Below are positions 1 to 64,000 of a stretch of 64,000 nt of DNA, one piece after another. How positions within the stretch are numbered: position 1 is the stretch's first letter; every line of letters starts with the position of its first letter. Origin of the DNA: Candidatus Heimdallarchaeota archaeon (lineage in GTDB: Archaea; Asgardarchaeota; Heimdallarchaeia; Heimdallarchaeales; Heimdallarchaeaceae); contig JAHLWR010000002.1 in the NCBI GenBank assembly GCA_019057815.1, forward strand, positions 206,284 to 270,283. Reading direction: 5' to 3'. The notes beneath the pieces were generated by a model. The model saw nothing but the letters and a program-made list of their open reading frames with translations, was not told the DNA's origin and ran no database searches. A program made the translations under genes and the position numbers.

Positions 1-1
1 C

Positions 2-145
2 GTTTTCACTAATGATAAAGGAGATATTTTCTCTACCTCAAATATGTTTTCAAATAAAAATATTGTCAAAATGATTCTCAAATCCTTGGAAACTAATCCT
101 GTAAGAGATTATTTCAGTAATTTCGACAAACTTCTTTCACATTAG
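2..145 (+). CDS. 3' end of a CDS truncated by the window edge
   Basis: Frame 2 is open from base 2 to TAG at 143-145 (VFTNDKGDIF...FDKLLSH*); converges on the MTase. Confidence 0.55.
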   Translation, partial: VFTNDKGDIFSTSNMFSNKNIVKMILKSLETNPVRDYFSNFDKLLSH

Positions 146-155
146 ATACAGTTTT

Positions 156-1133
156 TCACAGCTGTATCTTATTTTTTATAAATTCCGCTATCTGTTTTGC
201 GATTATTGGAGGTACTGCTTCTCCCACTTGATCGAACATAGAATCAGCTGACCCAACAAACTTGAAATTATCAGAAAACCCCATCAATCTTGCATGTTCT
301 CTTATCGTTAGAGCTCTATCTTCCTCTGGATGAATAAACCTAGATTTACCCATTATGGTATTTGCATTTTCTTTAGGTGCTATTCTAATCCAATTTCTTT
401 TTTCCCTTGTGGCTCCTGAAAAATATACTCCAGCCCGACCTTTTGCTATTTTATGCACTTTTTTTGCAATTTTTTTAGGAAAGTGGACGTAAAAGTGATT
501 ATAGAAATCATTTGGGTATGAAGGATTAGGTAGATCATTAAGGACTTCTTCAGCTCGTATTTTCTTCTTTTTTGGAAGTATAATATGTATATTAGAGATG
601 AATAATCTATTCCTTGAAGAAGGACACCCATGTTCTTCTGCTCTTATGAAGTTGAAATGTATTTTACCATAGCCTGCAGTGATTAGTGCATCTTTTATTA
701 TTTGTTTACCCTGAGTTTCAGCCATTGGAACAACATTTTCTATCACAAAGAATTGTGGTTGTATATCACCAATTATCCTAATTGCATGAAAAATGAGATC
801 GCCTTGAGGATCTTCATAAAATCTTGCCCAAGGATTCTTTTTCCGTTTTGGATTTGCTGAAGTGAATGGCTCACATGGGGGAGAAGCAAGTATTATATCT
901 GGTTTATCAGCAATTTTTGACATTATATCAAGTGAATGAACTGTTCGAACATCTCTTTTCATCATCACGGTTTGGGGGAAGTTTAGTTCATAAGTTGCTG
1001 TAGTATTTTTGTCGTTTTCAATTGCAAGCAAATCTCTGAACCCAGCTTGAACAAATCCTAGACTAAAACCACCTGCTCCTGAAAACAAATCAATAAAAGT
1101 AGGAATTTGATTTGTACTTTTTTTTTCAAACAT
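156..1133 (-). CDS. C5-cytosine methyltransferase (Dcm/Dnmt fold)
   Basis: Motif I DLFSGAGG, motif IV SPPCEPF, motif VI ENV, motif VIII SSRNRLF, motif IX/X REHARLMGF...GEAVPP. Confidence 0.9.
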   Translation of the reverse strand: MFEKKSTNQIPTFIDLFSGAGGFSLGFVQAGFRDLLAIENDKNTTATYELNFPQTVMMKRDVRTVHSLDIMSKIADKPDIILASPPCEPFTSANPKRKKNPWARFYEDPQGDLIFHAIRIIGDIQPQFFVIENVVPMAETQGKQIIKDALITAGYGKIHFNFIRAEEHGCPSSRNRLFISNIHIILPKKKKIRAEEVLNDLPNPSYPNDFYNHFYVHFPKKIAKKVHKIAKGRAGVYFSGATREKRNWIRIAPKENANTIMGKSRFIHPEEDRALTIREHARLMGFSDNFKFVGSADSMFDQVGEAVPPIIAKQIAEFIKNKIQL

Positions 1134-1268
1134 TTGACCACCATCTGATTCTGTTAATCAACCCATTCCTTTTCCAAATAATTCTTCTTTGCCTAGTTAC
1201 TTGATATCACCCAAAAGTATTCTTTCCCCTCAAGTTGTGGAAGGTTTTCACATCCTTGCTAAAAGAAT

Positions 1269-1344
1269 TGGTGGGCAAAGCAGGAATTGAACCTGCGACC
1301 TACTCCGTGTGAGGGAGTTGTCATAGCCACTAGACCACATGCCC
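1269..1344 (-). tRNA. tRNA-Val(CAC), CCA encoded
   Basis: Reverse complement GGGCATG-TG-GTCTAGTGGCTATGAC-A-ACTCC-CTCACAC-GGAGT-AGGTC-GCAGG-TTCAATT-CCTGC-TTTGCCC-A-CCA; BRE/TATA-like GAAAAAATATATAG about 30 nt upstream. Confidence 0.95.
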
Positions 1345-1415
1345 GTAATTCAATCAGATATAGCATCCAAAGCTATATATTTTTTCTGTTTGGTAATTTA
1401 GAAAAAGCAATATAA

Positions 1416-1639
1416 TGCCCCTGAGGTTAACACACTGCTTCATTTTTTGGGTTAACCCCACATCTACTAGTTGAGCTCCTCAGGAGCATATGTTGTCTAC
1501 CAGGGTTGACCTAATATCATTGTATGGAATGCTTCATTCCACTCAATAAGGAGCCCGTATGGTAGCCTGTAGCCTTTCTTTTTGCACTTTTCTTCATTGT
1601 TGGCCAAAGCCTACTATGAAAAGTCCTCGATAAAAGGCA
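1416..1639. ncRNA. Candidate structured ncRNA (three hairpins, paired ends)
   Basis: More GC-rich than its flanks, no ORF; hairpins GGTTAAC/GTTAACC, TGGAATG/CATTCCA and a looser third stem; ends pair on the minus strand. Confidence 0.45.
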
Positions 1640-1794
1640 AAATAACATTAATCTCAAATATCTTTAATGTTTTGTTTTTTAACATTAACAAAAAACAACC
1701 CTTATTCTTAATTATAATGTCACGTCATACATGTTTAATTATAAAGTAATTTTTAAAATAAGATTGTAAAAAGGGAAAAGAAAAAGGGAATAAA

Positions 1795-3243
1795 TTACAG
1801 GTCCCTATACTCAACAATTTTCACAGATGCAGGTTTCTTGGAGATTTCACCCAACCTTGCACCTATTACCATTGCTATACCTTTGTTGTGAGCTCGTTCA
1901 AGCAATCTCTGTGTAATAATTCCATCGATAACAATAATTTCGGCTTTTTTTATTTCATCTAGTTTGTTGAATATTTCCGCAGCGGGAATTCTGAGTAATT
2001 CTTTGTTTTCTTCTTCGAAAACCACAGCTTCAAGTTTTTGTTTCACACTTTCAACGGTTTTGTTAAGATATTCAGGCAATTCTATTTTCCTTATAATCCT
2101 TCTAGGAGGTCGTGTCTCAGTATCGCGATACGATGTAGTGCGCCTAGAAGTACTCTCAGGTCTTCTTGTTTGACTATAACTTGTTCTAGAATCTGTAGGT
2201 CTGTATTCCCTCCTAGGTTGAAAGCTTCTTGTATCGCGTGGTCTTCTCTCAGATGTATAAGAAGGTTGACGAGGTTTATATGTAGATGGTCTTTCATAAC
2301 TTTTACCTTCGTATTTGGTCTCTGGTTTAACATACGAGGGTTTTACTTGTTTTCTACCTGTTTTCGTGGATTTTTGTATGAATTTTTTAACTGTCAAGCC
2401 TTCATCAGTTCCTGTTAGGAAAACAGCTTTTTCTAAAGAAGTACACTTCTTGAGAGCTTCATTTACTTCATCCTTATTCAAATCTTCTACTTCTTTACCC
2501 TTTGGTGCTCTAGCAACATATTCCACGTGCGCAACTTGAAGTAATTCTTTTAATATTAAATCTCCTCCTCTATCACCATCAAGAAAAACCGTTACTGTTT
2601 TATTTTTAATTAATTCAACGAGTCTAAGTGAAACGCTTGTACCATTAACAGCAATTGTATTATCAATTCCCATCTTCAAAAGAGTAACAACATCTGCTCT
2701 TCCTTCAACAAGTATAATTTTCTTTGATTTTTCAAAAGCTGGTCCTGCAGCAAAACCATCAGCACCAATTTTTATCACTGAACCAACTTTAGACGATTTC
2801 TCTACCTCAAGTTTAATTGAAGAACTAAAAGGACTCACATTTTGATCCCATTGACGGACAATCTCAGCTGCACGATCCACAATTGACTTTCTCTTATCAA
2901 TTCTTACATCAACAATTTCACCTAGTTTAATCTTGCAAGTACAAGGACCTACACGATCAACAGTTTCAATAGTTGCAGCCAAAATTGCTGTTTCTGTTCG
3001 TGGAAGACTAGAAGGAATAATAATACTTCCTCTAGTTTTCCCTTCTCTACTGGTAAGGTCTACACTTATACGACCTATTCTACCCGATTTTTGGAGTTCA
3101 CGAATATCTAAATCTTCACTTAAAAGTCCAGAAGTTTGACCATAAATAGCCCCAACAATATCGGGTGTCTCCACAACTCCCTGTATTTCAAACCTCACTA
3201 CAATATTATACTTCGTAGTCGAAGCGTCATTTTTAGCACCCAT
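1795..3243 (-). CDS. dnaG: Archaeal DnaG-type protein (TOPRIM; exosome-associated)
   Basis: DIVGAIYGQT...LRELQKSGRIGRI-like N-domain, TOPRIM VEGRADV and FLDGDRGG, C-terminal DGIITQRL. Start placed at ATG 3243 behind GGTGA. Confidence 0.95.
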   Translation of the reverse strand: MGAKNDASTTKYNIVVRFEIQGVVETPDIVGAIYGQTSGLLSEDLDIRELQKSGRIGRISVDLTSREGKTRGSIIIPSSLPRTETAILAATIETVDRVGPCTCKIKLGEIVDVRIDKRKSIVDRAAEIVRQWDQNVSPFSSSIKLEVEKSSKVGSVIKIGADGFAAGPAFEKSKKIILVEGRADVVTLLKMGIDNTIAVNGTSVSLRLVELIKNKTVTVFLDGDRGGDLILKELLQVAHVEYVARAPKGKEVEDLNKDEVNEALKKCTSLEKAVFLTGTDEGLTVKKFIQKSTKTGRKQVKPSYVKPETKYEGKSYERPSTYKPRQPSYTSERRPRDTRSFQPRREYRPTDSRTSYSQTRRPESTSRRTTSYRDTETRPPRRIIRKIELPEYLNKTVESVKQKLEAVVFEEENKELLRIPAAEIFNKLDEIKKAEIIVIDGIITQRLLERAHNKGIAMVIGARLGEISKKPASVKIVEYRDL

Positions 3244-3721
3244 ATAATCACCTTTTATAATGTCCAATATTCATGCATTTGATTAGTCGCACATAGGTGA
3301 CACACACTACTCAAAATCCCCTGCCCAAATACACACTTCAAATTAATTTATGAGTTATTATGAATATAATTAATTTTTAACATATTATATCTTAATTCTA
3401 TGTGATTGTGATAATTTTGAAATGATGATTATGATAGTGAATTGTAATGTCCATTTTGAATATTAACCCTTTATTTGTGCTAATCTAATAGGGCATGAAT
3501 ATATATTACTTTTACTTAATTTTCAATCATAGTCTGAACATTGTTCCTTTCTTTCAGACTTCAAGACAACATAGATTGGTCAATGTTAAAAAACTTACCA
3601 TATGATACATTACTAACTAGTTTATAAGTTCTACACTTTCATAAAATTATGGGATCAAAGTAATCAAAAGTATTTAACTATGTTTAAATAATTTGAGTTG
3701 AGAATTTTAAAGTGAATAACA

Positions 3722-4147
3722 ATGCATCCAGCGATTATTGTCCTATTTTGTATAGGTGGAGCACTAGGTCTGCTAACAATTATTTTTCTAATCTTAAGAA
3801 TAAAAAAGAAAAAGAAAAACCCTCTGATTGAACGAGCTGAATCCATATTTATCGTTATTAATCAAAGAATCCACAGCATACTAAATGAAATCCAGAAAAT
3901 AGATTCAGAGGTTACAAAAATTCTAATTTTGAAGAATACAAAAGACAAGTCAAATGAAAGTGCAGAAGAACTACAAATTAAGTTAGAGGATAATCAGGTT
4001 AAAATCAAGAAGTTAATGCTGAAAATTGAAGACTTAAAAGATTATCAAAAAGAGATTAAAAATGAGATATTGAATAAAAAACAAGGAAATTTAGACGAAA
4101 TTGAAGTTATTTTTGAAAGGATAAAAGAAAAAATCGACAATTGTTGA
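3722..4147 (+). CDS. Membrane-anchored coiled-coil hypothetical protein
   Basis: N-terminal TM helix, poly-K stop-transfer, heptad-rich body. Confidence 0.7.
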   Translation: MHPAIIVLFCIGGALGLLTIIFLILRIKKKKKNPLIERAESIFIVINQRIHSILNEIQKIDSEVTKILILKNTKDKSNESAEELQIKLEDNQVKIKKLMLKIEDLKDYQKEIKNEILNKKQGNLDEIEVIFERIKEKIDNC

Positions 4148-4226
4148 GAAATCCTTAATTTTAGAATACGTTTCTAAGGCTAGTGTAGTTACAGATAGTT
4201 TAATATTCTCTATAATAAAACTTTAA

Positions 4227-5111
4227 ATGTCTTCAGCTTGGAGGATGGCACACATGTATGAGATTGTCGATAAGAAGGATTTAAACGTTGAAAATATCAT
4301 GTTTAAAGTTAAAGCACCTCAAATTGCTAGTTCTTGTAAAGCAGGTCAATTTATTATAGTACGAGCAAACGAAAAAGCAGAAAGAATCCCTCTAACAATT
4401 GCAGACTGGGATTCAAAGGAGGGGTGGATACAAATCATTTTCCAGAAAGTTGGTGCTTCAACTTATGAATTAGCTGACTACAACAAAGGTGATGAATTAA
4501 TGGACTTTGTTGGACCTTTAGGTCTCCCCACGCATGCAGAAGGTGCCGGTAAAACTGTAGTAATTGGTGGAGGATTGGGAATAGCTATAGCAACACCGGT
4601 TGCTCGTGCATATAAACAAGCTGGAAATCATGTAGATGTCATTATTGGAGCAAGAAATTCAGAACTATTAATTTTAGAAAAAGAATTGGATAAGATAGCG
4701 GATAATCTGTATATTTGCACAGATGACGGATCAAAGGGAAGAGAGGGTTTTGTGACAGAACAACTTGAAGAGTTGATTAAAAGTGGAGCAAACTATAAAA
4801 CATGCTTTACAGTAGGTCCTCCAATAATGATGATGTTTGTTTCAAAGATAACAGAAAAATATGATTTAAAAACAGTAGTAAGCTTGAACAGCATAATGCT
4901 AGATGGAACAGGAATGTGTGGAGCTTGTAGAGTGTCTATAGGAGGGGAAACAAAACTAGCATGTGTAGACGGTCCAGATTTTGATGGACATCTAGTTGAT
5001 TGGGAAATTTTAATGCATCGTTTAACAGCATACAAAGATGAAGAACGTGAAGCGATGGAAGAATATCAGAAGAAAAATGAATGTTGTAACGAAAAGAAGG
5101 ATGGTGCATAA
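4227..5111 (+). CDS. sudB: Sulfide dehydrogenase/transhydrogenase beta subunit (SudB/NfnA)
   Basis: ERIPLTIAD, GPLG, GGGLGIA, DGTGMCGACRV...CVDGPDF [2Fe-2S] motif. True start probably ATG 4245 or 4254. Confidence 0.92.
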   Translation: MSSAWRMAHMYEIVDKKDLNVENIMFKVKAPQIASSCKAGQFIIVRANEKAERIPLTIADWDSKEGWIQIIFQKVGASTYELADYNKGDELMDFVGPLGLPTHAEGAGKTVVIGGGLGIAIATPVARAYKQAGNHVDVIIGARNSELLILEKELDKIADNLYICTDDGSKGREGFVTEQLEELIKSGANYKTCFTVGPPIMMMFVSKITEKYDLKTVVSLNSIMLDGTGMCGACRVSIGGETKLACVDGPDFDGHLVDWEILMHRLTAYKDEEREAMEEYQKKNECCNEKKDGA

Positions 5112-6575
5112 ATGGAGAAAGCAACAGAAAGACCACAAAGAAAACCAAGACCAATGATAATAAGAACAAAACTACCTATGCCAACACAGCACCCAGAAGA
5201 TAGAGCTAAGAATTTTGATGAGGTACCATATGGCTATAACGAGGCTGAAGCAATGTTTGAGGCACAAAGATGCCTACAGTGTAAAAATCAACCATGTGTG
5301 AAGGGTTGCCCAGTTGAAGTTCCTATCAGAGACTTCATTATTTTAATTACTGAGCGCAAATTTATGGAAGCAGCAGCACTTATTAAAACTAAAAATGGTC
5401 TTCCAGCTATTACTGGTCGTGTTTGTCCCCAAGAGACTCAATGTGAAGCTCGTTGTACTCTCGGCAGACGTTATGAATCTGTTGCAATTGGCTATCTTGA
5501 GCGTTTCGTTGCAGACTATGCACGAGATCACGGCGAAGAAGTTGCTGAAATTCCTCTCAAGACTGGTAAAAAAGTTGCTATTGTTGGTGCGGGTCCAGCA
5601 GGTTTGACTTGTGCGAGTGATCTTGCTCTTATGGGGCATGACATCAGCATTTTTGAAGCTCTTCACAAACCTGGTGGTGTTTTAGTTTATGGTATCCCCG
5701 AGTTTCGTTTACCAAAAGATATTGTCAAGTATGAAATTGATTATGTTAAAAAATTGGGTGTCGAGTTAAACACCAATTTCATTGTTGGGCGTAATAAAAC
5801 AGTTGGAGAGCTTTTAAAGGAATATGATGCTGTTTTTATTGGTTCTGGCGCAGGAGGTCCTCGTTTATTAAAACTTCCAGGCATCAATTTAGTCAATGTT
5901 TATAGTGCTAATGAATATTTAACGCGGGTAAATTTAATGAAAGCTTACCTCTTTCCCGACTATAAAACCCCAGTTAAAATAGGTAAAAATGTTGTTACGA
6001 TTGGCGCGGGTAATGTTGCAATGGATTCTGCTCGTACTGCTAAGCGTTTAGGTGCTGAAAACTCTATTATTATCTATCGTCGTAGCCGTAAAGAATGTCC
6101 TGCTCGTGCTGAAGAGGTTCATCATGCAGAGGAGGAAGAAATTGAATTTAAGTTTCTTACAAATCCTGTTCGAATCATTGGAGACGAGTTGAGCAAGGTT
6201 AAAGCAGTAGAGTGCTTGGAATATGAGCTTGGCGAGCCAGATGAAAGTGGTCGTGCTAAACCTATACCTATCCCAGGTTCTGAGCATTTAATTGAATGTG
6301 ATGTTGTCATTATTGCCGTTGGAAATGATCCTAATCCCTTAATTCCAATGACCACTCCAGAGCTTGAAACAACTAAATGGGGGACTATTGTCACTGAAAC
6401 AGCTACTGGTAAAACAAGTATGAAGCAAGTTTATGCTGGTGGTGACATTAGTACAGGAGCTGCTACAGTCATTGCAGCTATGGGAGCAGGAAAGATTGCT
6501 GCTAAGAGCATTCACAAAGAGATAATGGCTATTAGTGATGATGATGAAAAAGTTAGCTTAGCTCAAGGTACTTGA
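5112..6575 (+). CDS. sudA: Sulfide dehydrogenase alpha / NfnB (GltD-like)
   Basis: RCLQC..PCVKGCP, GRVCPQETQCE, GAGPAG and GAGNVAMD motifs; abuts sudB. Confidence 0.92.
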   Translation: MEKATERPQRKPRPMIIRTKLPMPTQHPEDRAKNFDEVPYGYNEAEAMFEAQRCLQCKNQPCVKGCPVEVPIRDFIILITERKFMEAAALIKTKNGLPAITGRVCPQETQCEARCTLGRRYESVAIGYLERFVADYARDHGEEVAEIPLKTGKKVAIVGAGPAGLTCASDLALMGHDISIFEALHKPGGVLVYGIPEFRLPKDIVKYEIDYVKKLGVELNTNFIVGRNKTVGELLKEYDAVFIGSGAGGPRLLKLPGINLVNVYSANEYLTRVNLMKAYLFPDYKTPVKIGKNVVTIGAGNVAMDSARTAKRLGAENSIIIYRRSRKECPARAEEVHHAEEEEIEFKFLTNPVRIIGDELSKVKAVECLEYELGEPDESGRAKPIPIPGSEHLIECDVVIIAVGNDPNPLIPMTTPELETTKWGTIVTETATGKTSMKQVYAGGDISTGAATVIAAMGAGKIAAKSIHKEIMAISDDDEKVSLAQGT

Positions 6576-6736
6576 AAAACAGCAGGATAAATACAGTTGA
6601 TTCTTTTTACGCTTTTATCCTCAGGATATAATTTCTTGAAAAAGCTAAAGTCTATCTGACGAAACATGCTAATTATTATTTGAAATTGTCATTATTATTT
6701 CTTAGTCTAAATTATTATTTTTTCTTCTAGAACCAC

Positions 6737-7219
6737 TTATATGTGCTTAATCATCACATATGCGTCTGTATTATCTTCGTAATATTTTCGTATCTTAGAA
6801 TCGATATGGAATCCTTCTTCTTCATAAAGCTGAATAGCTCCAGCATTATCAACTTTAACTTCTAATTTTACACTTGTGTATGCAAACTTCTTACAGCTAT
6901 CAATGAAATGTCTAAGCAATTTTCTCCCATATCCCTTTCCTCTTACATCTTCTTCTATTGCTATGGATAATATATGGGATTGTCTAGGTAATGAGGTATA
7001 TCCCCCTAGAATAAATCCAACGATTTCATCGCTATCAAGAACAACGAAACATAGTTCAGGTGCTCCAAGATATAGATTTGTGATTAAAGTTCTTCCGAAA
7101 GGAATTTTGAAGCTCCTTCTTTCAACATCAAAAACATCATCCATATCATTTTCAAACATATGTCTAATCGTAATCACATGTGACCCTTCGTTCTGATATT
7201 TTAATGCCCCAAAGCCCAA
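6737..7219 (-). CDS. rimI: RimI/Ard1-like GNAT N-acetyltransferase
   Basis: HILSIAI..RGKGYGRKL, LEVKVDN..AIQLY, KYYEDNTDAYVM. Confidence 0.85.
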   Translation of the reverse strand: MGFGALKYQNEGSHVITIRHMFENDMDDVFDVERRSFKIPFGRTLITNLYLGAPELCFVVLDSDEIVGFILGGYTSLPRQSHILSIAIEEDVRGKGYGRKLLRHFIDSCKKFAYTSVKLEVKVDNAGAIQLYEEEGFHIDSKIRKYYEDNTDAYVMIKHI

Positions 7220-7437
7220 TAATGAGTTTAGGATTTAGCTTTTACTTTTATCTATTAATCTAGTAAAAAATAAACCTTACCTTTCTCTTATTAAATTGGT
7301 CTAGTTTGAATAGAGATAAAACATTTGTCAACAAAATCCAAGAGTAGATTAACAAGATATTACTCAGAGATAACATCCCAAATCGGTAGGATTTTATTAC
7401 TATAGATAATATTGGATACTACAAAGAACATTCAGAG

Positions 7438-7854
7438 ATGCACATATTGAGTAAAAAAAGAGCAACAGATTATGAAAGAAAACTTGGAGAGATATTCTGG
7501 GAAAATGGTTTTGGTGTAATGAGAGCCCCCTCTTCCTCAGGAACAACTAATATTCGTCGCCCTGATCTTCTTGTTGGATCATCGAAAAAAAATCTGACTT
7601 TTGCTATTGAGGTTAAAACATCTCGCCAAAATCAATTCTATGTAACTAAAAAACAACTATCTGGTTTACAAGAGTTTGCTTCATGTTTTGGTGCAGAACC
7701 CTATCTTGCAGTAAAATTCGTTGGGAAACGCATGGATTTTATGTTTTTAAAGGTTCCAGATGATTTAATTTTAAGTAAGGGAGAAAGTTACAGAGTAGAT
7801 ATAGATATGGTTAAAGAAAAAGCAATGGAATTTTCTTCTTTAATCAATCAATAA
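7438..7854 (+). CDS. hjc: Holliday junction resolvase Hjc
   Basis: YER..., GFGVMRAPSS, PDLLVG, IEVK (PD-(D/E)xK), LQEFA..FGAEPYLAVKF. Confidence 0.88.
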   Translation: MHILSKKRATDYERKLGEIFWENGFGVMRAPSSSGTTNIRRPDLLVGSSKKNLTFAIEVKTSRQNQFYVTKKQLSGLQEFASCFGAEPYLAVKFVGKRMDFMFLKVPDDLILSKGESYRVDIDMVKEKAMEFSSLINQ

Positions 7855-7876
7855 TACAGAAAGAAGTGAGTAAACA

Positions 7877-8968
7877 ATGAAACTGCTGAAAAAAGATTAC
7901 AAGCACGGGATTATTGAATTCATTCCGGAAACGATTGATGACCTTTATTCACTTTACCGTATTCTAAAACCTGGTGATCTATTTAGGGCTTCAACAAGCC
8001 GAAGAGTGAGAAAAAATACGGAAGACGGAAGGTCTGATTCTGGTGATAGAGTGAAGATGGTTTTAGAAATTAGAATTGAAGAAGTTTCTTTTGGAGGTTT
8101 TGGTGATAATCTTCGGGTTAAGGGAGTTATAGTTGCAGGAAGAGAAGATTTAGTTTCTCTAGGTTCATACCACACTATAGCATTATCAACCAAGGAAAAA
8201 GCTAGAATAACAAAAGAAAAATGGGCAACGATTGAAAAGAAAATAATAGAAGAAGCAGAAAAAAGCTCCGCATCAAGCCCAATATTAATTGTCACATTAG
8301 AAGAAGGGTCGGTTTGTATTGCGCTAATATCTCAATACCAAATGAAAATAATAAATGAATCACGTTCAGCTATCACTAGAAAATTCAGTGATGTAAAGCA
8401 ACATACTTCTACAATGGGAGTTTTCTTCCAAGATGTGCTGCAAATGATTCAAGATGCTATCTCACAATACAAAATAGATATACTCATTCTTGCTGGCCCT
8501 AGTTTCACCTCTGAAAACTTCATGGATTTTGTGAAAAAACGTAACCAAGATATTGCAAATAAGATTCAAACTGTTCATGTTCATACAGGAGGAAGAGTTG
8601 GTCTTCATGAGGTGCTTTCAAAAAAACTACCAGAAAAAATCGCTGAAGAACAACATATAGCTAGTGAAACACGACTTTTAGATGAATTCTTCAAGAGGAT
8701 AGGACAGAGTACTGGTACCGTTGCCTATGGAGTAAAAAACGTAAAACAAGCTTTAGAAATGGGAGCCGTTGAAACCCTAATGATTAGTGATGATATGTTG
8801 AAAATAGATGATATAGCAAAAAGAGAGAGTATCGATTCATTTGTTGAACAAAATTCTCGACTTAGAGGTAAAACAGTAATAATGAGTACAATGCACGATA
8901 CGGGAGAACAGCTTTCCAAATTAGGAGGTATTGCAGCTCTATTACGTTATCCTATCTCAGAATCTTGA
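7877..8968 (+). CDS. pelA: mRNA surveillance protein Pelota/Dom34
   Basis: PETIDDLYSL, GSYHTI, LAGPSF, AYG...ALEMGAVETL, GEQLSKLGGIAALLRYP. Confidence 0.95.
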   Translation: MKLLKKDYKHGIIEFIPETIDDLYSLYRILKPGDLFRASTSRRVRKNTEDGRSDSGDRVKMVLEIRIEEVSFGGFGDNLRVKGVIVAGREDLVSLGSYHTIALSTKEKARITKEKWATIEKKIIEEAEKSSASSPILIVTLEEGSVCIALISQYQMKIINESRSAITRKFSDVKQHTSTMGVFFQDVLQMIQDAISQYKIDILILAGPSFTSENFMDFVKKRNQDIANKIQTVHVHTGGRVGLHEVLSKKLPEKIAEEQHIASETRLLDEFFKRIGQSTGTVAYGVKNVKQALEMGAVETLMISDDMLKIDDIAKRESIDSFVEQNSRLRGKTVIMSTMHDTGEQLSKLGGIAALLRYPISES

Positions 8969-10071
8969 TTTTTATTGTGAAAAATTGGATTTAGATATGT
9001 TATGAAGCCGCCATCATATGGATATTGATGGATAATTTCGATACTAACAATATCTCCTGTAAACTTTCGAGAAAGGCTTTTCCCAAATTTCTCTGCATAT
9101 TCCCAATGGGTAGATATTGTTTTATCTTCTTTTTTTACTTCTATAAGTTGGTCATCTATATTGTGGTCTTCTTTTAAAGCTTGCACAATAGAGGGAATAG
9201 ACTGACTGTTTTCAACATTGATTCTTGCCCGAACTATCAAACCTTCTTCTGTTATTTCATCAAATGGTTTTGCATAATTCTTAGCTCTACGAATAAATCT
9301 GTTCCTAAGTTGCACTTTGTCTTTATAACTTGAAGAGCAATAATGAAGTGGTACAGCAGATTTTCTAAATTTTTTAAGTATTTCAAGAGCAAATGTTTCG
9401 CTTCCTTTAACTGCTGCACTAGAGTTATCCTTAACTGAAAAACCTCTTTCCCTCAAAAAATGAAAATTTGTCTCAGTGAATTCAAACTCATTTAAGTTGA
9501 TAAAATCAAGACGAACTTCTGAAGCAAACGTTATAATCTCTTCCAAGGCTTCTTCATTATTTGGAATTACTGGGATTTCTATTCCCACATCCCAGTCTAG
9601 ATTTTTAGCATTTTGTATGGATTCTTTCATATTCTTTCCCAAAATAAGAAGAGGTGGATGAAAACGTATTTCATCAAGACCAGCTTGATGTAGCCTTTGC
9701 AAAGCATCCTTACTCAATGCTTTAGAAGTATAAAGATGACAGTGAAAATCCTCCCCAAATTCTCTCTTAAAAGAAAGTATGTACCGAATAATCCTATCTA
9801 GTTTTAAAGTAGGCTCTCCTCCAGTTATACCCACACCTAAAGCAGAGATTTGTTTAGCTTCGTGAATCGCTTCCTCAACATTGAAAATTAACTGTTCATC
9901 AGCAAATTGGACATCTAGTCTCCTTTCCTTCGAAACGGGGCAGTAAAAACAGTTTGTAGAGCATTCTCCTGTAATAAAAAGAACTAGTTTGGCACCAAGC
10001 GCGCAAAATTCGCACCCTTTTGAGGGTTTACCTACTACCTTGTCTCCGTACCATTTAGCTATTTTTCCCAT
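8947..10071 (-). CDS. Radical SAM protein (archaeal family)
   Basis: GCEFCALGAKLVLFITGECSTNCFYCP (CxxxCxxC), GITGGEP, LDEIRFHP. Start moved to ATG 10071. Confidence 0.88.
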   Translation of the reverse strand: MGKIAKWYGDKVVGKPSKGCEFCALGAKLVLFITGECSTNCFYCPVSKERRLDVQFADEQLIFNVEEAIHEAKQISALGVGITGGEPTLKLDRIIRYILSFKREFGEDFHCHLYTSKALSKDALQRLHQAGLDEIRFHPPLLILGKNMKESIQNAKNLDWDVGIEIPVIPNNEEALEEIITFASEVRLDFINLNEFEFTETNFHFLRERGFSVKDNSSAAVKGSETFALEILKKFRKSAVPLHYCSSSYKDKVQLRNRFIRRAKNYAKPFDEITEEGLIVRARINVENSQSIPSIVQALKEDHNIDDQLIEVKKEDKTISTHWEYAEKFGKSLSRKFTGDIVSIEIIHQYPYDGGFITYLNPIFHNKNQDSEIG

Positions 10072-10166
10072 TTCAAGCTGAAATTCAGATTCGATAATAA
10101 AAAGAATCAGATTGAACATCTTCGAAAGAGAGAAGCACTAACAAAACTAGTCTAATCTTTTCTATT

Positions 10167-11012
10167 TTAAAAAGGTCTCTCCTCTGACAAATCGATAATC
10201 CTATCAGATATTTCTAGCTGAATCCAGTTTAGTAAAGCAATGACTTCTTCCTCATAAAGCGCTTCATAATAGAAATAACTTACTAACCAAAAATCACTTT
10301 CTTGTTTAGCTAATTGTTTAAGATACCAACCCTCTTGTAGTTCAGAAGTATTAATCTTATTTTTTTCAAGCCTTCTGTTTTCATTTTCTGAGAGAGCAGA
10401 TTTAACAAAAATTTCACTATCAATTGAGAACGCCGTTAGTAATTCTGAGAAAAGAGCAACACTATTTTTCTCTCTTAACTCATCTCGCGAAGAGATAGCA
10501 TATACTTTACCTTGATCTATATCTCCTATAAACAAGTCAACTACAAACATTTTAGCTTCTTCTTCTAAGTTTCTGAGTTTTTGTTTCAGCTGGTCTATGA
10601 AGACTTTTTCAAGTTTTTCTTCAGGGAAAATTTGAGTATATTTAGCTATTTCCTGTACTCTCTCCATAACCTCACTAGGAGGGTCAAATTTCTCATATGA
10701 GATATAGGGAGAAAGAATTTCGAATATTTTTTGACCTCTCATCTCTAAATATTCATTGTTCTCATGTATATCAGTAAAGAATACAAAACGTAAAGGATTA
10801 GTTTCTCCAAGAGGAGAAAAGAGATAGATCTTTATTTCTTCGAGTGATGCATTTACTAGCCCTCTTTTACTTGATGTACATTCTTTTACAAAAGTATTTA
10901 ACGCACAAATCATAGGCCAGATTAATTCTTGGCTAATTTGCAGGGAATCGTCGTGATAAATAGTACGACCTAAACCTATTCCAATATCCATAAAAGAAAC
11001 TAAATGTATCAT
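10167..11012 (-). CDS. Hypothetical protein with N-terminal longin-like domain
   Basis: MIHLVSF..G......ELIWPMICALNTFVKE followed by beta strands matches the pattern of Asgard longin-like proteins (by eye). Confidence 0.55.
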   Translation of the reverse strand: MIHLVSFMDIGIGLGRTIYHDDSLQISQELIWPMICALNTFVKECTSSKRGLVNASLEEIKIYLFSPLGETNPLRFVFFTDIHENNEYLEMRGQKIFEILSPYISYEKFDPPSEVMERVQEIAKYTQIFPEEKLEKVFIDQLKQKLRNLEEEAKMFVVDLFIGDIDQGKVYAISSRDELREKNSVALFSELLTAFSIDSEIFVKSALSENENRRLEKNKINTSELQEGWYLKQLAKQESDFWLVSYFYYEALYEEEVIALLNWIQLEISDRIIDLSEERPF

Positions 11013-11238
11013 TATTTAGAAATTATTCCCGCTCTTCATAAAAATATCTCTAGTTTTTATTGTGGTTTTTACTTGAATCTGATTTGTTAAACTTGAAATC
11101 TTTAGAAAAACCAAAAAAATTCTGTTTTCCGCTTTTATGGCTTTAAATAATTAGAATAACAGATATTATTTTTGTAAAGCTAAAAGAGGTCAAAAAAGAC
11201 ATTTTTTATATGGTTGAAATGAATAGCGATTAACATAG

Positions 11239-12441
11239 GTGATTACTATAAATACGGAGTTTCTGATTCTATTAATTATTTTTTGTGTATTCATGCTCCT
11301 TTCTGTCCTTGGTACATGGCTTAATTTGGAGAAGTATGGCTTTTTATTCTTCCCTCTTGGATTCATTTACAAAACTGAATTTTTCAACAAAATATTAATC
11401 AAAATAGCAGATAGGGGAAAAAAACTACATGAAGTAATTTATAGATTTGGTAAAATCCTAGCTTTAGTAATTACTGGAGTGTTACTTATTTACTTCATCG
11501 TTAATCCATTTCTTTTAATGTTCAGTTCACCATTTGGTATAGGACTTAGACTTATAATTCCTGGAGTTACTATTGATCTGAAAACTGCACTTCTCTTTAT
11601 AATCCCAATAATTTTTACTTTAATTCCTCATGAAATGGCTCATGCTATTATGGCTCGAAAAGAAGGTATAAAAATTAAATCTTCAGGTATTTTTATCTTG
11701 CTTATCCTTTTTGGGGGATTTGTAGAACTTGCAAAAGACAGTTTGGAGAAAGCTCTTCCAAAGAAAAGAATCAAGGTTTACATGAATGGAGCCTCAATTA
11801 ATGCTGTTTTTGCTGTAATATTTTTAGGATTATATTTTTTAACACCCGCTATATCCTTAATAGGTTTCAAACAAGCAGATGGGGTTTTAGTTACAAATGT
11901 CTATGACGGATACCCAGCTGATAAGGTGGGTATTCAGAAAAAAGATGTCATAATAGGCATGGGTAAATATAATGAGAGTTTACAGGAAATTGTTTATATC
12001 CCTGTTAATAGTGTTAAAGATTACAATTTAATTATTTTACAATTTGATAATAACAGCTCTTTATATGTCCAACTTCTTCAAAAAGAGACTATAGTTGTAA
12101 CACCTACAATAACCAACCCAATTTCAGGACAAAATGTTTCAGATAAAGTATATCTAGGAATAAATATTTTCGATTACTATTCTCCAAGAGTCAAATGGTT
12201 ATCGCCTATGATACCTTATTACTTGAATATTGAAACACTATACACATTGAATCTTTGTGTAATGGCGGTTTTTGTTAATATGTTACCATTGGGGATTACT
12301 GATGGAGATAAAATATTTAGAGAATATATGAATCTGAAATCAAAGAACGAGAGTAAGAAAAGAAAAATATTATATGGTGTAAGAATCTTTTCTGCTTTAA
12401 TTATAATACTAAATATTACATTTACAATGATTAGATGGTAG
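11239..12441 (+). CDS. Site-2 protease (M50) with PDZ domain
   Basis: HEMAH, NMLPLGITDG, PDZ-like GVLVTNV..YPADKVGIQKKDVI, several TM helices. Confidence 0.9.
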   Translation: MITINTEFLILLIIFCVFMLLSVLGTWLNLEKYGFLFFPLGFIYKTEFFNKILIKIADRGKKLHEVIYRFGKILALVITGVLLIYFIVNPFLLMFSSPFGIGLRLIIPGVTIDLKTALLFIIPIIFTLIPHEMAHAIMARKEGIKIKSSGIFILLILFGGFVELAKDSLEKALPKKRIKVYMNGASINAVFAVIFLGLYFLTPAISLIGFKQADGVLVTNVYDGYPADKVGIQKKDVIIGMGKYNESLQEIVYIPVNSVKDYNLIILQFDNNSSLYVQLLQKETIVVTPTITNPISGQNVSDKVYLGINIFDYYSPRVKWLSPMIPYYLNIETLYTLNLCVMAVFVNMLPLGITDGDKIFREYMNLKSKNESKKRKILYGVRIFSALIIILNITFTMIRW

Positions 12442-13412
12442 TAAAAATGAAATGTACATTTTGTAAACAAGATGCCGTTTATGTTAGACCTTATGATAAA
12501 TCACCATTGTGTATAGTTCATTTTAACGAGAAAATCATTAGAAGAGTCCAAAAAACAATTACAAGATATAAGATGTTTGTGAGAAAAGGTAGAATCGCAG
12601 TAGGAGTTTCAGGTGGAAAAGATAGTATTGCTTTACTTGATGTTCTTACTAAAGTTGAACATAAATTCCCTGAAAGTGAAATAGTAGCTATAACAATTGA
12701 TGAGGGAATAGAAGGATATAGAGAAGAAGGAATGAAATTTGCAAAAAAGCATGTTGAAAGATTAGATTTGGAGCATCATGTTTTTTCCTTCAAAAAAGAT
12801 TTTGGTTATGATTTAGACGAAATTATTGGAATTTTAGGGGAAAGAGGTAAAGGAAGAGAATATGGTGCTTGTAGCTACTGTGGAATATTAAGAAGAAAAC
12901 TGCTTAACTTAGCTGCTAGGGAAGTAGGTGCTAATGTTATTGCTACAGGGCATAATTTAGAAGATGAAGCTGAAACAATTCTCTTAAATGTTATCAGAGG
13001 AGACACGTTACAGTTAGGTAGATTGGATCCTCATCCACGTAAAATACATGAGACTTTAATACCTAGAGCTAAACCATTTAGGCTCACTCCCCAAGCAGAA
13101 ATCGTAATGTATTGTTATATAAACGATTTAGAATACCAAGAAATTCAATGCCCTTATGCTGTTGAAGCATTCCGGGGTATAGTCAGGGATTTTATTTTTA
13201 AAACGCAAGAAAAACAGCCTATGTTGTGCTTTAGCATAGTTAGGGGACAAGACAAAATAAGACCAATTTTACAAACAGTAGAAGCGACAAAAAAACTTCA
13301 AAATTGTCAAAAATGTGGTGATGCGACAACAAATAGTCTATGTAAAGGCTGTTGGTTAAAAGAAAAAATAGAAAACATTGAGCAAATAAAAGAAGGAAGA
13401 GGAGGAACTTAA
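12435..13412 (+). CDS. ttuA: tRNA 2-thiolation enzyme TtuA/Ncs6-like
   Basis: PP-loop SGGKDS, CSYCGILRR, ATGHNLED, CPY, N- and C-terminal Zn fingers. Confidence 0.9.
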   Translation: MVVKMKCTFCKQDAVYVRPYDKSPLCIVHFNEKIIRRVQKTITRYKMFVRKGRIAVGVSGGKDSIALLDVLTKVEHKFPESEIVAITIDEGIEGYREEGMKFAKKHVERLDLEHHVFSFKKDFGYDLDEIIGILGERGKGREYGACSYCGILRRKLLNLAAREVGANVIATGHNLEDEAETILLNVIRGDTLQLGRLDPHPRKIHETLIPRAKPFRLTPQAEIVMYCYINDLEYQEIQCPYAVEAFRGIVRDFIFKTQEKQPMLCFSIVRGQDKIRPILQTVEATKKLQNCQKCGDATTNSLCKGCWLKEKIENIEQIKEGRGGT

Positions 13413-14014
13413 CTTGATTTTTGTCCGCAGTTCATGCAAAACTTGTCTTTTGATTTCAATTTCGCTCCACAGTATTCACAGAAACTAGAACTTGAGGATT
13501 TTGATTTTTGTTGTGTGTAAGGTTGGCTTGAAGGTGTGTATGGCGAGCTAGAAGGTGTGTAAGGCTGTGATGAATATCCTGAAGGAGGTCTACTTCTTCG
13601 ACTAAACGATCTAATTATACTGAAGACAATGAGAATGAATATTACAATAAAACCAATGGGGAATATAGTGAATGTGAACCAGAAGAAATCTACATCTAAG
13701 ACAATCATAATGATAACAGCAATAATAAGTGGAAACAGAAGGAAAGATAAAAATCCACAAGGTGACCTTCTATATCTTCTATGACCATACCACCCATAAT
13801 GTCCTCGATAAGGTCGTCTACCATAATATCCTCTACTACCAATATAAGTTCGAGAACGAGAAGATGGTCTATGTCCTCTACTACCCGAAAAACTAGTCCT
13901 TCTTACACCACTTCCTCCTACTCTTCTAAATGACCCAGAGCTTCTGGATCTGGAACCGAATGATCGAGAACCACGCGAACCTATTGAACGAGATCTTCCA
14001 CCACGAACAGGCAT
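13409..14014 (-). CDS. Two-TM protein with RS/RG-rich N-terminus and C-terminal zinc ribbon
   Basis: R/S/G/Y low-complexity N-terminus, two TM helices, QPYTP repeats, FCEYCG...FCMNCG. Confidence 0.8.
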   Translation of the reverse strand: MPVRGGRSRSIGSRGSRSFGSRSRSSGSFRRVGGSGVRRTSFSGSRGHRPSSRSRTYIGSRGYYGRRPYRGHYGWYGHRRYRRSPCGFLSFLLFPLIIAVIIMIVLDVDFFWFTFTIFPIGFIVIFILIVFSIIRSFSRRSRPPSGYSSQPYTPSSSPYTPSSQPYTQQKSKSSSSSFCEYCGAKLKSKDKFCMNCGQKSS

Positions 14015-14111
14015 TCTAAGAAATTAAAGATTGAAGTTCAATATAAACTATTGCAAATATAAACATCCCTATGAGCTTACCTTGAAAGTAATAAAGCAAT
14101 AAAAAAAAGAA

Positions 14112-14129
14112 AAACTACTATAGTAGTTT
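14112..14129. terminator. Perfect 18-bp palindrome next to an A/T tract
   Basis: AAACTACTATAGTAGTTT just 3' of ORF 14146-14361, followed on the minus strand by a T run; terminator or protein-binding site. Confidence 0.4.
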
Positions 14130-14145
14130 ACTGAAGTTAATTGAT

Positions 14146-14361
14146 CTATTCAGTCTTGACAGTAAATACTTTGACTAGTTGCAGTATGCAGATAACTGCT
14201 ACCAAATATGCAATAAAAGCTATAGGACTCCACCAAGCACTAGTTGAGGTACCAAAGAATGCAGTGAGCATTCCGAAATCTACTGCCATGTCTAGATATC
14301 CAATTGCAAGAAATAGGCCTACTACTGTCTGAATTGCTGAGATTATTTTATATCCTGCCAT
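14146..14361 (-). CDS. Small two-TM protein, paralog A
   Basis: Shares MAGY(K/R)I, FGM..AFFG.STS.WWS..AF.AYL and ILQLVK.F with 15077-15298. Confidence 0.8.
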   Translation of the reverse strand: MAGYKIISAIQTVVGLFLAIGYLDMAVDFGMLTAFFGTSTSAWWSPIAFIAYLVAVICILQLVKVFTVKTE

Positions 14362-14521
14362 GTATTGACCTTCTGATAAGTGTATAAAAATATTGTTGAC
14401 ATATTAGTATGTATTATTATTTCATGTTTAACTTGATTTTATGACCATTTTAACAAATTAAAACAGCGAAAAAAATCATAAATGTTCATAAAGAAAAAAA
14501 TTGTTGAAACTAAAACCGTTT

Positions 14522-14826
14522 GTAGGGACCTAAAGTTCGATTCCACATCAGAAGCCGTTTCTTACTCTTAAGCTCCACGCTGATTGCTACAAGCATCATA
14601 TATTGACCTTAGCGCTGCTTACTTCCGTACCTCGCGCAGTTTGATCTTATCCTTTCTAACAGCTTCCTCCGAAGCTGCCTCTAGAATATACAATCCCATA
14701 GGTCAACGCTTCGACGCCATCCAAATAAGGCGTATCAACCTCAATGAAACCTCAGCAGTAGCATTCACCCTGGCATATAGAGCATTTCCAGTGCAGGGTA
14801 GCCCTAGCTCCCCAGCTAGTCCTAAC
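14522..14826 (-). ncRNA. ffs: Archaeal SRP RNA (7S)
   Basis: Helix 8 GCGC-GAGG-TAC-GGAA-GTA-AGCA-GCGC (14612-14637); helix 6 CAGCTTC-GGAG-GAAGCTG (14660-14677); Alu-like 5' domain; paired ends; about 305 nt. Confidence 0.92.
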
Positions 14827-15076
14827 TACCGATTCAGTTTCTTACCTTATCTGATGAACAGTAAATTTAAACATTGCTATTTCTGGGAGCAAAACAGTTA
14901 AACTTTTTATAAGAATCAGAGAAATTATAAAAAAAGAAAAGAAAATACGTTATTTATGTAGCGAATTTCATGCAAGTAGTCAATTACTTACATTAAATTG
15001 TGTAACTTAAAGCCAATCAAGGCTTCTTTTCTCAGATTTTTTTCCTCTTATTATTTGTTTGCATTATCAATCCGTT

Positions 15077-15298
15077 CTAGCTCTTTCCTTCTGTGACGAT
15101 GAAGCATTTAACCAATTGTAAAATTGCTACTACCGCAAATAAGTAAGCCCAAAAGGCAAATACAGACCACCAATCAGAAGTCGAGGCTCCAAAAAATGCT
15201 TCATTCATCCCAAATTCTACTGACAAATCTAATATAGAGACAGCAGTAAAAAGAATGAATATGGATTGAAAAAATGACAAGATTCTATAACCAGCCAT
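15077..15298 (-). CDS. Small two-TM protein, paralog B
   Basis: Clear paralog of 14146-14361. Confidence 0.8.
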   Translation of the reverse strand: MAGYRILSFFQSIFILFTAVSILDLSVEFGMNEAFFGASTSDWWSVFAFWAYLFAVVAILQLVKCFIVTEGKS

Positions 15299-15346
15299 AT
15301 GGTTAATTAACAGTAATCCTTTAAGAATATATCCAAATAAACTTGG

Positions 15347-15946
15347 ATGACTAAAACTAACTATTATTTCTTACAGAAAGAAGAATTTATCAATAACAAT
15401 ATATTCACTAAAATGATGCCTAAATCCATTGAAAATCAGTTTACAGATGAGTTTATACAGAAAATAGATCGTTTTTTGGATAAAGCAAATGTTTTAGCTA
15501 TTCTGGGTGTAGGAAATGAAGATAATGGGGATGATGCGGTTGGTTTATACATAACGCGTATTTTACAGAAAGCAAGTTTAGCCAATTGGGTTGAAATTTT
15601 CTACTGTGAGCGTGTTCCTGAACATTTTTTAGGAAAACTAGACAAGTTAAAACCTAACAGGATAATAGTTCTAGATGCAACCGATATGAAAGAAATACCA
15701 GGAGCAATCGCAATATTTCCTAAAGAGATGATTTCTCAAGGTTATCATTTCTCAACTCACACACTCTCCTTAACAATGCTTGAAGAATTTTTAAAACCAT
15801 CAATAAAAGATTTAAAAACTTTATATGTGGGTATTCAACCAAAATATACTGTTTTTGAAACGCCTTTGTCAGAAGAATGTAAGAAGGAAGGAGAGGAGTT
15901 TGCAAAACTGCTTATAGAACGAATCAAGTTACGAAATGAAAAGTGA
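15347..15946 (+). CDS. hycI: Hydrogenase maturation protease (HycI-like)
   Basis: LGVGNEDNGDDAVG, PE, IIVLDA, FSTHTLSL, GIQP. True start probably about 15413. Confidence 0.88.
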   Translation: MTKTNYYFLQKEEFINNNIFTKMMPKSIENQFTDEFIQKIDRFLDKANVLAILGVGNEDNGDDAVGLYITRILQKASLANWVEIFYCERVPEHFLGKLDKLKPNRIIVLDATDMKEIPGAIAIFPKEMISQGYHFSTHTLSLTMLEEFLKPSIKDLKTLYVGIQPKYTVFETPLSEECKKEGEEFAKLLIERIKLRNEK

Positions 15947-16159
15947 ATTTTTCTCGTTTTGCAAGAAAATAGAAGAATCCCACTGAAGGTAAATGCTATT
16001 TTACATACAGAAGAAGTGTTGTGTACTAGTTGCTACTTTATTTGGGACAGTTTTATCTTCAGTCGTTGCCATTATCGTAGATTTTATCTACTTAATTTTG
16101 TGAAAAAAATCATAGATAAAAATAAAATTCTGAAATTAGAAAAAGAAGGAAAAGAGAGA

Positions 16160-16642
16160 TTATTGTTCTTGAGGTATTTCTTTTTTCTCAATCCCAATCA
16201 AATCTACTTTTAGTTTGCCAAGCAATGCTACAATAGCAGCTATTATGTTTTCTGGTCTAGGAGGACACCCATAAACCCAAGCATCTATAGGAAGCATCTT
16301 ATCAATACCTCCAAGAACAAAAGGGCATTCCTGGAATACTCCACCAGTCGTACAACAATTTCCCACTGCTACCACAAACTTAGGTGCAGGCATTTGCTCA
16401 TATACTCTTTTTACCCTTTCCGCAACTTGTAATGTTACAGCTCCTGTTATTACTAATACTTCAGCTTGTCGAGGTGTTCCTCTTAGCAATATCCCATATT
16501 GTTCGAGATCAAACCTTGGTGTAAGAGCATCTACAATTTCAATATCACAGCCATTGCAACCACCAGCGTTCATATGAATAATCCATGGTGATCTTACTGC
16601 ACAATTTACCGCAAGTTTTTTCAGCCAACCCATCATTCTCAA
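16160..16642 (-). CDS. Group 4 [NiFe]-hydrogenase small subunit (NuoB-like)
   Basis: GGCNGCDIE, RFDLEQYG...PRQAEV, AVGNC, GCPPRPE. Confidence 0.92.
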   Translation of the reverse strand: MRMMGWLKKLAVNCAVRSPWIIHMNAGGCNGCDIEIVDALTPRFDLEQYGILLRGTPRQAEVLVITGAVTLQVAERVKRVYEQMPAPKFVVAVGNCCTTGGVFQECPFVLGGIDKMLPIDAWVYGCPPRPENIIAAIVALLGKLKVDLIGIEKKEIPQEQ

Positions 16643-17112
16643 CTCCTGAACTCCTCAATCTCTTTGATTGTTTTTGCACCTTCTTCAATAACCTCTGCTA
16701 GTTTCTTTTCAGCTTTTTCACCTTTGAAGCTACCTTTAGCACAAATCATCTCATAGTCTTGTCTAACATTGAATGAGAACAAAGAAACAGACAAAGATGG
16801 TTCTCTATCAATGTGAATTGCATCTTTTGGACAGTAGGTTTGACAATGCCCACACCACATACATTGAGGACGTAAAAGCCATATCATCCCATTATCTTTG
16901 TCATCTTTCTCCATCCACAAACAATGAGTTGGACATACTTTTACACATGTTCCACACATTATACACTTTTCTTCGATAATTCTAGGAATAGTTCGAATAT
17001 CTTCTGGAGGGGGATGTTTTTCTAGTCTTTCAGAAATATGTAATGTTACAGGTCCTTTTACTTGATTTTTTATTGCTTCTCCTCCCATCACTAGTAGTTT
17101 TTTCTTAGACAT
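16639..17112 (-). CDS. 2x[4Fe-4S] subunit (NuoI-like)
   Basis: CIMCGTCVKVCP and CMWCGHCQTYCP. Confidence 0.9.
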   Translation of the reverse strand: MSKKKLLVMGGEAIKNQVKGPVTLHISERLEKHPPPEDIRTIPRIIEEKCIMCGTCVKVCPTHCLWMEKDDKDNGMIWLLRPQCMWCGHCQTYCPKDAIHIDREPSLSVSLFSFNVRQDYEMICAKGSFKGEKAEKKLAEVIEEGAKTIKEIEEFRS

Positions 17113-17122
17113 TCATTTCACC

Positions 17123-18379
17123 TCAGAAAAAGGGTCTATTATATTTCTTTGCTTTTATAGCTTTTAGGGCAAATTCATCTTGCCCCATAATCTTCTTTTC
17201 ACCAGTTGATTGGTTAATTATCATCACTCTATTAGTGCAAGAGAAACAAGGATCATAGCTTCTAAGAATTACAGGCATATCAGCGATATATTCACCATCC
17301 ATTCTTTTGAGTGTAGCATCAATGTTACCCAAAGATGGTGCTCTTATTTTATATCTTTCCGGTTTATCTGTTCCATTAGCAATTCCGTAATGAATGTCCT
17401 CACCTCTAGGGGCTTCAGCTCTAGTCATGTATTTGCCTTCAGAAATTCGGGGTTTAACTCGTTGTAACAACTCTCCTGAAGCTGTTTCTAACCGATCCAG
17501 TATTTGATTAAGCATTCTAAGTGATTCTAGTGTTTCATCTAGTCTAACTAAAGTTGTTGCTAGTACGTCTCCTTCAGTATAATAAACTAAGTTCCAATCA
17601 ATATCGTCATACAGTTCATAGGGGAAAGTTTTTCTGATATCATATGGCAATCCTGATCCTCTAGCGGTAGGTCCATTAGGTGTTAGTTTCTTTGCATCTT
17701 CTTTTGTTAAGACACCTACATTTTCTAGCCTATTTACTATGGATGCTTCTTCTGTAAATACTTTCTTATGATATTCAACTTGTTTTATTAAATCATTAAT
17801 CATTGGCCTTGCTTTGTCAGCTCTTTCTTTAGGAAGATCTCTCTTCACACCACCAATCAACATCAGTGCTGGATTTACTCTATTTCCAGAGATATCTTCA
17901 ACTATATCCATGATTATCTCACGGTCCCTCCAAGTCACGTGGAATAAGGTGTCAAATCCAGTATCATGAGCAAGTATTCCATACCACAACATGTGTGAAT
18001 GTACTCGTTCTGCTTCACAACTAAACATGCGTATTAATCTAGCTCTTTCGGAGATTTGATCTTCAATACCAGCCAAACGTTCAACTAGACGAACATAGAC
18101 ATTCTGGTGAACAGCACTGCAGATACCACAGGCTCGAGGAATAAGCATGGTGTTTTGACGCCAAGTACGCGCTTCCATCGCTTTTTCCATTCCACGGAGG
18201 TTAAAACCTATACGAATATTCGCTTCAACCACACGCTCACCTTTTACATGAATAATGAAGTGAGCAGGTTCTTCTGCCCAAGGATGTTGAGGTCCTACGA
18301 AAATATGGTGATCAGCTCCAAGAGGGGCATCGCTACCATCTGTTAGTACTCTAAATCTTGATCTAAAATCTTCTGCCAT
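17123..18379 (-). CDS. Group 4 [NiFe]-hydrogenase large subunit (NuoD-like)
   Basis: GPQHP, RGMEK, L1 RACGICS, EAPRGE, L2 DPCFSCTNR plus a C-terminal extension. Confidence 0.93.
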   Translation of the reverse strand: MAEDFRSRFRVLTDGSDAPLGADHHIFVGPQHPWAEEPAHFIIHVKGERVVEANIRIGFNLRGMEKAMEARTWRQNTMLIPRACGICSAVHQNVYVRLVERLAGIEDQISERARLIRMFSCEAERVHSHMLWYGILAHDTGFDTLFHVTWRDREIIMDIVEDISGNRVNPALMLIGGVKRDLPKERADKARPMINDLIKQVEYHKKVFTEEASIVNRLENVGVLTKEDAKKLTPNGPTARGSGLPYDIRKTFPYELYDDIDWNLVYYTEGDVLATTLVRLDETLESLRMLNQILDRLETASGELLQRVKPRISEGKYMTRAEAPRGEDIHYGIANGTDKPERYKIRAPSLGNIDATLKRMDGEYIADMPVILRSYDPCFSCTNRVMIINQSTGEKKIMGQDEFALKAIKAKKYNRPFF

Positions 18380-18381
18380 AC

Positions 18382-18912
18382 TTAATCATCCTCTGATATC
18401 TGTTTTGCTAGATTCAGTGTGATTTCTCTTATCTGTTCCCAGCTATATTCTTTTTTCATCGGTCTTACATCATCTGGCCATTTCTCTGGAAGTATTAACC
18501 GTTCCATGAATGGATGGTCATTAAAGTAAATCCCATAGAAATCGTAACATTCACGTTCATAATAATCAGCTGCTACAAAGAAGTCTATCATACTTGGTGT
18601 TTTTGGATTATCTTTGTCAATTTTAGTAATGATGAAGTTAATTGGTATTTCTTTAACTTCTTCTTCTATTCGATGTTGTATATGATAACAAACATTGAAT
18701 GAATCATCTTTTTCGTAGGCTGATATTGTTGTGAGATGATAAATTCCCGCGTCATCATGAAGAATTTTCATTAAAGCGTATGCTTTTTCAAAAGGGCTTA
18801 TTATATCAAAATGCCCTTCTTCGACCTTAACTACTTCTTCTACAAAATCTTTAGGTATAGTTATGTTCAAAATATTCTCTAATTCACTGAGTGCATCACT
18901 CATAAGAGTCAA
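18382..18912 (-). CDS. NuoC-like hydrogenase subunit
   Basis: HLTTIS, PS...F.AADYYERECYDFYGIYFNDHP...LILPE..P.DVRPMKK. Confidence 0.9.
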   Translation of the reverse strand: MTLMSDALSELENILNITIPKDFVEEVVKVEEGHFDIISPFEKAYALMKILHDDAGIYHLTTISAYEKDDSFNVCYHIQHRIEEEVKEIPINFIITKIDKDNPKTPSMIDFFVAADYYERECYDFYGIYFNDHPFMERLILPEKWPDDVRPMKKEYSWEQIREITLNLAKQISEDD

Positions 18913-19030
18913 CTCTAGATATGCTATTGTAGGATTTTGCTAGCTATAAAAAAAGGTTATGCTTCACAAATACAAAAAAATAATTTTTTGTGATATTTAC
19001 ATAGCTAATAAAAAGAAAAAAAGGTTAATC

Positions 19031-19717
19031 CTAACCTGTATGAACAAGAACATAATCATTATCTTTGTATTGTTCAGGAATCTCTTGTAAATAGTAACCT
19101 CGTATTTGTAGAGCAAGAAGATTGGAAAAAGCCCAAGGCATCATATTATAGCTTTTATAGCTGAAAACTTCATCAGAAATCCACTTTCCTTCTTTTTCTT
19201 TATTCTTTATCCACTCACTAATGGAAATGAATCTTCCCGTATAAAGGACACCTATAGATTTTTCAAAAAGCCCAGGTATAGAACGAATAAGGTTTTTACT
19301 CAGAATTTCATTATCTTTGTCATCGGTCTCCAGAAGCGCCTTTAATATCTCAGCTTTTATAGTGTCATTACTACCGACTGAAGGTTTCATGGTTGGAAAC
19401 CTTTCAAATGCAGGATCTATAGCTTTTTCCTCACATAGAAAGGCTCTTTCCATCACGTTTCTGAATTTATACCCTCTAATACATAGAACAATAATATAGG
19501 AAATTTCAGCATTACTTAGTTTTTCATTTCGTTTAACAAAATCTATCCCGTCTTTTATGCTCATAGGGGTTATTGAGTCTCCTCTACATTCTTCCGAATC
19601 TAAAATTTCAGGTAAATTACTGGACAAATTTGTATACAAAAATTGGTTTGATTTGGTGCTAAAATCGACTATGTTTCTCAAAATTTGAGCATCGGCAGCA
19701 TTATCTCCAAATATCAT
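19031..19717 (-). CDS. Hypothetical protein ending in a HypC-like peptide
   Basis: 228-aa ORF with no recognisable family; C-terminal DYVLVHTG is identical to HypC. Confidence 0.65.
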   Translation of the reverse strand: MIFGDNAADAQILRNIVDFSTKSNQFLYTNLSSNLPEILDSEECRGDSITPMSIKDGIDFVKRNEKLSNAEISYIIVLCIRGYKFRNVMERAFLCEEKAIDPAFERFPTMKPSVGSNDTIKAEILKALLETDDKDNEILSKNLIRSIPGLFEKSIGVLYTGRFISISEWIKNKEKEGKWISDEVFSYKSYNMMPWAFSNLLALQIRGYYLQEIPEQYKDNDYVLVHTG

Positions 19718-19892
19718 TTCATGAGATATAGAAATACTTTCTATTTAACTTATTCGGATTTTTAACCAAAAAAATGACAAGTAAATAATGTTATTAAGCT
19801 TGAAGTAGTTCGTCCCATAACTTAAGATCTTCTTTTGCTTGCTTTTTATCAAGCTTGGAAATGACAAAACCAGTATGAACAAGAACATAATC
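19033..19892. repeat. 25-bp direct repeat (24/25 identical): 19033-19057 and 19868-19892
   Basis: AACCTGTATGAACAAGAACATAATC versus AACCAGTATGAACAAGAACATAATC. Confidence 0.85.
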
Positions 19893-20015
19893 CTCGATTT
19901 CAAGAGTTTCTTCTAACAAGGAAATATCAGCTTCACGCCTTACACCAGTGATATCAACAATAATTCGGTTATTTTTCAATATTTCACAAACTTTAGCGGG
20001 GATAGCTAAACACAT
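19794..20015 (-). CDS. hypC: Hydrogenase maturation chaperone HypC
   Basis: MCLAIPAKV...DYVLVHTGF. Confidence 0.95.
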   Translation of the reverse strand: MCLAIPAKVCEILKNNRIIVDITGVRREADISLLEETLEIEDYVLVHTGFVISKLDKKQAKEDLKLWDELLQA

Positions 20016-20079
20016 GGGTATCTAAAGTTCCTCTAACTAGATATTAATTAACTTTTGTTATACAGCAATTAATCCGGTT

Positions 20080-21213
20080 TCACAAATCTATTTCCTCATA
20101 AGTAGCAGCAACATTACATGTTCCTTCATGACTGACCATACAAGCTCCAATGGGGTGATCAGGGCGACACGATTTCATAAATAACTTGCACTCAGAAGGC
20201 TTTGTTTTTCCAATTAAAATCTCATCACATAAGCACCCTTTATGTAAATCAGTCAGTGGTAAATCTGGAATGGTATATTTTTTCTTTGCATCAATATGAG
20301 CATATTTTTTACTTATTTCATGTCCGGTTTTAGGCCAAACACCCAGCCCTCTCCAACGTGCGTCAGATATCACAAATGCATCATCCAAAGCTCTAATAGC
20401 TGCGAGATTTCCTTCTTCTTTCACATACCTCTTGTAAACATTATCAACTTTGGGCTTATTTTCACGAATTTGTTTAAGTAGAGAATAAATACCTAACAAA
20501 ATATCTACAGGTTCAAAACCAGCGACAGCAACAGGAAAATTATATTTCTCGGGTACAAAATCATAAGGTTTACTACCAATAATTGTTGATACATGACCAG
20601 GAGCGAGAAAACCATGAAATTCAATATCATCACGTTGCATAAGCAGTTCCATGGCAGGGGGGATAAGTTTGTGAGAAGAATAAATGCTGAAATTAGGTAT
20701 AGACGTTCTAATAACTTCTGCGGCTGTAATACTGGAAGTTGTTTCGAAACCTACGCTAAAGAAAATAATATCCGTTTTAGGATTCTTTTCAGCAATTTTT
20801 ATAGCATCACTTACACTATAAACAACACGAATATCGACTCCTCTACCCTTAGCTTGATAGAGAGACTCAGTTGAGCCAGGAACACGCATCATATCACCAA
20901 AGGTAGTAATAATAGCACCGTGAGTGTCAGCAACCCAGAGAACTTCATCAATATCTTGGGCACTACAGACACATACTGGGCAGCCTGGACCTGCTATTAA
21001 TTCTACTTCTTTTGGTATTAACGAACGTAGTCCTGCCTTTACAAGATCATGTTCATGTGTCCCACATACATGCATGAGACGTACAGGATTGCCTATTTGC
21101 CCTATTTCTTTATTTATCTTTTTCAACAAAATTTCTGTCACATGCTTACTTCGATATCTTTCTGTTGGGTCAGACATTTTACTCATATCCACTTTTCTTT
21201 CTGTTTTTCGCAA
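20080..21213 (-). CDS. hypD: Hydrogenase maturation protein HypD
   Basis: MHVCGTHE, GPGCPVC, GFETT, PGHVS, GACMVSHEGTC. Start may be slightly downstream. Confidence 0.96.
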   Translation of the reverse strand: MRKTERKVDMSKMSDPTERYRSKHVTEILLKKINKEIGQIGNPVRLMHVCGTHEHDLVKAGLRSLIPKEVELIAGPGCPVCVCSAQDIDEVLWVADTHGAIITTFGDMMRVPGSTESLYQAKGRGVDIRVVYSVSDAIKIAEKNPKTDIIFFSVGFETTSSITAAEVIRTSIPNFSIYSSHKLIPPAMELLMQRDDIEFHGFLAPGHVSTIIGSKPYDFVPEKYNFPVAVAGFEPVDILLGIYSLLKQIRENKPKVDNVYKRYVKEEGNLAAIRALDDAFVISDARWRGLGVWPKTGHEISKKYAHIDAKKKYTIPDLPLTDLHKGCLCDEILIGKTKPSECKLFMKSCRPDHPIGACMVSHEGTCNVAATYEEIDL

Positions 21214-21520
21214 ATCATTGAGGGATAAATAATTTCTTCTCTATGACAAAAATTTCTTTTACTTACTAAAAACCTCAATTGTATAAATGTTTCACTCTTT
21301 CATTATTATACTCTTTAGTTTTGTTAATTTAACGGCTCCAATAACTTTTGAAGATATAATATAGTGTATTAACTATTGTAAACAATCAAATTGAAATTAA
21401 TTCTTTTTATCCTATTTTACCCCCCCTAAAGAATGAATTCTGGTTTTTCTATTTAATTATACTTTTATATGTGATGCCTATCTTCTACTTTAAATGGAAA
21501 TAATTTCTGGTGAAATATAG

Positions 21521-22072
21521 ATGAAAGTTTTGATAGTATATTACAGTGAAACAGGTAATACAAAAAAGATAGCTGAAGCTATTTATGAAGTTACATTACA
21601 AAATCATGATACCCATCTTAAGAATCTCAAAGAGGTTAAAGTAGATGATTTAAATAATTATGATTTAGTTTTCTTGGGGTCTGCATGTCATAGCGCTGAT
21701 TTAGCTCCTCCAGTTTTAAAATTCTTGGAAAAAACTCCTACTTCTCCTGATTTCAAGCTTGCAGGATTCTTTACTCATTCAGTTATTCCTCCAAAGGGAA
21801 GTGAGATAAATGAGTCATTATATGAAAAATGGGCAGGAAAATGTGGTAAAGCATTTGAAAAAACCAAGACAGAAAAGGAAGTAGATTTTAAAGGATACTT
21901 TAGATGTCGGGGAGCACCTTCACCTGCTATAGAAGAGTTCATTCATAAAAGTATAATAACAGATGAAAATGAGTTTCAGAAATATGTAGAGGAAGCAAGG
22001 AAGCATCCAGATGAGACAGATATAGAGGATGCTAAAAAATTCGCTCAGGAAATACTGAAAATTTCTCTCTAA
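21521..22072 (+). CDS. Flavodoxin-family protein
   Basis: VYYSETGNTKKIAEAI, YDLVFLGS, HPDETDIEDAKKFA. Confidence 0.88.
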   Translation: MKVLIVYYSETGNTKKIAEAIYEVTLQNHDTHLKNLKEVKVDDLNNYDLVFLGSACHSADLAPPVLKFLEKTPTSPDFKLAGFFTHSVIPPKGSEINESLYEKWAGKCGKAFEKTKTEKEVDFKGYFRCRGAPSPAIEEFIHKSIITDENEFQKYVEEARKHPDETDIEDAKKFAQEILKISL

Positions 22073-22185
22073 ATTATTATGACACTTTAGCTTGACACAA
22101 GTTTATTTCTAGTAAAAGAAAATTGTTCCATCTTTTTTGTTATATCTATTAAAATGAAAAAGAAAAAGAAAAGAAAAAAGGAAGT

Positions 22186-23697
22186 TTAAGTCCACAAGGG
22201 TAGCAATCCTTGAACAGCATCGACTATGTATTCAAAGACTTTTCCTGGCCATACACCTAATAGAATGACAATTACCATCATTATTGTAAGTGGTATTGCT
22301 TCAAATTTGGGTATTTTTAGTTTTTCCTCAGCTTTTGCTTCTGGTGGGTCAAATACTATGTATTTGAGTATATATAAGTAACCTCCAAGAGCCAGTACAG
22401 AGTTAATCACAGCAAATATTACCAATATAAGGTTCATTATTTGAGCGTGATTACCACTATAGACTGATAGGATGACTAAAAGTTTTGATACAAAACCGCC
22501 TGTTATGGGTATTCCTGCTAGAGACAAAAGACTTGTTGTCAGGACTATAGCAATAAAAGGCGACCTTCTGCCTAATCCTTTCATATTTCGAATATCTCTT
22601 GAGCCTACAGCTGCTATCATGGTTCCGCTGAGTAAAAACAGAGCTCCTTTTCCTAATGAATGGGTAAAGATGTGCATAACAGAAGCTTCTAACCCAATTG
22701 CGGTTCCAGCACCAATACCTAAAATCACGTAACCAAGATGTACAGTAGTTGAATAGGCCAATATTCGTTTTAAGTCTATTATATCCTTCCGTTTGAATTG
22801 AGAGAATACTAAGTAGTTCCCTTCAATCATTGTAAGGATACCTAACCAAGATATGAATACTGAAGTGTTTGGAAGGAAGTTTCCATTGCCTGAGAATCCC
22901 CAGAATATCGTTCTATATATTGCAAAAGCACCAGCTTTAACTACAATACCAGAAAGTAATGCGGAGATTGTTGAAGGCGCATTGGAATGTGCATCAGGTA
23001 GCCATGCATTCAAGAATAACATAGCAGCTGTTACACCGAAACCTACAATATACAAGGCACTAATAACACCTGTAATCTTACCAATTGGAGCCATTCCAAC
23101 TAGAGCATCAAAGCTTACAGTTCCATAGTAACCATAGGTTAAAGCAGTGGCCAATAACACGAGCATACTTCCAACTGTTGACATTAAGAAATACTTGAGT
23201 GAGGCTTCTACAGCTCCGCGTTTTGCACGATCAAAAGCAACTAACGAATATGCACTTAGGGCAAATAATTCCCAACCAATAAACAGTGTAAAGAAGTTAG
23301 AAGACATAACGACAGCTGATAGACCTGTTAATAGTGTAAGAATCAGAGCATAGTAGTATCCTAAGCCGTTCTTTCCTTTCATATAGTCAACACTGAAAAG
23401 TACAGCCATTAGTACTAAGAAACTAAATATTGAAATCAATATCGCTTCCAAGTTTCCATATTTGCCAAATTCTAGCAATTTATCGTCAGTAGTGTTAAGT
23501 TTCTTGAAATTATCTACAAATATCGATATTATTGCTAAGACAAAGACAGTAAGTGCAACGACATTAGCAAAAATATGGTTTAGACAATCAGTACAAATCC
23601 CCATTTTCTTTAGGTATTTTCGCATCTGTTCAAATAACACTAGCAGGACTGCTCCAACAATTGGAACAATTAGTATAAGAGAGAGATAGGTTATCAT
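22186..23697 (-). CDS. Antiporter-like membrane subunit (MrpD/NuoM-N type)
   Basis: FIGWEL, EASLKYF, WLPDAH..APS, KRILAYS, LAGIP..GGFVSK. Confidence 0.9.
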   Translation of the reverse strand: MITYLSLILIVPIVGAVLLVLFEQMRKYLKKMGICTDCLNHIFANVVALTVFVLAIISIFVDNFKKLNTTDDKLLEFGKYGNLEAILISIFSFLVLMAVLFSVDYMKGKNGLGYYYALILTLLTGLSAVVMSSNFFTLFIGWELFALSAYSLVAFDRAKRGAVEASLKYFLMSTVGSMLVLLATALTYGYYGTVSFDALVGMAPIGKITGVISALYIVGFGVTAAMLFLNAWLPDAHSNAPSTISALLSGIVVKAGAFAIYRTIFWGFSGNGNFLPNTSVFISWLGILTMIEGNYLVFSQFKRKDIIDLKRILAYSTTVHLGYVILGIGAGTAIGLEASVMHIFTHSLGKGALFLLSGTMIAAVGSRDIRNMKGLGRRSPFIAIVLTTSLLSLAGIPITGGFVSKLLVILSVYSGNHAQIMNLILVIFAVINSVLALGGYLYILKYIVFDPPEAKAEEKLKIPKFEAIPLTIMMVIVILLGVWPGKVFEYIVDAVQGLLPLWT

Positions 23698-25511
23698 TAG
23701 ACAATCACCACCAAAACAACAATGGCAGCTATAGCTACCAATGATCCTAGAACCATGTTCCAGTTAATTTTACCAGTCTTCAAGAAGGAGAATTGTTTTC
23801 CTATCCAGAAAGTTGGTTTAACAAAGACATAATCATAGAAATGATCAATGTAGTATCCATTTGCAACAAAAGATCTTACAGCTTTTAGAGCTTTGTTGGT
23901 TTCAATGAATTTGACTTCAGTTTGTCCTTTACCGTACATTAGAAAGGCACTGCCGATTCCTAATAATAAAGCACCAATTGCTATAATAAATGGTACAACA
24001 TTGAAATCTCTTATCAAAGCATAAGGATCAGAGTGTTCTCCCATAAAGTTGTGTAAGGGACCTTCGATAAAGAAACCCGTGGCAACGACTAGGACAGCTA
24101 GAATTCCCAAAGCGATTCTCATTATGTATTTAGGCTTGTGTACTTGAGCTCCACGATTTTTTCCATGGAAAATCATTAAGAACATCCTTGTAGCGTATAA
24201 AGCTGTCAAGAAGGCTGTAAGTATAGCTATAATGAAGACAAACCATGAACCATTATCATAAGCTACAGTGATAATCATCTCTTTGGAATATCCACCATTC
24301 GTAAGTATTGGAATACCAATCAAACCAAGGACACCAACTAATGCGAAACCATAAACCCATGGTAATTCCTTTCGGAGACCACCCATCTTTTTAATATTTC
24401 TTTCATTAGCTAGAGAATGAATTATTGCACCAGCTGATAGGAAGAGCAATGCTTTGAAAATGGAGTGAGAGAATAAGTGCATTTCACCTGCAAATAATCC
24501 TTTACCCTCTGAATCGCGTATTGTTAAAGCTAAGAACATGTAACTCAACTGAGAGATAGTACTATAAGCTAAGACTCTCTTCAAATCTGTAGTAACAAGA
24601 GCAGCAATTGCGGCTAAGACACATGAAACTCCAGCTATTATCATTAGTAGAACATAGAAGACTGTTTCATTCCATATTGGGCTGAATCGAGCTACTAAAT
24701 ATATACCAGCTTTGACCATTGTTGCGGCATGTATAAGAGCTGAAACGGTTGTAGGGCCTTGCATAGCATCAATGTCTACAGTATCACCAGAACTTAACCA
24801 AGATTGAAGTGGAAATTGTGCTGATTTTGACACAGGTGCCAACAAGAGTAATATACTCATCACTATAGGATAACTTCCACCTAGTAGAGGTGAAGTAGGA
24901 TCGATTATTAGACTGTGGGGTGTTGTACTGAAGTATGCAAAAGCTAGGAAAGCAAGAAATCCAACATCACCAATACCAGTCATAAGAAGAGCTTTTATAC
25001 CGCTCTTTGCTGGTTTTGCACCTTCTTCGCCTTTCTTCATGTAGAAGTGACCTATTAGGAAACAAGAGCACAAACCTACGATTTCCCATCCAATAAATAG
25101 GAAAATCATATCATGAGCAAGTACTAAAAGCAACATTCCTCCAACAAACAATTGTAAGAAGAACCAGTATCGGGTACGATATTTGTCTCCAGCCATATAT
25201 TCTAGAGAGAAGAAAGCTATCAACATGCTGAGCACAGATACAATCAAAGTCATCAATACTGATAACGGATCAAGATAGAACCCAGATTCTATACCATTAC
25301 TTCCTACCCAATCTAGCCAAGCAAAATCGTGAGAGATAGGTTCTCCACCATATAAGATGAAAATTATCACCGCGGAAATTGCCGAAACAGCTATAGTAGT
25401 TACACCAAAAACATCTCGAACAGCTGACCATTTCTTTAGTAAGGGTACTATAAATGCACCTATTATCGGAGATAAAATCGCTATTATTGTAAAGATAAAT
25501 ATTGTTTCCAT
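23697..25511 (-). CDS. Antiporter-like membrane subunit (NuoL/MrpA type)
   Basis: KSAQFPLQSWL...AMQGPTTVSALIHAATMVKAG, HSIFKALLFL, C-terminal YYIDHFYD helix. Confidence 0.92.
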   Translation of the reverse strand: METIFIFTIIAILSPIIGAFIVPLLKKWSAVRDVFGVTTIAVSAISAVIIFILYGGEPISHDFAWLDWVGSNGIESGFYLDPLSVLMTLIVSVLSMLIAFFSLEYMAGDKYRTRYWFFLQLFVGGMLLLVLAHDMIFLFIGWEIVGLCSCFLIGHFYMKKGEEGAKPAKSGIKALLMTGIGDVGFLAFLAFAYFSTTPHSLIIDPTSPLLGGSYPIVMSILLLLAPVSKSAQFPLQSWLSSGDTVDIDAMQGPTTVSALIHAATMVKAGIYLVARFSPIWNETVFYVLLMIIAGVSCVLAAIAALVTTDLKRVLAYSTISQLSYMFLALTIRDSEGKGLFAGEMHLFSHSIFKALLFLSAGAIIHSLANERNIKKMGGLRKELPWVYGFALVGVLGLIGIPILTNGGYSKEMIITVAYDNGSWFVFIIAILTAFLTALYATRMFLMIFHGKNRGAQVHKPKYIMRIALGILAVLVVATGFFIEGPLHNFMGEHSDPYALIRDFNVVPFIIAIGALLLGIGSAFLMYGKGQTEVKFIETNKALKAVRSFVANGYYIDHFYDYVFVKPTFWIGKQFSFLKTGKINWNMVLGSLVAIAAIVVLVVIV

Positions 25512-25516
25512 TTATT

Positions 25517-25845
25517 TCACCTCTTCAAAGTTGCCATCTCATCCGTATCTACGCTTTTAGCGTGACGATAGTTATTGATGACAAGTGCTAAGCCTAGGGC
25601 CATGACTGCTGCACCTACAGCTAATGATATCAATGGAAATACAAGAGCAAACTCTGTAAACCAAATGAAAGTTCCATCTCCAGTTGTTTCAAATTCAGTA
25701 CCAAGAGCAATGAACACAAGGTTGGCAGCAATAGTCATAATTTCAATTCCCATCAATATTTTAATCACATTTCTTTTACCAAGTAATGCGTATAATCCTA
25801 CACCAAATAGAACTATAGCTAAAATTAGTAAAACAATTTGGTCAA

Positions 25846-25849
<4 letters not shown>
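25517..25849 (-). CDS. NuoK/MrpC-like subunit
   Basis: Three TM helices, GLY....RNVIKILMGIEIM. Confidence 0.85.
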
Positions 25850-27775
<1,926 letters not shown>

Positions 27776-28044
27776 TTAATCCTCCAATTGGGACAATATT
27801 ATTTTTCACTTGTAACCCCTAACAAGGGATTACATTGACGACATAGTAGGTCAAAAGCAACTAATTAAAAAGGTTTACCGTCAATCGCGTCGAAATTTCT
27901 TAATAAGACACACAATCATACTTAAGAAAAGTATCACCACATATAGAAGCGTAATTTAACGCTCCAACACTTCTTGTTGAGAGTATTGATATAATGAAAA
28001 ATAGGAACAAAAAATTATCTGGTGTTTTGAAAGGTTACAACAAA

Positions 28045-31482
<3,438 letters not shown>

Positions 31483-31584
31483 TTAAGTATGAAGATATTG
31501 CGAGAAAAGATATCATAAATGTCCCCTCAACTTTTTAAAAGCGCGCTTCCACAGATATTCGAAGATACTAAATGGAGATTCTAA

Positions 31585-32382
31585 ATGTCTTTAAGTAGGG
31601 ATTTAAAAAAAGCAAAAAAGGCTTATGAAGATGGTGATGTAGATGCATCGATTGAAGCTCACTCAGTTTTTGCGCCTGAAAGGCACCAACAAGAAGCTGG
31701 AAGATATATTAAAAGTATAATTTATGGGGGGCTTGATGGAATTATAACGACTTTTGCCGTTGTTGCTGGTGTAACAGGAGCAAAATTACCTTTAGCAATT
31801 GTTGTAATTCTAGGTCTTGCTAATTTATTAGCTGATGGTCTTTCAATGGGAATAGGAGATTATCTTAGTTCTAAATCTGAGAAAGAATATCAAGCTGATG
31901 AACGCAGAAGGGAAGAATGGGAAGTAGAACACTATCCTGAAGGGGAGAAGCTAGAAATGTTAGAAATATATCAAGCAAAAGGGATGAGCAAAAACGATGC
32001 AGAAACAGTTATTGAAATAATTTCAAAATACCCAAAAGCATGGGTAGATATTATGATGGCTGAAGAATTGGAGATTATTGAAACAAAAGATTCACCAGTA
32101 AAAAATGGTCTAGTAACTTTTCTTTCATTTGTAGTTTTTGGATTTATTCCACTATCATCTTATGTTATCGCACAACTGATTCCAGCACTAGAAAACAACC
32201 CAACATTATCATTCATAATAGCATGTGCTTTAACAGGCTTAGCACTGTTCACACTTGGAGCGTTAAAGGTAAAAGTGACTGGAAAAAACTTCATTAAATC
32301 AGGACTAGAAATGTTTGCATTAGGAGGGTTAGCAGCAGCAGCAGCATTTGGAATTGGATACTTACTAAGAGGGATAGCGTAG
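31585..32382 (+). CDS. VIT1/CCC1 iron/manganese transporter
   Basis: [35 protein letters not shown]. Confidence 0.92.
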
Positions 32383-32401
32383 AAAGGAACAGAAGAAAAT
32401 T

Positions 32402-32515
32402 TGGAGCCACGACGGGGATTTGAACCCCGGAGCCTAACGGCAATGGATTAGCAATCCATCCTCATTTCGCGAATTATTAGAAACTTCAAATATTTTACCG
32501 CTTGAGTATCGTGGC
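32402..32515 (-). tRNA. tRNA-Ser(GCT) with a 29-nt D-loop intron (about 32467-32495)
   Basis: GCCACGA/TCGTGGC acceptor, ATGGA-TTGCTAA-TCCAT anticodon arm, variable arm GCC-GTTA-GGC, CGGGG-TTCAAAT-CCCCG T arm, CCA encoded. Removing the intron restores CTCA-AGCGGTAAA-TGAG. Confidence 0.9.
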
Positions 32516-32635
32516 TTGTCCAGTTTTTAACCTAATTATTTCTAATTTAAATATTTCGACCTTCTGCTTCTCATTATTTTGTTGTTTTTCGTGCCTATAG
32601 TAACCTTAAAAAATAAATTTTTAATTCGTTTTTTG

Positions 32636-32856
32636 CCTAGTATGATCAGACATCATCTGGATGCGTTCCAGATGCACAGGAAAGTTAAGTTCTTCCCCTT
32701 GAGGCTTGGTACTAAGATCCGTGAGGTCTTGGAAGGGTTATTAGCTGCGATACGTTGCGACCATAGTGAAGAAGTAACACTCAGACTTATTCTGAACCTA
32801 AAATCCATGCTTGGTGAAATCTTTTTAGACGCCCTATTACTTTAAGAAATTTGCTT
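32636..32856 (+). ncRNA. Candidate divergent RNase P/MRP-like RNA
   Basis: P3-like hairpin 32654-32674 followed by AGGAAAGT; GNRA and UNCG hairpins; AGnnnnAT then a P2-complementary strand. P1 and CR-II are weak. Confidence 0.4.
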
Positions 32857-32933
32857 TCCAAGTTTCAATTTAGCAAAAACTTTAAAAATTAGCATTCGCT
32901 TTCAATCTCGTTCTGGAAATAGTAGGGGAAACT

Positions 32934-33281
32934 ATGCTGAAATCAGAAACTAATCCACCTGACACAGAGAATTTCAAACCAATTAGTCCACCTTTTATTT
33001 TCCGAGACCCTAATTCTCCTAAAACTATTTTTAGTGTGGCACATACAGTGCAGGAATTAGTAGAGATTTTACCTTATGTTCCCTTCTTTTCTATTGAATT
33101 CCACCTATATAGAATTGAAAAAGACAATTCAGTTATAAGCGATCTAGGATCATGGATTCGTTATATACTTGGTTTAGAAGAACTATCTAAAGAAGTAGAA
33201 CGCCTAGGTTCCGAATTTGATGGATTAGAATTGAAAGAAAAATTCATTCATCTAATGAATGATCATATTTTTGATGAGTGA
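32934..33281 (+). CDS. Hypothetical protein (DUF5752-like)
   Basis: PFIF...AHTVQEL.E.L..VP..SIEFH...DL..WIR.ILG.EEL pattern. Confidence 0.65.
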   Translation: MLKSETNPPDTENFKPISPPFIFRDPNSPKTIFSVAHTVQELVEILPYVPFFSIEFHLYRIEKDNSVISDLGSWIRYILGLEELSKEVERLGSEFDGLELKEKFIHLMNDHIFDE

Positions 33282-33291
33282 TTAAACTCGT

Positions 33292-33954
33292 TCATGCCTT
33301 TCTAAATACTAGAGCTGTTGGTTCAAAAATATCTCCACGATTCAGGAGGTCGTGTATTATTTCTTCCACAACTGCTTTTTCTAGTTTGGTTTTTTCTAAT
33401 ATTTCATCTAAGGTAACACTTGAATTAGATTCAGCTATGATTTCCCATACTATATCTCTAGCTTTCTCTTTTTCCTCATCTATTTCTTTTTCAAGTTTTT
33501 CTCGCTTTAGAGCAGGTATGGTGAAACCTTTATCTAAATACCGTTTCACTTTTTTTACCCTCATATAAAGCTCTCTGTCATGAGAATCAACGTTTATAAC
33601 TGTTTCAGGCACAAGGAAAATTTCATCCTCAGAGCTTCTAGGTCTTCCTATAATATCAACTTCATTTCCAACTCCATACCTATTAAGCACTTGTGCCCCT
33701 TCTTCCCAACCTTTTACTTGTATCGTTTCAGTTCCATCATCAATGGAAATCGCTGTGAATTCTTTTTTGTCTGCGGAACCAAGACTATGGTATTTGTGCA
33801 CTAGGGTTCCAGTTATTCTTATCCTGTAAATTTTCTCATTGTTTGCTGTCATTAGTACATAACGAAATCGCTCTTCACCCTCTTTTATTACTCTACCATT
33901 TATTACATCAGAGATATACACTAATATAGCTGGGCCTTGGATAAATTTATTCAT
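33292..33954 (-). CDS. RPA2/RPA32-like OB-fold plus winged-helix ssDNA-binding protein
   Basis: RIRITGTLV...IDDGTETI OB fold; C-terminal wHTH ending LLNRGDIFEP. Confidence 0.82.
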   Translation of the reverse strand: MNKFIQGPAILVYISDVINGRVIKEGEERFRYVLMTANNEKIYRIRITGTLVHKYHSLGSADKKEFTAISIDDGTETIQVKGWEEGAQVLNRYGVGNEVDIIGRPRSSEDEIFLVPETVINVDSHDRELYMRVKKVKRYLDKGFTIPALKREKLEKEIDEEKEKARDIVWEIIAESNSSVTLDEILEKTKLEKAVVEEIIHDLLNRGDIFEPTALVFRKA

Positions 33955-34122
33955 TTTTTTCCCTAAAAATTCTTAATTCTAACTCCTATCTTAATATTAA
34001 ATACTTTTCTTTATACATTGTTAAATACATCGACAAAAAAGTAAAATAACTAAACATGCTTGAGATAACCTGTAATTCACCATTCTAAAGATGTATTTCT
34101 CAACTAACCAATCCTTTTTTAA

Positions 34123-35454
<1,332 letters not shown>

Positions 35455-35580
35455 TGAAATAACACTCAACAAAGAAAAATAATAACAGATTTATCCTCTG
35501 TCTCAGTATATCGACAGAAAAATGATTTATATTTGGGTTTAAAACCTTTTTTAATATTAGTGCAATAAACGGAAAGAAAA

Positions 35581-35966
35581 TTGGTTGTCCTAGCTTTGGG
35601 AGGAAACATGATTCTTCAAAGAGGACAGAAAGGAACATTTGAAGGTGCTATAGCTGTTATAGATAAAGATCGAGCATCAGCAGTCCTAGCTGCCCAAATT
35701 GGTGCGCGTATCTTAATTATTCTAACTGATGTACCTAATGCGTTCATAAATCACAACAAAGAAAATCAAGAAACTATTGGGAAAATAGACATAGCTCTAG
35801 CTATGAATTATTATGCTGAGAGGCATTTTATTAAAGGTAGTATGGGTCCAAAAATTGAATCAGTAATTAAGTTTGTCAAAGAAACTCAGGGATTAGCTAT
35901 TATCACTAATCCTGAAAATGAATAAAAGCCCCTCATGGTGAAGCTAGAACAAGAATTACACCCTAA
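35581..35966 (+). pseudogene. arcC: Carbamate kinase remnant (large internal deletion, frameshift)
   Basis: VVLALGGN joined directly to EG..AVIDKDRAS, LTDV and GSMGPK; C-terminal ..GEARTRI lies in another frame; in-frame TAA upstream. Confidence 0.8.
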
Positions 35967-36160
35967 GTACAAATCTGTTGTTGAAAATCATTTTTTGACC
36001 CTATTTCACCGTTTTTCTAGCTGTAGAATAGGGTCTCAACCAATTTGTTTTTAAAGGATAATTCGATTATTTTTATAGTGTAAAGTTAAAAATCAGCCGA
36101 CTTTAAACGAAAAGAAAGCAAAATTGTTTCCATCATGGGGAATAAAAAAAATTCAATTAA

Positions 36161-38269
<2,109 letters not shown>

Positions 38270-38280
38270 AATAGGATTAG

Positions 38281-40851
<2,571 letters not shown>

Positions 40852-40895
40852 AATAGTTCAACAAATGTTTAAAAGCCTAAAACTCATATATTTTC

Positions 40896-42782
40896 TTGAT
40901 GTTGCCTATTCTCTCTGAATTTGAGTTTTCTCACATTATTCCACTTTCAGAATCATCAACGCACAGAATAGAGATTCTAGAGGGAATCAATGTTTTACAT
41001 GCAGAAAATGGTTATGGAAAAACAACTCTTCTTGACATTATTGAAAGATCTATTTGTTCTGATGCACATGCACAAAGATATTTCTCTTTTGCAAGGAAAA
41101 GAGTTGACAAAAAAGCATACATAAAATCAAAGTGGATAAGTGAAAAAGAAATATCAATCTATCAGAGCTTAACAGATGCAGGTATACGAACAAGAGTCAC
41201 TGAAAGAGGGAAGGGACAGAAGACGCTTTCAAAAGAAGAATATTCAGATTATATGTATAGAGAATTTTGTTTAACATTATTTGATTTCCAAGATCTCTTT
41301 CAATCATTATATTATAAAAGAGAAGATGACCACTCAATGCTTGGAAGACAGGAAGAAGCAGATTTACTAAGTTTCTTTGAATTAATCAATAGGTTTACGA
41401 GTGGTGCTCCCGAAGATTATCTACTTAGGCAAAAAATTAGAACAAGAGAAAATGAAAGAAAAAATATTCTTGATCAGATAAGAAAACTGGAAGAAACAGA
41501 AGACAACATTCGAAATGCTATGAAATTGCTAGGGATAGGTGAAGTAGATGAAAAACTTGTATTTGCGAAGCTTAAAGCCTTTGAAAACGAAAGAAAAAGC
41601 AAAGAAGAGCTGATTCAAGGTGAAGACAAGTATATACAAGAGCTTGAAAAAGATGAAGAGAAAAAGAATAAAATCCTTTCAGACATAAGAGAAGAGAATT
41701 ATGAGATAAGAGTCAATCTTGATAGATTGAAAAGTAGAAGACGAGAATATGTTATTCAAAGAGAAATGTTAATCAAAACTTCAAAAATAGCAACAAAGAT
41801 TGGAAATGAAAAATACGACTACTTAAGAACTAAAGTAAGAAATGATTCTCTGTGTGAGTTTTGCCATACGAATCTCGAAAAAGTATGGGATGCAAGAATA
41901 AACATTGGATGCCCTTTATGTGGAACGGATTGGTCAAAATTACCTTCTTCTCTGAGAGAAGGTTTATTTTCTATTGAAGCTCAAGATGAGCCTAAAACAG
42001 AAGCACTAGAAGGGGAAAGAACTAAAGTTGACAATCTATTGTTTGAAATTAATCAAGAAATAACAAATATAGAAGAAGAAGAACTTAGAATTGCTAAACA
42101 AAAGGAAGAAAAATTGCATGATGAGTTATCAGAAATAAGGTTGGGTTTAAAGAACCATAATCAGAATATTCGTAGGATTTTGGAAGAGATCAAAGAATCA
42201 GATAAGAAATCATCTGGTATAGAGATACAGATGGAGATTTTAACAAAAAATGTCAATTTAAATGCAGTACAAGTAAACAAGAGAAAAATACTAATCAAAT
42301 TAGAGAAAATACAAGAAGAAATTGCTAACATTAAAAAACAAGAATCTACTATAAACGAAAGGGCTCAAATAATAAAACAGTTTTCTGAAACAACAACACA
42401 AATTTTTGGTTATGGGATGACAGTTGACCCTAGAACATTAACGATATCATTGATGTTTGATGGAAGTACAAGAGCATATGATAGTATGTCAGGAGGAGAA
42501 AAATATTTCGTTGATTTATGTCTCAGAATAGCAGTCTGGAAATATCTACTTGCAAAAGGTTTCACAAGTCAAGCACTAATGCTAGTTGATAGTCCAGAAA
42601 ATGCTTTAGATAGTACAAGATTAAAACTTCTAGCCGATGTAATCAATAATGAGAAAAAAGATTTTGTTTTTATTATTACAACAAGAAATGAAGAATTCTC
42701 TAATTTACTAAAAGGAGAACAAATGAAAGTTAGAAAAGAAGTTCAAACCTCGCTTTTTGACTTCATTGAGCAAAATGAATAA
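40896..42782 (+). CDS. SMC/Rad50-like coiled-coil ABC ATPase
   Basis: Walker A AENGYGKTT, coiled coils, central CEFC..CPLC, signature MSGGEK, Walker B/D-loop LVDSPENALD, C-terminal QTSLFDFI. Confidence 0.85.
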   Translation: MMLPILSEFEFSHIIPLSESSTHRIEILEGINVLHAENGYGKTTLLDIIERSICSDAHAQRYFSFARKRVDKKAYIKSKWISEKEISIYQSLTDAGIRTRVTERGKGQKTLSKEEYSDYMYREFCLTLFDFQDLFQSLYYKREDDHSMLGRQEEADLLSFFELINRFTSGAPEDYLLRQKIRTRENERKNILDQIRKLEETEDNIRNAMKLLGIGEVDEKLVFAKLKAFENERKSKEELIQGEDKYIQELEKDEEKKNKILSDIREENYEIRVNLDRLKSRRREYVIQREMLIKTSKIATKIGNEKYDYLRTKVRNDSLCEFCHTNLEKVWDARINIGCPLCGTDWSKLPSSLREGLFSIEAQDEPKTEALEGERTKVDNLLFEINQEITNIEEEELRIAKQKEEKLHDELSEIRLGLKNHNQNIRRILEEIKESDKKSSGIEIQMEILTKNVNLNAVQVNKRKILIKLEKIQEEIANIKKQESTINERAQIIKQFSETTTQIFGYGMTVDPRTLTISLMFDGSTRAYDSMSGGEKYFVDLCLRIAVWKYLLAKGFTSQALMLVDSPENALDSTRLKLLADVINNEKKDFVFIITTRNEEFSNLLKGEQMKVRKEVQTSLFDFIEQNE

Positions 42783-42806
42783 ATAATAAAAAAAGGAAAG
42801 AACCTC

Positions 42807-43250
42807 TTAAGCATAACCTTCTTTTTTCTTAAATTCACCTGATAAAATCTGCTTTATTAGTTTGTCAAAAGGAGCTTTTCCAACAGCTCCAACTACATTT
42901 CCTAGAAATTTACCGTTGTGGAAAACTAGAAAATTGGGAATTGAAGAAACATTATAACGCATAGCAGTACGACGATTTTGATCAATATTAAGCTTACCTA
43001 CAGAAACTTTTTCTTTCATATCCTTTGCAATCTGTTCCATAACAGGAGCCATACTTCTACAAGGACCACACCAAGCAGCCCAACAATCTACAATCACGAT
43101 TCGTTGTTGTTTAACAAATTCGTCAAAATCTGCATCTGTCACATCAACAGCTTTTCCTGTTGGAAATTTTGATTGATTAGTATTAGTTTCACCTTGTAAA
43201 TATTGTCTATATTTTTCACGTTTTATTTTCTCAAGTTCATTATCAACCAT
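42807..43250 (-). CDS. trxA: Thioredoxin
   Basis: WAAWCGPC, SIP, N-terminal DNELEKIK extension. Confidence 0.93.
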   Translation of the reverse strand: MVDNELEKIKREKYRQYLQGETNTNQSKFPTGKAVDVTDADFDEFVKQQRIVIVDCWAAWCGPCRSMAPVMEQIAKDMKEKVSVGKLNIDQNRRTAMRYNVSSIPNFLVFHNGKFLGNVVGAVGKAPFDKLIKQILSGEFKKKEGYA

Positions 43251-43270
43251 TTTTCATCCAACTTATACGT

Positions 43271-43291
43271 TATGTGCCATGGTAGCACATA
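43271..43291. promoter_or_regulatory. Inverted repeat, candidate operator
   Basis: TATGTGC-N7-GCACATA between the divergent trxA and HTH genes. Confidence 0.4.
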
Positions 43292-43355
43292 CCGGTTTTT
43301 AAAATGTTCTATTGGGCAGTAGTTCCGATAAATAAGAAAAACGTAAGGTTTAAGT

Positions 43356-43760
43356 ATGTGCACGATTCATCCACATACGAGTGCGATGCATAAGTGTTTA
43401 GTGAACTTACCACAGGTACTTGATTCAGGTGGTAAATGTGCTATTTTTGAATGTCTGTTTGGCATAAAATCATTAGGTGTAGAAATCTATTTCTATGTCT
43501 TAAAACAAGATCGAACAATCAAAGAAATTGCTACCAAAGTGAAACGAGACCGAACTACAGCATTAAGGTTATTACAGAAACTTATGAACCAAAATTTAAT
43601 TTTAAGGAAAACTGAAATGCTTTCTCAAGGCGGTATTAGACACATTTATTCAGCTACACCTCAAGAAAGCATTAAAGAGAGGCTTCAAGAAACGATTAAC
43701 GATATTGAAATAGCTGTAGAACATCTAGTAAAAAGGGATTGGAAAGGGTTGTCTGATTAA
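43356..43760 (+). CDS. TrmB/MarR-like HTH regulator
   Basis: ECLFGI, TIKEIA..VKRDRTT..R.LQKL...LI.R...GG.RHIY. Confidence 0.85.
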   Translation: MCTIHPHTSAMHKCLVNLPQVLDSGGKCAIFECLFGIKSLGVEIYFYVLKQDRTIKEIATKVKRDRTTALRLLQKLMNQNLILRKTEMLSQGGIRHIYSATPQESIKERLQETINDIEIAVEHLVKRDWKGLSD

Positions 43761-43769
43761 AGCTTAGTG

Positions 43770-44366
43770 TCAGAAATCGAATTCCTCAAGATCATCCAAT
43801 GATCCAGATAAATCATCGGTTAACTTTCGTTTTTTCTTGTCTTTTCTCCCAGCTACTTTAGATGACAATTCTGACACGAATTCAGTAGTCATCTCTGTTT
43901 CAGTAGTTATCTCTGTTTCAGAAGGTTCTTCGATTGTCAAATCTGGAGCACTAACGCTTTCCGAGGGTAGACTTTGTGATTTTTGAGTCTCTAATGACGA
44001 ATTTAGTGGAGATTGACTTGCTGAGGGTTGCTCTTGTGGAGGGCTAATAGGAGCACTAGATGGAGTCTCAGTTGGTGATTTAACATGAGCAGGAAATGAC
44101 ATGTCAGAAGAATCAGAGACTAAACTTCCTGCTTGAATTATCTTTACTATATCCTTGCACAATGTTTTGAATGCTGGACTTAGTTGGTACATATATTTTG
44201 GTAGATTAGCTCTTATTTGCTGCAGATAATATACACCATTCTCATAATCTTCTGAATAGAAGGATTGTATTGCTTGAATCAATAACTGATGCATTAATTT
44301 ATCAGGTGGGATACCACCCGAGCTTTGAGTGTGTGGAAACATAATATCTAAGAATGAAGATGTCAT
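43770..44366 (-). CDS. Hypothetical protein (helical N-domain, S/P/T/E linker, acidic tail)
   Basis: 198-aa ORF with coherent composition; no family recognised. Confidence 0.65.
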   Translation of the reverse strand: MTSSFLDIMFPHTQSSGGIPPDKLMHQLLIQAIQSFYSEDYENGVYYLQQIRANLPKYMYQLSPAFKTLCKDIVKIIQAGSLVSDSSDMSFPAHVKSPTETPSSAPISPPQEQPSASQSPLNSSLETQKSQSLPSESVSAPDLTIEEPSETEITTETEMTTEFVSELSSKVAGRKDKKKRKLTDDLSGSLDDLEEFDF

Positions 44367-44456
44367 AACAGTTTAATAAAATTGTCATAGATTTTTTAAA
44401 ATGGAAAAGAATTATCCTTATATTCCTTAAAAAAATCGAATACTTAACTGAAGGAC

Positions 44457-45740
44457 TTGAAAATTCTGAGTGAACGAGAAAATTACCTCGCTAGGACGAT
44501 GAATTATATTGTTGAAAAAACCTATTTGAATGATCGTAAACGTCTTTCTCCTGTTTTGCTTGGTATTGTTGGAAGTTTTTCCTTATCAATTTTTGGTGCT
44601 TATGTTGGTCTTCACTTAGAGGATATTGGTACAACAGCAATAATAATTGGTGTCATTCTAGCTCTAAGAAACATCTACCAACTTTTCTTGCGAGTTCCTC
44701 TAGCTCAATTTAGTCAAATGATAGGTAGAAAACCACTTCTAATTGCCGGTGTATTTTTTTATGCGTCTAGTCTGTTAATCTTGTCATTTTCCTATAATTG
44801 GATTGTTGTTCTTATTGCAACAACACTACTGGCTATTGGCATGAGTTGTTTCTGGCCGGTAATTTTTGCATATATTGGAGATTTTGAAAAAGATAATATT
44901 GGTCAAATGCAAGGAAGAGTATTCCAAGGAACAGATTTCGGAACAATTATTGGTGCATTGTTGGCTTACTTGTTACTCAAACAGTTAGAGGTTCAATATA
45001 GGGTGCTTTTCGGATGGAGTGCAGGAGTAGCTTTTGCAGGAGCGATAGCTTTAGCCTTTTTTATTCCTGAAGTCTTAAAAAAAGAAGATCGTTTACAAGT
45101 AGAATCTCGTATAAAAGCTCTTGGAAGTTCATTTTTAGCTATGTTTCGTAACCTAATAATTGTAACAAAGCAAAAACGCTTAGCTTTACTTTACCTTTTT
45201 CAGTTCGTTTTAGCTTTTATGGAGTACATGGTAGTTGCATTTGTACCATTTTTGATTGTTAACGAAAAAAATTTCACAAACGATACTGTCGCTCAAATAC
45301 TGTGGATAACAGCTGGAGTCTTAATCTTTTTCAAACCATATATGGGGTCTGTAATAGACCGGCTTGGGTATAAGAAACCTGTAATTCTTACATTGCTAGT
45401 TGCTTCGGTAGCTCTTACTTTGATTGTGTTTGTTGATCTTTTACCAGTAATTATTCTATTGTATATTGTGTACAGTGCTAGTATATTAACAGCATATTTA
45501 GGGATGAATACCGGTGCTACAAGAGCTTCAAAACCAGCTCACAGGGGGATAGCTCTTGGGGCGCTTGGTTTTTATGTTTCAGCTGGAAGGTCAATGTCAA
45601 CACTAATATTATCACCAGTCTGGGAGAAATTTGATGTAAACGTTGTTTTTATCTCAACAGCAATAGCAATAATTGCTGCTACTATCATTCTCTCTTTATT
45701 TTCCAAATTCTTTGAAAAATCTGAAACAGAACAGTTGTAA
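44457..45740 (+). CDS. MFS transporter
   Basis: About 12 TM helices, SQMIGRK and DRLGYK loops. Start probably ATG 44499. Confidence 0.9.
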   Translation: MKILSERENYLARTMNYIVEKTYLNDRKRLSPVLLGIVGSFSLSIFGAYVGLHLEDIGTTAIIIGVILALRNIYQLFLRVPLAQFSQMIGRKPLLIAGVFFYASSLLILSFSYNWIVVLIATTLLAIGMSCFWPVIFAYIGDFEKDNIGQMQGRVFQGTDFGTIIGALLAYLLLKQLEVQYRVLFGWSAGVAFAGAIALAFFIPEVLKKEDRLQVESRIKALGSSFLAMFRNLIIVTKQKRLALLYLFQFVLAFMEYMVVAFVPFLIVNEKNFTNDTVAQILWITAGVLIFFKPYMGSVIDRLGYKKPVILTLLVASVALTLIVFVDLLPVIILLYIVYSASILTAYLGMNTGATRASKPAHRGIALGALGFYVSAGRSMSTLILSPVWEKFDVNVVFISTAIAIIAATIILSLFSKFFEKSETEQL

Positions 45741-45827
45741 AGCCAGATTACTGTGATATTTTCAAGCTTGAAGAACAACATTAAAGAATCTAAAGCTAAG
45801 CATTAACAAAACTTAGGTGCCAGTGTA

Positions 45828-46877
45828 ATGAAAGCTGAACCACAATTGAATAAAGGTGTGTTAAAGGAATTTATCCTCAGAATGTATGATATTGATGTTG
45901 AATACTTTGAGTTCGTACCTATTGGAGAACTATCATATTCATACATCATAAAAACACAAGACAAAAAGAAGTATTTTCTTAAACTTTACAAACCATCTAG
46001 ATTAACTCAATCAGTGATATTAAACCTTGATTTTTCTCTTCAAGTTGTAGAACAACTGAACGAGAGAGCACACATCACCAGAATTCCCCACCCAATAAAG
46101 AATTCTGATTGCAGGAATATATCGCAATTAGAAGATTTCAATGTGGTTTTGTGGAATTTTATTGAAGGAAAAATGGTCACAAAAGATCAATCTAATTCAA
46201 AATACTTTGCTAAACAAATGGGAGCATTATTAGCAGAAATACATAGAGCAACAGACACACTTGAATTATCCAAACCAGTTTTGGAACAGTTTGAAGTAGA
46301 TTTCAAACAAGATTTGAATAAATGTATGACACTTTTACTATCTAGTGATAAACTAGAAAATATATATCAAGAAAAATTGAGAGTAATGATTACCACAGTT
46401 TCTAAAGAGATTTTTAATTCTATGAGACATTTGGAAAATGTTGTAATAAAGCTAAAGAAACAAGATGTTGAAAGAGTAATATGTCATAAAGATCCAATTC
46501 GACATAATGTACTAATCAATGATTCAGAAGATATTTTTCTTATTGACTGGGACGATCCAACGTTTGCTCCTTTTGAACAGGATATTTGGTTCTTCATCAA
46601 TGATAAACATTTCAAGACTTTTATCAATAGTTACAAATATTTGAGAGACTTTCCGAAGATAAATGGAGATATTGTAATTTATTATTTTTTTAAACGCACC
46701 CTCGTTGATCTTACTGACTGGTTGTATAGAATTTTGTTCGAAAATATGCATGAAGAACAAAACATTAGTGATCTTAATGAATTGGAAGAAGACGTTATGT
46801 CAGTAATCACTGTAATGGAGAAAGAAGAAAATATTTTCAGAAAGAAGATTAAAAAATGGGTGACTGAAGCAAAATAA
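45828..46877 (+). CDS. APH/choline-kinase-like phosphotransferase
   Basis: YFLKLY, LAEIH, CHKD...NVL, LIDWD, APFEQD. Confidence 0.85.
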   Translation: MKAEPQLNKGVLKEFILRMYDIDVEYFEFVPIGELSYSYIIKTQDKKKYFLKLYKPSRLTQSVILNLDFSLQVVEQLNERAHITRIPHPIKNSDCRNISQLEDFNVVLWNFIEGKMVTKDQSNSKYFAKQMGALLAEIHRATDTLELSKPVLEQFEVDFKQDLNKCMTLLLSSDKLENIYQEKLRVMITTVSKEIFNSMRHLENVVIKLKKQDVERVICHKDPIRHNVLINDSEDIFLIDWDDPTFAPFEQDIWFFINDKHFKTFINSYKYLRDFPKINGDIVIYYFFKRTLVDLTDWLYRILFENMHEEQNISDLNELEEDVMSVITVMEKEENIFRKKIKKWVTEAK

Positions 46878-47127
46878 CCTCAAAATAATTCAGAAAAAAC
46901 ACCGTTAATACTGAAAAATTGGCTGTTTTGAAGCTTATATGCAATTTTTAAAAGATGAAATACTTCGCAGTTTCTAATTGTTTTTTCCTTTCTTCCAAGA
47001 AGGATGTCCTACAATAAGATGACCTTAACACAAGATAAAAAAGAACTAATATAAGAAAGGAAAGAAGGAAAAACTTAGATAGTTGAAGACAATAATGATT
47101 TAAAAGAATCTGAATATACTGTATTTC

Positions 47128-47640
47128 ATGAAACAAGAAGAAGAGATTTGTTCAAAATGTGGAACTATTTTGCGATATAGTAAAAACTCTTACATTGTTG
47201 AAAGTGAGAAAAAAGAAAAGCCTAGTAAACGTTTCAGACGATATAAATTTTGGGTCACACCTCTGAATATCTTGTTCTTATGTCTTTTCATTGCAGGAAT
47301 TGATATGGCAATAGTTCCTCTTGATGCACCATTTAGTTCTCATTGGGCATTTTGGCCTATAGTTGGTATTATAACAATTTTTCTATTAGCACTTATACTA
47401 TCTAAACGTCCAGAGTCATTTTGGGTTATTGCTCCGCTTATTTTTGCTAATATTGCTATGTTATTGTACTTTATTGATATATCTTATGGCGAGAACGATG
47501 GAGCTTTTGGTCTCGATTGGGCACTAATACCGATACTTTCTCTACTAATTTTTGGTTTTGCAATTCCAGTTGTTTCACGCTTTGGTTATATCAAAGAAAC
47601 ACCAGAAGACAAATTCAAAAAGATGGTTGGAGAAGAATGA
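47128..47640 (+). CDS. Four-TM membrane protein with N-terminal CxxC
   Basis: CSKCG followed by hydrophobic helices with repeated WA.WP/WALIP. Confidence 0.7.
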   Translation: MKQEEEICSKCGTILRYSKNSYIVESEKKEKPSKRFRRYKFWVTPLNILFLCLFIAGIDMAIVPLDAPFSSHWAFWPIVGIITIFLLALILSKRPESFWVIAPLIFANIAMLLYFIDISYGENDGAFGLDWALIPILSLLIFGFAIPVVSRFGYIKETPEDKFKKMVGEE

Positions 47641-48581
47641 GTTTAGTACATAATCACAAAAAATTCACTTTTGGAAGAAAACTTCTTTCTCTATTAGAAG
47701 GATATTATAGTACGTACTTATGGGCTAGAGATCATGTTGCTCCTCAAGAGGGTTCATCTATAATCGATGCGTTAAAAGTTGCTGGATATGTGAAAACTAT
47801 TTCAGCTATTATTGATAATATGAGATCTTCTCCAAGAAGGACAAAAGTGAAAAAGGCATGTAGATCTTTTGAATTGGAAGGAAGTGACACAGGAATTCTT
47901 TTTACTCATGGGTTTGGAGCAAACCCTGAAATTTTCCGTAATCTTGCAGAATATTTACACGAAGAAACAGGATATACATGTCGAGTACTAAGGTTGGAAG
48001 GTCACGGTACTAGTGTTCAAGATATGGAACGCACTACCTTTTTAGATTGGTATAAATCCGTTGAACTTCACTATAAAGAGCTTTCAAGTAAGACTAATGA
48101 AATAATTCTACTTGGTCATTCCATGGGTAGTACACTCTCTTTACTCTTCTCTGTATACAACCCCTGTAAAGCGGTAATAACAATCTCTCCACCATTAGAT
48201 TTACCTAGACCAGATGCTAAATTTCTTCCACTAATTACTTGGTTCAAAAGATATTGGCCTACAAAAGAATCTGAGGCAGTGAAATATAGGAAACGTGGTC
48301 ATTATATTTATCCAAAAAGACCCTTAAAATGCGTTACAAGTATGTTTGATTTGATGAGTGTTACTAGAAAAAGATTACATAAAGTAACTGCGCCTCTTTA
48401 CACTTCAGTAGGCTTAAAAGACCCAAGAGTACCATCAAATAATATAGAACTCTTACTTTCATCTGTAAGTAGTTCCATTAAAAGAGCTGATTATTTTACA
48501 CAATCAACTCATTCGATTCATCTTGGGCCTGAAAAGGATGAGATTAAGAGGAATATATTGACATTTATTAGAAAATTATGA
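47637..48581 (+). CDS. Alpha/beta hydrolase (carboxylesterase)
   Basis: HGFG, GHG, GHSMG, D and H triad residues. Start placed at ATG 47637 overlapping the previous stop. Confidence 0.88.
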   Translation: MSLVHNHKKFTFGRKLLSLLEGYYSTYLWARDHVAPQEGSSIIDALKVAGYVKTISAIIDNMRSSPRRTKVKKACRSFELEGSDTGILFTHGFGANPEIFRNLAEYLHEETGYTCRVLRLEGHGTSVQDMERTTFLDWYKSVELHYKELSSKTNEIILLGHSMGSTLSLLFSVYNPCKAVITISPPLDLPRPDAKFLPLITWFKRYWPTKESEAVKYRKRGHYIYPKRPLKCVTSMFDLMSVTRKRLHKVTAPLYTSVGLKDPRVPSNNIELLLSSVSSSIKRADYFTQSTHSIHLGPEKDEIKRNILTFIRKL

Positions 48582-48615
48582 TTTAATTTTGTCATTTGAA
48601 TGTGTTTCCTTTTCT

Positions 48616-49350
48616 TCATTCTTCTAACCACTTTTCAATAGCTTCTAGAGCTTGATATCTACCAGCATCTACTAGGATGCTATGTCTTCCTTTATTCACA
48701 CTAACAATTGTTTTATCCCTTGAACCAACAGTGTGGTATATTTTTTTAATTTGCTTTGAAGGTACAGTTGGATCATTTTTACTATAAATTAGGAGAAGAG
48801 GATTTTCTATTGATGATAAATTTTTTCTCAAACTTTTCATCAATTTAGCAAACTCAATTGCACTTTCCGTTGGGAATTTAGGATAATGTTTTAATCTATC
48901 TAAAACACTAATATCATCCACTTTCGGTTCATCCATGTTATGCCATTTCTTGAGATATTTAACAAAAGGGAATAATTCCAGCATTTTCATTTTGGAGTTA
49001 AAAGATTTATATGGCGTTGCTAGAGCAATAAGCCCATCAATATCAGGATTTGTTGAGCCTAAATGGAGTGTGAGGGTTCCACCTAATGATGTCCCGATAA
49101 TGTAAACTTTCCTACATTTTTCTTTGAGATTATCTAAACAATTTTGACAATAATCAGTCCAGTCAGTCCACTTAACACCAATCATATCTTGTGGAGAAGT
49201 ATTATGCCCAGGAAGATCAAGAGCATCTACAACATAGCCCTTGTCTTTCAATGAATCAACTAGTATCTTAAAAGAGTATTTTGTACTAGCAAAACCATGA
49301 ATTAGCAGAAAACCAATTAATGCACTTTTTGACATAGATTGACACCTCAC
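48616..49350 (-). CDS. Alpha/beta hydrolase (carboxylesterase)
   Basis: HGFA, LPGH, GTSLGG, NDPTV, RHS. Confidence 0.88.
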   Translation of the reverse strand: MRCQSMSKSALIGFLLIHGFASTKYSFKILVDSLKDKGYVVDALDLPGHNTSPQDMIGVKWTDWTDYCQNCLDNLKEKCRKVYIIGTSLGGTLTLHLGSTNPDIDGLIALATPYKSFNSKMKMLELFPFVKYLKKWHNMDEPKVDDISVLDRLKHYPKFPTESAIEFAKLMKSLRKNLSSIENPLLLIYSKNDPTVPSKQIKKIYHTVGSRDKTIVSVNKGRHSILVDAGRYQALEAIEKWLEE

Positions 49351-49418
49351 TTTTACTAATAGAACCCGGTTCTATTACATGAAAATAAGCAGATTTCTTA
49401 AATATTACCAGAGAAATT

Positions 49419-50066
49419 GTGTGTTGTATGTTAATTAACATCGGTGGTACGAGTGTCTTAGTTTCTGAAGTTATTGGAAAATTAAGAGACAAAAATACTG
49501 AACCTTCCGTTTTCAGGGAAAACCTCAAACGATTAGGATCTTATCTAGCATATGAAGCTTCTAAAATGATGGGAAAATCAGTTAAGAAAGTTGAATCTCC
49601 CTTAGGGGAGGCTAAAATAGACTATCTTAAGGACAACATTTGTGTTATTGCAATTTTAAGAGCAGCACTACCTATGTTGGAGGGAGTACTTGAACAATTT
49701 TCACGTGCCGCAGTTGGAGTTGTCTCTGTTTCAAGAGGAAAAATGCTTCAGGAGAAAGGAAGAGATTTCAGAATTGATGGAACTTATGTTAATATTCCAT
49801 ACTTAGAGGATAAAGTTGCAATAATTGTTGATCCTATGTTAGCTAGTGGTTCCACAATATTATATATTTTAAACATAATAAAGGAACAAAAACCAAAAAA
49901 GATAATCATTCTATGTGCTATTGCTTCTCAGTATGGAATAGAAAGAATCCAAAATAAGTTTCAGGATAGTATAATTATTGCTGGAGCTGTCGACTCAATT
50001 TTAAATGAAAAAGGATATATTGTCCCTGGTTTAGGAGATGCGGGAGATAGAGCATTTAACACCTAA
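49419..50066 (+). CDS. upp: Uracil phosphoribosyltransferase
   Basis: ILRAA, DPMLASGST, GYIVPGLGDAGDR. Confidence 0.95.
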   Translation: MCCMLINIGGTSVLVSEVIGKLRDKNTEPSVFRENLKRLGSYLAYEASKMMGKSVKKVESPLGEAKIDYLKDNICVIAILRAALPMLEGVLEQFSRAAVGVVSVSRGKMLQEKGRDFRIDGTYVNIPYLEDKVAIIVDPMLASGSTILYILNIIKEQKPKKIIILCAIASQYGIERIQNKFQDSIIIAGAVDSILNEKGYIVPGLGDAGDRAFNT

Positions 50067-50171
50067 TTTAGTAATATGTTTAATATTCTGTATCAATTTT
50101 TGGTGTTTGGTAATAGTTAATAATAGTGGAAGCATTTTACAATTGATTTATTTATTTACAGATGTTTTAAT

Positions 50172-51215
50172 GTGGAAAATGAGAAAGTTGCTGAAATATC
50201 AGAAAAAAAATTTGCGATTCCTTGGAATGACTTCTTGAGCTATAATCTAGTTTTTCTTGCCATTTGGATCGGTTTTCTGTTCTATACGTTTATTTGGGCT
50301 CCAAAAGGTCAACCAGGAGATCCGACTTTTAGCAGTTTAATGAATATCAAAGAAAATAATCCTCTATTATGAGAGACTTTTTTGTACATTTTTTGTTAGG
50401 TTTAAATAGAATAATCAGAATAATAGTGCAGTGTTGTGGAAACATCACTGCTGGCACGGTGTGTCAGGATAATCTCTAAAGAACAAGACATATGATAGGA
50501 TCCTTCCCCTGGGTTCGTCTACCTAGAAGGAAGGTTAGATGACCTTCACAAGGTCACGTGTTCCACATGAGCGGAAGAAGCTTGTCTTCTCCAGTGTCTG
50601 TGACTAAGGTGTTATAGTCCATCTTCAACGGCGCGATGATTGCTTCCCCCTCGTAGGGGTTCTTGAAGCGCAAGATTGTTGTACAACAAAAATGTACAAA
50701 AATTAAGACTATGGGCAGTATTCAACCTAATAGCTGTTTGGTCTTTATTGTATACTGCAATTCTCTTAATTGAACAAAGAGAGAGATTTATACCTTCATG
50801 GCCTTTTATTCTCGCTTCTTTTGCTGCAGGTATGTATGCTTTAATGCCTTATTTTTCAGTAAGAGGTGTTTGGAAGAAGAAAACTAGGGAAAAAAGAAGT
50901 ATTATTATAAAAATTGCTGATTCGAAAATAACAGCTACTGCAATAGCTGTCTTAGTATTCAGTTTATTTCTATACGGGATTATTGCTTCTGCAATCAATA
51001 GCAGTTGGGTAGAATACGGTAATTTGTTCATAAACACACGTTTAGTTCACGTAATGACAATAGATTTCACTTTTCTTACAATCCTATATCCTATTTTAAT
51101 ATGGGACGATATGAAAAGAAGAAACTGGGAAAACAAGAAGATTTTCTGGTTATTTGCACTTTTACCAATCATTGGTCCTACAACTTACTTAGTTGTACGC
51201 CCCAAATTAAAATAA
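50172..51215 (+). pseudogene. Membrane protein (DUF2834-like) interrupted by a 338-bp insertion
   Basis: Removing 50372-50713 gives ..ENNPLL-W-AVFNL.. and a 702-nt (233-aa) frame with HVMTIDF and WDDMKRRNW. Confidence 0.85.
50372..50709. mobile_element. Non-autonomous (MITE-like) element with subterminal inverted repeats and a structured RNA core
   Basis: TATG at 50368-50371 and 50710-50713; IRs TTTTTGTACATTTTT(T)GTT at 50379-50397 and 50685-50702; no transposase ORF. Confidence 0.85.
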
Positions 51216-51316
51216 GTAAAGTGGTTTCTTTTGTCTTTCTGATGGTTTTTCTTATAGATTAATATATTTATAAACACATAAGAACGTCCAGAGTATAACT
51301 AAAGAGTTGTAGAATA

Positions 51317-53134
51317 ATGAAAGTGCCACTTAAAAGATACTGGGAAGTGCAAAAGAAGTACTTAACTCCCTTCAAAAAGAGAGTTGCTATCTTAGGTGCT
51401 CTACTGTTAAGTGGAACTTTATTACAAATTTTTATACCTTTAATTATTGAAAATTATATCAACTCAGCAAAACAAGGGATTCCTCTAGAAGATTTGAATG
51501 CTTTCTTTAGAACGTTAGCTCTAATATTCGGAAAAATTGACACGATTCCCAAAACATTAATTTTCCTTGCCGCACTCTACATCATTCTAATGGTAGTTCA
51601 ACAAACAATTACTGTTCTTGCTGTTTATTTTGGACAGAATCTAGCTTGGTTATCAACTAATATGCTACGATATGACTTAACAAAACACTGCATAAGTCTA
51701 GATATGTCTTTTCATAACGAACATAAACCTGGAGAGATGATAGAACGTATAGATGGTGATGTTAATACACTTGCTATGTTTTTATCCCAATTTTCACTTG
51801 AATTACTGACATCTTTACTAATTATAATTGGTGTTTTAGCTATATTATTCACTAAACATTGGATTATTGGGTTGTCTTTCACTATTTTTACCACCATTGC
51901 AGTCGTTGTTATGTATTTAATGAGAAATTTTGCTAAAAAAAGCTGGGAAGCACAAAGACAAACTAGTGCTGATTTATATGGAATAATTGAGGAAAACCTA
52001 AGCGCAATAGAAGACATTCGAGCAAATGGAGCAGTTAACAATGCAATGCAAAAGTTCTATCGATACTCAAAGAAAGATTTCAAAGCCTTTCGACACGCGC
52101 TGATTAGAGATCAGTTTTTTGTTGCATCAATCTGGGGTATAATAGCTTTAATTAACACTATGATTTTTGCGCCTAGTCTGCCTTTGTATAATAATGGTTA
52201 CATAACTCTAGGAACGATATTCCTAATTCAAATGTTTGCTGGAATATTACTAAGTCCAATCTTTAGAATAACGCGACAGATGCAGAATTTTCAACGAGCT
52301 GGAGCTTCTATTGACCGTATAAATACGTTATTCCAGATTGAGACCAAAATTAAAGATGAAGGACAAAAAAAACTCGCCCCAGGCCCATTGTCAGTAGAAT
52401 TTAATGATCTAAGTTTTGCTTATAACAAAAATGATTATGTTCTTCGTAATATTTCCTTTAAGCTTGAATCTGGAAAAGTATTAGGAATCGTTGGACACAC
52501 AGGAAGTGGTAAAACTACTATTTCGAGATTGCTTTTTAGACTATATGATATTAAGCCAAAGGATGGATTTATAAAACTAAATGGTGAAAATGTTAAAGAT
52601 ATATATCTAGAAGACCTAAGAAATAAAATTTCCTATGTAACGCAAAACGTAGAGTTATTTCAAGCTTCAATAAGGGATAATGTTACGCTCTTTGATAATA
52701 GAATTCAAGATGGCAAGATTACTCAAATACTCTCCGATGTTGGTCTTTCGGACTGGTTTAAAAAACTGCCAAAAGGATTGGATACTATAGTTTCTTCAAG
52801 TGAATATGGTATTTCTGCAGGAGAAGCGCAACTTTTAGCCCTAGCTCGAGTATTTATTAAAAAACCAAATTTGGTTGTATTAGATGAAGCGTCATCTAGA
52901 TTAGATCCAGTTACCGAAAACTTGCTCGAACAGGTAATCGATAAACTGTTAGTGAACAGAACAGCTATAATAATTGCTCATCGATTAACAACTTTAGAGA
53001 AAGTTGATAACATCTTGATACTGGAGAAGGGGAACATCATTGAACAAGGAAGAAGAATAGATTTGGTTAATAATCCAAATTCAAAATATAGTCACCTTTT
53101 ACATACGGGCGAAATAGAGGAGTGGTTACAATGA
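51317..53134 (+). CDS. ABC exporter (TMD+NBD), heterodimer subunit 1
   Basis: GHTGSGKTT, degenerate signature [18 protein letters not shown]. Confidence 0.93.
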
Positions 53135-54912
53135 GTGTTCTAAAAATATCTTGGGAACTACTTAAGTATAAACCTTTGCCAGCTTTTATTGGATTCCTAT
53201 CTGACATTTTGTTTTATATACAACCACTTGCTGCAATGTTAATTATTCGTGAGATCTTTAATCATATTGAAGGCATACAAAATTGGGAAATCAATATTTG
53301 GATTCTAATTCTCCTAATTCTCCCACTCACATTGAGTTTAAGACTTGTTGGGGATTTTATTTTTACTTTTACATTCATGGTTTTCGTCCTCGCTATTAGG
53401 GTCTTGCTTCAAAAAAATATGCTAGAAGGTATCTTCGCAAAACCTGGAGCTGTAGCATTACCTGATTCTCCTGGAGAAGCAATATCAAGATTTCGTGGAG
53501 ATGTAGAAGAAGTATCGTGGTTTATTTATCACCTTACAGCACTATTCAGTTTCGGGATTTTTGCGGTGGTATCTTTTGTCATCATGCAGTCCATCAATTG
53601 GAAGCTGACGGTGTATGTGAGTTTACCATTACTGGTAATGATGGTACTTATTCTTTTTACAAGACCAAAATTTACTGCACTAAGAAAGAAGCGAAGAAAA
53701 GCTGCAGGAGCAGTAACACGTGCTATAGGTGAAATATTCCGTTCAGTGCAATCAATTAAAGTTGCAACAGCAGAAAATAATTTTTTGGAACACTTTAATG
53801 ATATTAATGTAAAAAGACGCAAAGCTGAAGTGAAGGATGAATTCTTTCATCAATTCATTCACAGTATTTACAACGTCTCTATTCACTTGTGCATTGGAAT
53901 AGTTTTATTATTAGTAGGTCAGGATCTCAGTAATAACGTGTTCTCAATAGGTGATTTAGCCTTTTTTGTTGGAATTTTAGGTGAAGTTGGTGAATTTGTC
54001 TGGAATATGGGAGATACGATCCCAAGGTATTTACGAACAAAAGTTTCTATTGAAAGGATGTTTAAGTTAATAAAGAGAGAAGATCAATCAGTTACAGAGA
54101 TAGATTTAGCAAAACATGGTCCGATTTACCTTTGGGAAAATATACCTGAAATACAACCATTACATCTACAAAAAAATTATAGCTTAAGTAGGTTTGAAGT
54201 TCGTGACTTATCTTATTCTTATCCTGAATCTGAAAAAGGAATTAACAAGGTTAATATGAAAATAGAAGAAGGTTCTCTTACTGTAATCACGGGGAGAATT
54301 GGTTCAGGCAAAACTACATTGCTGAGAACATTACTAGGGTTGTTACCAAAGAAGAGCGGAGAATTGTATTGGAATCAAGGAGCTGTGGACAAGGCTGAAG
54401 AGTTCTTTGTTCCACCAATAACTGCATATACAGCACAAATACCTCAGCTTTTTAGTGAAACTTTGAAAGAAAATATATTGATGGGATTACCTGAAAATTC
54501 AGTTGATATTGAGGAGTCTTTGAAGTTAGCTGTAATCGAAAAAGAAGTAGAAGAATTAGAAAATGGTTTAGATACATTGATAGGACCAAAAGGGGTAAAA
54601 CTGTCAGGAGGCCAACGACAACGTTTAGCTGCTGCAAGAATGTTTGCTCGAAAACCTGAATTATTAGTTTTTGATGATTTATCTAGTGCGCTCGACGTTG
54701 AAACAGAAATAGAACTCTGGAAAAGGGTTTTCTCTCAACCCAATACAACTTGTCTTGCAGTGTCACATCGACCACTAGTTCTGAGAAGAGCCGATAACAT
54801 AATTGTTATGAAAGATGGCAAAATTGAATCTCAAGGAAAGCTTGACTTCTTGCTAGAAACATGCGAAGAAATGAGACAATTGTGGGCAACAGAGATAATC
54901 ACAAAGCAATAA
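53131..54912 (+). CDS. ABC exporter (TMD+NBD), heterodimer subunit 2
   Basis: [14 protein letters not shown], degenerate Walker [14 protein letters not shown]; ATGA overlap with subunit 1. Confidence 0.93.
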
Positions 54913-54989
54913 CGTCCTAAGATTACTAACTTGTTGTGAACACATCTTGTGATGTTTCTTTTTATATACTCTGAATTATTGTTTTTTAG

Positions 54990-56258
54990 GTGAAATTCTT
55001 GGATGATTTTGTTGTAAAAGAAAACGAACAAATAGAACTGACAAAGGTTGATGGGGACCTTGAAGTAAAAGACGGAGCTGTAATAAACATTCCAGCTGAA
55101 GTTGAATATCTTGTTGTTAATGGAGATCTAAATTGTGATGGAGATATAGTTATTAAGGGTTCAATATCCGCAAATAATGTCTTCCATCGAGATGGGGACC
55201 TTGAGATTACGGGTAATGTAAAAACTAAAGAACTTACCGTCGAAAGTAGAGCTTTTCGAAATGGACCTTTACTAATTATTGGTGGGTCTCTAGAATGTGA
55301 AGAAGCTAGTATTGATGGATCTCTAGAAGTTGGAGAGGATTTATCTGCCAATGATGTTGATATCATGGGTTCTTGCTCTGTTACTGGTATATCAAAAATT
55401 AACGAATATGAAGTTAATGGGTCAGCTAAACATGGTGGAGATATATATGCTGGTGAGGTTGAAGTTAATGGATCACTCAAAGCTGAATCTAATGTTATCA
55501 TAGAGGAAGAAATGGAAATTGGAGGATCAGCTAGCATATTAGGTGATTTAAAATGCCCAAAAACAGAGGTTGGGGGAAGTTTATCAGTAAAAGGGACTAC
55601 TGAATGCAAACAAATAGAAACAGGAGGTTCTTTTAGAGGAGAAAGAATATCTGCTGAAGAGGTAAGTATTGGTGGTTCTGGCCGTTTTGCATCGGCTGAT
55701 ATAAGCAGTAAACTTACTGTTAATGGTAGTGTAAAATGTGAAGGAGCACTAAGAGTACCCATGTTGGAAATCAATGGTTCTTGTCATGTAGGTGACGATT
55801 CTAGCATCTCTGAATGTGAAGTTAATGGGTCAATGTCAATGGGTCACAACCTCAATTTTGAAACACTCAACGTTAGTGGGTCAATGTCATGTGGAAATGA
55901 TGGAACAGGTGATACAATTAATGTTAATGGATCTTTCAAATCACAAGGTTTACTCAAAGTTGCTTCAGAAATAAATGTGGATGGAAGCATTACTGGAGAT
56001 AAAATTGAAACAGGAACAATGAAGGTTAATGGATCTTTGAGATGCGAAGAAACAAAAGCAGACCTCATAATACTTGGGAAACATTCACGTGCAAGAGGAA
56101 CGTTAATCGCAAAGAAAGTGATTCTTAAGAAAGGTGCAAAAGCTGAAACTGTTATAGCTGATGAAGTTGAACTTGGATCTCGAGCTAGAGTAACAAATCT
56201 TCAAGCTAAAATTGTGAATGAAGAAGAATATACTGAAGATATGCAAGAAGAATACTAA
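54990..56258 (+). CDS. Bactofilin-like (polymer-forming) beta-helix repeat protein
   Basis: Many about 17-aa repeats of V/I-x-G-S/D; acidic composition. Confidence 0.8.
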   Translation: MKFLDDFVVKENEQIELTKVDGDLEVKDGAVINIPAEVEYLVVNGDLNCDGDIVIKGSISANNVFHRDGDLEITGNVKTKELTVESRAFRNGPLLIIGGSLECEEASIDGSLEVGEDLSANDVDIMGSCSVTGISKINEYEVNGSAKHGGDIYAGEVEVNGSLKAESNVIIEEEMEIGGSASILGDLKCPKTEVGGSLSVKGTTECKQIETGGSFRGERISAEEVSIGGSGRFASADISSKLTVNGSVKCEGALRVPMLEINGSCHVGDDSSISECEVNGSMSMGHNLNFETLNVSGSMSCGNDGTGDTINVNGSFKSQGLLKVASEINVDGSITGDKIETGTMKVNGSLRCEETKADLIILGKHSRARGTLIAKKVILKKGAKAETVIADEVELGSRARVTNLQAKIVNEEEYTEDMQEEY

Positions 56259-56312
56259 TTTCCAAATTAATTTCAGTATCACAAATCTTTTTAATTTTTT
56301 TAAAATTAACTC

Positions 56313-56648
56313 TTGAAGCAGATGAGAAGGTTGACTACAGCTAATAGAAATCGTTATGATATTTATGCCGAGGTGTTAATGGTTCTACGATTCTATGATG
56401 AAGCAGGCATTTCACAAATAGGGAGAAGAGCCAATATACCCTTAGATAGGGCGAGAAGTGTAGTTCAATTCATGATTTCAAGAGGTTTAATTGTCAAATT
56501 CGTGAATCAAAAAAAGCGTCCTAAATACCTATACAAAGCAACTACAAGAGGAGATAAATATTTAGAATTGTATAAAGACCTTTCAATACTAGTAGTTGAA
56601 ACCACAGAGGAGGAACTTGATTTGTTGGATAGAGAACTCATGGAATAA
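56313..56648 (+). CDS. Winged-helix transcriptional regulator
   Basis: RNRYDIYAEVL...ISQI.RRANI....L...GLI...YKATTRG..YL. Confidence 0.82.
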   Translation: MKQMRRLTTANRNRYDIYAEVLMVLRFYDEAGISQIGRRANIPLDRARSVVQFMISRGLIVKFVNQKKRPKYLYKATTRGDKYLELYKDLSILVVETTEEELDLLDRELME

Positions 56649-56689
56649 GTTATCGAAATTCTTATTTTACATTAGAAAAAAGAAACTCG

Positions 56690-57493
56690 ATGAGAGAATT
56701 CAGGAACATAGAAGAGAAAAATTGTTTAGAATTTGTTGAATTAAACGCAAGTGCATTCCAAGATGACCATATGGAAAAGGAAAATTGCCTTAACCATATC
56801 AAAGAAGATAACCTCATTGGTTTATTTATTAACAATAAACTTGTTGGATATCTATTAATGCGAATCATGGGTGATTATGGCCATTTAGCTCATATCGCTG
56901 TATCTGCAAAACATCAAAGAAAAGGATATGGAACAGAATTAATGAAATATTCAATTGAATTTTTCAAAAAGCACAATGTTAAAAAAATGGGCCTGTACGT
57001 TGAAACAAAAAATGTTGTAGCCATAAACATGTACAAAAAGTGTGGGTATAAAGTTTCAAATGAATCTTGGCACTATTGGATTGAAAAAGAACAATTGGAA
57101 GAAATCGAAACAAAACATGTGTCAGATACTTCAGGACACATAATAGAAGTAAAAGAAAAAGATCATGATAGGATTGTAAGAGTTTTTCCAGATATTAACA
57201 AAGAAGAACTTCTGGTTCATCTAAAAAGCAAAAAACACATGACATTGGGTTATAAAATCAAGGGAGAAATCAAAGTTTACGCACGATTCAATGTAAACTT
57301 TTCTGGTTGTAGACCTTTTCTATACATCAATGAAACTAGATATGTTGATGAATTTATAGTTAAAATGAAGAAATATAGGGAAAAGGAATATCTCAGACTT
57401 ACTTTTGACAACTATAAGGGATTAAGCGAAGAATTTGAAAGACGAGGATACAAACTATGGCACCATTTATTCAATATGGAGAAAAATCTCTAA
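56690..57493 (+). CDS. GNAT acetyltransferase (tandem fold)
   Basis: HIAVS..HQRKGYG, LYVETKN..AINMYKKCGY. Confidence 0.85.
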   Translation: MREFRNIEEKNCLEFVELNASAFQDDHMEKENCLNHIKEDNLIGLFINNKLVGYLLMRIMGDYGHLAHIAVSAKHQRKGYGTELMKYSIEFFKKHNVKKMGLYVETKNVVAINMYKKCGYKVSNESWHYWIEKEQLEEIETKHVSDTSGHIIEVKEKDHDRIVRVFPDINKEELLVHLKSKKHMTLGYKIKGEIKVYARFNVNFSGCRPFLYINETRYVDEFIVKMKKYREKEYLRLTFDNYKGLSEEFERRGYKLWHHLFNMEKNL

Positions 57494-57522
57494 AAAGTTA
57501 AAACAAAAAACTATTGTCGGTT

Positions 57523-58752
57523 TCAAACCATAGTATTAACATCATTCAGTAGTTTTTCTAAGTATGTTGATTTTCCCTTTGTAGCTAGTTCAAAAATGTG
57601 AGTTGATGCAATTTTAGGCACGGGAAGAGATTGTATTTCATCTCTAGACATTTTTGACAGAGGTTTGCTAAGAACTTCTACGATCGCTGAGGATTTTCTA
57701 AAATCGCTTACTTCTCTCCAAGAACCGCGCAATATATATTCCTTGAGATGCGCTATTTCATAGAGGGATTCCGCCCATTTTACGTTTTCTTCGATTAAGC
57801 CTTGTTGAATGTATCGAGGAATCATATATGAAAGGTTATAAGCTTTACACATTTTATATCCTTTCAAAGCTGGATCAATAACACCCATTTTTTGAACATA
57901 AGATGAATCAGGATATCCGTATTTGTTATTATTTCCATATAGTTGAAAATATTTGGAATAAAGGGAATGGAAATGTTCTTTGATTGTATTCATGAAATCC
58001 TCCTTATATTTTCCAGGTTTAAGGCTTAATCCACCACAAACAATATATTCAGCACCAGAAGATTTAGCCATTCTGTAAAGGGAATGCATATTTTCTTCAG
58101 TATCACCTATCCACGGTAGAACAGGAACAAAATATACCCCACCGTGGATGCCAGCTTTACGAAGTGTAGTAAAAGCAGAATAACGTTCTTGAGTCGAACT
58201 AGAACGTGGCTCGAATATTTCCCTTATTTCGTCATCAGCAAAAGTGATAGTTACAGAAACATTAGCATAAGAGTCTTTATTGATTTTTTGTAGAAGATCA
58301 AGATCTCGAAGAACAAGATTGCTCTTAGTTATTATTGTAACAGGAAAATTGTATTCATGTGCATGTTGGAGAAGTTGACGAGTAAGTTCAAACTCTTTTT
58401 CAGCTGGTTGATAAACATCACAGACTCCACCACCGATGAAAAGCATAAATTTTGATGGTTGTTTAGTCGAGGGTTTAACATTATTCGAGGGAGAAAAGAA
58501 ATCATCGAGGGTAACAGGTGTATTACTAGAAGAAAAATGACCTTTTGATTGAAAATACTGTTCAAGAAGTTCAGGTGAATTGACTTTAACTCTTATTCTA
58601 TCACCAAAATCCTTGTGAAGGTAATAATCATCAGATTTTCCCCTACAATAAACACAATCGTGATAACATCCCTGGTAAGGATTAAAAAAAACATCAGTAG
58701 TATGAGCAAAATGACGAATGAGAGATTTAGCGCGATATGGCTCAAGAATCAT
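57523..58752 (-). CDS. SPL-like (DNA repair) radical SAM protein
   Basis: NPYQGCYHDCVYC, VKVN.PELL, DVYQPAE, ITKS.LVLRD, FEPR, PVLPWIGD. Confidence 0.88.
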   Translation of the reverse strand: MILEPYRAKSLIRHFAHTTDVFFNPYQGCYHDCVYCRGKSDDYYLHKDFGDRIRVKVNSPELLEQYFQSKGHFSSSNTPVTLDDFFSPSNNVKPSTKQPSKFMLFIGGGVCDVYQPAEKEFELTRQLLQHAHEYNFPVTIITKSNLVLRDLDLLQKINKDSYANVSVTITFADDEIREIFEPRSSSTQERYSAFTTLRKAGIHGGVYFVPVLPWIGDTEENMHSLYRMAKSSGAEYIVCGGLSLKPGKYKEDFMNTIKEHFHSLYSKYFQLYGNNNKYGYPDSSYVQKMGVIDPALKGYKMCKAYNLSYMIPRYIQQGLIEENVKWAESLYEIAHLKEYILRGSWREVSDFRKSSAIVEVLSKPLSKMSRDEIQSLPVPKIASTHIFELATKGKSTYLEKLLNDVNTMV

Positions 58753-58855
58753 ATTTCAACCCCATAGCGTTTACAAAAAAAAGTGATTTTACTATAAAAA
58801 CAATTTATCAAGAGGGGACAAGGGTGAAAAAACACCCAATAATCAGACTTAATAG

Positions 58856-58926
58856 TGCTTGAGCTCATCGCTCCAGAGTAGAATCATGAAAATCATCTAA
58901 CCAATTGCTAGTCATCGCTCAAAGCA
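58856..58926 (-). ncRNA. Box C/D guide sRNA for pre-tRNA-Trp Cm34 and Cm39
   Basis: TGCTTTGAGC-GATGA-ctagCAATTGGTTag-ATGA-ttt-TCATGA-ttctACTCTGGAGCg-ATGA-GCTCAAGCA; terminal stem; both guides obey the D+5 rule. Confidence 0.8.
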
Positions 58927-59025
58927 TGATGATTATGTCCCAAGAAAAGTTAACAAGAATCTTTCTTAAATATGTTGTAATAGAGTGAATAGAATTAATA
59001 GATGAGATTTAGAGCTATACGATTT

Positions 59026-59238
59026 TTAAATTGATTTAGTTTTATCTTGGGTAAGTGCAGCTTGAGATTCTGCAGCAAATTGTTCACCCTCTGAACTATG
59101 ACCTCTCAAAAGGCTTCTCTTAACAGGAGATTTTGTTGAAAGTCTTAGAGAGTGTCTTCTTTTAAGTGTAATCAAGACACCAATAAGAATAAAGAAACCA
59201 CAAATAGCAAACAAAATAAAAAGACCAGTTGGAAACAT
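59026..59238 (-). CDS. Small single-TM hypothetical protein
   Basis: N-terminal hydrophobic helix then a basic segment; lies between tRNA-Trp and the sRNA. Confidence 0.55.
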   Translation of the reverse strand: MFPTGLFILFAICGFFILIGVLITLKRRHSLRLSTKSPVKRSLLRGHSSEGEQFAAESQAALTQDKTKSI

Positions 59239-59333
59239 CTAAGAAAATAAGGGAAGGGAAGTTAATAATACTATCGTTTTAAAAGCAGAGAAGAGGTAAA
59301 TAGTTGGAAAATAGAGTTAGGAGTAAAAATTTG

Positions 59334-59448
59334 TGGTGGGGAAGGGGTGATTTGAACACCCGACCAATTGGTTTCTTCGTGGATTGTCATTGTATTAACA
59401 ATGAAAAACTCTGGAGCCAACCACTCTACCGAACTGAGCCACTTCCCC
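59334..59448 (-). tRNA. tRNA-Trp(CCA) with a 38-nt intron at 37/38 (59373-59410)
   Basis: GGGGAAG/CTTCCCC acceptor, GTTGG-CTCCAG|intron|A-CCAAT, GGGTG-TTCAAAT-CACCC, CCA encoded; relaxed BHB CTCC/GAAG. Confidence 0.95.
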
Positions 59449-59784
59449 AACGCCTTTTCATATCTTGTTTTTTTCAGTTATTTCAGTGGTTTCCTCCTTT
59501 TTTTTAAAGATTTCTCTCGTACAGCTACTTATATCCCCTCAACAAAAAATCAGATATTAGAAAATCATCTTCGTTTATATCCTTTATACGGATTATAAAA
59601 ACTGAAAATGGATTATTTAACGGTTTTATAGTTTCATAAATTGTTCTTGATTTTCCTGGCAAAATTGTTTGGTTTTCTAACAAGATACTTCCAGCTTGTG
59701 TTCTTTCAACTTTTTCAATATTAAATCAAACAATATATATCTATCCCATTAATAGAAATTAGAAATAATGGAAAACAGTGATCT

Positions 59785-60432
59785 GTGTTTTGTGTCTTTA
59801 TAAATGTATTACCAAGAATATATATTAGAATGAATTATATGTTAAAATTAAGTTATAAATACAAAGTCTGGAAATTCTCATCGCTTCTAATAATTTTAAT
59901 TGGATTAATTCTTTCCATAATTGGAACAGAAAGAGCTTTTAGCAGGGATATAGAGTGGTTGAAAGCAGTAGGACCTTTGTTTTTTGGAGTCTGTTTCACC
60001 AACATCACACCATATATCTCTATATATGTAAAAGAGTATAGAACTGATAAAAGAGAATATAAAGAACTTAAAAGTAAAATTTGTGGGATTATGAATATAC
60101 TCCTAATAGAGTGTAAAGAAGAGAAAGTTGATTATTATGGTTTATCATTAACCAAAGCATTTGAGGGATTATTCGAGTTTTTCACATCTAATTTACATAA
60201 ATTCAAGACATTCGCGACAGAGGAAAACTACAACGAATTTGAAGGATTATATATCAAACTCAGGAAAGTAGATAGGATGAAATACAGAATTCTTCCAGAA
60301 AATTCTCCGATGCTAAAACAAAGAGTAGATTTAAGCTATCAAGTAAGAACAAAGAAGGATATTGAAAAAAAGATGAAGGAGATAATTGAAGAAATAAACA
60401 GAATTTATAAAACTCTTACTGAAAAAGAATGA
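59785..60432 (+). CDS. Two-TM hypothetical protein
   Basis: Two N-terminal TM helices and a helical soluble domain; start uncertain. Confidence 0.6.
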   Translation: MFCVFINVLPRIYIRMNYMLKLSYKYKVWKFSSLLIILIGLILSIIGTERAFSRDIEWLKAVGPLFFGVCFTNITPYISIYVKEYRTDKREYKELKSKICGIMNILLIECKEEKVDYYGLSLTKAFEGLFEFFTSNLHKFKTFATEENYNEFEGLYIKLRKVDRMKYRILPENSPMLKQRVDLSYQVRTKKDIEKKMKEIIEEINRIYKTLTEKE

Positions 60433-60506
60433 AGATTAAAGAGGTGATTTCTATATGAGGGAAAAAAAAGAAGAGTAAAGATATAATCTTGTACTCATTC
60501 TGTTAA

Positions 60507-60635
60507 TCATTTCTTGCTTTTAGAAGCTGCTTTCATGGATCTTGCTTTAAAACCTTGGTTTTTACCAGATTTATCAGCATGGCTTTGAATTTTTCTAGCA
60601 GCTGTTTTACTCATTTTAGTAGATTTTTTAGTCAT
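60507..60635 (-). CDS. Small basic protein (SMP/LEA-like peptide)
   Basis: MSKTAARKIQSHADKSGKNQGFKARSMKAASK resembles the widespread MT..AA.RIQS...G...GF.ARAQ.AA pattern (from memory). Confidence 0.55.
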   Translation of the reverse strand: MTKKSTKMSKTAARKIQSHADKSGKNQGFKARSMKAASKSKK

Positions 60636-61136
60636 AACAATCATCTTTTGATTAGTTATTTTGAAAAGTAAATAAAACCTATCCTCTCCTGTAAAAAACT
60701 GAAATGTCATTTATTTGATTGAGTTAATTCCCAGAACTTATAGTTCTACACTGTTTTCATGAATATTGAGATATCATGCTAATTACGTAGTATATATCAT
60801 TTTTTACTTTTCAATAAACAATAGAGGTTTTTAGATATATAAAACTAATCAAATAAGATTAATCAGTTTTACATGGAATTAAAAATAGGACTGGGGTCTA
60901 AAACCCAATAATTCTCAAGTTTCCGACAAATATAGTTCTGTGAAAAATTCTCTTATCGTTTGTTGGATTTTCTAAAGTAGTTGTTCTGCAGACTCTACAT
61001 GTAATTATTCATAAGTTGAAGAGTATAAAGAAGCGTATTCCAAGTGTGAAGTATGAGTAGAGGCGAAGGACCCTTCAAAGAAAGAAGTAGTGAGATTACG
61101 ATTTAGTTTAGGTAAAAGATTAACATCTTCCCAATA

Positions 61137-62012
61137 TTGGATACAATTATAAATAGACTCACCATATTTCTCTTCATGTCTAAACCTAGTTCAGGTAGAA
61201 TTGACACAGAAATGATTGGTGACGTACTATTTAGTAATATCTTAGATGCTATAGAGGAGATTGAGGACGAAGAAGAAGATGAGAGTGAAATTTCAATAAT
61301 AACAATTGAATATTATAAGGATGAATTGACTTCAATTCAGTTTCAAAGAATGATTAAATATGTTCAATTTATTACTTCTAATATCAAAATTTTAGAGTCT
61401 TATCATTGTATTGAAAATAAAGAAAACTCATCCACTGATGAAGTGATAATAAGTTTAAAAGATGAAAAGGGTCTTTTTCATACTTGTTTTATAGAACTCT
61501 GGTTCAGAGAAGAAGAGAACTTTTCAATAACAGTAAAAATGTGTTCATGCGACAAAATTAGGGAAGAATTGACTGAACTGTTGTTATTTGTACTTTTCGC
61601 AGATTCAAGGAAATTATTCGTTCTTTTAGACATTCCTTCTTATATTCCTGAAGATATGAGTGAAAAATGGAATTCTGCACTGAAAATGTATCTACTAAAT
61701 CATTTGGTTGAATCTTGGCAACACATAGGTTTTTTAGCAGAGCAGATGACAATAATAATGTATAAAGATTGTTTTAAGGACAGTGAAGACATAAAAGAGA
61801 AGAATTGGAAAAGGATGTTAGCAAGAATAGAGCATAATGCTGAGGATCCTATGCTTGAACATCAAGCATTTTTATTGGATTCACTGAGACCTATCAGAAA
61901 TTTAGTTGTGCACCACAACTTTGGACCAACGATAGAAGATGTTGAATTTGGACTTAGTGTAATACACAGAGTACTCAAGTTATATTATCAAAATGACCCT
62001 ACTTCAATCTAA
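61137..62012 (+). CDS. Protein with C-terminal HEPN-like domain
   Basis: Helical C-domain with LAE...LRPIRNLVVH (RxxxxH). Confidence 0.65.
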   Translation: MDTIINRLTIFLFMSKPSSGRIDTEMIGDVLFSNILDAIEEIEDEEEDESEISIITIEYYKDELTSIQFQRMIKYVQFITSNIKILESYHCIENKENSSTDEVIISLKDEKGLFHTCFIELWFREEENFSITVKMCSCDKIREELTELLLFVLFADSRKLFVLLDIPSYIPEDMSEKWNSALKMYLLNHLVESWQHIGFLAEQMTIIMYKDCFKDSEDIKEKNWKRMLARIEHNAEDPMLEHQAFLLDSLRPIRNLVVHHNFGPTIEDVEFGLSVIHRVLKLYYQNDPTSI

Positions 62013-62097
62013 CCTTAAACAGCAATTACTTTCTAAAAGTTTGAAGAATTAGGTCATACTTGATTAATTTTTATATTGAAATATTCTTCAATAAAAG

Positions 62098-62892
62098 ATG
62101 GGTGAGTTAGAACAAGTACAGAAAGAACAAAAGATTCTATTTATACCTAGAAGAGTTCTGAGAGTGTATGAGTTCAGAACAACATGCTGGAATTGTAAGG
62201 AACAAACCAAGAGAACAGCTTTAACAGAAGAGTTTGTATCACCATTCTCAAGTAAATGGAGGATAATAGCTTACAGGTTAGTATTGTGGGGAGATAAACT
62301 GAAAGAATTAGCAGTAGAGAAGGGAGTGGAGTTTAAGATGAGGAAGAACAGTCAAACGAAGAAGATGAACTATGTGAGTGTATGTTATTATTGTGAACAG
62401 ACACAAGGAGATGGACAGCTGTTATACGAGTTCCCAAAAGAAGACTCAGAGAGATGGTTAAGAGAGCATTGTAAAAAAGAGATAGAGTTACCATATAGCA
62501 AGAAAGAGAGACGTTTGATGAAAAAAGAACAATGGGTAACAAAAGTGAAAGAATGGGGAAAAGGAGAGAAAAAGAACTATCAATGTCCGTATTGTGGGAA
62601 AATATTGGGAAGAGAACCAGAAGGAAGGGTAGAGAAGATAGGAAAAGAAGAGCACAAGATGAAAATAGAGGGAGAAATGTGGAAATGTAAAGAATGTAAG
62701 ATGATGATGAAGACAGAAGAAGGACAAGAGGAACAAGAGCAAGAGTTAGTATGGTCAGAAACATATGATGTAGCGCAAAGGATGAGAAATTACAAATACA
62801 GTCAAGTTTCACTGGAAGCGTTCATTAAACCTGAAAGGAAGAAAGGGAAGAAAAAGGGAGAAAAGAGGGTAAGATATGTAATAAGGAGATAA
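62098..62892 (+). CDS. Multi-zinc-finger protein, mobile-element type
   Basis: CWNC, CYYC..TQGD, CPYC, CKEC; strongly purine-biased coding strand. Confidence 0.65.
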   Translation: MGELEQVQKEQKILFIPRRVLRVYEFRTTCWNCKEQTKRTALTEEFVSPFSSKWRIIAYRLVLWGDKLKELAVEKGVEFKMRKNSQTKKMNYVSVCYYCEQTQGDGQLLYEFPKEDSERWLREHCKKEIELPYSKKERRLMKKEQWVTKVKEWGKGEKKNYQCPYCGKILGREPEGRVEKIGKEEHKMKIEGEMWKCKECKMMMKTEEGQEEQEQELVWSETYDVAQRMRNYKYSQVSLEAFIKPERKKGKKKGEKRVRYVIRR

Positions 62893-63026
62893 AGAAGAAA
62901 GGGGGTTGAAGCGAGAAAAAAGGAAGAATATAAATGCACTGAAGAAACTCGCTTCAATAAGATAATATTCAATTTCATTTAAAAGCAAGAAGAAAAAGTG
63001 AAGTATTGAAAAGCAAGAAAGTGATT

Positions 63027-63839
63027 TTAAAAATTATTATTATTTTTCAGCTTTGTTTCTTCTTCACTCTTCCTTAATTCCTGTTTAAATAACTGAACAT
63101 TTCTTCGGAAATTAGAAATATACTCCTTTATACTCTTTCTTTTTAGATTAGATTTAAAAGAATCATGGTATGTTTTTGCATAATCTACAATCACGCTAAA
63201 TGCGTCTATGAAAAGAGTATTATCATAAATAAAATTCTCAGGAGAATAAGTTATTTGTTTTTTACTTAGATCATATTCAACGTAAAATCCTTTTTGTTTT
63301 CTTTTTTCCATTATAGTAAAATCTGCTTCCAATTTTTCAAGAATATCCATTATCTCTAATGTTTTTTTAGCTAAAGGGATAGATTTTGTTTCAGATAGAA
63401 TGATTTTTCTTAATTTACGTTCAAAGGCTTTTTTATTAATAATTTCAGTCTTAAGCTCTTCATATATTCCTAGAATCTCCTCTTTCTTTTCAGAAGAATA
63501 AAAATACTCTTGAAATACAATATAGGAAAAGTTATTCCAACCTGATATATGTTTATCAACATGACTTGATTGCATAACTTGAACTTGTTTATCATTCTCA
63601 TCATAAATATCAAAAAAAAGACCATAAATCATCCAAAATTTTGACAACTCCTCAAACCCGAGAACAGCTAAAGAATAAGAATGACCAAAAGAACCATTGT
63701 TCCTTAATAATTCGGCATCAGTGAGAAATTGTTCAGCATTTTCTAAACAAGTTTTTTGTAAGAGTAAATAAAAATCATATTTGCTGGAATTCATTACGAA
63801 AGAAAGAAAATCGCAAATAAAAGGGTTTTCAATTAACAT
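63027..63839 (-). CDS. AbiV-family (HEPN) abortive-infection protein
   Basis: LENA..FL.DA.LL...GS.GHS.SLAVL..EELSK, SHVDKH, RKQKGFYV. Start probably ATG 63794. Confidence 0.8.
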   Translation of the reverse strand: MLIENPFICDFLSFVMNSSKYDFYLLLQKTCLENAEQFLTDAELLRNNGSFGHSYSLAVLGFEELSKFWMIYGLFFDIYDENDKQVQVMQSSHVDKHISGWNNFSYIVFQEYFYSSEKKEEILGIYEELKTEIINKKAFERKLRKIILSETKSIPLAKKTLEIMDILEKLEADFTIMEKRKQKGFYVEYDLSKKQITYSPENFIYDNTLFIDAFSVIVDYAKTYHDSFKSNLKRKSIKEYISNFRRNVQLFKQELRKSEEETKLKNNNNF

Positions 63840-64000
63840 ATGTCCAAGTTAGATTCAGAGCATTTCTTACCGAAATCTAAAAGGAAATATATTCCAACAT
63901 GTAATAGCACAAGTTTTTTAATTCAGAATGTTATCTACTCTTAAATTAAGAGTGTGGAGCTATGGAACCAGAGAAGAGAGCTCGGAAACTCATAGATATA

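Follow-up and report, generated by a model that had tools for sequence, protein, structure and literature searches.

A mobile, gene-less 342-base element of a Heimdall archaeon with an omegaRNA-type scaffold

Stand-alone omegaRNAs that act in trans have been documented (PMC10691335, PMC10055086), and guide-only elements are already known as a kind. The 342-base element of the Heimdall (Asgard) archaeon described here is real and mobile, and its family is a variant of this kind, with an omegaRNA and not a bridge RNA. Like the stand-alone and PATE-like omegaRNA elements (PMC10691335, PMC10055086), it is gene-less and mobile, has the ends of a tnpB element and a scaffold at the right end, and would take its guide from the flank. 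However, its ends are symmetric inverted repeats around an AT core, whereas PATE elements have IS200/IS605 hairpin ends. It further differs in its Asgard host, in the K-turn of its scaffold and in having ~125 nt of separate leader on the 5' side.

The element also resembles members of the IS607 group (IS607, IS1535, ISC1926, ISXfa1 and CboIStron; PMC6188088, PMC10711439, PMC10690162). Both have a shared dinucleotide and no duplication, subterminal repeats, a terminal pseudoknot and a scaffold end that matches the last two bases of the TAM. For example, the final two bases of the CboIStron scaffold are the final two of its TAM (PMC10690162), and IS607 ends can have subterminal inverted repeats without a duplication (PMC6188088). 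However, the core is AT in all copies, whereas it is usually GG in IS607, and the repeats are equidistant from both ends, whereas they are normally asymmetric in IS607. No MerR-serine tnpA was found in cis, and the intact-looking IS607-type ends seen in this genome are different.

IS1111/IS110 elements with their seekRNA or bridge RNA (PMC11187229) likewise combine a short core with subterminal inverted repeats and a non-coding RNA, but here no DEDD recombinase was found, no loops match the target and the RNA is homologous to the right ends of tnpB elements. Finally, the TnpB elements associated with DDE enzymes or Asgard Cas1 (PMC10691335) are similar in having TnpB between symmetric ends and in being mobilised in trans; in this case, however, the tips are unconserved and no such enzyme is linked to the ends.

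The element, its target and its copies

The original prediction placed a 338-bp element with a TATG core inside a membrane-protein gene in the window (G000:C43:206284-270283), by which we mean the whole stretch of 64,000 nucleotides that was analysed. The precise insertion is borne out, as removing 342 nt rejoins a membrane-protein frame of 233 codons and a genome of the same genus, G001, has the uninterrupted gene (91% nucleotide identity). The element itself, which carries no protein gene, is thus real, but it is 342 nt in length with one shared AT. The host gene has homologs in 15 further genomes of the family, has no lesion besides the insertion and, for its 3' part, has only a weak, sub-threshold match to DUF7318. 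The features of the insertion are:

50172..50370, + strand: 5' part of the interrupted membrane-protein gene (233 aa once restored); intact ortholog in G001
50367..50370, + strand: host target and predicted TnpB TAM with the AT core at its end, TTAT here; TCAT in the empty ortholog
50371..50712, + strand: the gene-less element in full, 342 nt, with the single AT assigned to its right side; from excision, empty site and sister copies
50379..50393, + strand: left subterminal inverted repeat, 8 nt from AT; putative recombinase-binding site
50713..50730, + strand: predicted guide, host DNA into which transcription of the element would continue; from TnpB biology (PMC10711439, PMC10690162)
50713..51215, + strand: 3' part of the interrupted host gene; intact ortholog in G001

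The empty site in G001 reads TCAT|G, and the same-genus empty sites of the element and of two sister copies are all three TCAT with a single AT. Therefore, TATG is neither a 4-bp core nor a duplication. The sister copies have different junctions, CATG/TATA or CATG/GATG, which together with the empty site implies that the TATG repeat is partly a coincidence; AT is the sole sequence common to both junctions across the copies. The left junction is TCAT in eight of the nine gene-less copies, the exception being the TTAT of the studied copy. The targets share only TCAT, usually followed by G, and their flanks are otherwise unrelated; the base right after the right end is skewed to G/A. At the insertion of a tnpB element, the histidine codon of a host motif likewise assigns the C to the host. 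A shared core rather than a DDE-type duplication had been expected, and the three empty sites agree with it in having a shared dinucleotide and no target duplication, although a fixed 2-bp duplication of AT would look identical.

The two full sister copies in the source genome (C7:9672-10016 and C27:9294-9636) are 90-91% identical to the element, i.e., 9-10% diverged. There are also end fragments and a left-deleted copy (C1:147288-147436 = L071:1501-1649). The latter is fused to the end of a glycogen phosphorylase gene; the deletion took the last codons of that gene, and its stop codon is now supplied by the element. The idea that an internal CAT served this short copy as its cryptic left end was rejected, as its empty site indicates a normal TCAT insertion and then a deletion. 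A covariance model of the RNA finds six copies in the source genome and 16 and 18 in the complete genomes of two relatives, G004 and G007.

In the sequencing runs of the source, read depth on the element is 3.5 to 8 times that of the flank. One left and one right junction in these runs (window 50369 and 50713) were not matched to any known copy, which suggests further copies in the sample. The assembled contigs of the runs, which drop rare forms, contain neither an empty site nor a circle joint. At window 50603 the assembly has an A and every source-run contig has a G; the A is likely a consensus error of the assembly.

The RNA and its TnpB relatives

The search for copies and for an autonomous partner thus succeeded as to the copies, and the partner with the same ends is a tnpB element, not an IS110 element. 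This 1.4-kb element (C1:40720-42144) begins with 20 nt identical to the gene-less left end, its right end is 70% identical to the gene-less element, and between them C1:40773-42062 encodes a catalytically intact TnpB of 430 aa, classed guided_TnpB. The TnpB clade has 17 loci in seven genomes of the family, all of them solo tnpB; the left junctions shown have TCAT, and the right ends terminate in GAT or TAT, save at one divergent and two truncated loci. The closest scaffold lies in another genome, G024, where a tnpB element has an 80% match to the gene-less 3' half and an identical terminus; its TnpB is 64% identical to that of the source genome.

A GC-richer structured RNA was correctly foreseen, with a GC content of 47% versus 33% and a fold z of -2.1. 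The 3' 165 nt of the element are 70-80% identical to the right ends of those solo-tnpB elements whose ends match its own. In an alignment of 17 sequences (seven gene-less and 10 tnpB copies), RNAalifold finds double changes in 16 of 33 pairs. When the named structure including the pseudoknot is scored on the same sequences, 96.3% of the cells are paired and 17 of 34 pairs have double changes. Slid controls are 32-51% paired, and none of 500 shuffles scored as high, a count that is not a probability because the sequences are related. The features of the RNA are:

50401..50408, + strand: archaeal TATA-like box, recognised by sequence
50425..50474, + strand: 5' leader, two hairpins and a short conserved tail; recurs in other genomes
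50485..50535, + strand: second domain of the 5' leader, possible H-type pseudoknot; kept in a distant copy, no covariation
50563..50603, + strand: scaffold domain 1, outer helix (50563-50570 with 50597-50603) and nested hairpin; seven pairs with double changes
50606..50625, + strand: scaffold hairpin 2 with the pseudoknot loop 50615-50619; helix 100% paired, three double-change pairs
50631..50671, + strand: K-turn hairpin, canonical stem (50631-50634 with 50668-50671), 3-nt bulge and GA; the stem covaries
50680..50702, + strand: right-end hairpin (50680-50685 with 50693-50698), overlapping the right inverted repeat; from the covariation alignment and repeat search
50707..50712, + strand: element terminus, AT core and 3' strand of the pseudoknot; 98.8% paired, three of five pairs with double changes

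Most of the hairpins named in advance are real. One of them, GACTA/TAGTC, is wrong, as TAGTC is a loop (50615-50619) whose partner in 98.8% of the cells is 50707-50711, the last bases of the element, with double changes in three pairs; this pseudoknot also accounts for the non-complementary outer tips of the element. An omegaRNA pseudoknot with the terminal motif has been described (PMC12558985), and in an IS607 TnpB system the pseudoknot is needed for activity (PMC10711439). With homology to tnpB right ends, a terminal pseudoknot, a right-end hairpin, a conserved TAM and a variable 3' flank all present, the homology and the covariation identify this RNA, at the level of sequence, as a TnpB omegaRNA scaffold.

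The original prediction correctly described a mobile element that encodes no protein and is non-autonomous, has a promoter of its own and a structured RNA, and relies on an RNA-guided protein. It had, however, taken the RNA for a bridge/seekRNA of an IS110 recombinase, and an omegaRNA guides a nuclease. An RNA-only parasite of an IS110/IS1111 recombinase, with internal loops that choose donor and target, would have the subterminal inverted repeats, the short shared core and the non-coding RNA observed here, and loop 50615-50619 behaves like a donor-binding loop in that it covaries with the sequence of the right end. But all 10 tnpB-encoding copies have this covarying loop too, and it is the known in-cis omegaRNA pseudoknot; there is no covariation with the left tip or with the targets, which have only TCAT in common, and the repeat offsets are 8/8, whereas the repeat extensions of IS1111 are 7 nt (left) and 3 nt (right) (PMC11187229). 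The internal look-alikes proposed as guides are unchanged in copies with unrelated flanks, and the look-alike of the circle junction arises from a substitution private to the studied copy. Likewise, a check of guide against target gave no covariation; four copies with unrelated flanks have the same proposed target loop. The IS110 domains PF01548 and PF02371 have no match in the source genome (95% complete), and no IS110 domain was found in the complete genomes G004 and G007, which are rich in elements (16-18 matches to the RNA model each). PF01548 occurs in three of 31 family genomes, none of which matched the RNA model. Taken together, we regard an IS110 parasite as extremely improbable.

The last stem of the RNA was predicted to be K-turn-like, and this stem is conserved among the copies. 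The partner strand has the canonical G-A in 12 of the 17 copies and A-A, an A-for-G variant, in the studied subfamily; such a variant K-turn still binds L7Ae (PMC3985660). The source genome has L7Ae-family genes, and one might speculate that L7Ae binds this K-turn. We found no paper describing a K-turn inside an omegaRNA in the literature library searched.

The TATA-like box of the anticipated promoter is conserved: it is present in all of the gene-less copies and upstream of tnpB. The predicted transcript would start near 50425-50432. The leader of ~125 nt that precedes the scaffold is without counterpart in the tnpB elements. Its first hairpins have some covariation, and G004 and G007 also have the second hairpin with the tail in their gene-less elements. 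The possible pseudoknot (50485-50535) is invariant among copies, save that each helix has one broken pair in the studied copy, whose leader has private changes. The two-hairpin module is also present, with no element ends around it, at one syntenic locus on the chromosome in five genomes of a sister genus and, partially, in a sixth at a contig end. This chromosomal homolog (L148:1440-1600, also L149-L152 and L165) is ~115 nt, non-mobile and has its own TATA-like box and three hairpins. In the module the stem is invariant and the 3-nt loop variable, a pattern compatible with an RNA hairpin as well as with a palindromic DNA site. Speculatively, the leader might stabilise the transcript, aid its processing or set its 5' end. 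Rfam gave no credible match for the element or the chromosomal homolog. Two other identities were dismissed by inspection: an HDV-like ribozyme in the leader (no P4 or J4/2) and 5S rRNA for the chromosomal homolog (wrong topology, only six genomes). The hairpin at ~50540-50558 has a likeness to palindromes upstream of the solo recombinase genes, which was disregarded because the G024 copy does not keep it.

Our main reading, to which we give a probability of about 0.85, is that the element is a TnpB omegaRNA mini-transposon, MITE-like and derived from a solo-tnpB element of the Heimdallarchaeaceae whose tnpB gave way to a promoter and a structured 5' leader. One could instead suppose that the omegaRNA is unused by any TnpB and is an inactive relic or solely a regulatory RNA bound by L7Ae. 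The non-consensus TAM of the studied copy, the divergence between copies and the private leader changes would suit such a relic, and the source assembly yielded no copy of the closest cognate tnpB. However, all of the scaffold helices, pseudoknot included, are intact in the studied copy once A50603 is read as G, and the host gene is otherwise undamaged, and we consider a relic quite unlikely.

The ends and the search for a mobiliser

The perfect 15-bp inverted repeats (50379-50393 and 50688-50702) are subterminal, and their outer segments are non-complementary, both as predicted; they do not lie 7 nt from each end but 8 nt from the AT. This distance is 8 nt at both ends when copies are compared, and the outer 8 nt are neither conserved nor complementary between the two sides.

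Symmetric ends would also be expected if a DDE (or Cas1-like) transposase bound the inverted repeats of the same omegaRNA element and duplicated the AT, and TnpB is known with DDE transposases that have inverted terminal repeats and with Asgard Cas1 (PMC10691335). Moreover, junction sequence cannot separate a fixed 2-bp duplication from a 2-bp core. However, the variable target duplication and terminal repeats that are the hallmark of DDE-type MITEs were not observed; the tips are non-complementary and only AT is shared. The tips of DDE elements are usually conserved and complementary. In addition, no multi-copy transposase was recognised among the repeats examined, and the cas1 genes of the source genome are two in CRISPR operons and one broken copy without such ends. 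A DDE or Cas1 mobiliser thus seems unlikely to us. The broken cas1 (L079; G000 C36:6072-6894) is a solo gene outside any CRISPR operon. Among the repeats there is also a two-copy one of 1.9 kb (L248, G000 C24:13640-15578, and C38:152835-154772) with ORFs of 236 and 330 aa that have no Pfam match.

No transposase was found inside any of the elements, and scans of the source genome for paired ends yielded only tnpB. The tnpB gene was also the only candidate in cis at the 17 tnpB loci, in 34 regions of the two complete genomes and at five distant homolog loci, and it was all that was obtained from ten proteins examined as possible cis transposases. An element of 1.79 kb in G007 proved to be another TnpB. 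Searches for a MerR-serine TnpA element with matching ends found none, and tyrosine integrases have no match in the source genome.

Movement of the same omegaRNA element as single-stranded DNA by an IS200/IS605 Y1 transposase, as in PATE, would account for insertion just 3' of a fixed tetranucleotide without duplication, which is the TAM/TEM pattern. The source genome has two Y1 genes, and hairpin ends of the IS605 type occur among TnpBs distantly related to the cognate one (~36% identical). On the other hand, the ends of the element have no matching GC-rich subterminal hairpins and are unlike the hairpin-ended elements of the source genome, the complete genome G004 has many of these elements and no Y1 match, and in its G/A bias the first base past the right end resembles IS607 more than IS605 (PMC10711439). 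Y1 transposition is therefore, in our view, improbable.

The family does have solo serine recombinases of 240-280 aa, which are chromosomal, with one paralog at a clearly syntenic site. They were found in 22 of 24 family genomes and in none of 197 other Asgard genomes searched, and the two complete genomes yielded no serine recombinases besides them. This distribution is suggestive as evidence for a mobiliser; the restriction of both recombinases and elements to one family is a single evolutionary event and not a statistical test. The source genome has three loci (L034:1489-2208, L254:71-841 and L255:166-1002; C1:82593, C24:157206 and C21:46274), and the genes have conserved palindromes in their leaders. 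Since the genome has no tyrosine recombinase match, these enzymes could instead serve in chromosome dimer resolution. A right-end remnant of the element family (L034:1377-1441; G000 C1:82481-82545) adjoins one of the recombinase genes upstream, a position at which relatives have a different operon.

A proposed life cycle follows from the mini-transposon reading. The element is mobile and inserts at TCAT without target duplication, with one AT common to target and end. By analogy with IS605/IS607 work (PMC10055086, PMC10690162), transcription from 50401-50408 would run through the right end into host DNA, which would serve as the guide. A TnpB acting in trans, e.g., the 430-aa protein of C1:40773-42062, would load the RNA and cut the empty allele at TAM plus guide, and repair from the occupied chromosome copy would then retain the element. 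The element's own end should escape TnpB cutting because it reads CTAT. As the left flank of the studied copy is TTAT and not TCAT, its protection may be weak and its excised site may escape cutting.

Excision would produce a double-stranded circle with a dyad junction of repeat, 8 nt, AT, 8 nt and repeat. This dyad, the scaffold end that matches the TAM, and the precedent of IS607 subterminal repeats without duplication lead us to favour a crossover of the serine recombinase type at AT, with such a circle, over DDE or Y1 chemistry, and by analogy we consider it somewhat probable. The family-specific chromosomal serine recombinases would be the leading named candidate for the mobiliser, and that they move the element is possible, a proposal we make tentatively.

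AT-core families and what they may mean

Several further AT-core families in the source genome have other repeats. There is also a second gene-less family, ~235 nt in length (G000 C1:108320-108559 and at least five more), in which the repeat of the studied element lies one base nearer to AT, the structured leader is a different one and part of the sequence resembles the right end in another TnpB clade. A third AT-core family, whose tandem end repeat is different again, comprises a 505-aa TnpB and about eleven miniatures of 360 bp (C1:149571-149926 plus some ten others; C10:10569-12344, C39:27522-29291 and C40:44853-46635). For one other AT-core TnpB clade, an outside relative lies behind an IS607 tnpA, whereas distant relatives of the clade described here have hairpin ends of the IS605 type, and so more than one TnpB lineage seems to have been taken up by these ends.

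One could combine these patterns into a wider picture, in which Heimdallarchaeaceae have a transposon system without a transposase of its own: two or three conserved chromosomal serine recombinases would move several AT-core families, these families would have recruited unrelated TnpB lineages and spawned guide-only miniatures, and the omegaRNA of the clade would be an L7Ae-bound RNP whose 5' leader module is common to a non-mobile host small RNA. All of this being true jointly is a rather doubtful proposition.

In conclusion, a false candidate for a bridge RNA is eliminated, and an Asgard TnpB clade gains a fold supported by covariation, a TAM (TCAT) and a guide boundary, which make its nuclease directly testable. 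A K-turn in an omegaRNA, if confirmed, would link TnpB to the L7Ae RNP machinery of archaea and eukaryotes. Finally, close relatives of the eukaryotes have a very abundant family of elements without a visible transposase, for which the host recombinases are a testable candidate.

Follow-up and report, generated by a model that had tools for sequence, protein, structure and literature searches.

A predicted free-standing box C/D guide RNA for unspliced tRNA-Trp in an Asgard archaeon, and its counterparts inside and outside the tRNA-Trp intron

The tRNA-Trp intron of Euryarchaeota is the textbook example of a tRNA intron with a job, that of methylation guide for its own exons. In Pyrococcus (sR50) and in Haloferax volcanii, the intron of pre-tRNA-Trp is itself a box C/D guide for positions 34 and 39 of the transcript that carries it (Clouet d'Orval 2001, Singh 2004, as cited in passages of PMC7994747), and the same passages cite work showing that the ribonucleoprotein (RNP) formed on the intron of Haloferax is active in trans towards this precursor (Singh 2004). 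A second described system is the Pyrobaculum sR26 family of free-standing C/D small RNAs (sRNAs), in which one guide is directed at C34 of tRNA-Trp; this is the only tRNA target listed for sR26, and neither a guide for position 39 nor pairing to the intron ends is reported (Lui et al. 2018, PMC6009581). Finally, dicistronic units in which a C/D sRNA sits directly downstream of a tRNA are known from Ignicoccus, Thermoproteus and Nanoarchaeum (Tripp 2017, as cited in passages of PMC7994747), and those passages do not describe the sRNA as targeting the tRNA ahead of it. Our literature search found no paper on the C/D guides of Asgard archaea, and a 2026 preprint on Asgard tRNA introns contains no mention of tRNA-Trp guides.

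We analysed a stretch of 64,000 nucleotides (hereafter the window) from the genome of an Asgard archaeon of the order Heimdallarchaeales, for which an earlier note had proposed a free-standing C/D RNA targeting both splice junctions of tRNA-Trp. The locus is, by its anatomy, a complete archaeal box C/D sRNA, and it is very probable that positions 58856-58926 (minus strand) encode a guide RNA of this type as a gene of its own. As predicted from the sequence, it resembles the intron guide of Pyrococcus and Haloferax in being a double guide, with D directed at position 34 and D' at position 39, in forming duplexes that span the junctions, and in calling on the same proteins. It differs from that guide in three respects: it is a separate gene located about 410 bases downstream of tRNA-Trp, the intron being a 38-nt remnant that lacks boxes; position 39 of the tRNA is C, not U; and both D and D' read AUGA, for which a U in C and C' compensates. 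With sR26, which is crenarchaeal and was compared by description only, it shares the free-standing state and a C34 guide. With the dicistronic units it shares, in several genomes of the related genus g3, a position only about 60 nt behind a tRNA, in this case tRNA-Trp, whereas in the window a 70-codon open reading frame (ORF), the small ORF of the earlier note, intervenes. A free-standing C34 guide of tRNA-Trp is already published for Pyrobaculum; the interest of the present one lies in the probable split from cis to trans, in the coevolution of a retained intron with the departed guide, and in the occurrence of the guide family in three formats. The clade studied here, from among the closest archaeal relatives of eukaryotes, offers a natural separation experiment, in which the guide has become its own gene and an intron is still there, with a first and a last base that coevolve with the guide.

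The unit, of predicted mature size 71 nt, is present in a single copy in the genome and scores 78-81 bits with the two covariance models, R1 and R2. Read 5' to 3' on the minus strand, it consists of the terminal stem, box C, the D' guide, box D', a loop, box C', the D guide, box D and the closing strand of the stem. A canonical kink-turn comprises a stem I, a 3-nt N-R-U bulge and then tandem G:A pairs (Reichow 2007, PMC1865073). All of these elements were found at the terminal motif: stem I, formed by 58917-58926 and 58856-58864 with one bulged U, covaries among relatives; the bulge, placed at 58914-58916 from the relatives and from the N-R-U rule, is G-A-U; and both GA dinucleotides are invariant in the relatives, where the bulge has a variable first base, a purine in second place and a U that is all but invariant. 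The sequence AUGACUA (58909-58915) forms box C, which keeps RUGA and has U instead of G at position 6, and lies 12 nt upstream of D'. It is followed by the D' spacer (58897-58908), the predicted guide for C39, and by box D' (58893-58896), which is AUGA in all the genomes of the family except one. After a loop of 5 nt comes box C', AUGAUUC (58881-58887), 12 nt upstream of D, the U at its position 6 pairing with the A of D'; then the D spacer (58869-58880), the predicted guide for C34; and lastly box D, AUGA (58865-58868), recognised from the sequence and the relatives, which is immediately followed by the closing strand of the terminal stem. The two spacers, each of exactly 12 nt, have the length usual in archaeal C/D sRNAs, and together with the internal C'/D' motif they give the layout characteristic of such RNAs.

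The boxes nevertheless depart from the RUGAUGA/CUGA consensus at positions 5-7 of C and at position 1 of D, and in kink-turn terms the 3b:3n pair is C.U, not U.U, and the 4b:4n pair is U-A, not G-C. No C/D family of Rfam matches the window guide, even with E values up to 10. By BLAST of a 106-nt region, the match in the same genus is 96% identical and those in a sister genus about 80-85%. The two covariance models recovered a free-standing guide, in one copy each, in 27 of the 30 genomes of the family that includes the window (f1) and in 10 of the 12 genomes of its sister family (f3), hence in 37 genomes of two families, and found none in four genomes of families f2 and f4 or in 36 genomes of other orders of the class. 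In these relatives, all seven pairs of the terminal stem have changed on both sides; 86.7% of the cells are paired, as against 43% at most when the partner strand is slid, and none of 500 shuffles reached the observed covariation score.

The comparison also bears on the register of the boxes. The earlier note had taken GCGATGA as box C and TCATGA as C', while correctly recognising AUGA at 58893-58896 and 58865-58868. The AUGA assignments stand, but C and C' had been placed 2-3 nt out of register. Reading GCGAUGA as box C would give a 15-nt spacer, would draw bases of the stem into the box (G58918 and C58917, both part of the covarying helix) and would leave the first GA of the box variable in relatives. 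In effect, the two bases that precede the invariant UGA are GA, GG, AA, AG, UA or UG, depending on the relative, while the GA of the sheared pairs never varies. We therefore retained AUGACUA and AUGAUUC, the register that gives 12-nt spacers on both sides, leaves the variable bases in the bulge and keeps this G and C in the covarying stem. The letters and coordinates given previously, whether for the stem, the motifs read as boxes, the two guides or an upstream octamer, were all found in the sequence as described.

In the C/D kink-turn, position 6 of box C faces position 1 of box D. Among the 38 guides compared, family f3 has G-C at this pair and most of family f1 has U-A, while three genomes (G004, G007 and G032) have A-U; position 6 and position 1 pair by the same rule at C'/D', and the exceptions are two, a U.U in G002 and an A.A in G005. 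The box D itself follows lineage: genera g1, g3 and g5 have AUGA, g2 and g4 have UUGA, and family f3 has CUGA. As the pair is maintained across relatives, AUGA with a compensating U in box C is a conservative variant of the kink-turn, on this comparative reading, and not a defect, and the proposal that the AUGA boxes are genuine is borne out. At least three other sRNA candidates of the same genome share the AUGA/U variant. Searches fixed on RUGAUGA and CUGA thus under-count guides in Asgard genomes.

The tRNA-Trp(CCA) gene, with an encoded CCA, occupies 59334-59448 on the minus strand. It was detected by the Rfam tRNA model (54.4 bits at 59337-59448) and by ARAGORN when introns are allowed, while default ARAGORN misses it. 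Its 5' exon (59411-59448) and 3' exon (59337-59372), whose coordinates we checked, enclose an intron of 38 nt (59373-59410, inserted between positions 37 and 38). The guide is encoded on the same strand, 447 nt from the intron, in the intergenic region between the small ORF and a radical-SAM-like gene. The target base of an archaeal C/D guide is the one opposite the fifth nucleotide upstream of D or D' (PMC1865073). Positions 2-11 of the D spacer form ten out of ten Watson-Crick pairs with G31-G37 and the first three bases of the intron (59408-59417), which places position 5 opposite C34 (59414) as the predicted methylated base. The D' spacer forms nine Watson-Crick pairs with the last base of the intron and A38-G45 (59365-59373), position 5 being opposite C39 (59371). 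Both duplexes had been claimed in exactly this form, and both were confirmed in the sequence.

In order to place these matches among the alternatives, we scored both spacers against the 16S rRNA, the 23S rRNA, 42 tRNAs and pre-tRNA-Trp of the same genome; this search of the stable RNAs replaced a whole-genome search for 9-mer complements, which is uninformative in an A+T-rich genome. Pre-tRNA-Trp is the only ten-out-of-ten target of the D spacer among these RNAs, and the D' spacer, too, finds its best Watson-Crick match there, with nine pairs and one mismatch. One site in 23S rRNA, with six Watson-Crick and four G.U pairs, scored marginally higher for the D' spacer in our ad hoc scoring, and one might imagine that the guide is directed at rRNA, the tRNA matches being secondary. 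We hold this to be highly improbable, as the 23S duplex is rich in wobble pairs, nothing in the rRNAs matches the D spacer nearly as well as tRNA-Trp does, and the changes in the guide track those in tRNA-Trp. Still less probable is the idea that the locus is a decaying remnant or a chance look-alike without function. Its D boxes do depart from CUGA, but a single copy has been kept across two families, the stem, the box pair and the guide-target pairs all covary, and from the scoring of the stable RNAs we estimate the chance that both spacers match one 112-nt RNA at about 1e-5 or less. The architecture itself is rare: even a relaxed C-D'-C'-D spacing is fitted by only 45 places in the 3.7-Mb genome. 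A scan for relaxed C/D pairs with a terminal stem was noisy: the reversed control gave 43 matches and the genome 81.

The earlier note had suggested looking for compensatory changes between guide and intron ends across related genomes. We matched guide and tRNA-Trp within one and the same genome for 32 genomes from ten genera (31 with a free-standing guide, and one, G019, with a copy in the intron). In all 32, C34 lies opposite the fifth base upstream of D, and C39 opposite that upstream of D'. The duplexes measure 9-11 bp for D and 7-10 bp for D'. Two of the genomes (G016 and G043) have a mismatch at the fifth base of the D' guide and a third (G024) has one next to it; the guide for C39 is therefore not equally strictly constrained everywhere. 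All 31 of the tRNA-Trp genes that accompany a free-standing guide possess a box-less intron, of 27-40 nt.

The intron bases that enter the duplexes change together with the guide. The second base is G opposite C in family f1 and U opposite A in f3, without any mismatch; the third is U opposite A or A opposite U, depending on the lineage, and is mismatched in 8 of the 26 distinct guide-tRNA combinations. In G019, the first and the last intron bases are inverted jointly with their guide partners, and the last is also inverted with its partner in genus g4 (G004 and G007), this pair being A-U in 24 combinations and U-A in 2. There is no mismatch at the first, second or last intron base in the 26 combinations. 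Within the exons, positions 41, 42 and 43 of the anticodon stem covary with the guide through U-A, A-U, C-G and G.U alternatives. Altogether, 184 of the 208 cells in eight variable guide-target columns are paired, compared with 154.6 +/- 4.5 after shuffling of the tRNAs among genomes; none of 5000 shuffles reached the observed count, a number that is descriptive only, since related genomes are not independent. The lack of any mismatch at the first, second and last intron bases carries weight all the same.

These compensatory changes between guide and intron ends are the chief argument for the unspliced pre-tRNA-Trp as the substrate of the guide, as had been proposed from the fact that both duplexes cross exon-intron junctions. 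It could be objected that the guide is real but acts on the spliced, mature tRNA, the pairs with the intron being incidental. No more than two base pairs in the D duplex and one in the D' duplex are specific to the intron; in the mature molecule, A38 can replace the first intron base opposite position 9 of the guide, and G37 can form a wobble pair in place of the last, such that about 8 bp would be left to each guide. The Pyrobaculum sR26 family, moreover, offers the precedent of a free-standing guide for C34. However, the guide positions opposite the first three and the last intron bases change in step with the intron, which is hard to explain if the intron never paired, and the intron is retained in 32 of the 32 tRNA-Trp genes that we read, despite the departure of the guide. 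We thus regard action on the mature tRNA as unlikely. With the unspliced precursor as substrate, the data point to a second role for the intron, as a landing site that would make the anticodon arm accessible and lengthen the duplexes.

The proteins that such a guide needs are encoded in the genome. Fibrillarin (PF01269, 303 bits) and Nop5 (PF01798, 220 bits) lie side by side on contig C4, and there are two genes of the L7Ae family (PF01248 in both). From these elements the following course of events may be proposed. The guide would probably be transcribed from the intergenic region and then shortened to about 71 nt. The terminal kink-turn formed by C and D and the internal K-loop formed by C' and D' would be the binding sites of L7Ae, and Nop5 and fibrillarin would join. 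Pairing of the D spacer with G31-G37 and the first three intron bases would put fibrillarin on C34, and pairing of the D' spacer with the last intron base and A38-G45 would put it on C39. Since the two duplexes would unwind the anticodon stem and mask the splice sites, methylation should precede splicing. All of these steps, from transcription and assembly of the RNP to the two methylations and their order relative to splicing, are deduced from sequence.

With the splice sites and one strand of the anticodon stem covered by the two duplexes, the question also arises of whether the RNP could, in addition to methylating or in place of it, act as a splicing chaperone or timer that grips both junctions until it is released. 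The predicted release of the guides of sister genera by the splicing endonuclease itself, through a bulge-helix-bulge (see below), would link the two pathways in the same sense. Against this, the strict register of the fifth base on C34 and C39 in 32 genomes is needed by a methylation guide and not by a clamp, and the tRNA-Trp intron of Haloferax, with its methylations, is reportedly dispensable. We find a role in the timing of splicing improbable, and methylation of the precursor remains our preferred reading.

How the guide matures seems to differ among genera. We looked for bulge-helix-bulge motifs, defined as a helix of 4 bp between two 3-nt bulges that lie on opposite strands, with flanking helices and with the RNA enclosed. 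The free-standing guides of genera g3 and g4 are enclosed by a canonical helix-bulge-helix-bulge-helix, with outer helices of up to 10 bp and a central 4-bp helix that covaries, and the predicted excised piece is about 90 nt in g3 and 83 nt in g4. The splicing endonuclease thus probably releases the guide in these two genera. Neither the window copy nor that of its genus mate has a convincing bulge-helix-bulge around it: the best candidate at the window, with an inner helix of 2 bp and an excised piece of 163 nt, was rejected as no better than what other A+T-rich flanks give by chance. We infer that the window copy is an ordinary small gene, trimmed to the core protected by the RNP. An A+T-rich, TATA-like octamer about 42 nt upstream of the stem (58965-58972, minus strand) is a possible promoter of its own, a role suggested by the letters; the octamer is identical in a genome of the same genus (G001), but the two genomes are too close for this to be informative. 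Downstream, the sequence and fold of 58822-58845 (minus strand) may mark the end of the transcript. An outer helix of 7 bp surrounds the guide (58930-58936 with 58839-58845), and a G+C hairpin at 58822-58837 has a run of six T as its loop. As promoter and terminator candidates, these elements are A+T-rich look-alikes only.

The location of the guide varies widely across Asgard lineages. In family f1, it is nearly always found between 60 nt and 5 kb from tRNA-Trp, usually downstream and on the same strand, and in family f3 tRNA-Trp has no guide within 1.5 kb. Beyond these families, a phylum-wide search with the models and with patterns identified the guide inside the tRNA-Trp intron in f6, of the same class, and in f12 and f23, of other classes, the exon sequence directly abutting the guide on both sides. 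In f24, a free-standing guide adjoins a tRNA-Trp that has an intron of 15 nt. Elsewhere in the class, BLAST with tRNA-Trp against three families of other orders (f5, f7 and f2) returned only T-arm fragments of other tRNAs, and a degenerate D-guide pattern gave background-level matches in f5, with no consistent candidate. The identity of guide and tRNA-Trp intron, absent from the window, is found in f6, f12 and f23, and also in one genome of genus g3, G019, in which a full guide with the AUGA boxes of the family sits in an 85-nt tRNA-Trp intron. The tRNA-Trp gene of G019 is complete, with a second intron in the T-loop, and we found no free-standing copy of the guide in this genome, which is 82% complete.

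The earlier note had left two histories side by side, a relocation of the guide from cis to trans or a free-standing ancestral state. The first is favoured, because f6, f12 and f23, like the published Euryarchaeota, carry the guide within the intron: the tRNA-Trp intron is the likelier ancestral home, and the clade of f1 and f3 would represent a relocation out of it. In the order to which the window belongs, the guide function would accordingly have moved from the tRNA-Trp intron to a gene of its own, the intron staying short and still supplying pairing partners. The guide of G019 shares 69-77% identity with the free-standing guides of family f1 and 57-59% with the intronic ones of f6, f12 and f23, and, by parsimony, its place in the intron is more likely the result of re-capture than a relic.

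One might speculate further that the guide shuttles between two homes by way of the tRNA-splicing machinery, residing in the intron in the Asgard ancestor, leaving it in the ancestor of f1 and f3, being cut out through a bulge-helix-bulge in g3 and g4 and returning to the intron in G019, with the short intron that was left behind kept for its docking ends. We consider this scenario as a whole possible but rather doubtful. If it were true, the docking ends would give a tRNA intron a tangible advantage on which selection could act to retain it. Within one phylum, this guide family occurs in three formats, as an intron, as a bulge-helix-bulge cassette and as a plain gene, which makes it a good system for the study of how archaeal guide RNAs move and mature. 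The 38-nt intron of the window, for which the earlier note had rightly claimed a lack of C/D boxes, contains no C box and no paired set of boxes, and a lone AUGA within it may be a vestigial D box.

Within f1, the family of the window genome, one member of sister genus g3 (G019) carries the entire C/D guide within its tRNA-Trp intron, which is 85 nt long (locus L053; contig C188, 1423-1499, minus strand, within a tRNA-Trp gene placed at contig positions 1540-1684 and beyond). No separate free-standing copy of the guide was found in this genome, which is 82% complete. Both the D and the D' box of the G019 intronic guide are AUGA, the family type, and the guide's identity is 69-77% to the free-standing guides of f1 and 57-59% to intronic ones from other Asgard families. 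In these other families, the tRNA-Trp guide is intronic in f6, of the same class (L166), and in f23 (L156, L160) and f12 (L157, L159, L161), of other classes, and the D' boxes of the intronic guides are CUGA. In family f24 (L163) the guide is free-standing and lies about 120 nt away from a tRNA-Trp gene whose intron is 15 nt long, an arrangement that hints at a second, independent relocation of the guide.

In genera g3 (L008, L004, L003 and other loci) and g4 (L087, L088), the free-standing guide is enclosed by a canonical helix-bulge-helix-bulge-helix motif, whose 4-bp central helix covaries across genomes; excision there is predicted to release RNAs of about 90 nt in g3 and 83 nt in g4. The D' guide is mismatched exactly opposite C39 in two g3 genomes (L095 in G016 and L078 in G043) and, in a third (L083 in G024), at a neighbouring base. 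The C39 guide may be decaying in some lineages.

Three more candidate C/D sRNAs of the window genome, all on the plus strand (C11, 9520-9569; C1, 216424-216473; C18, 32361-32412), combine an AUGA box D with a box C whose last three bases are UUU. The U-A form of the pair between box C position 6 and box D position 1 is therefore not peculiar to the tRNA-Trp guide. Two other candidates (C5, 47339; C39, 10354) are canonical. The Nop5 gene of this genome (L062; C4, 36017-36694, minus strand) adjoins the fibrillarin gene and lies in an open frame of 493 codons, apparently longer than is typical of Nop5 in archaea.

Between tRNA-Trp and the guide lies a 70-codon ORF (window 59026-59238, minus strand), the product of which has a hydrophobic helix at its N-terminus. 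It is also open in the genus mate G001, with the N-terminal two-thirds identical and a diverged tail, and may be a genuine small membrane protein.

The tRNA-Trp genes of several relatives hold a second intron in the T-loop, after a TTCAAA motif, and that of G011 (L049) has an additional insertion after position 43; one or other of these features occurs in L046 (G020), L053 (G019), L151 (G028), L152 (G026), L155 (G032) and L049. ARAGORN and Rfam truncate or miss these genes. The tRNA-Trp intron ends 3' in GAAGAA or a close variant (e.g. GAAGAU, GAAGUA) in part of f1 (g1, g2 and part of g3), in f6 and in f23, independently of the presence of a guide within the intron. The G-A-A-G of this end could pair with C32-C35 to form the splice motif's central helix, with a C34.A mismatch remaining.
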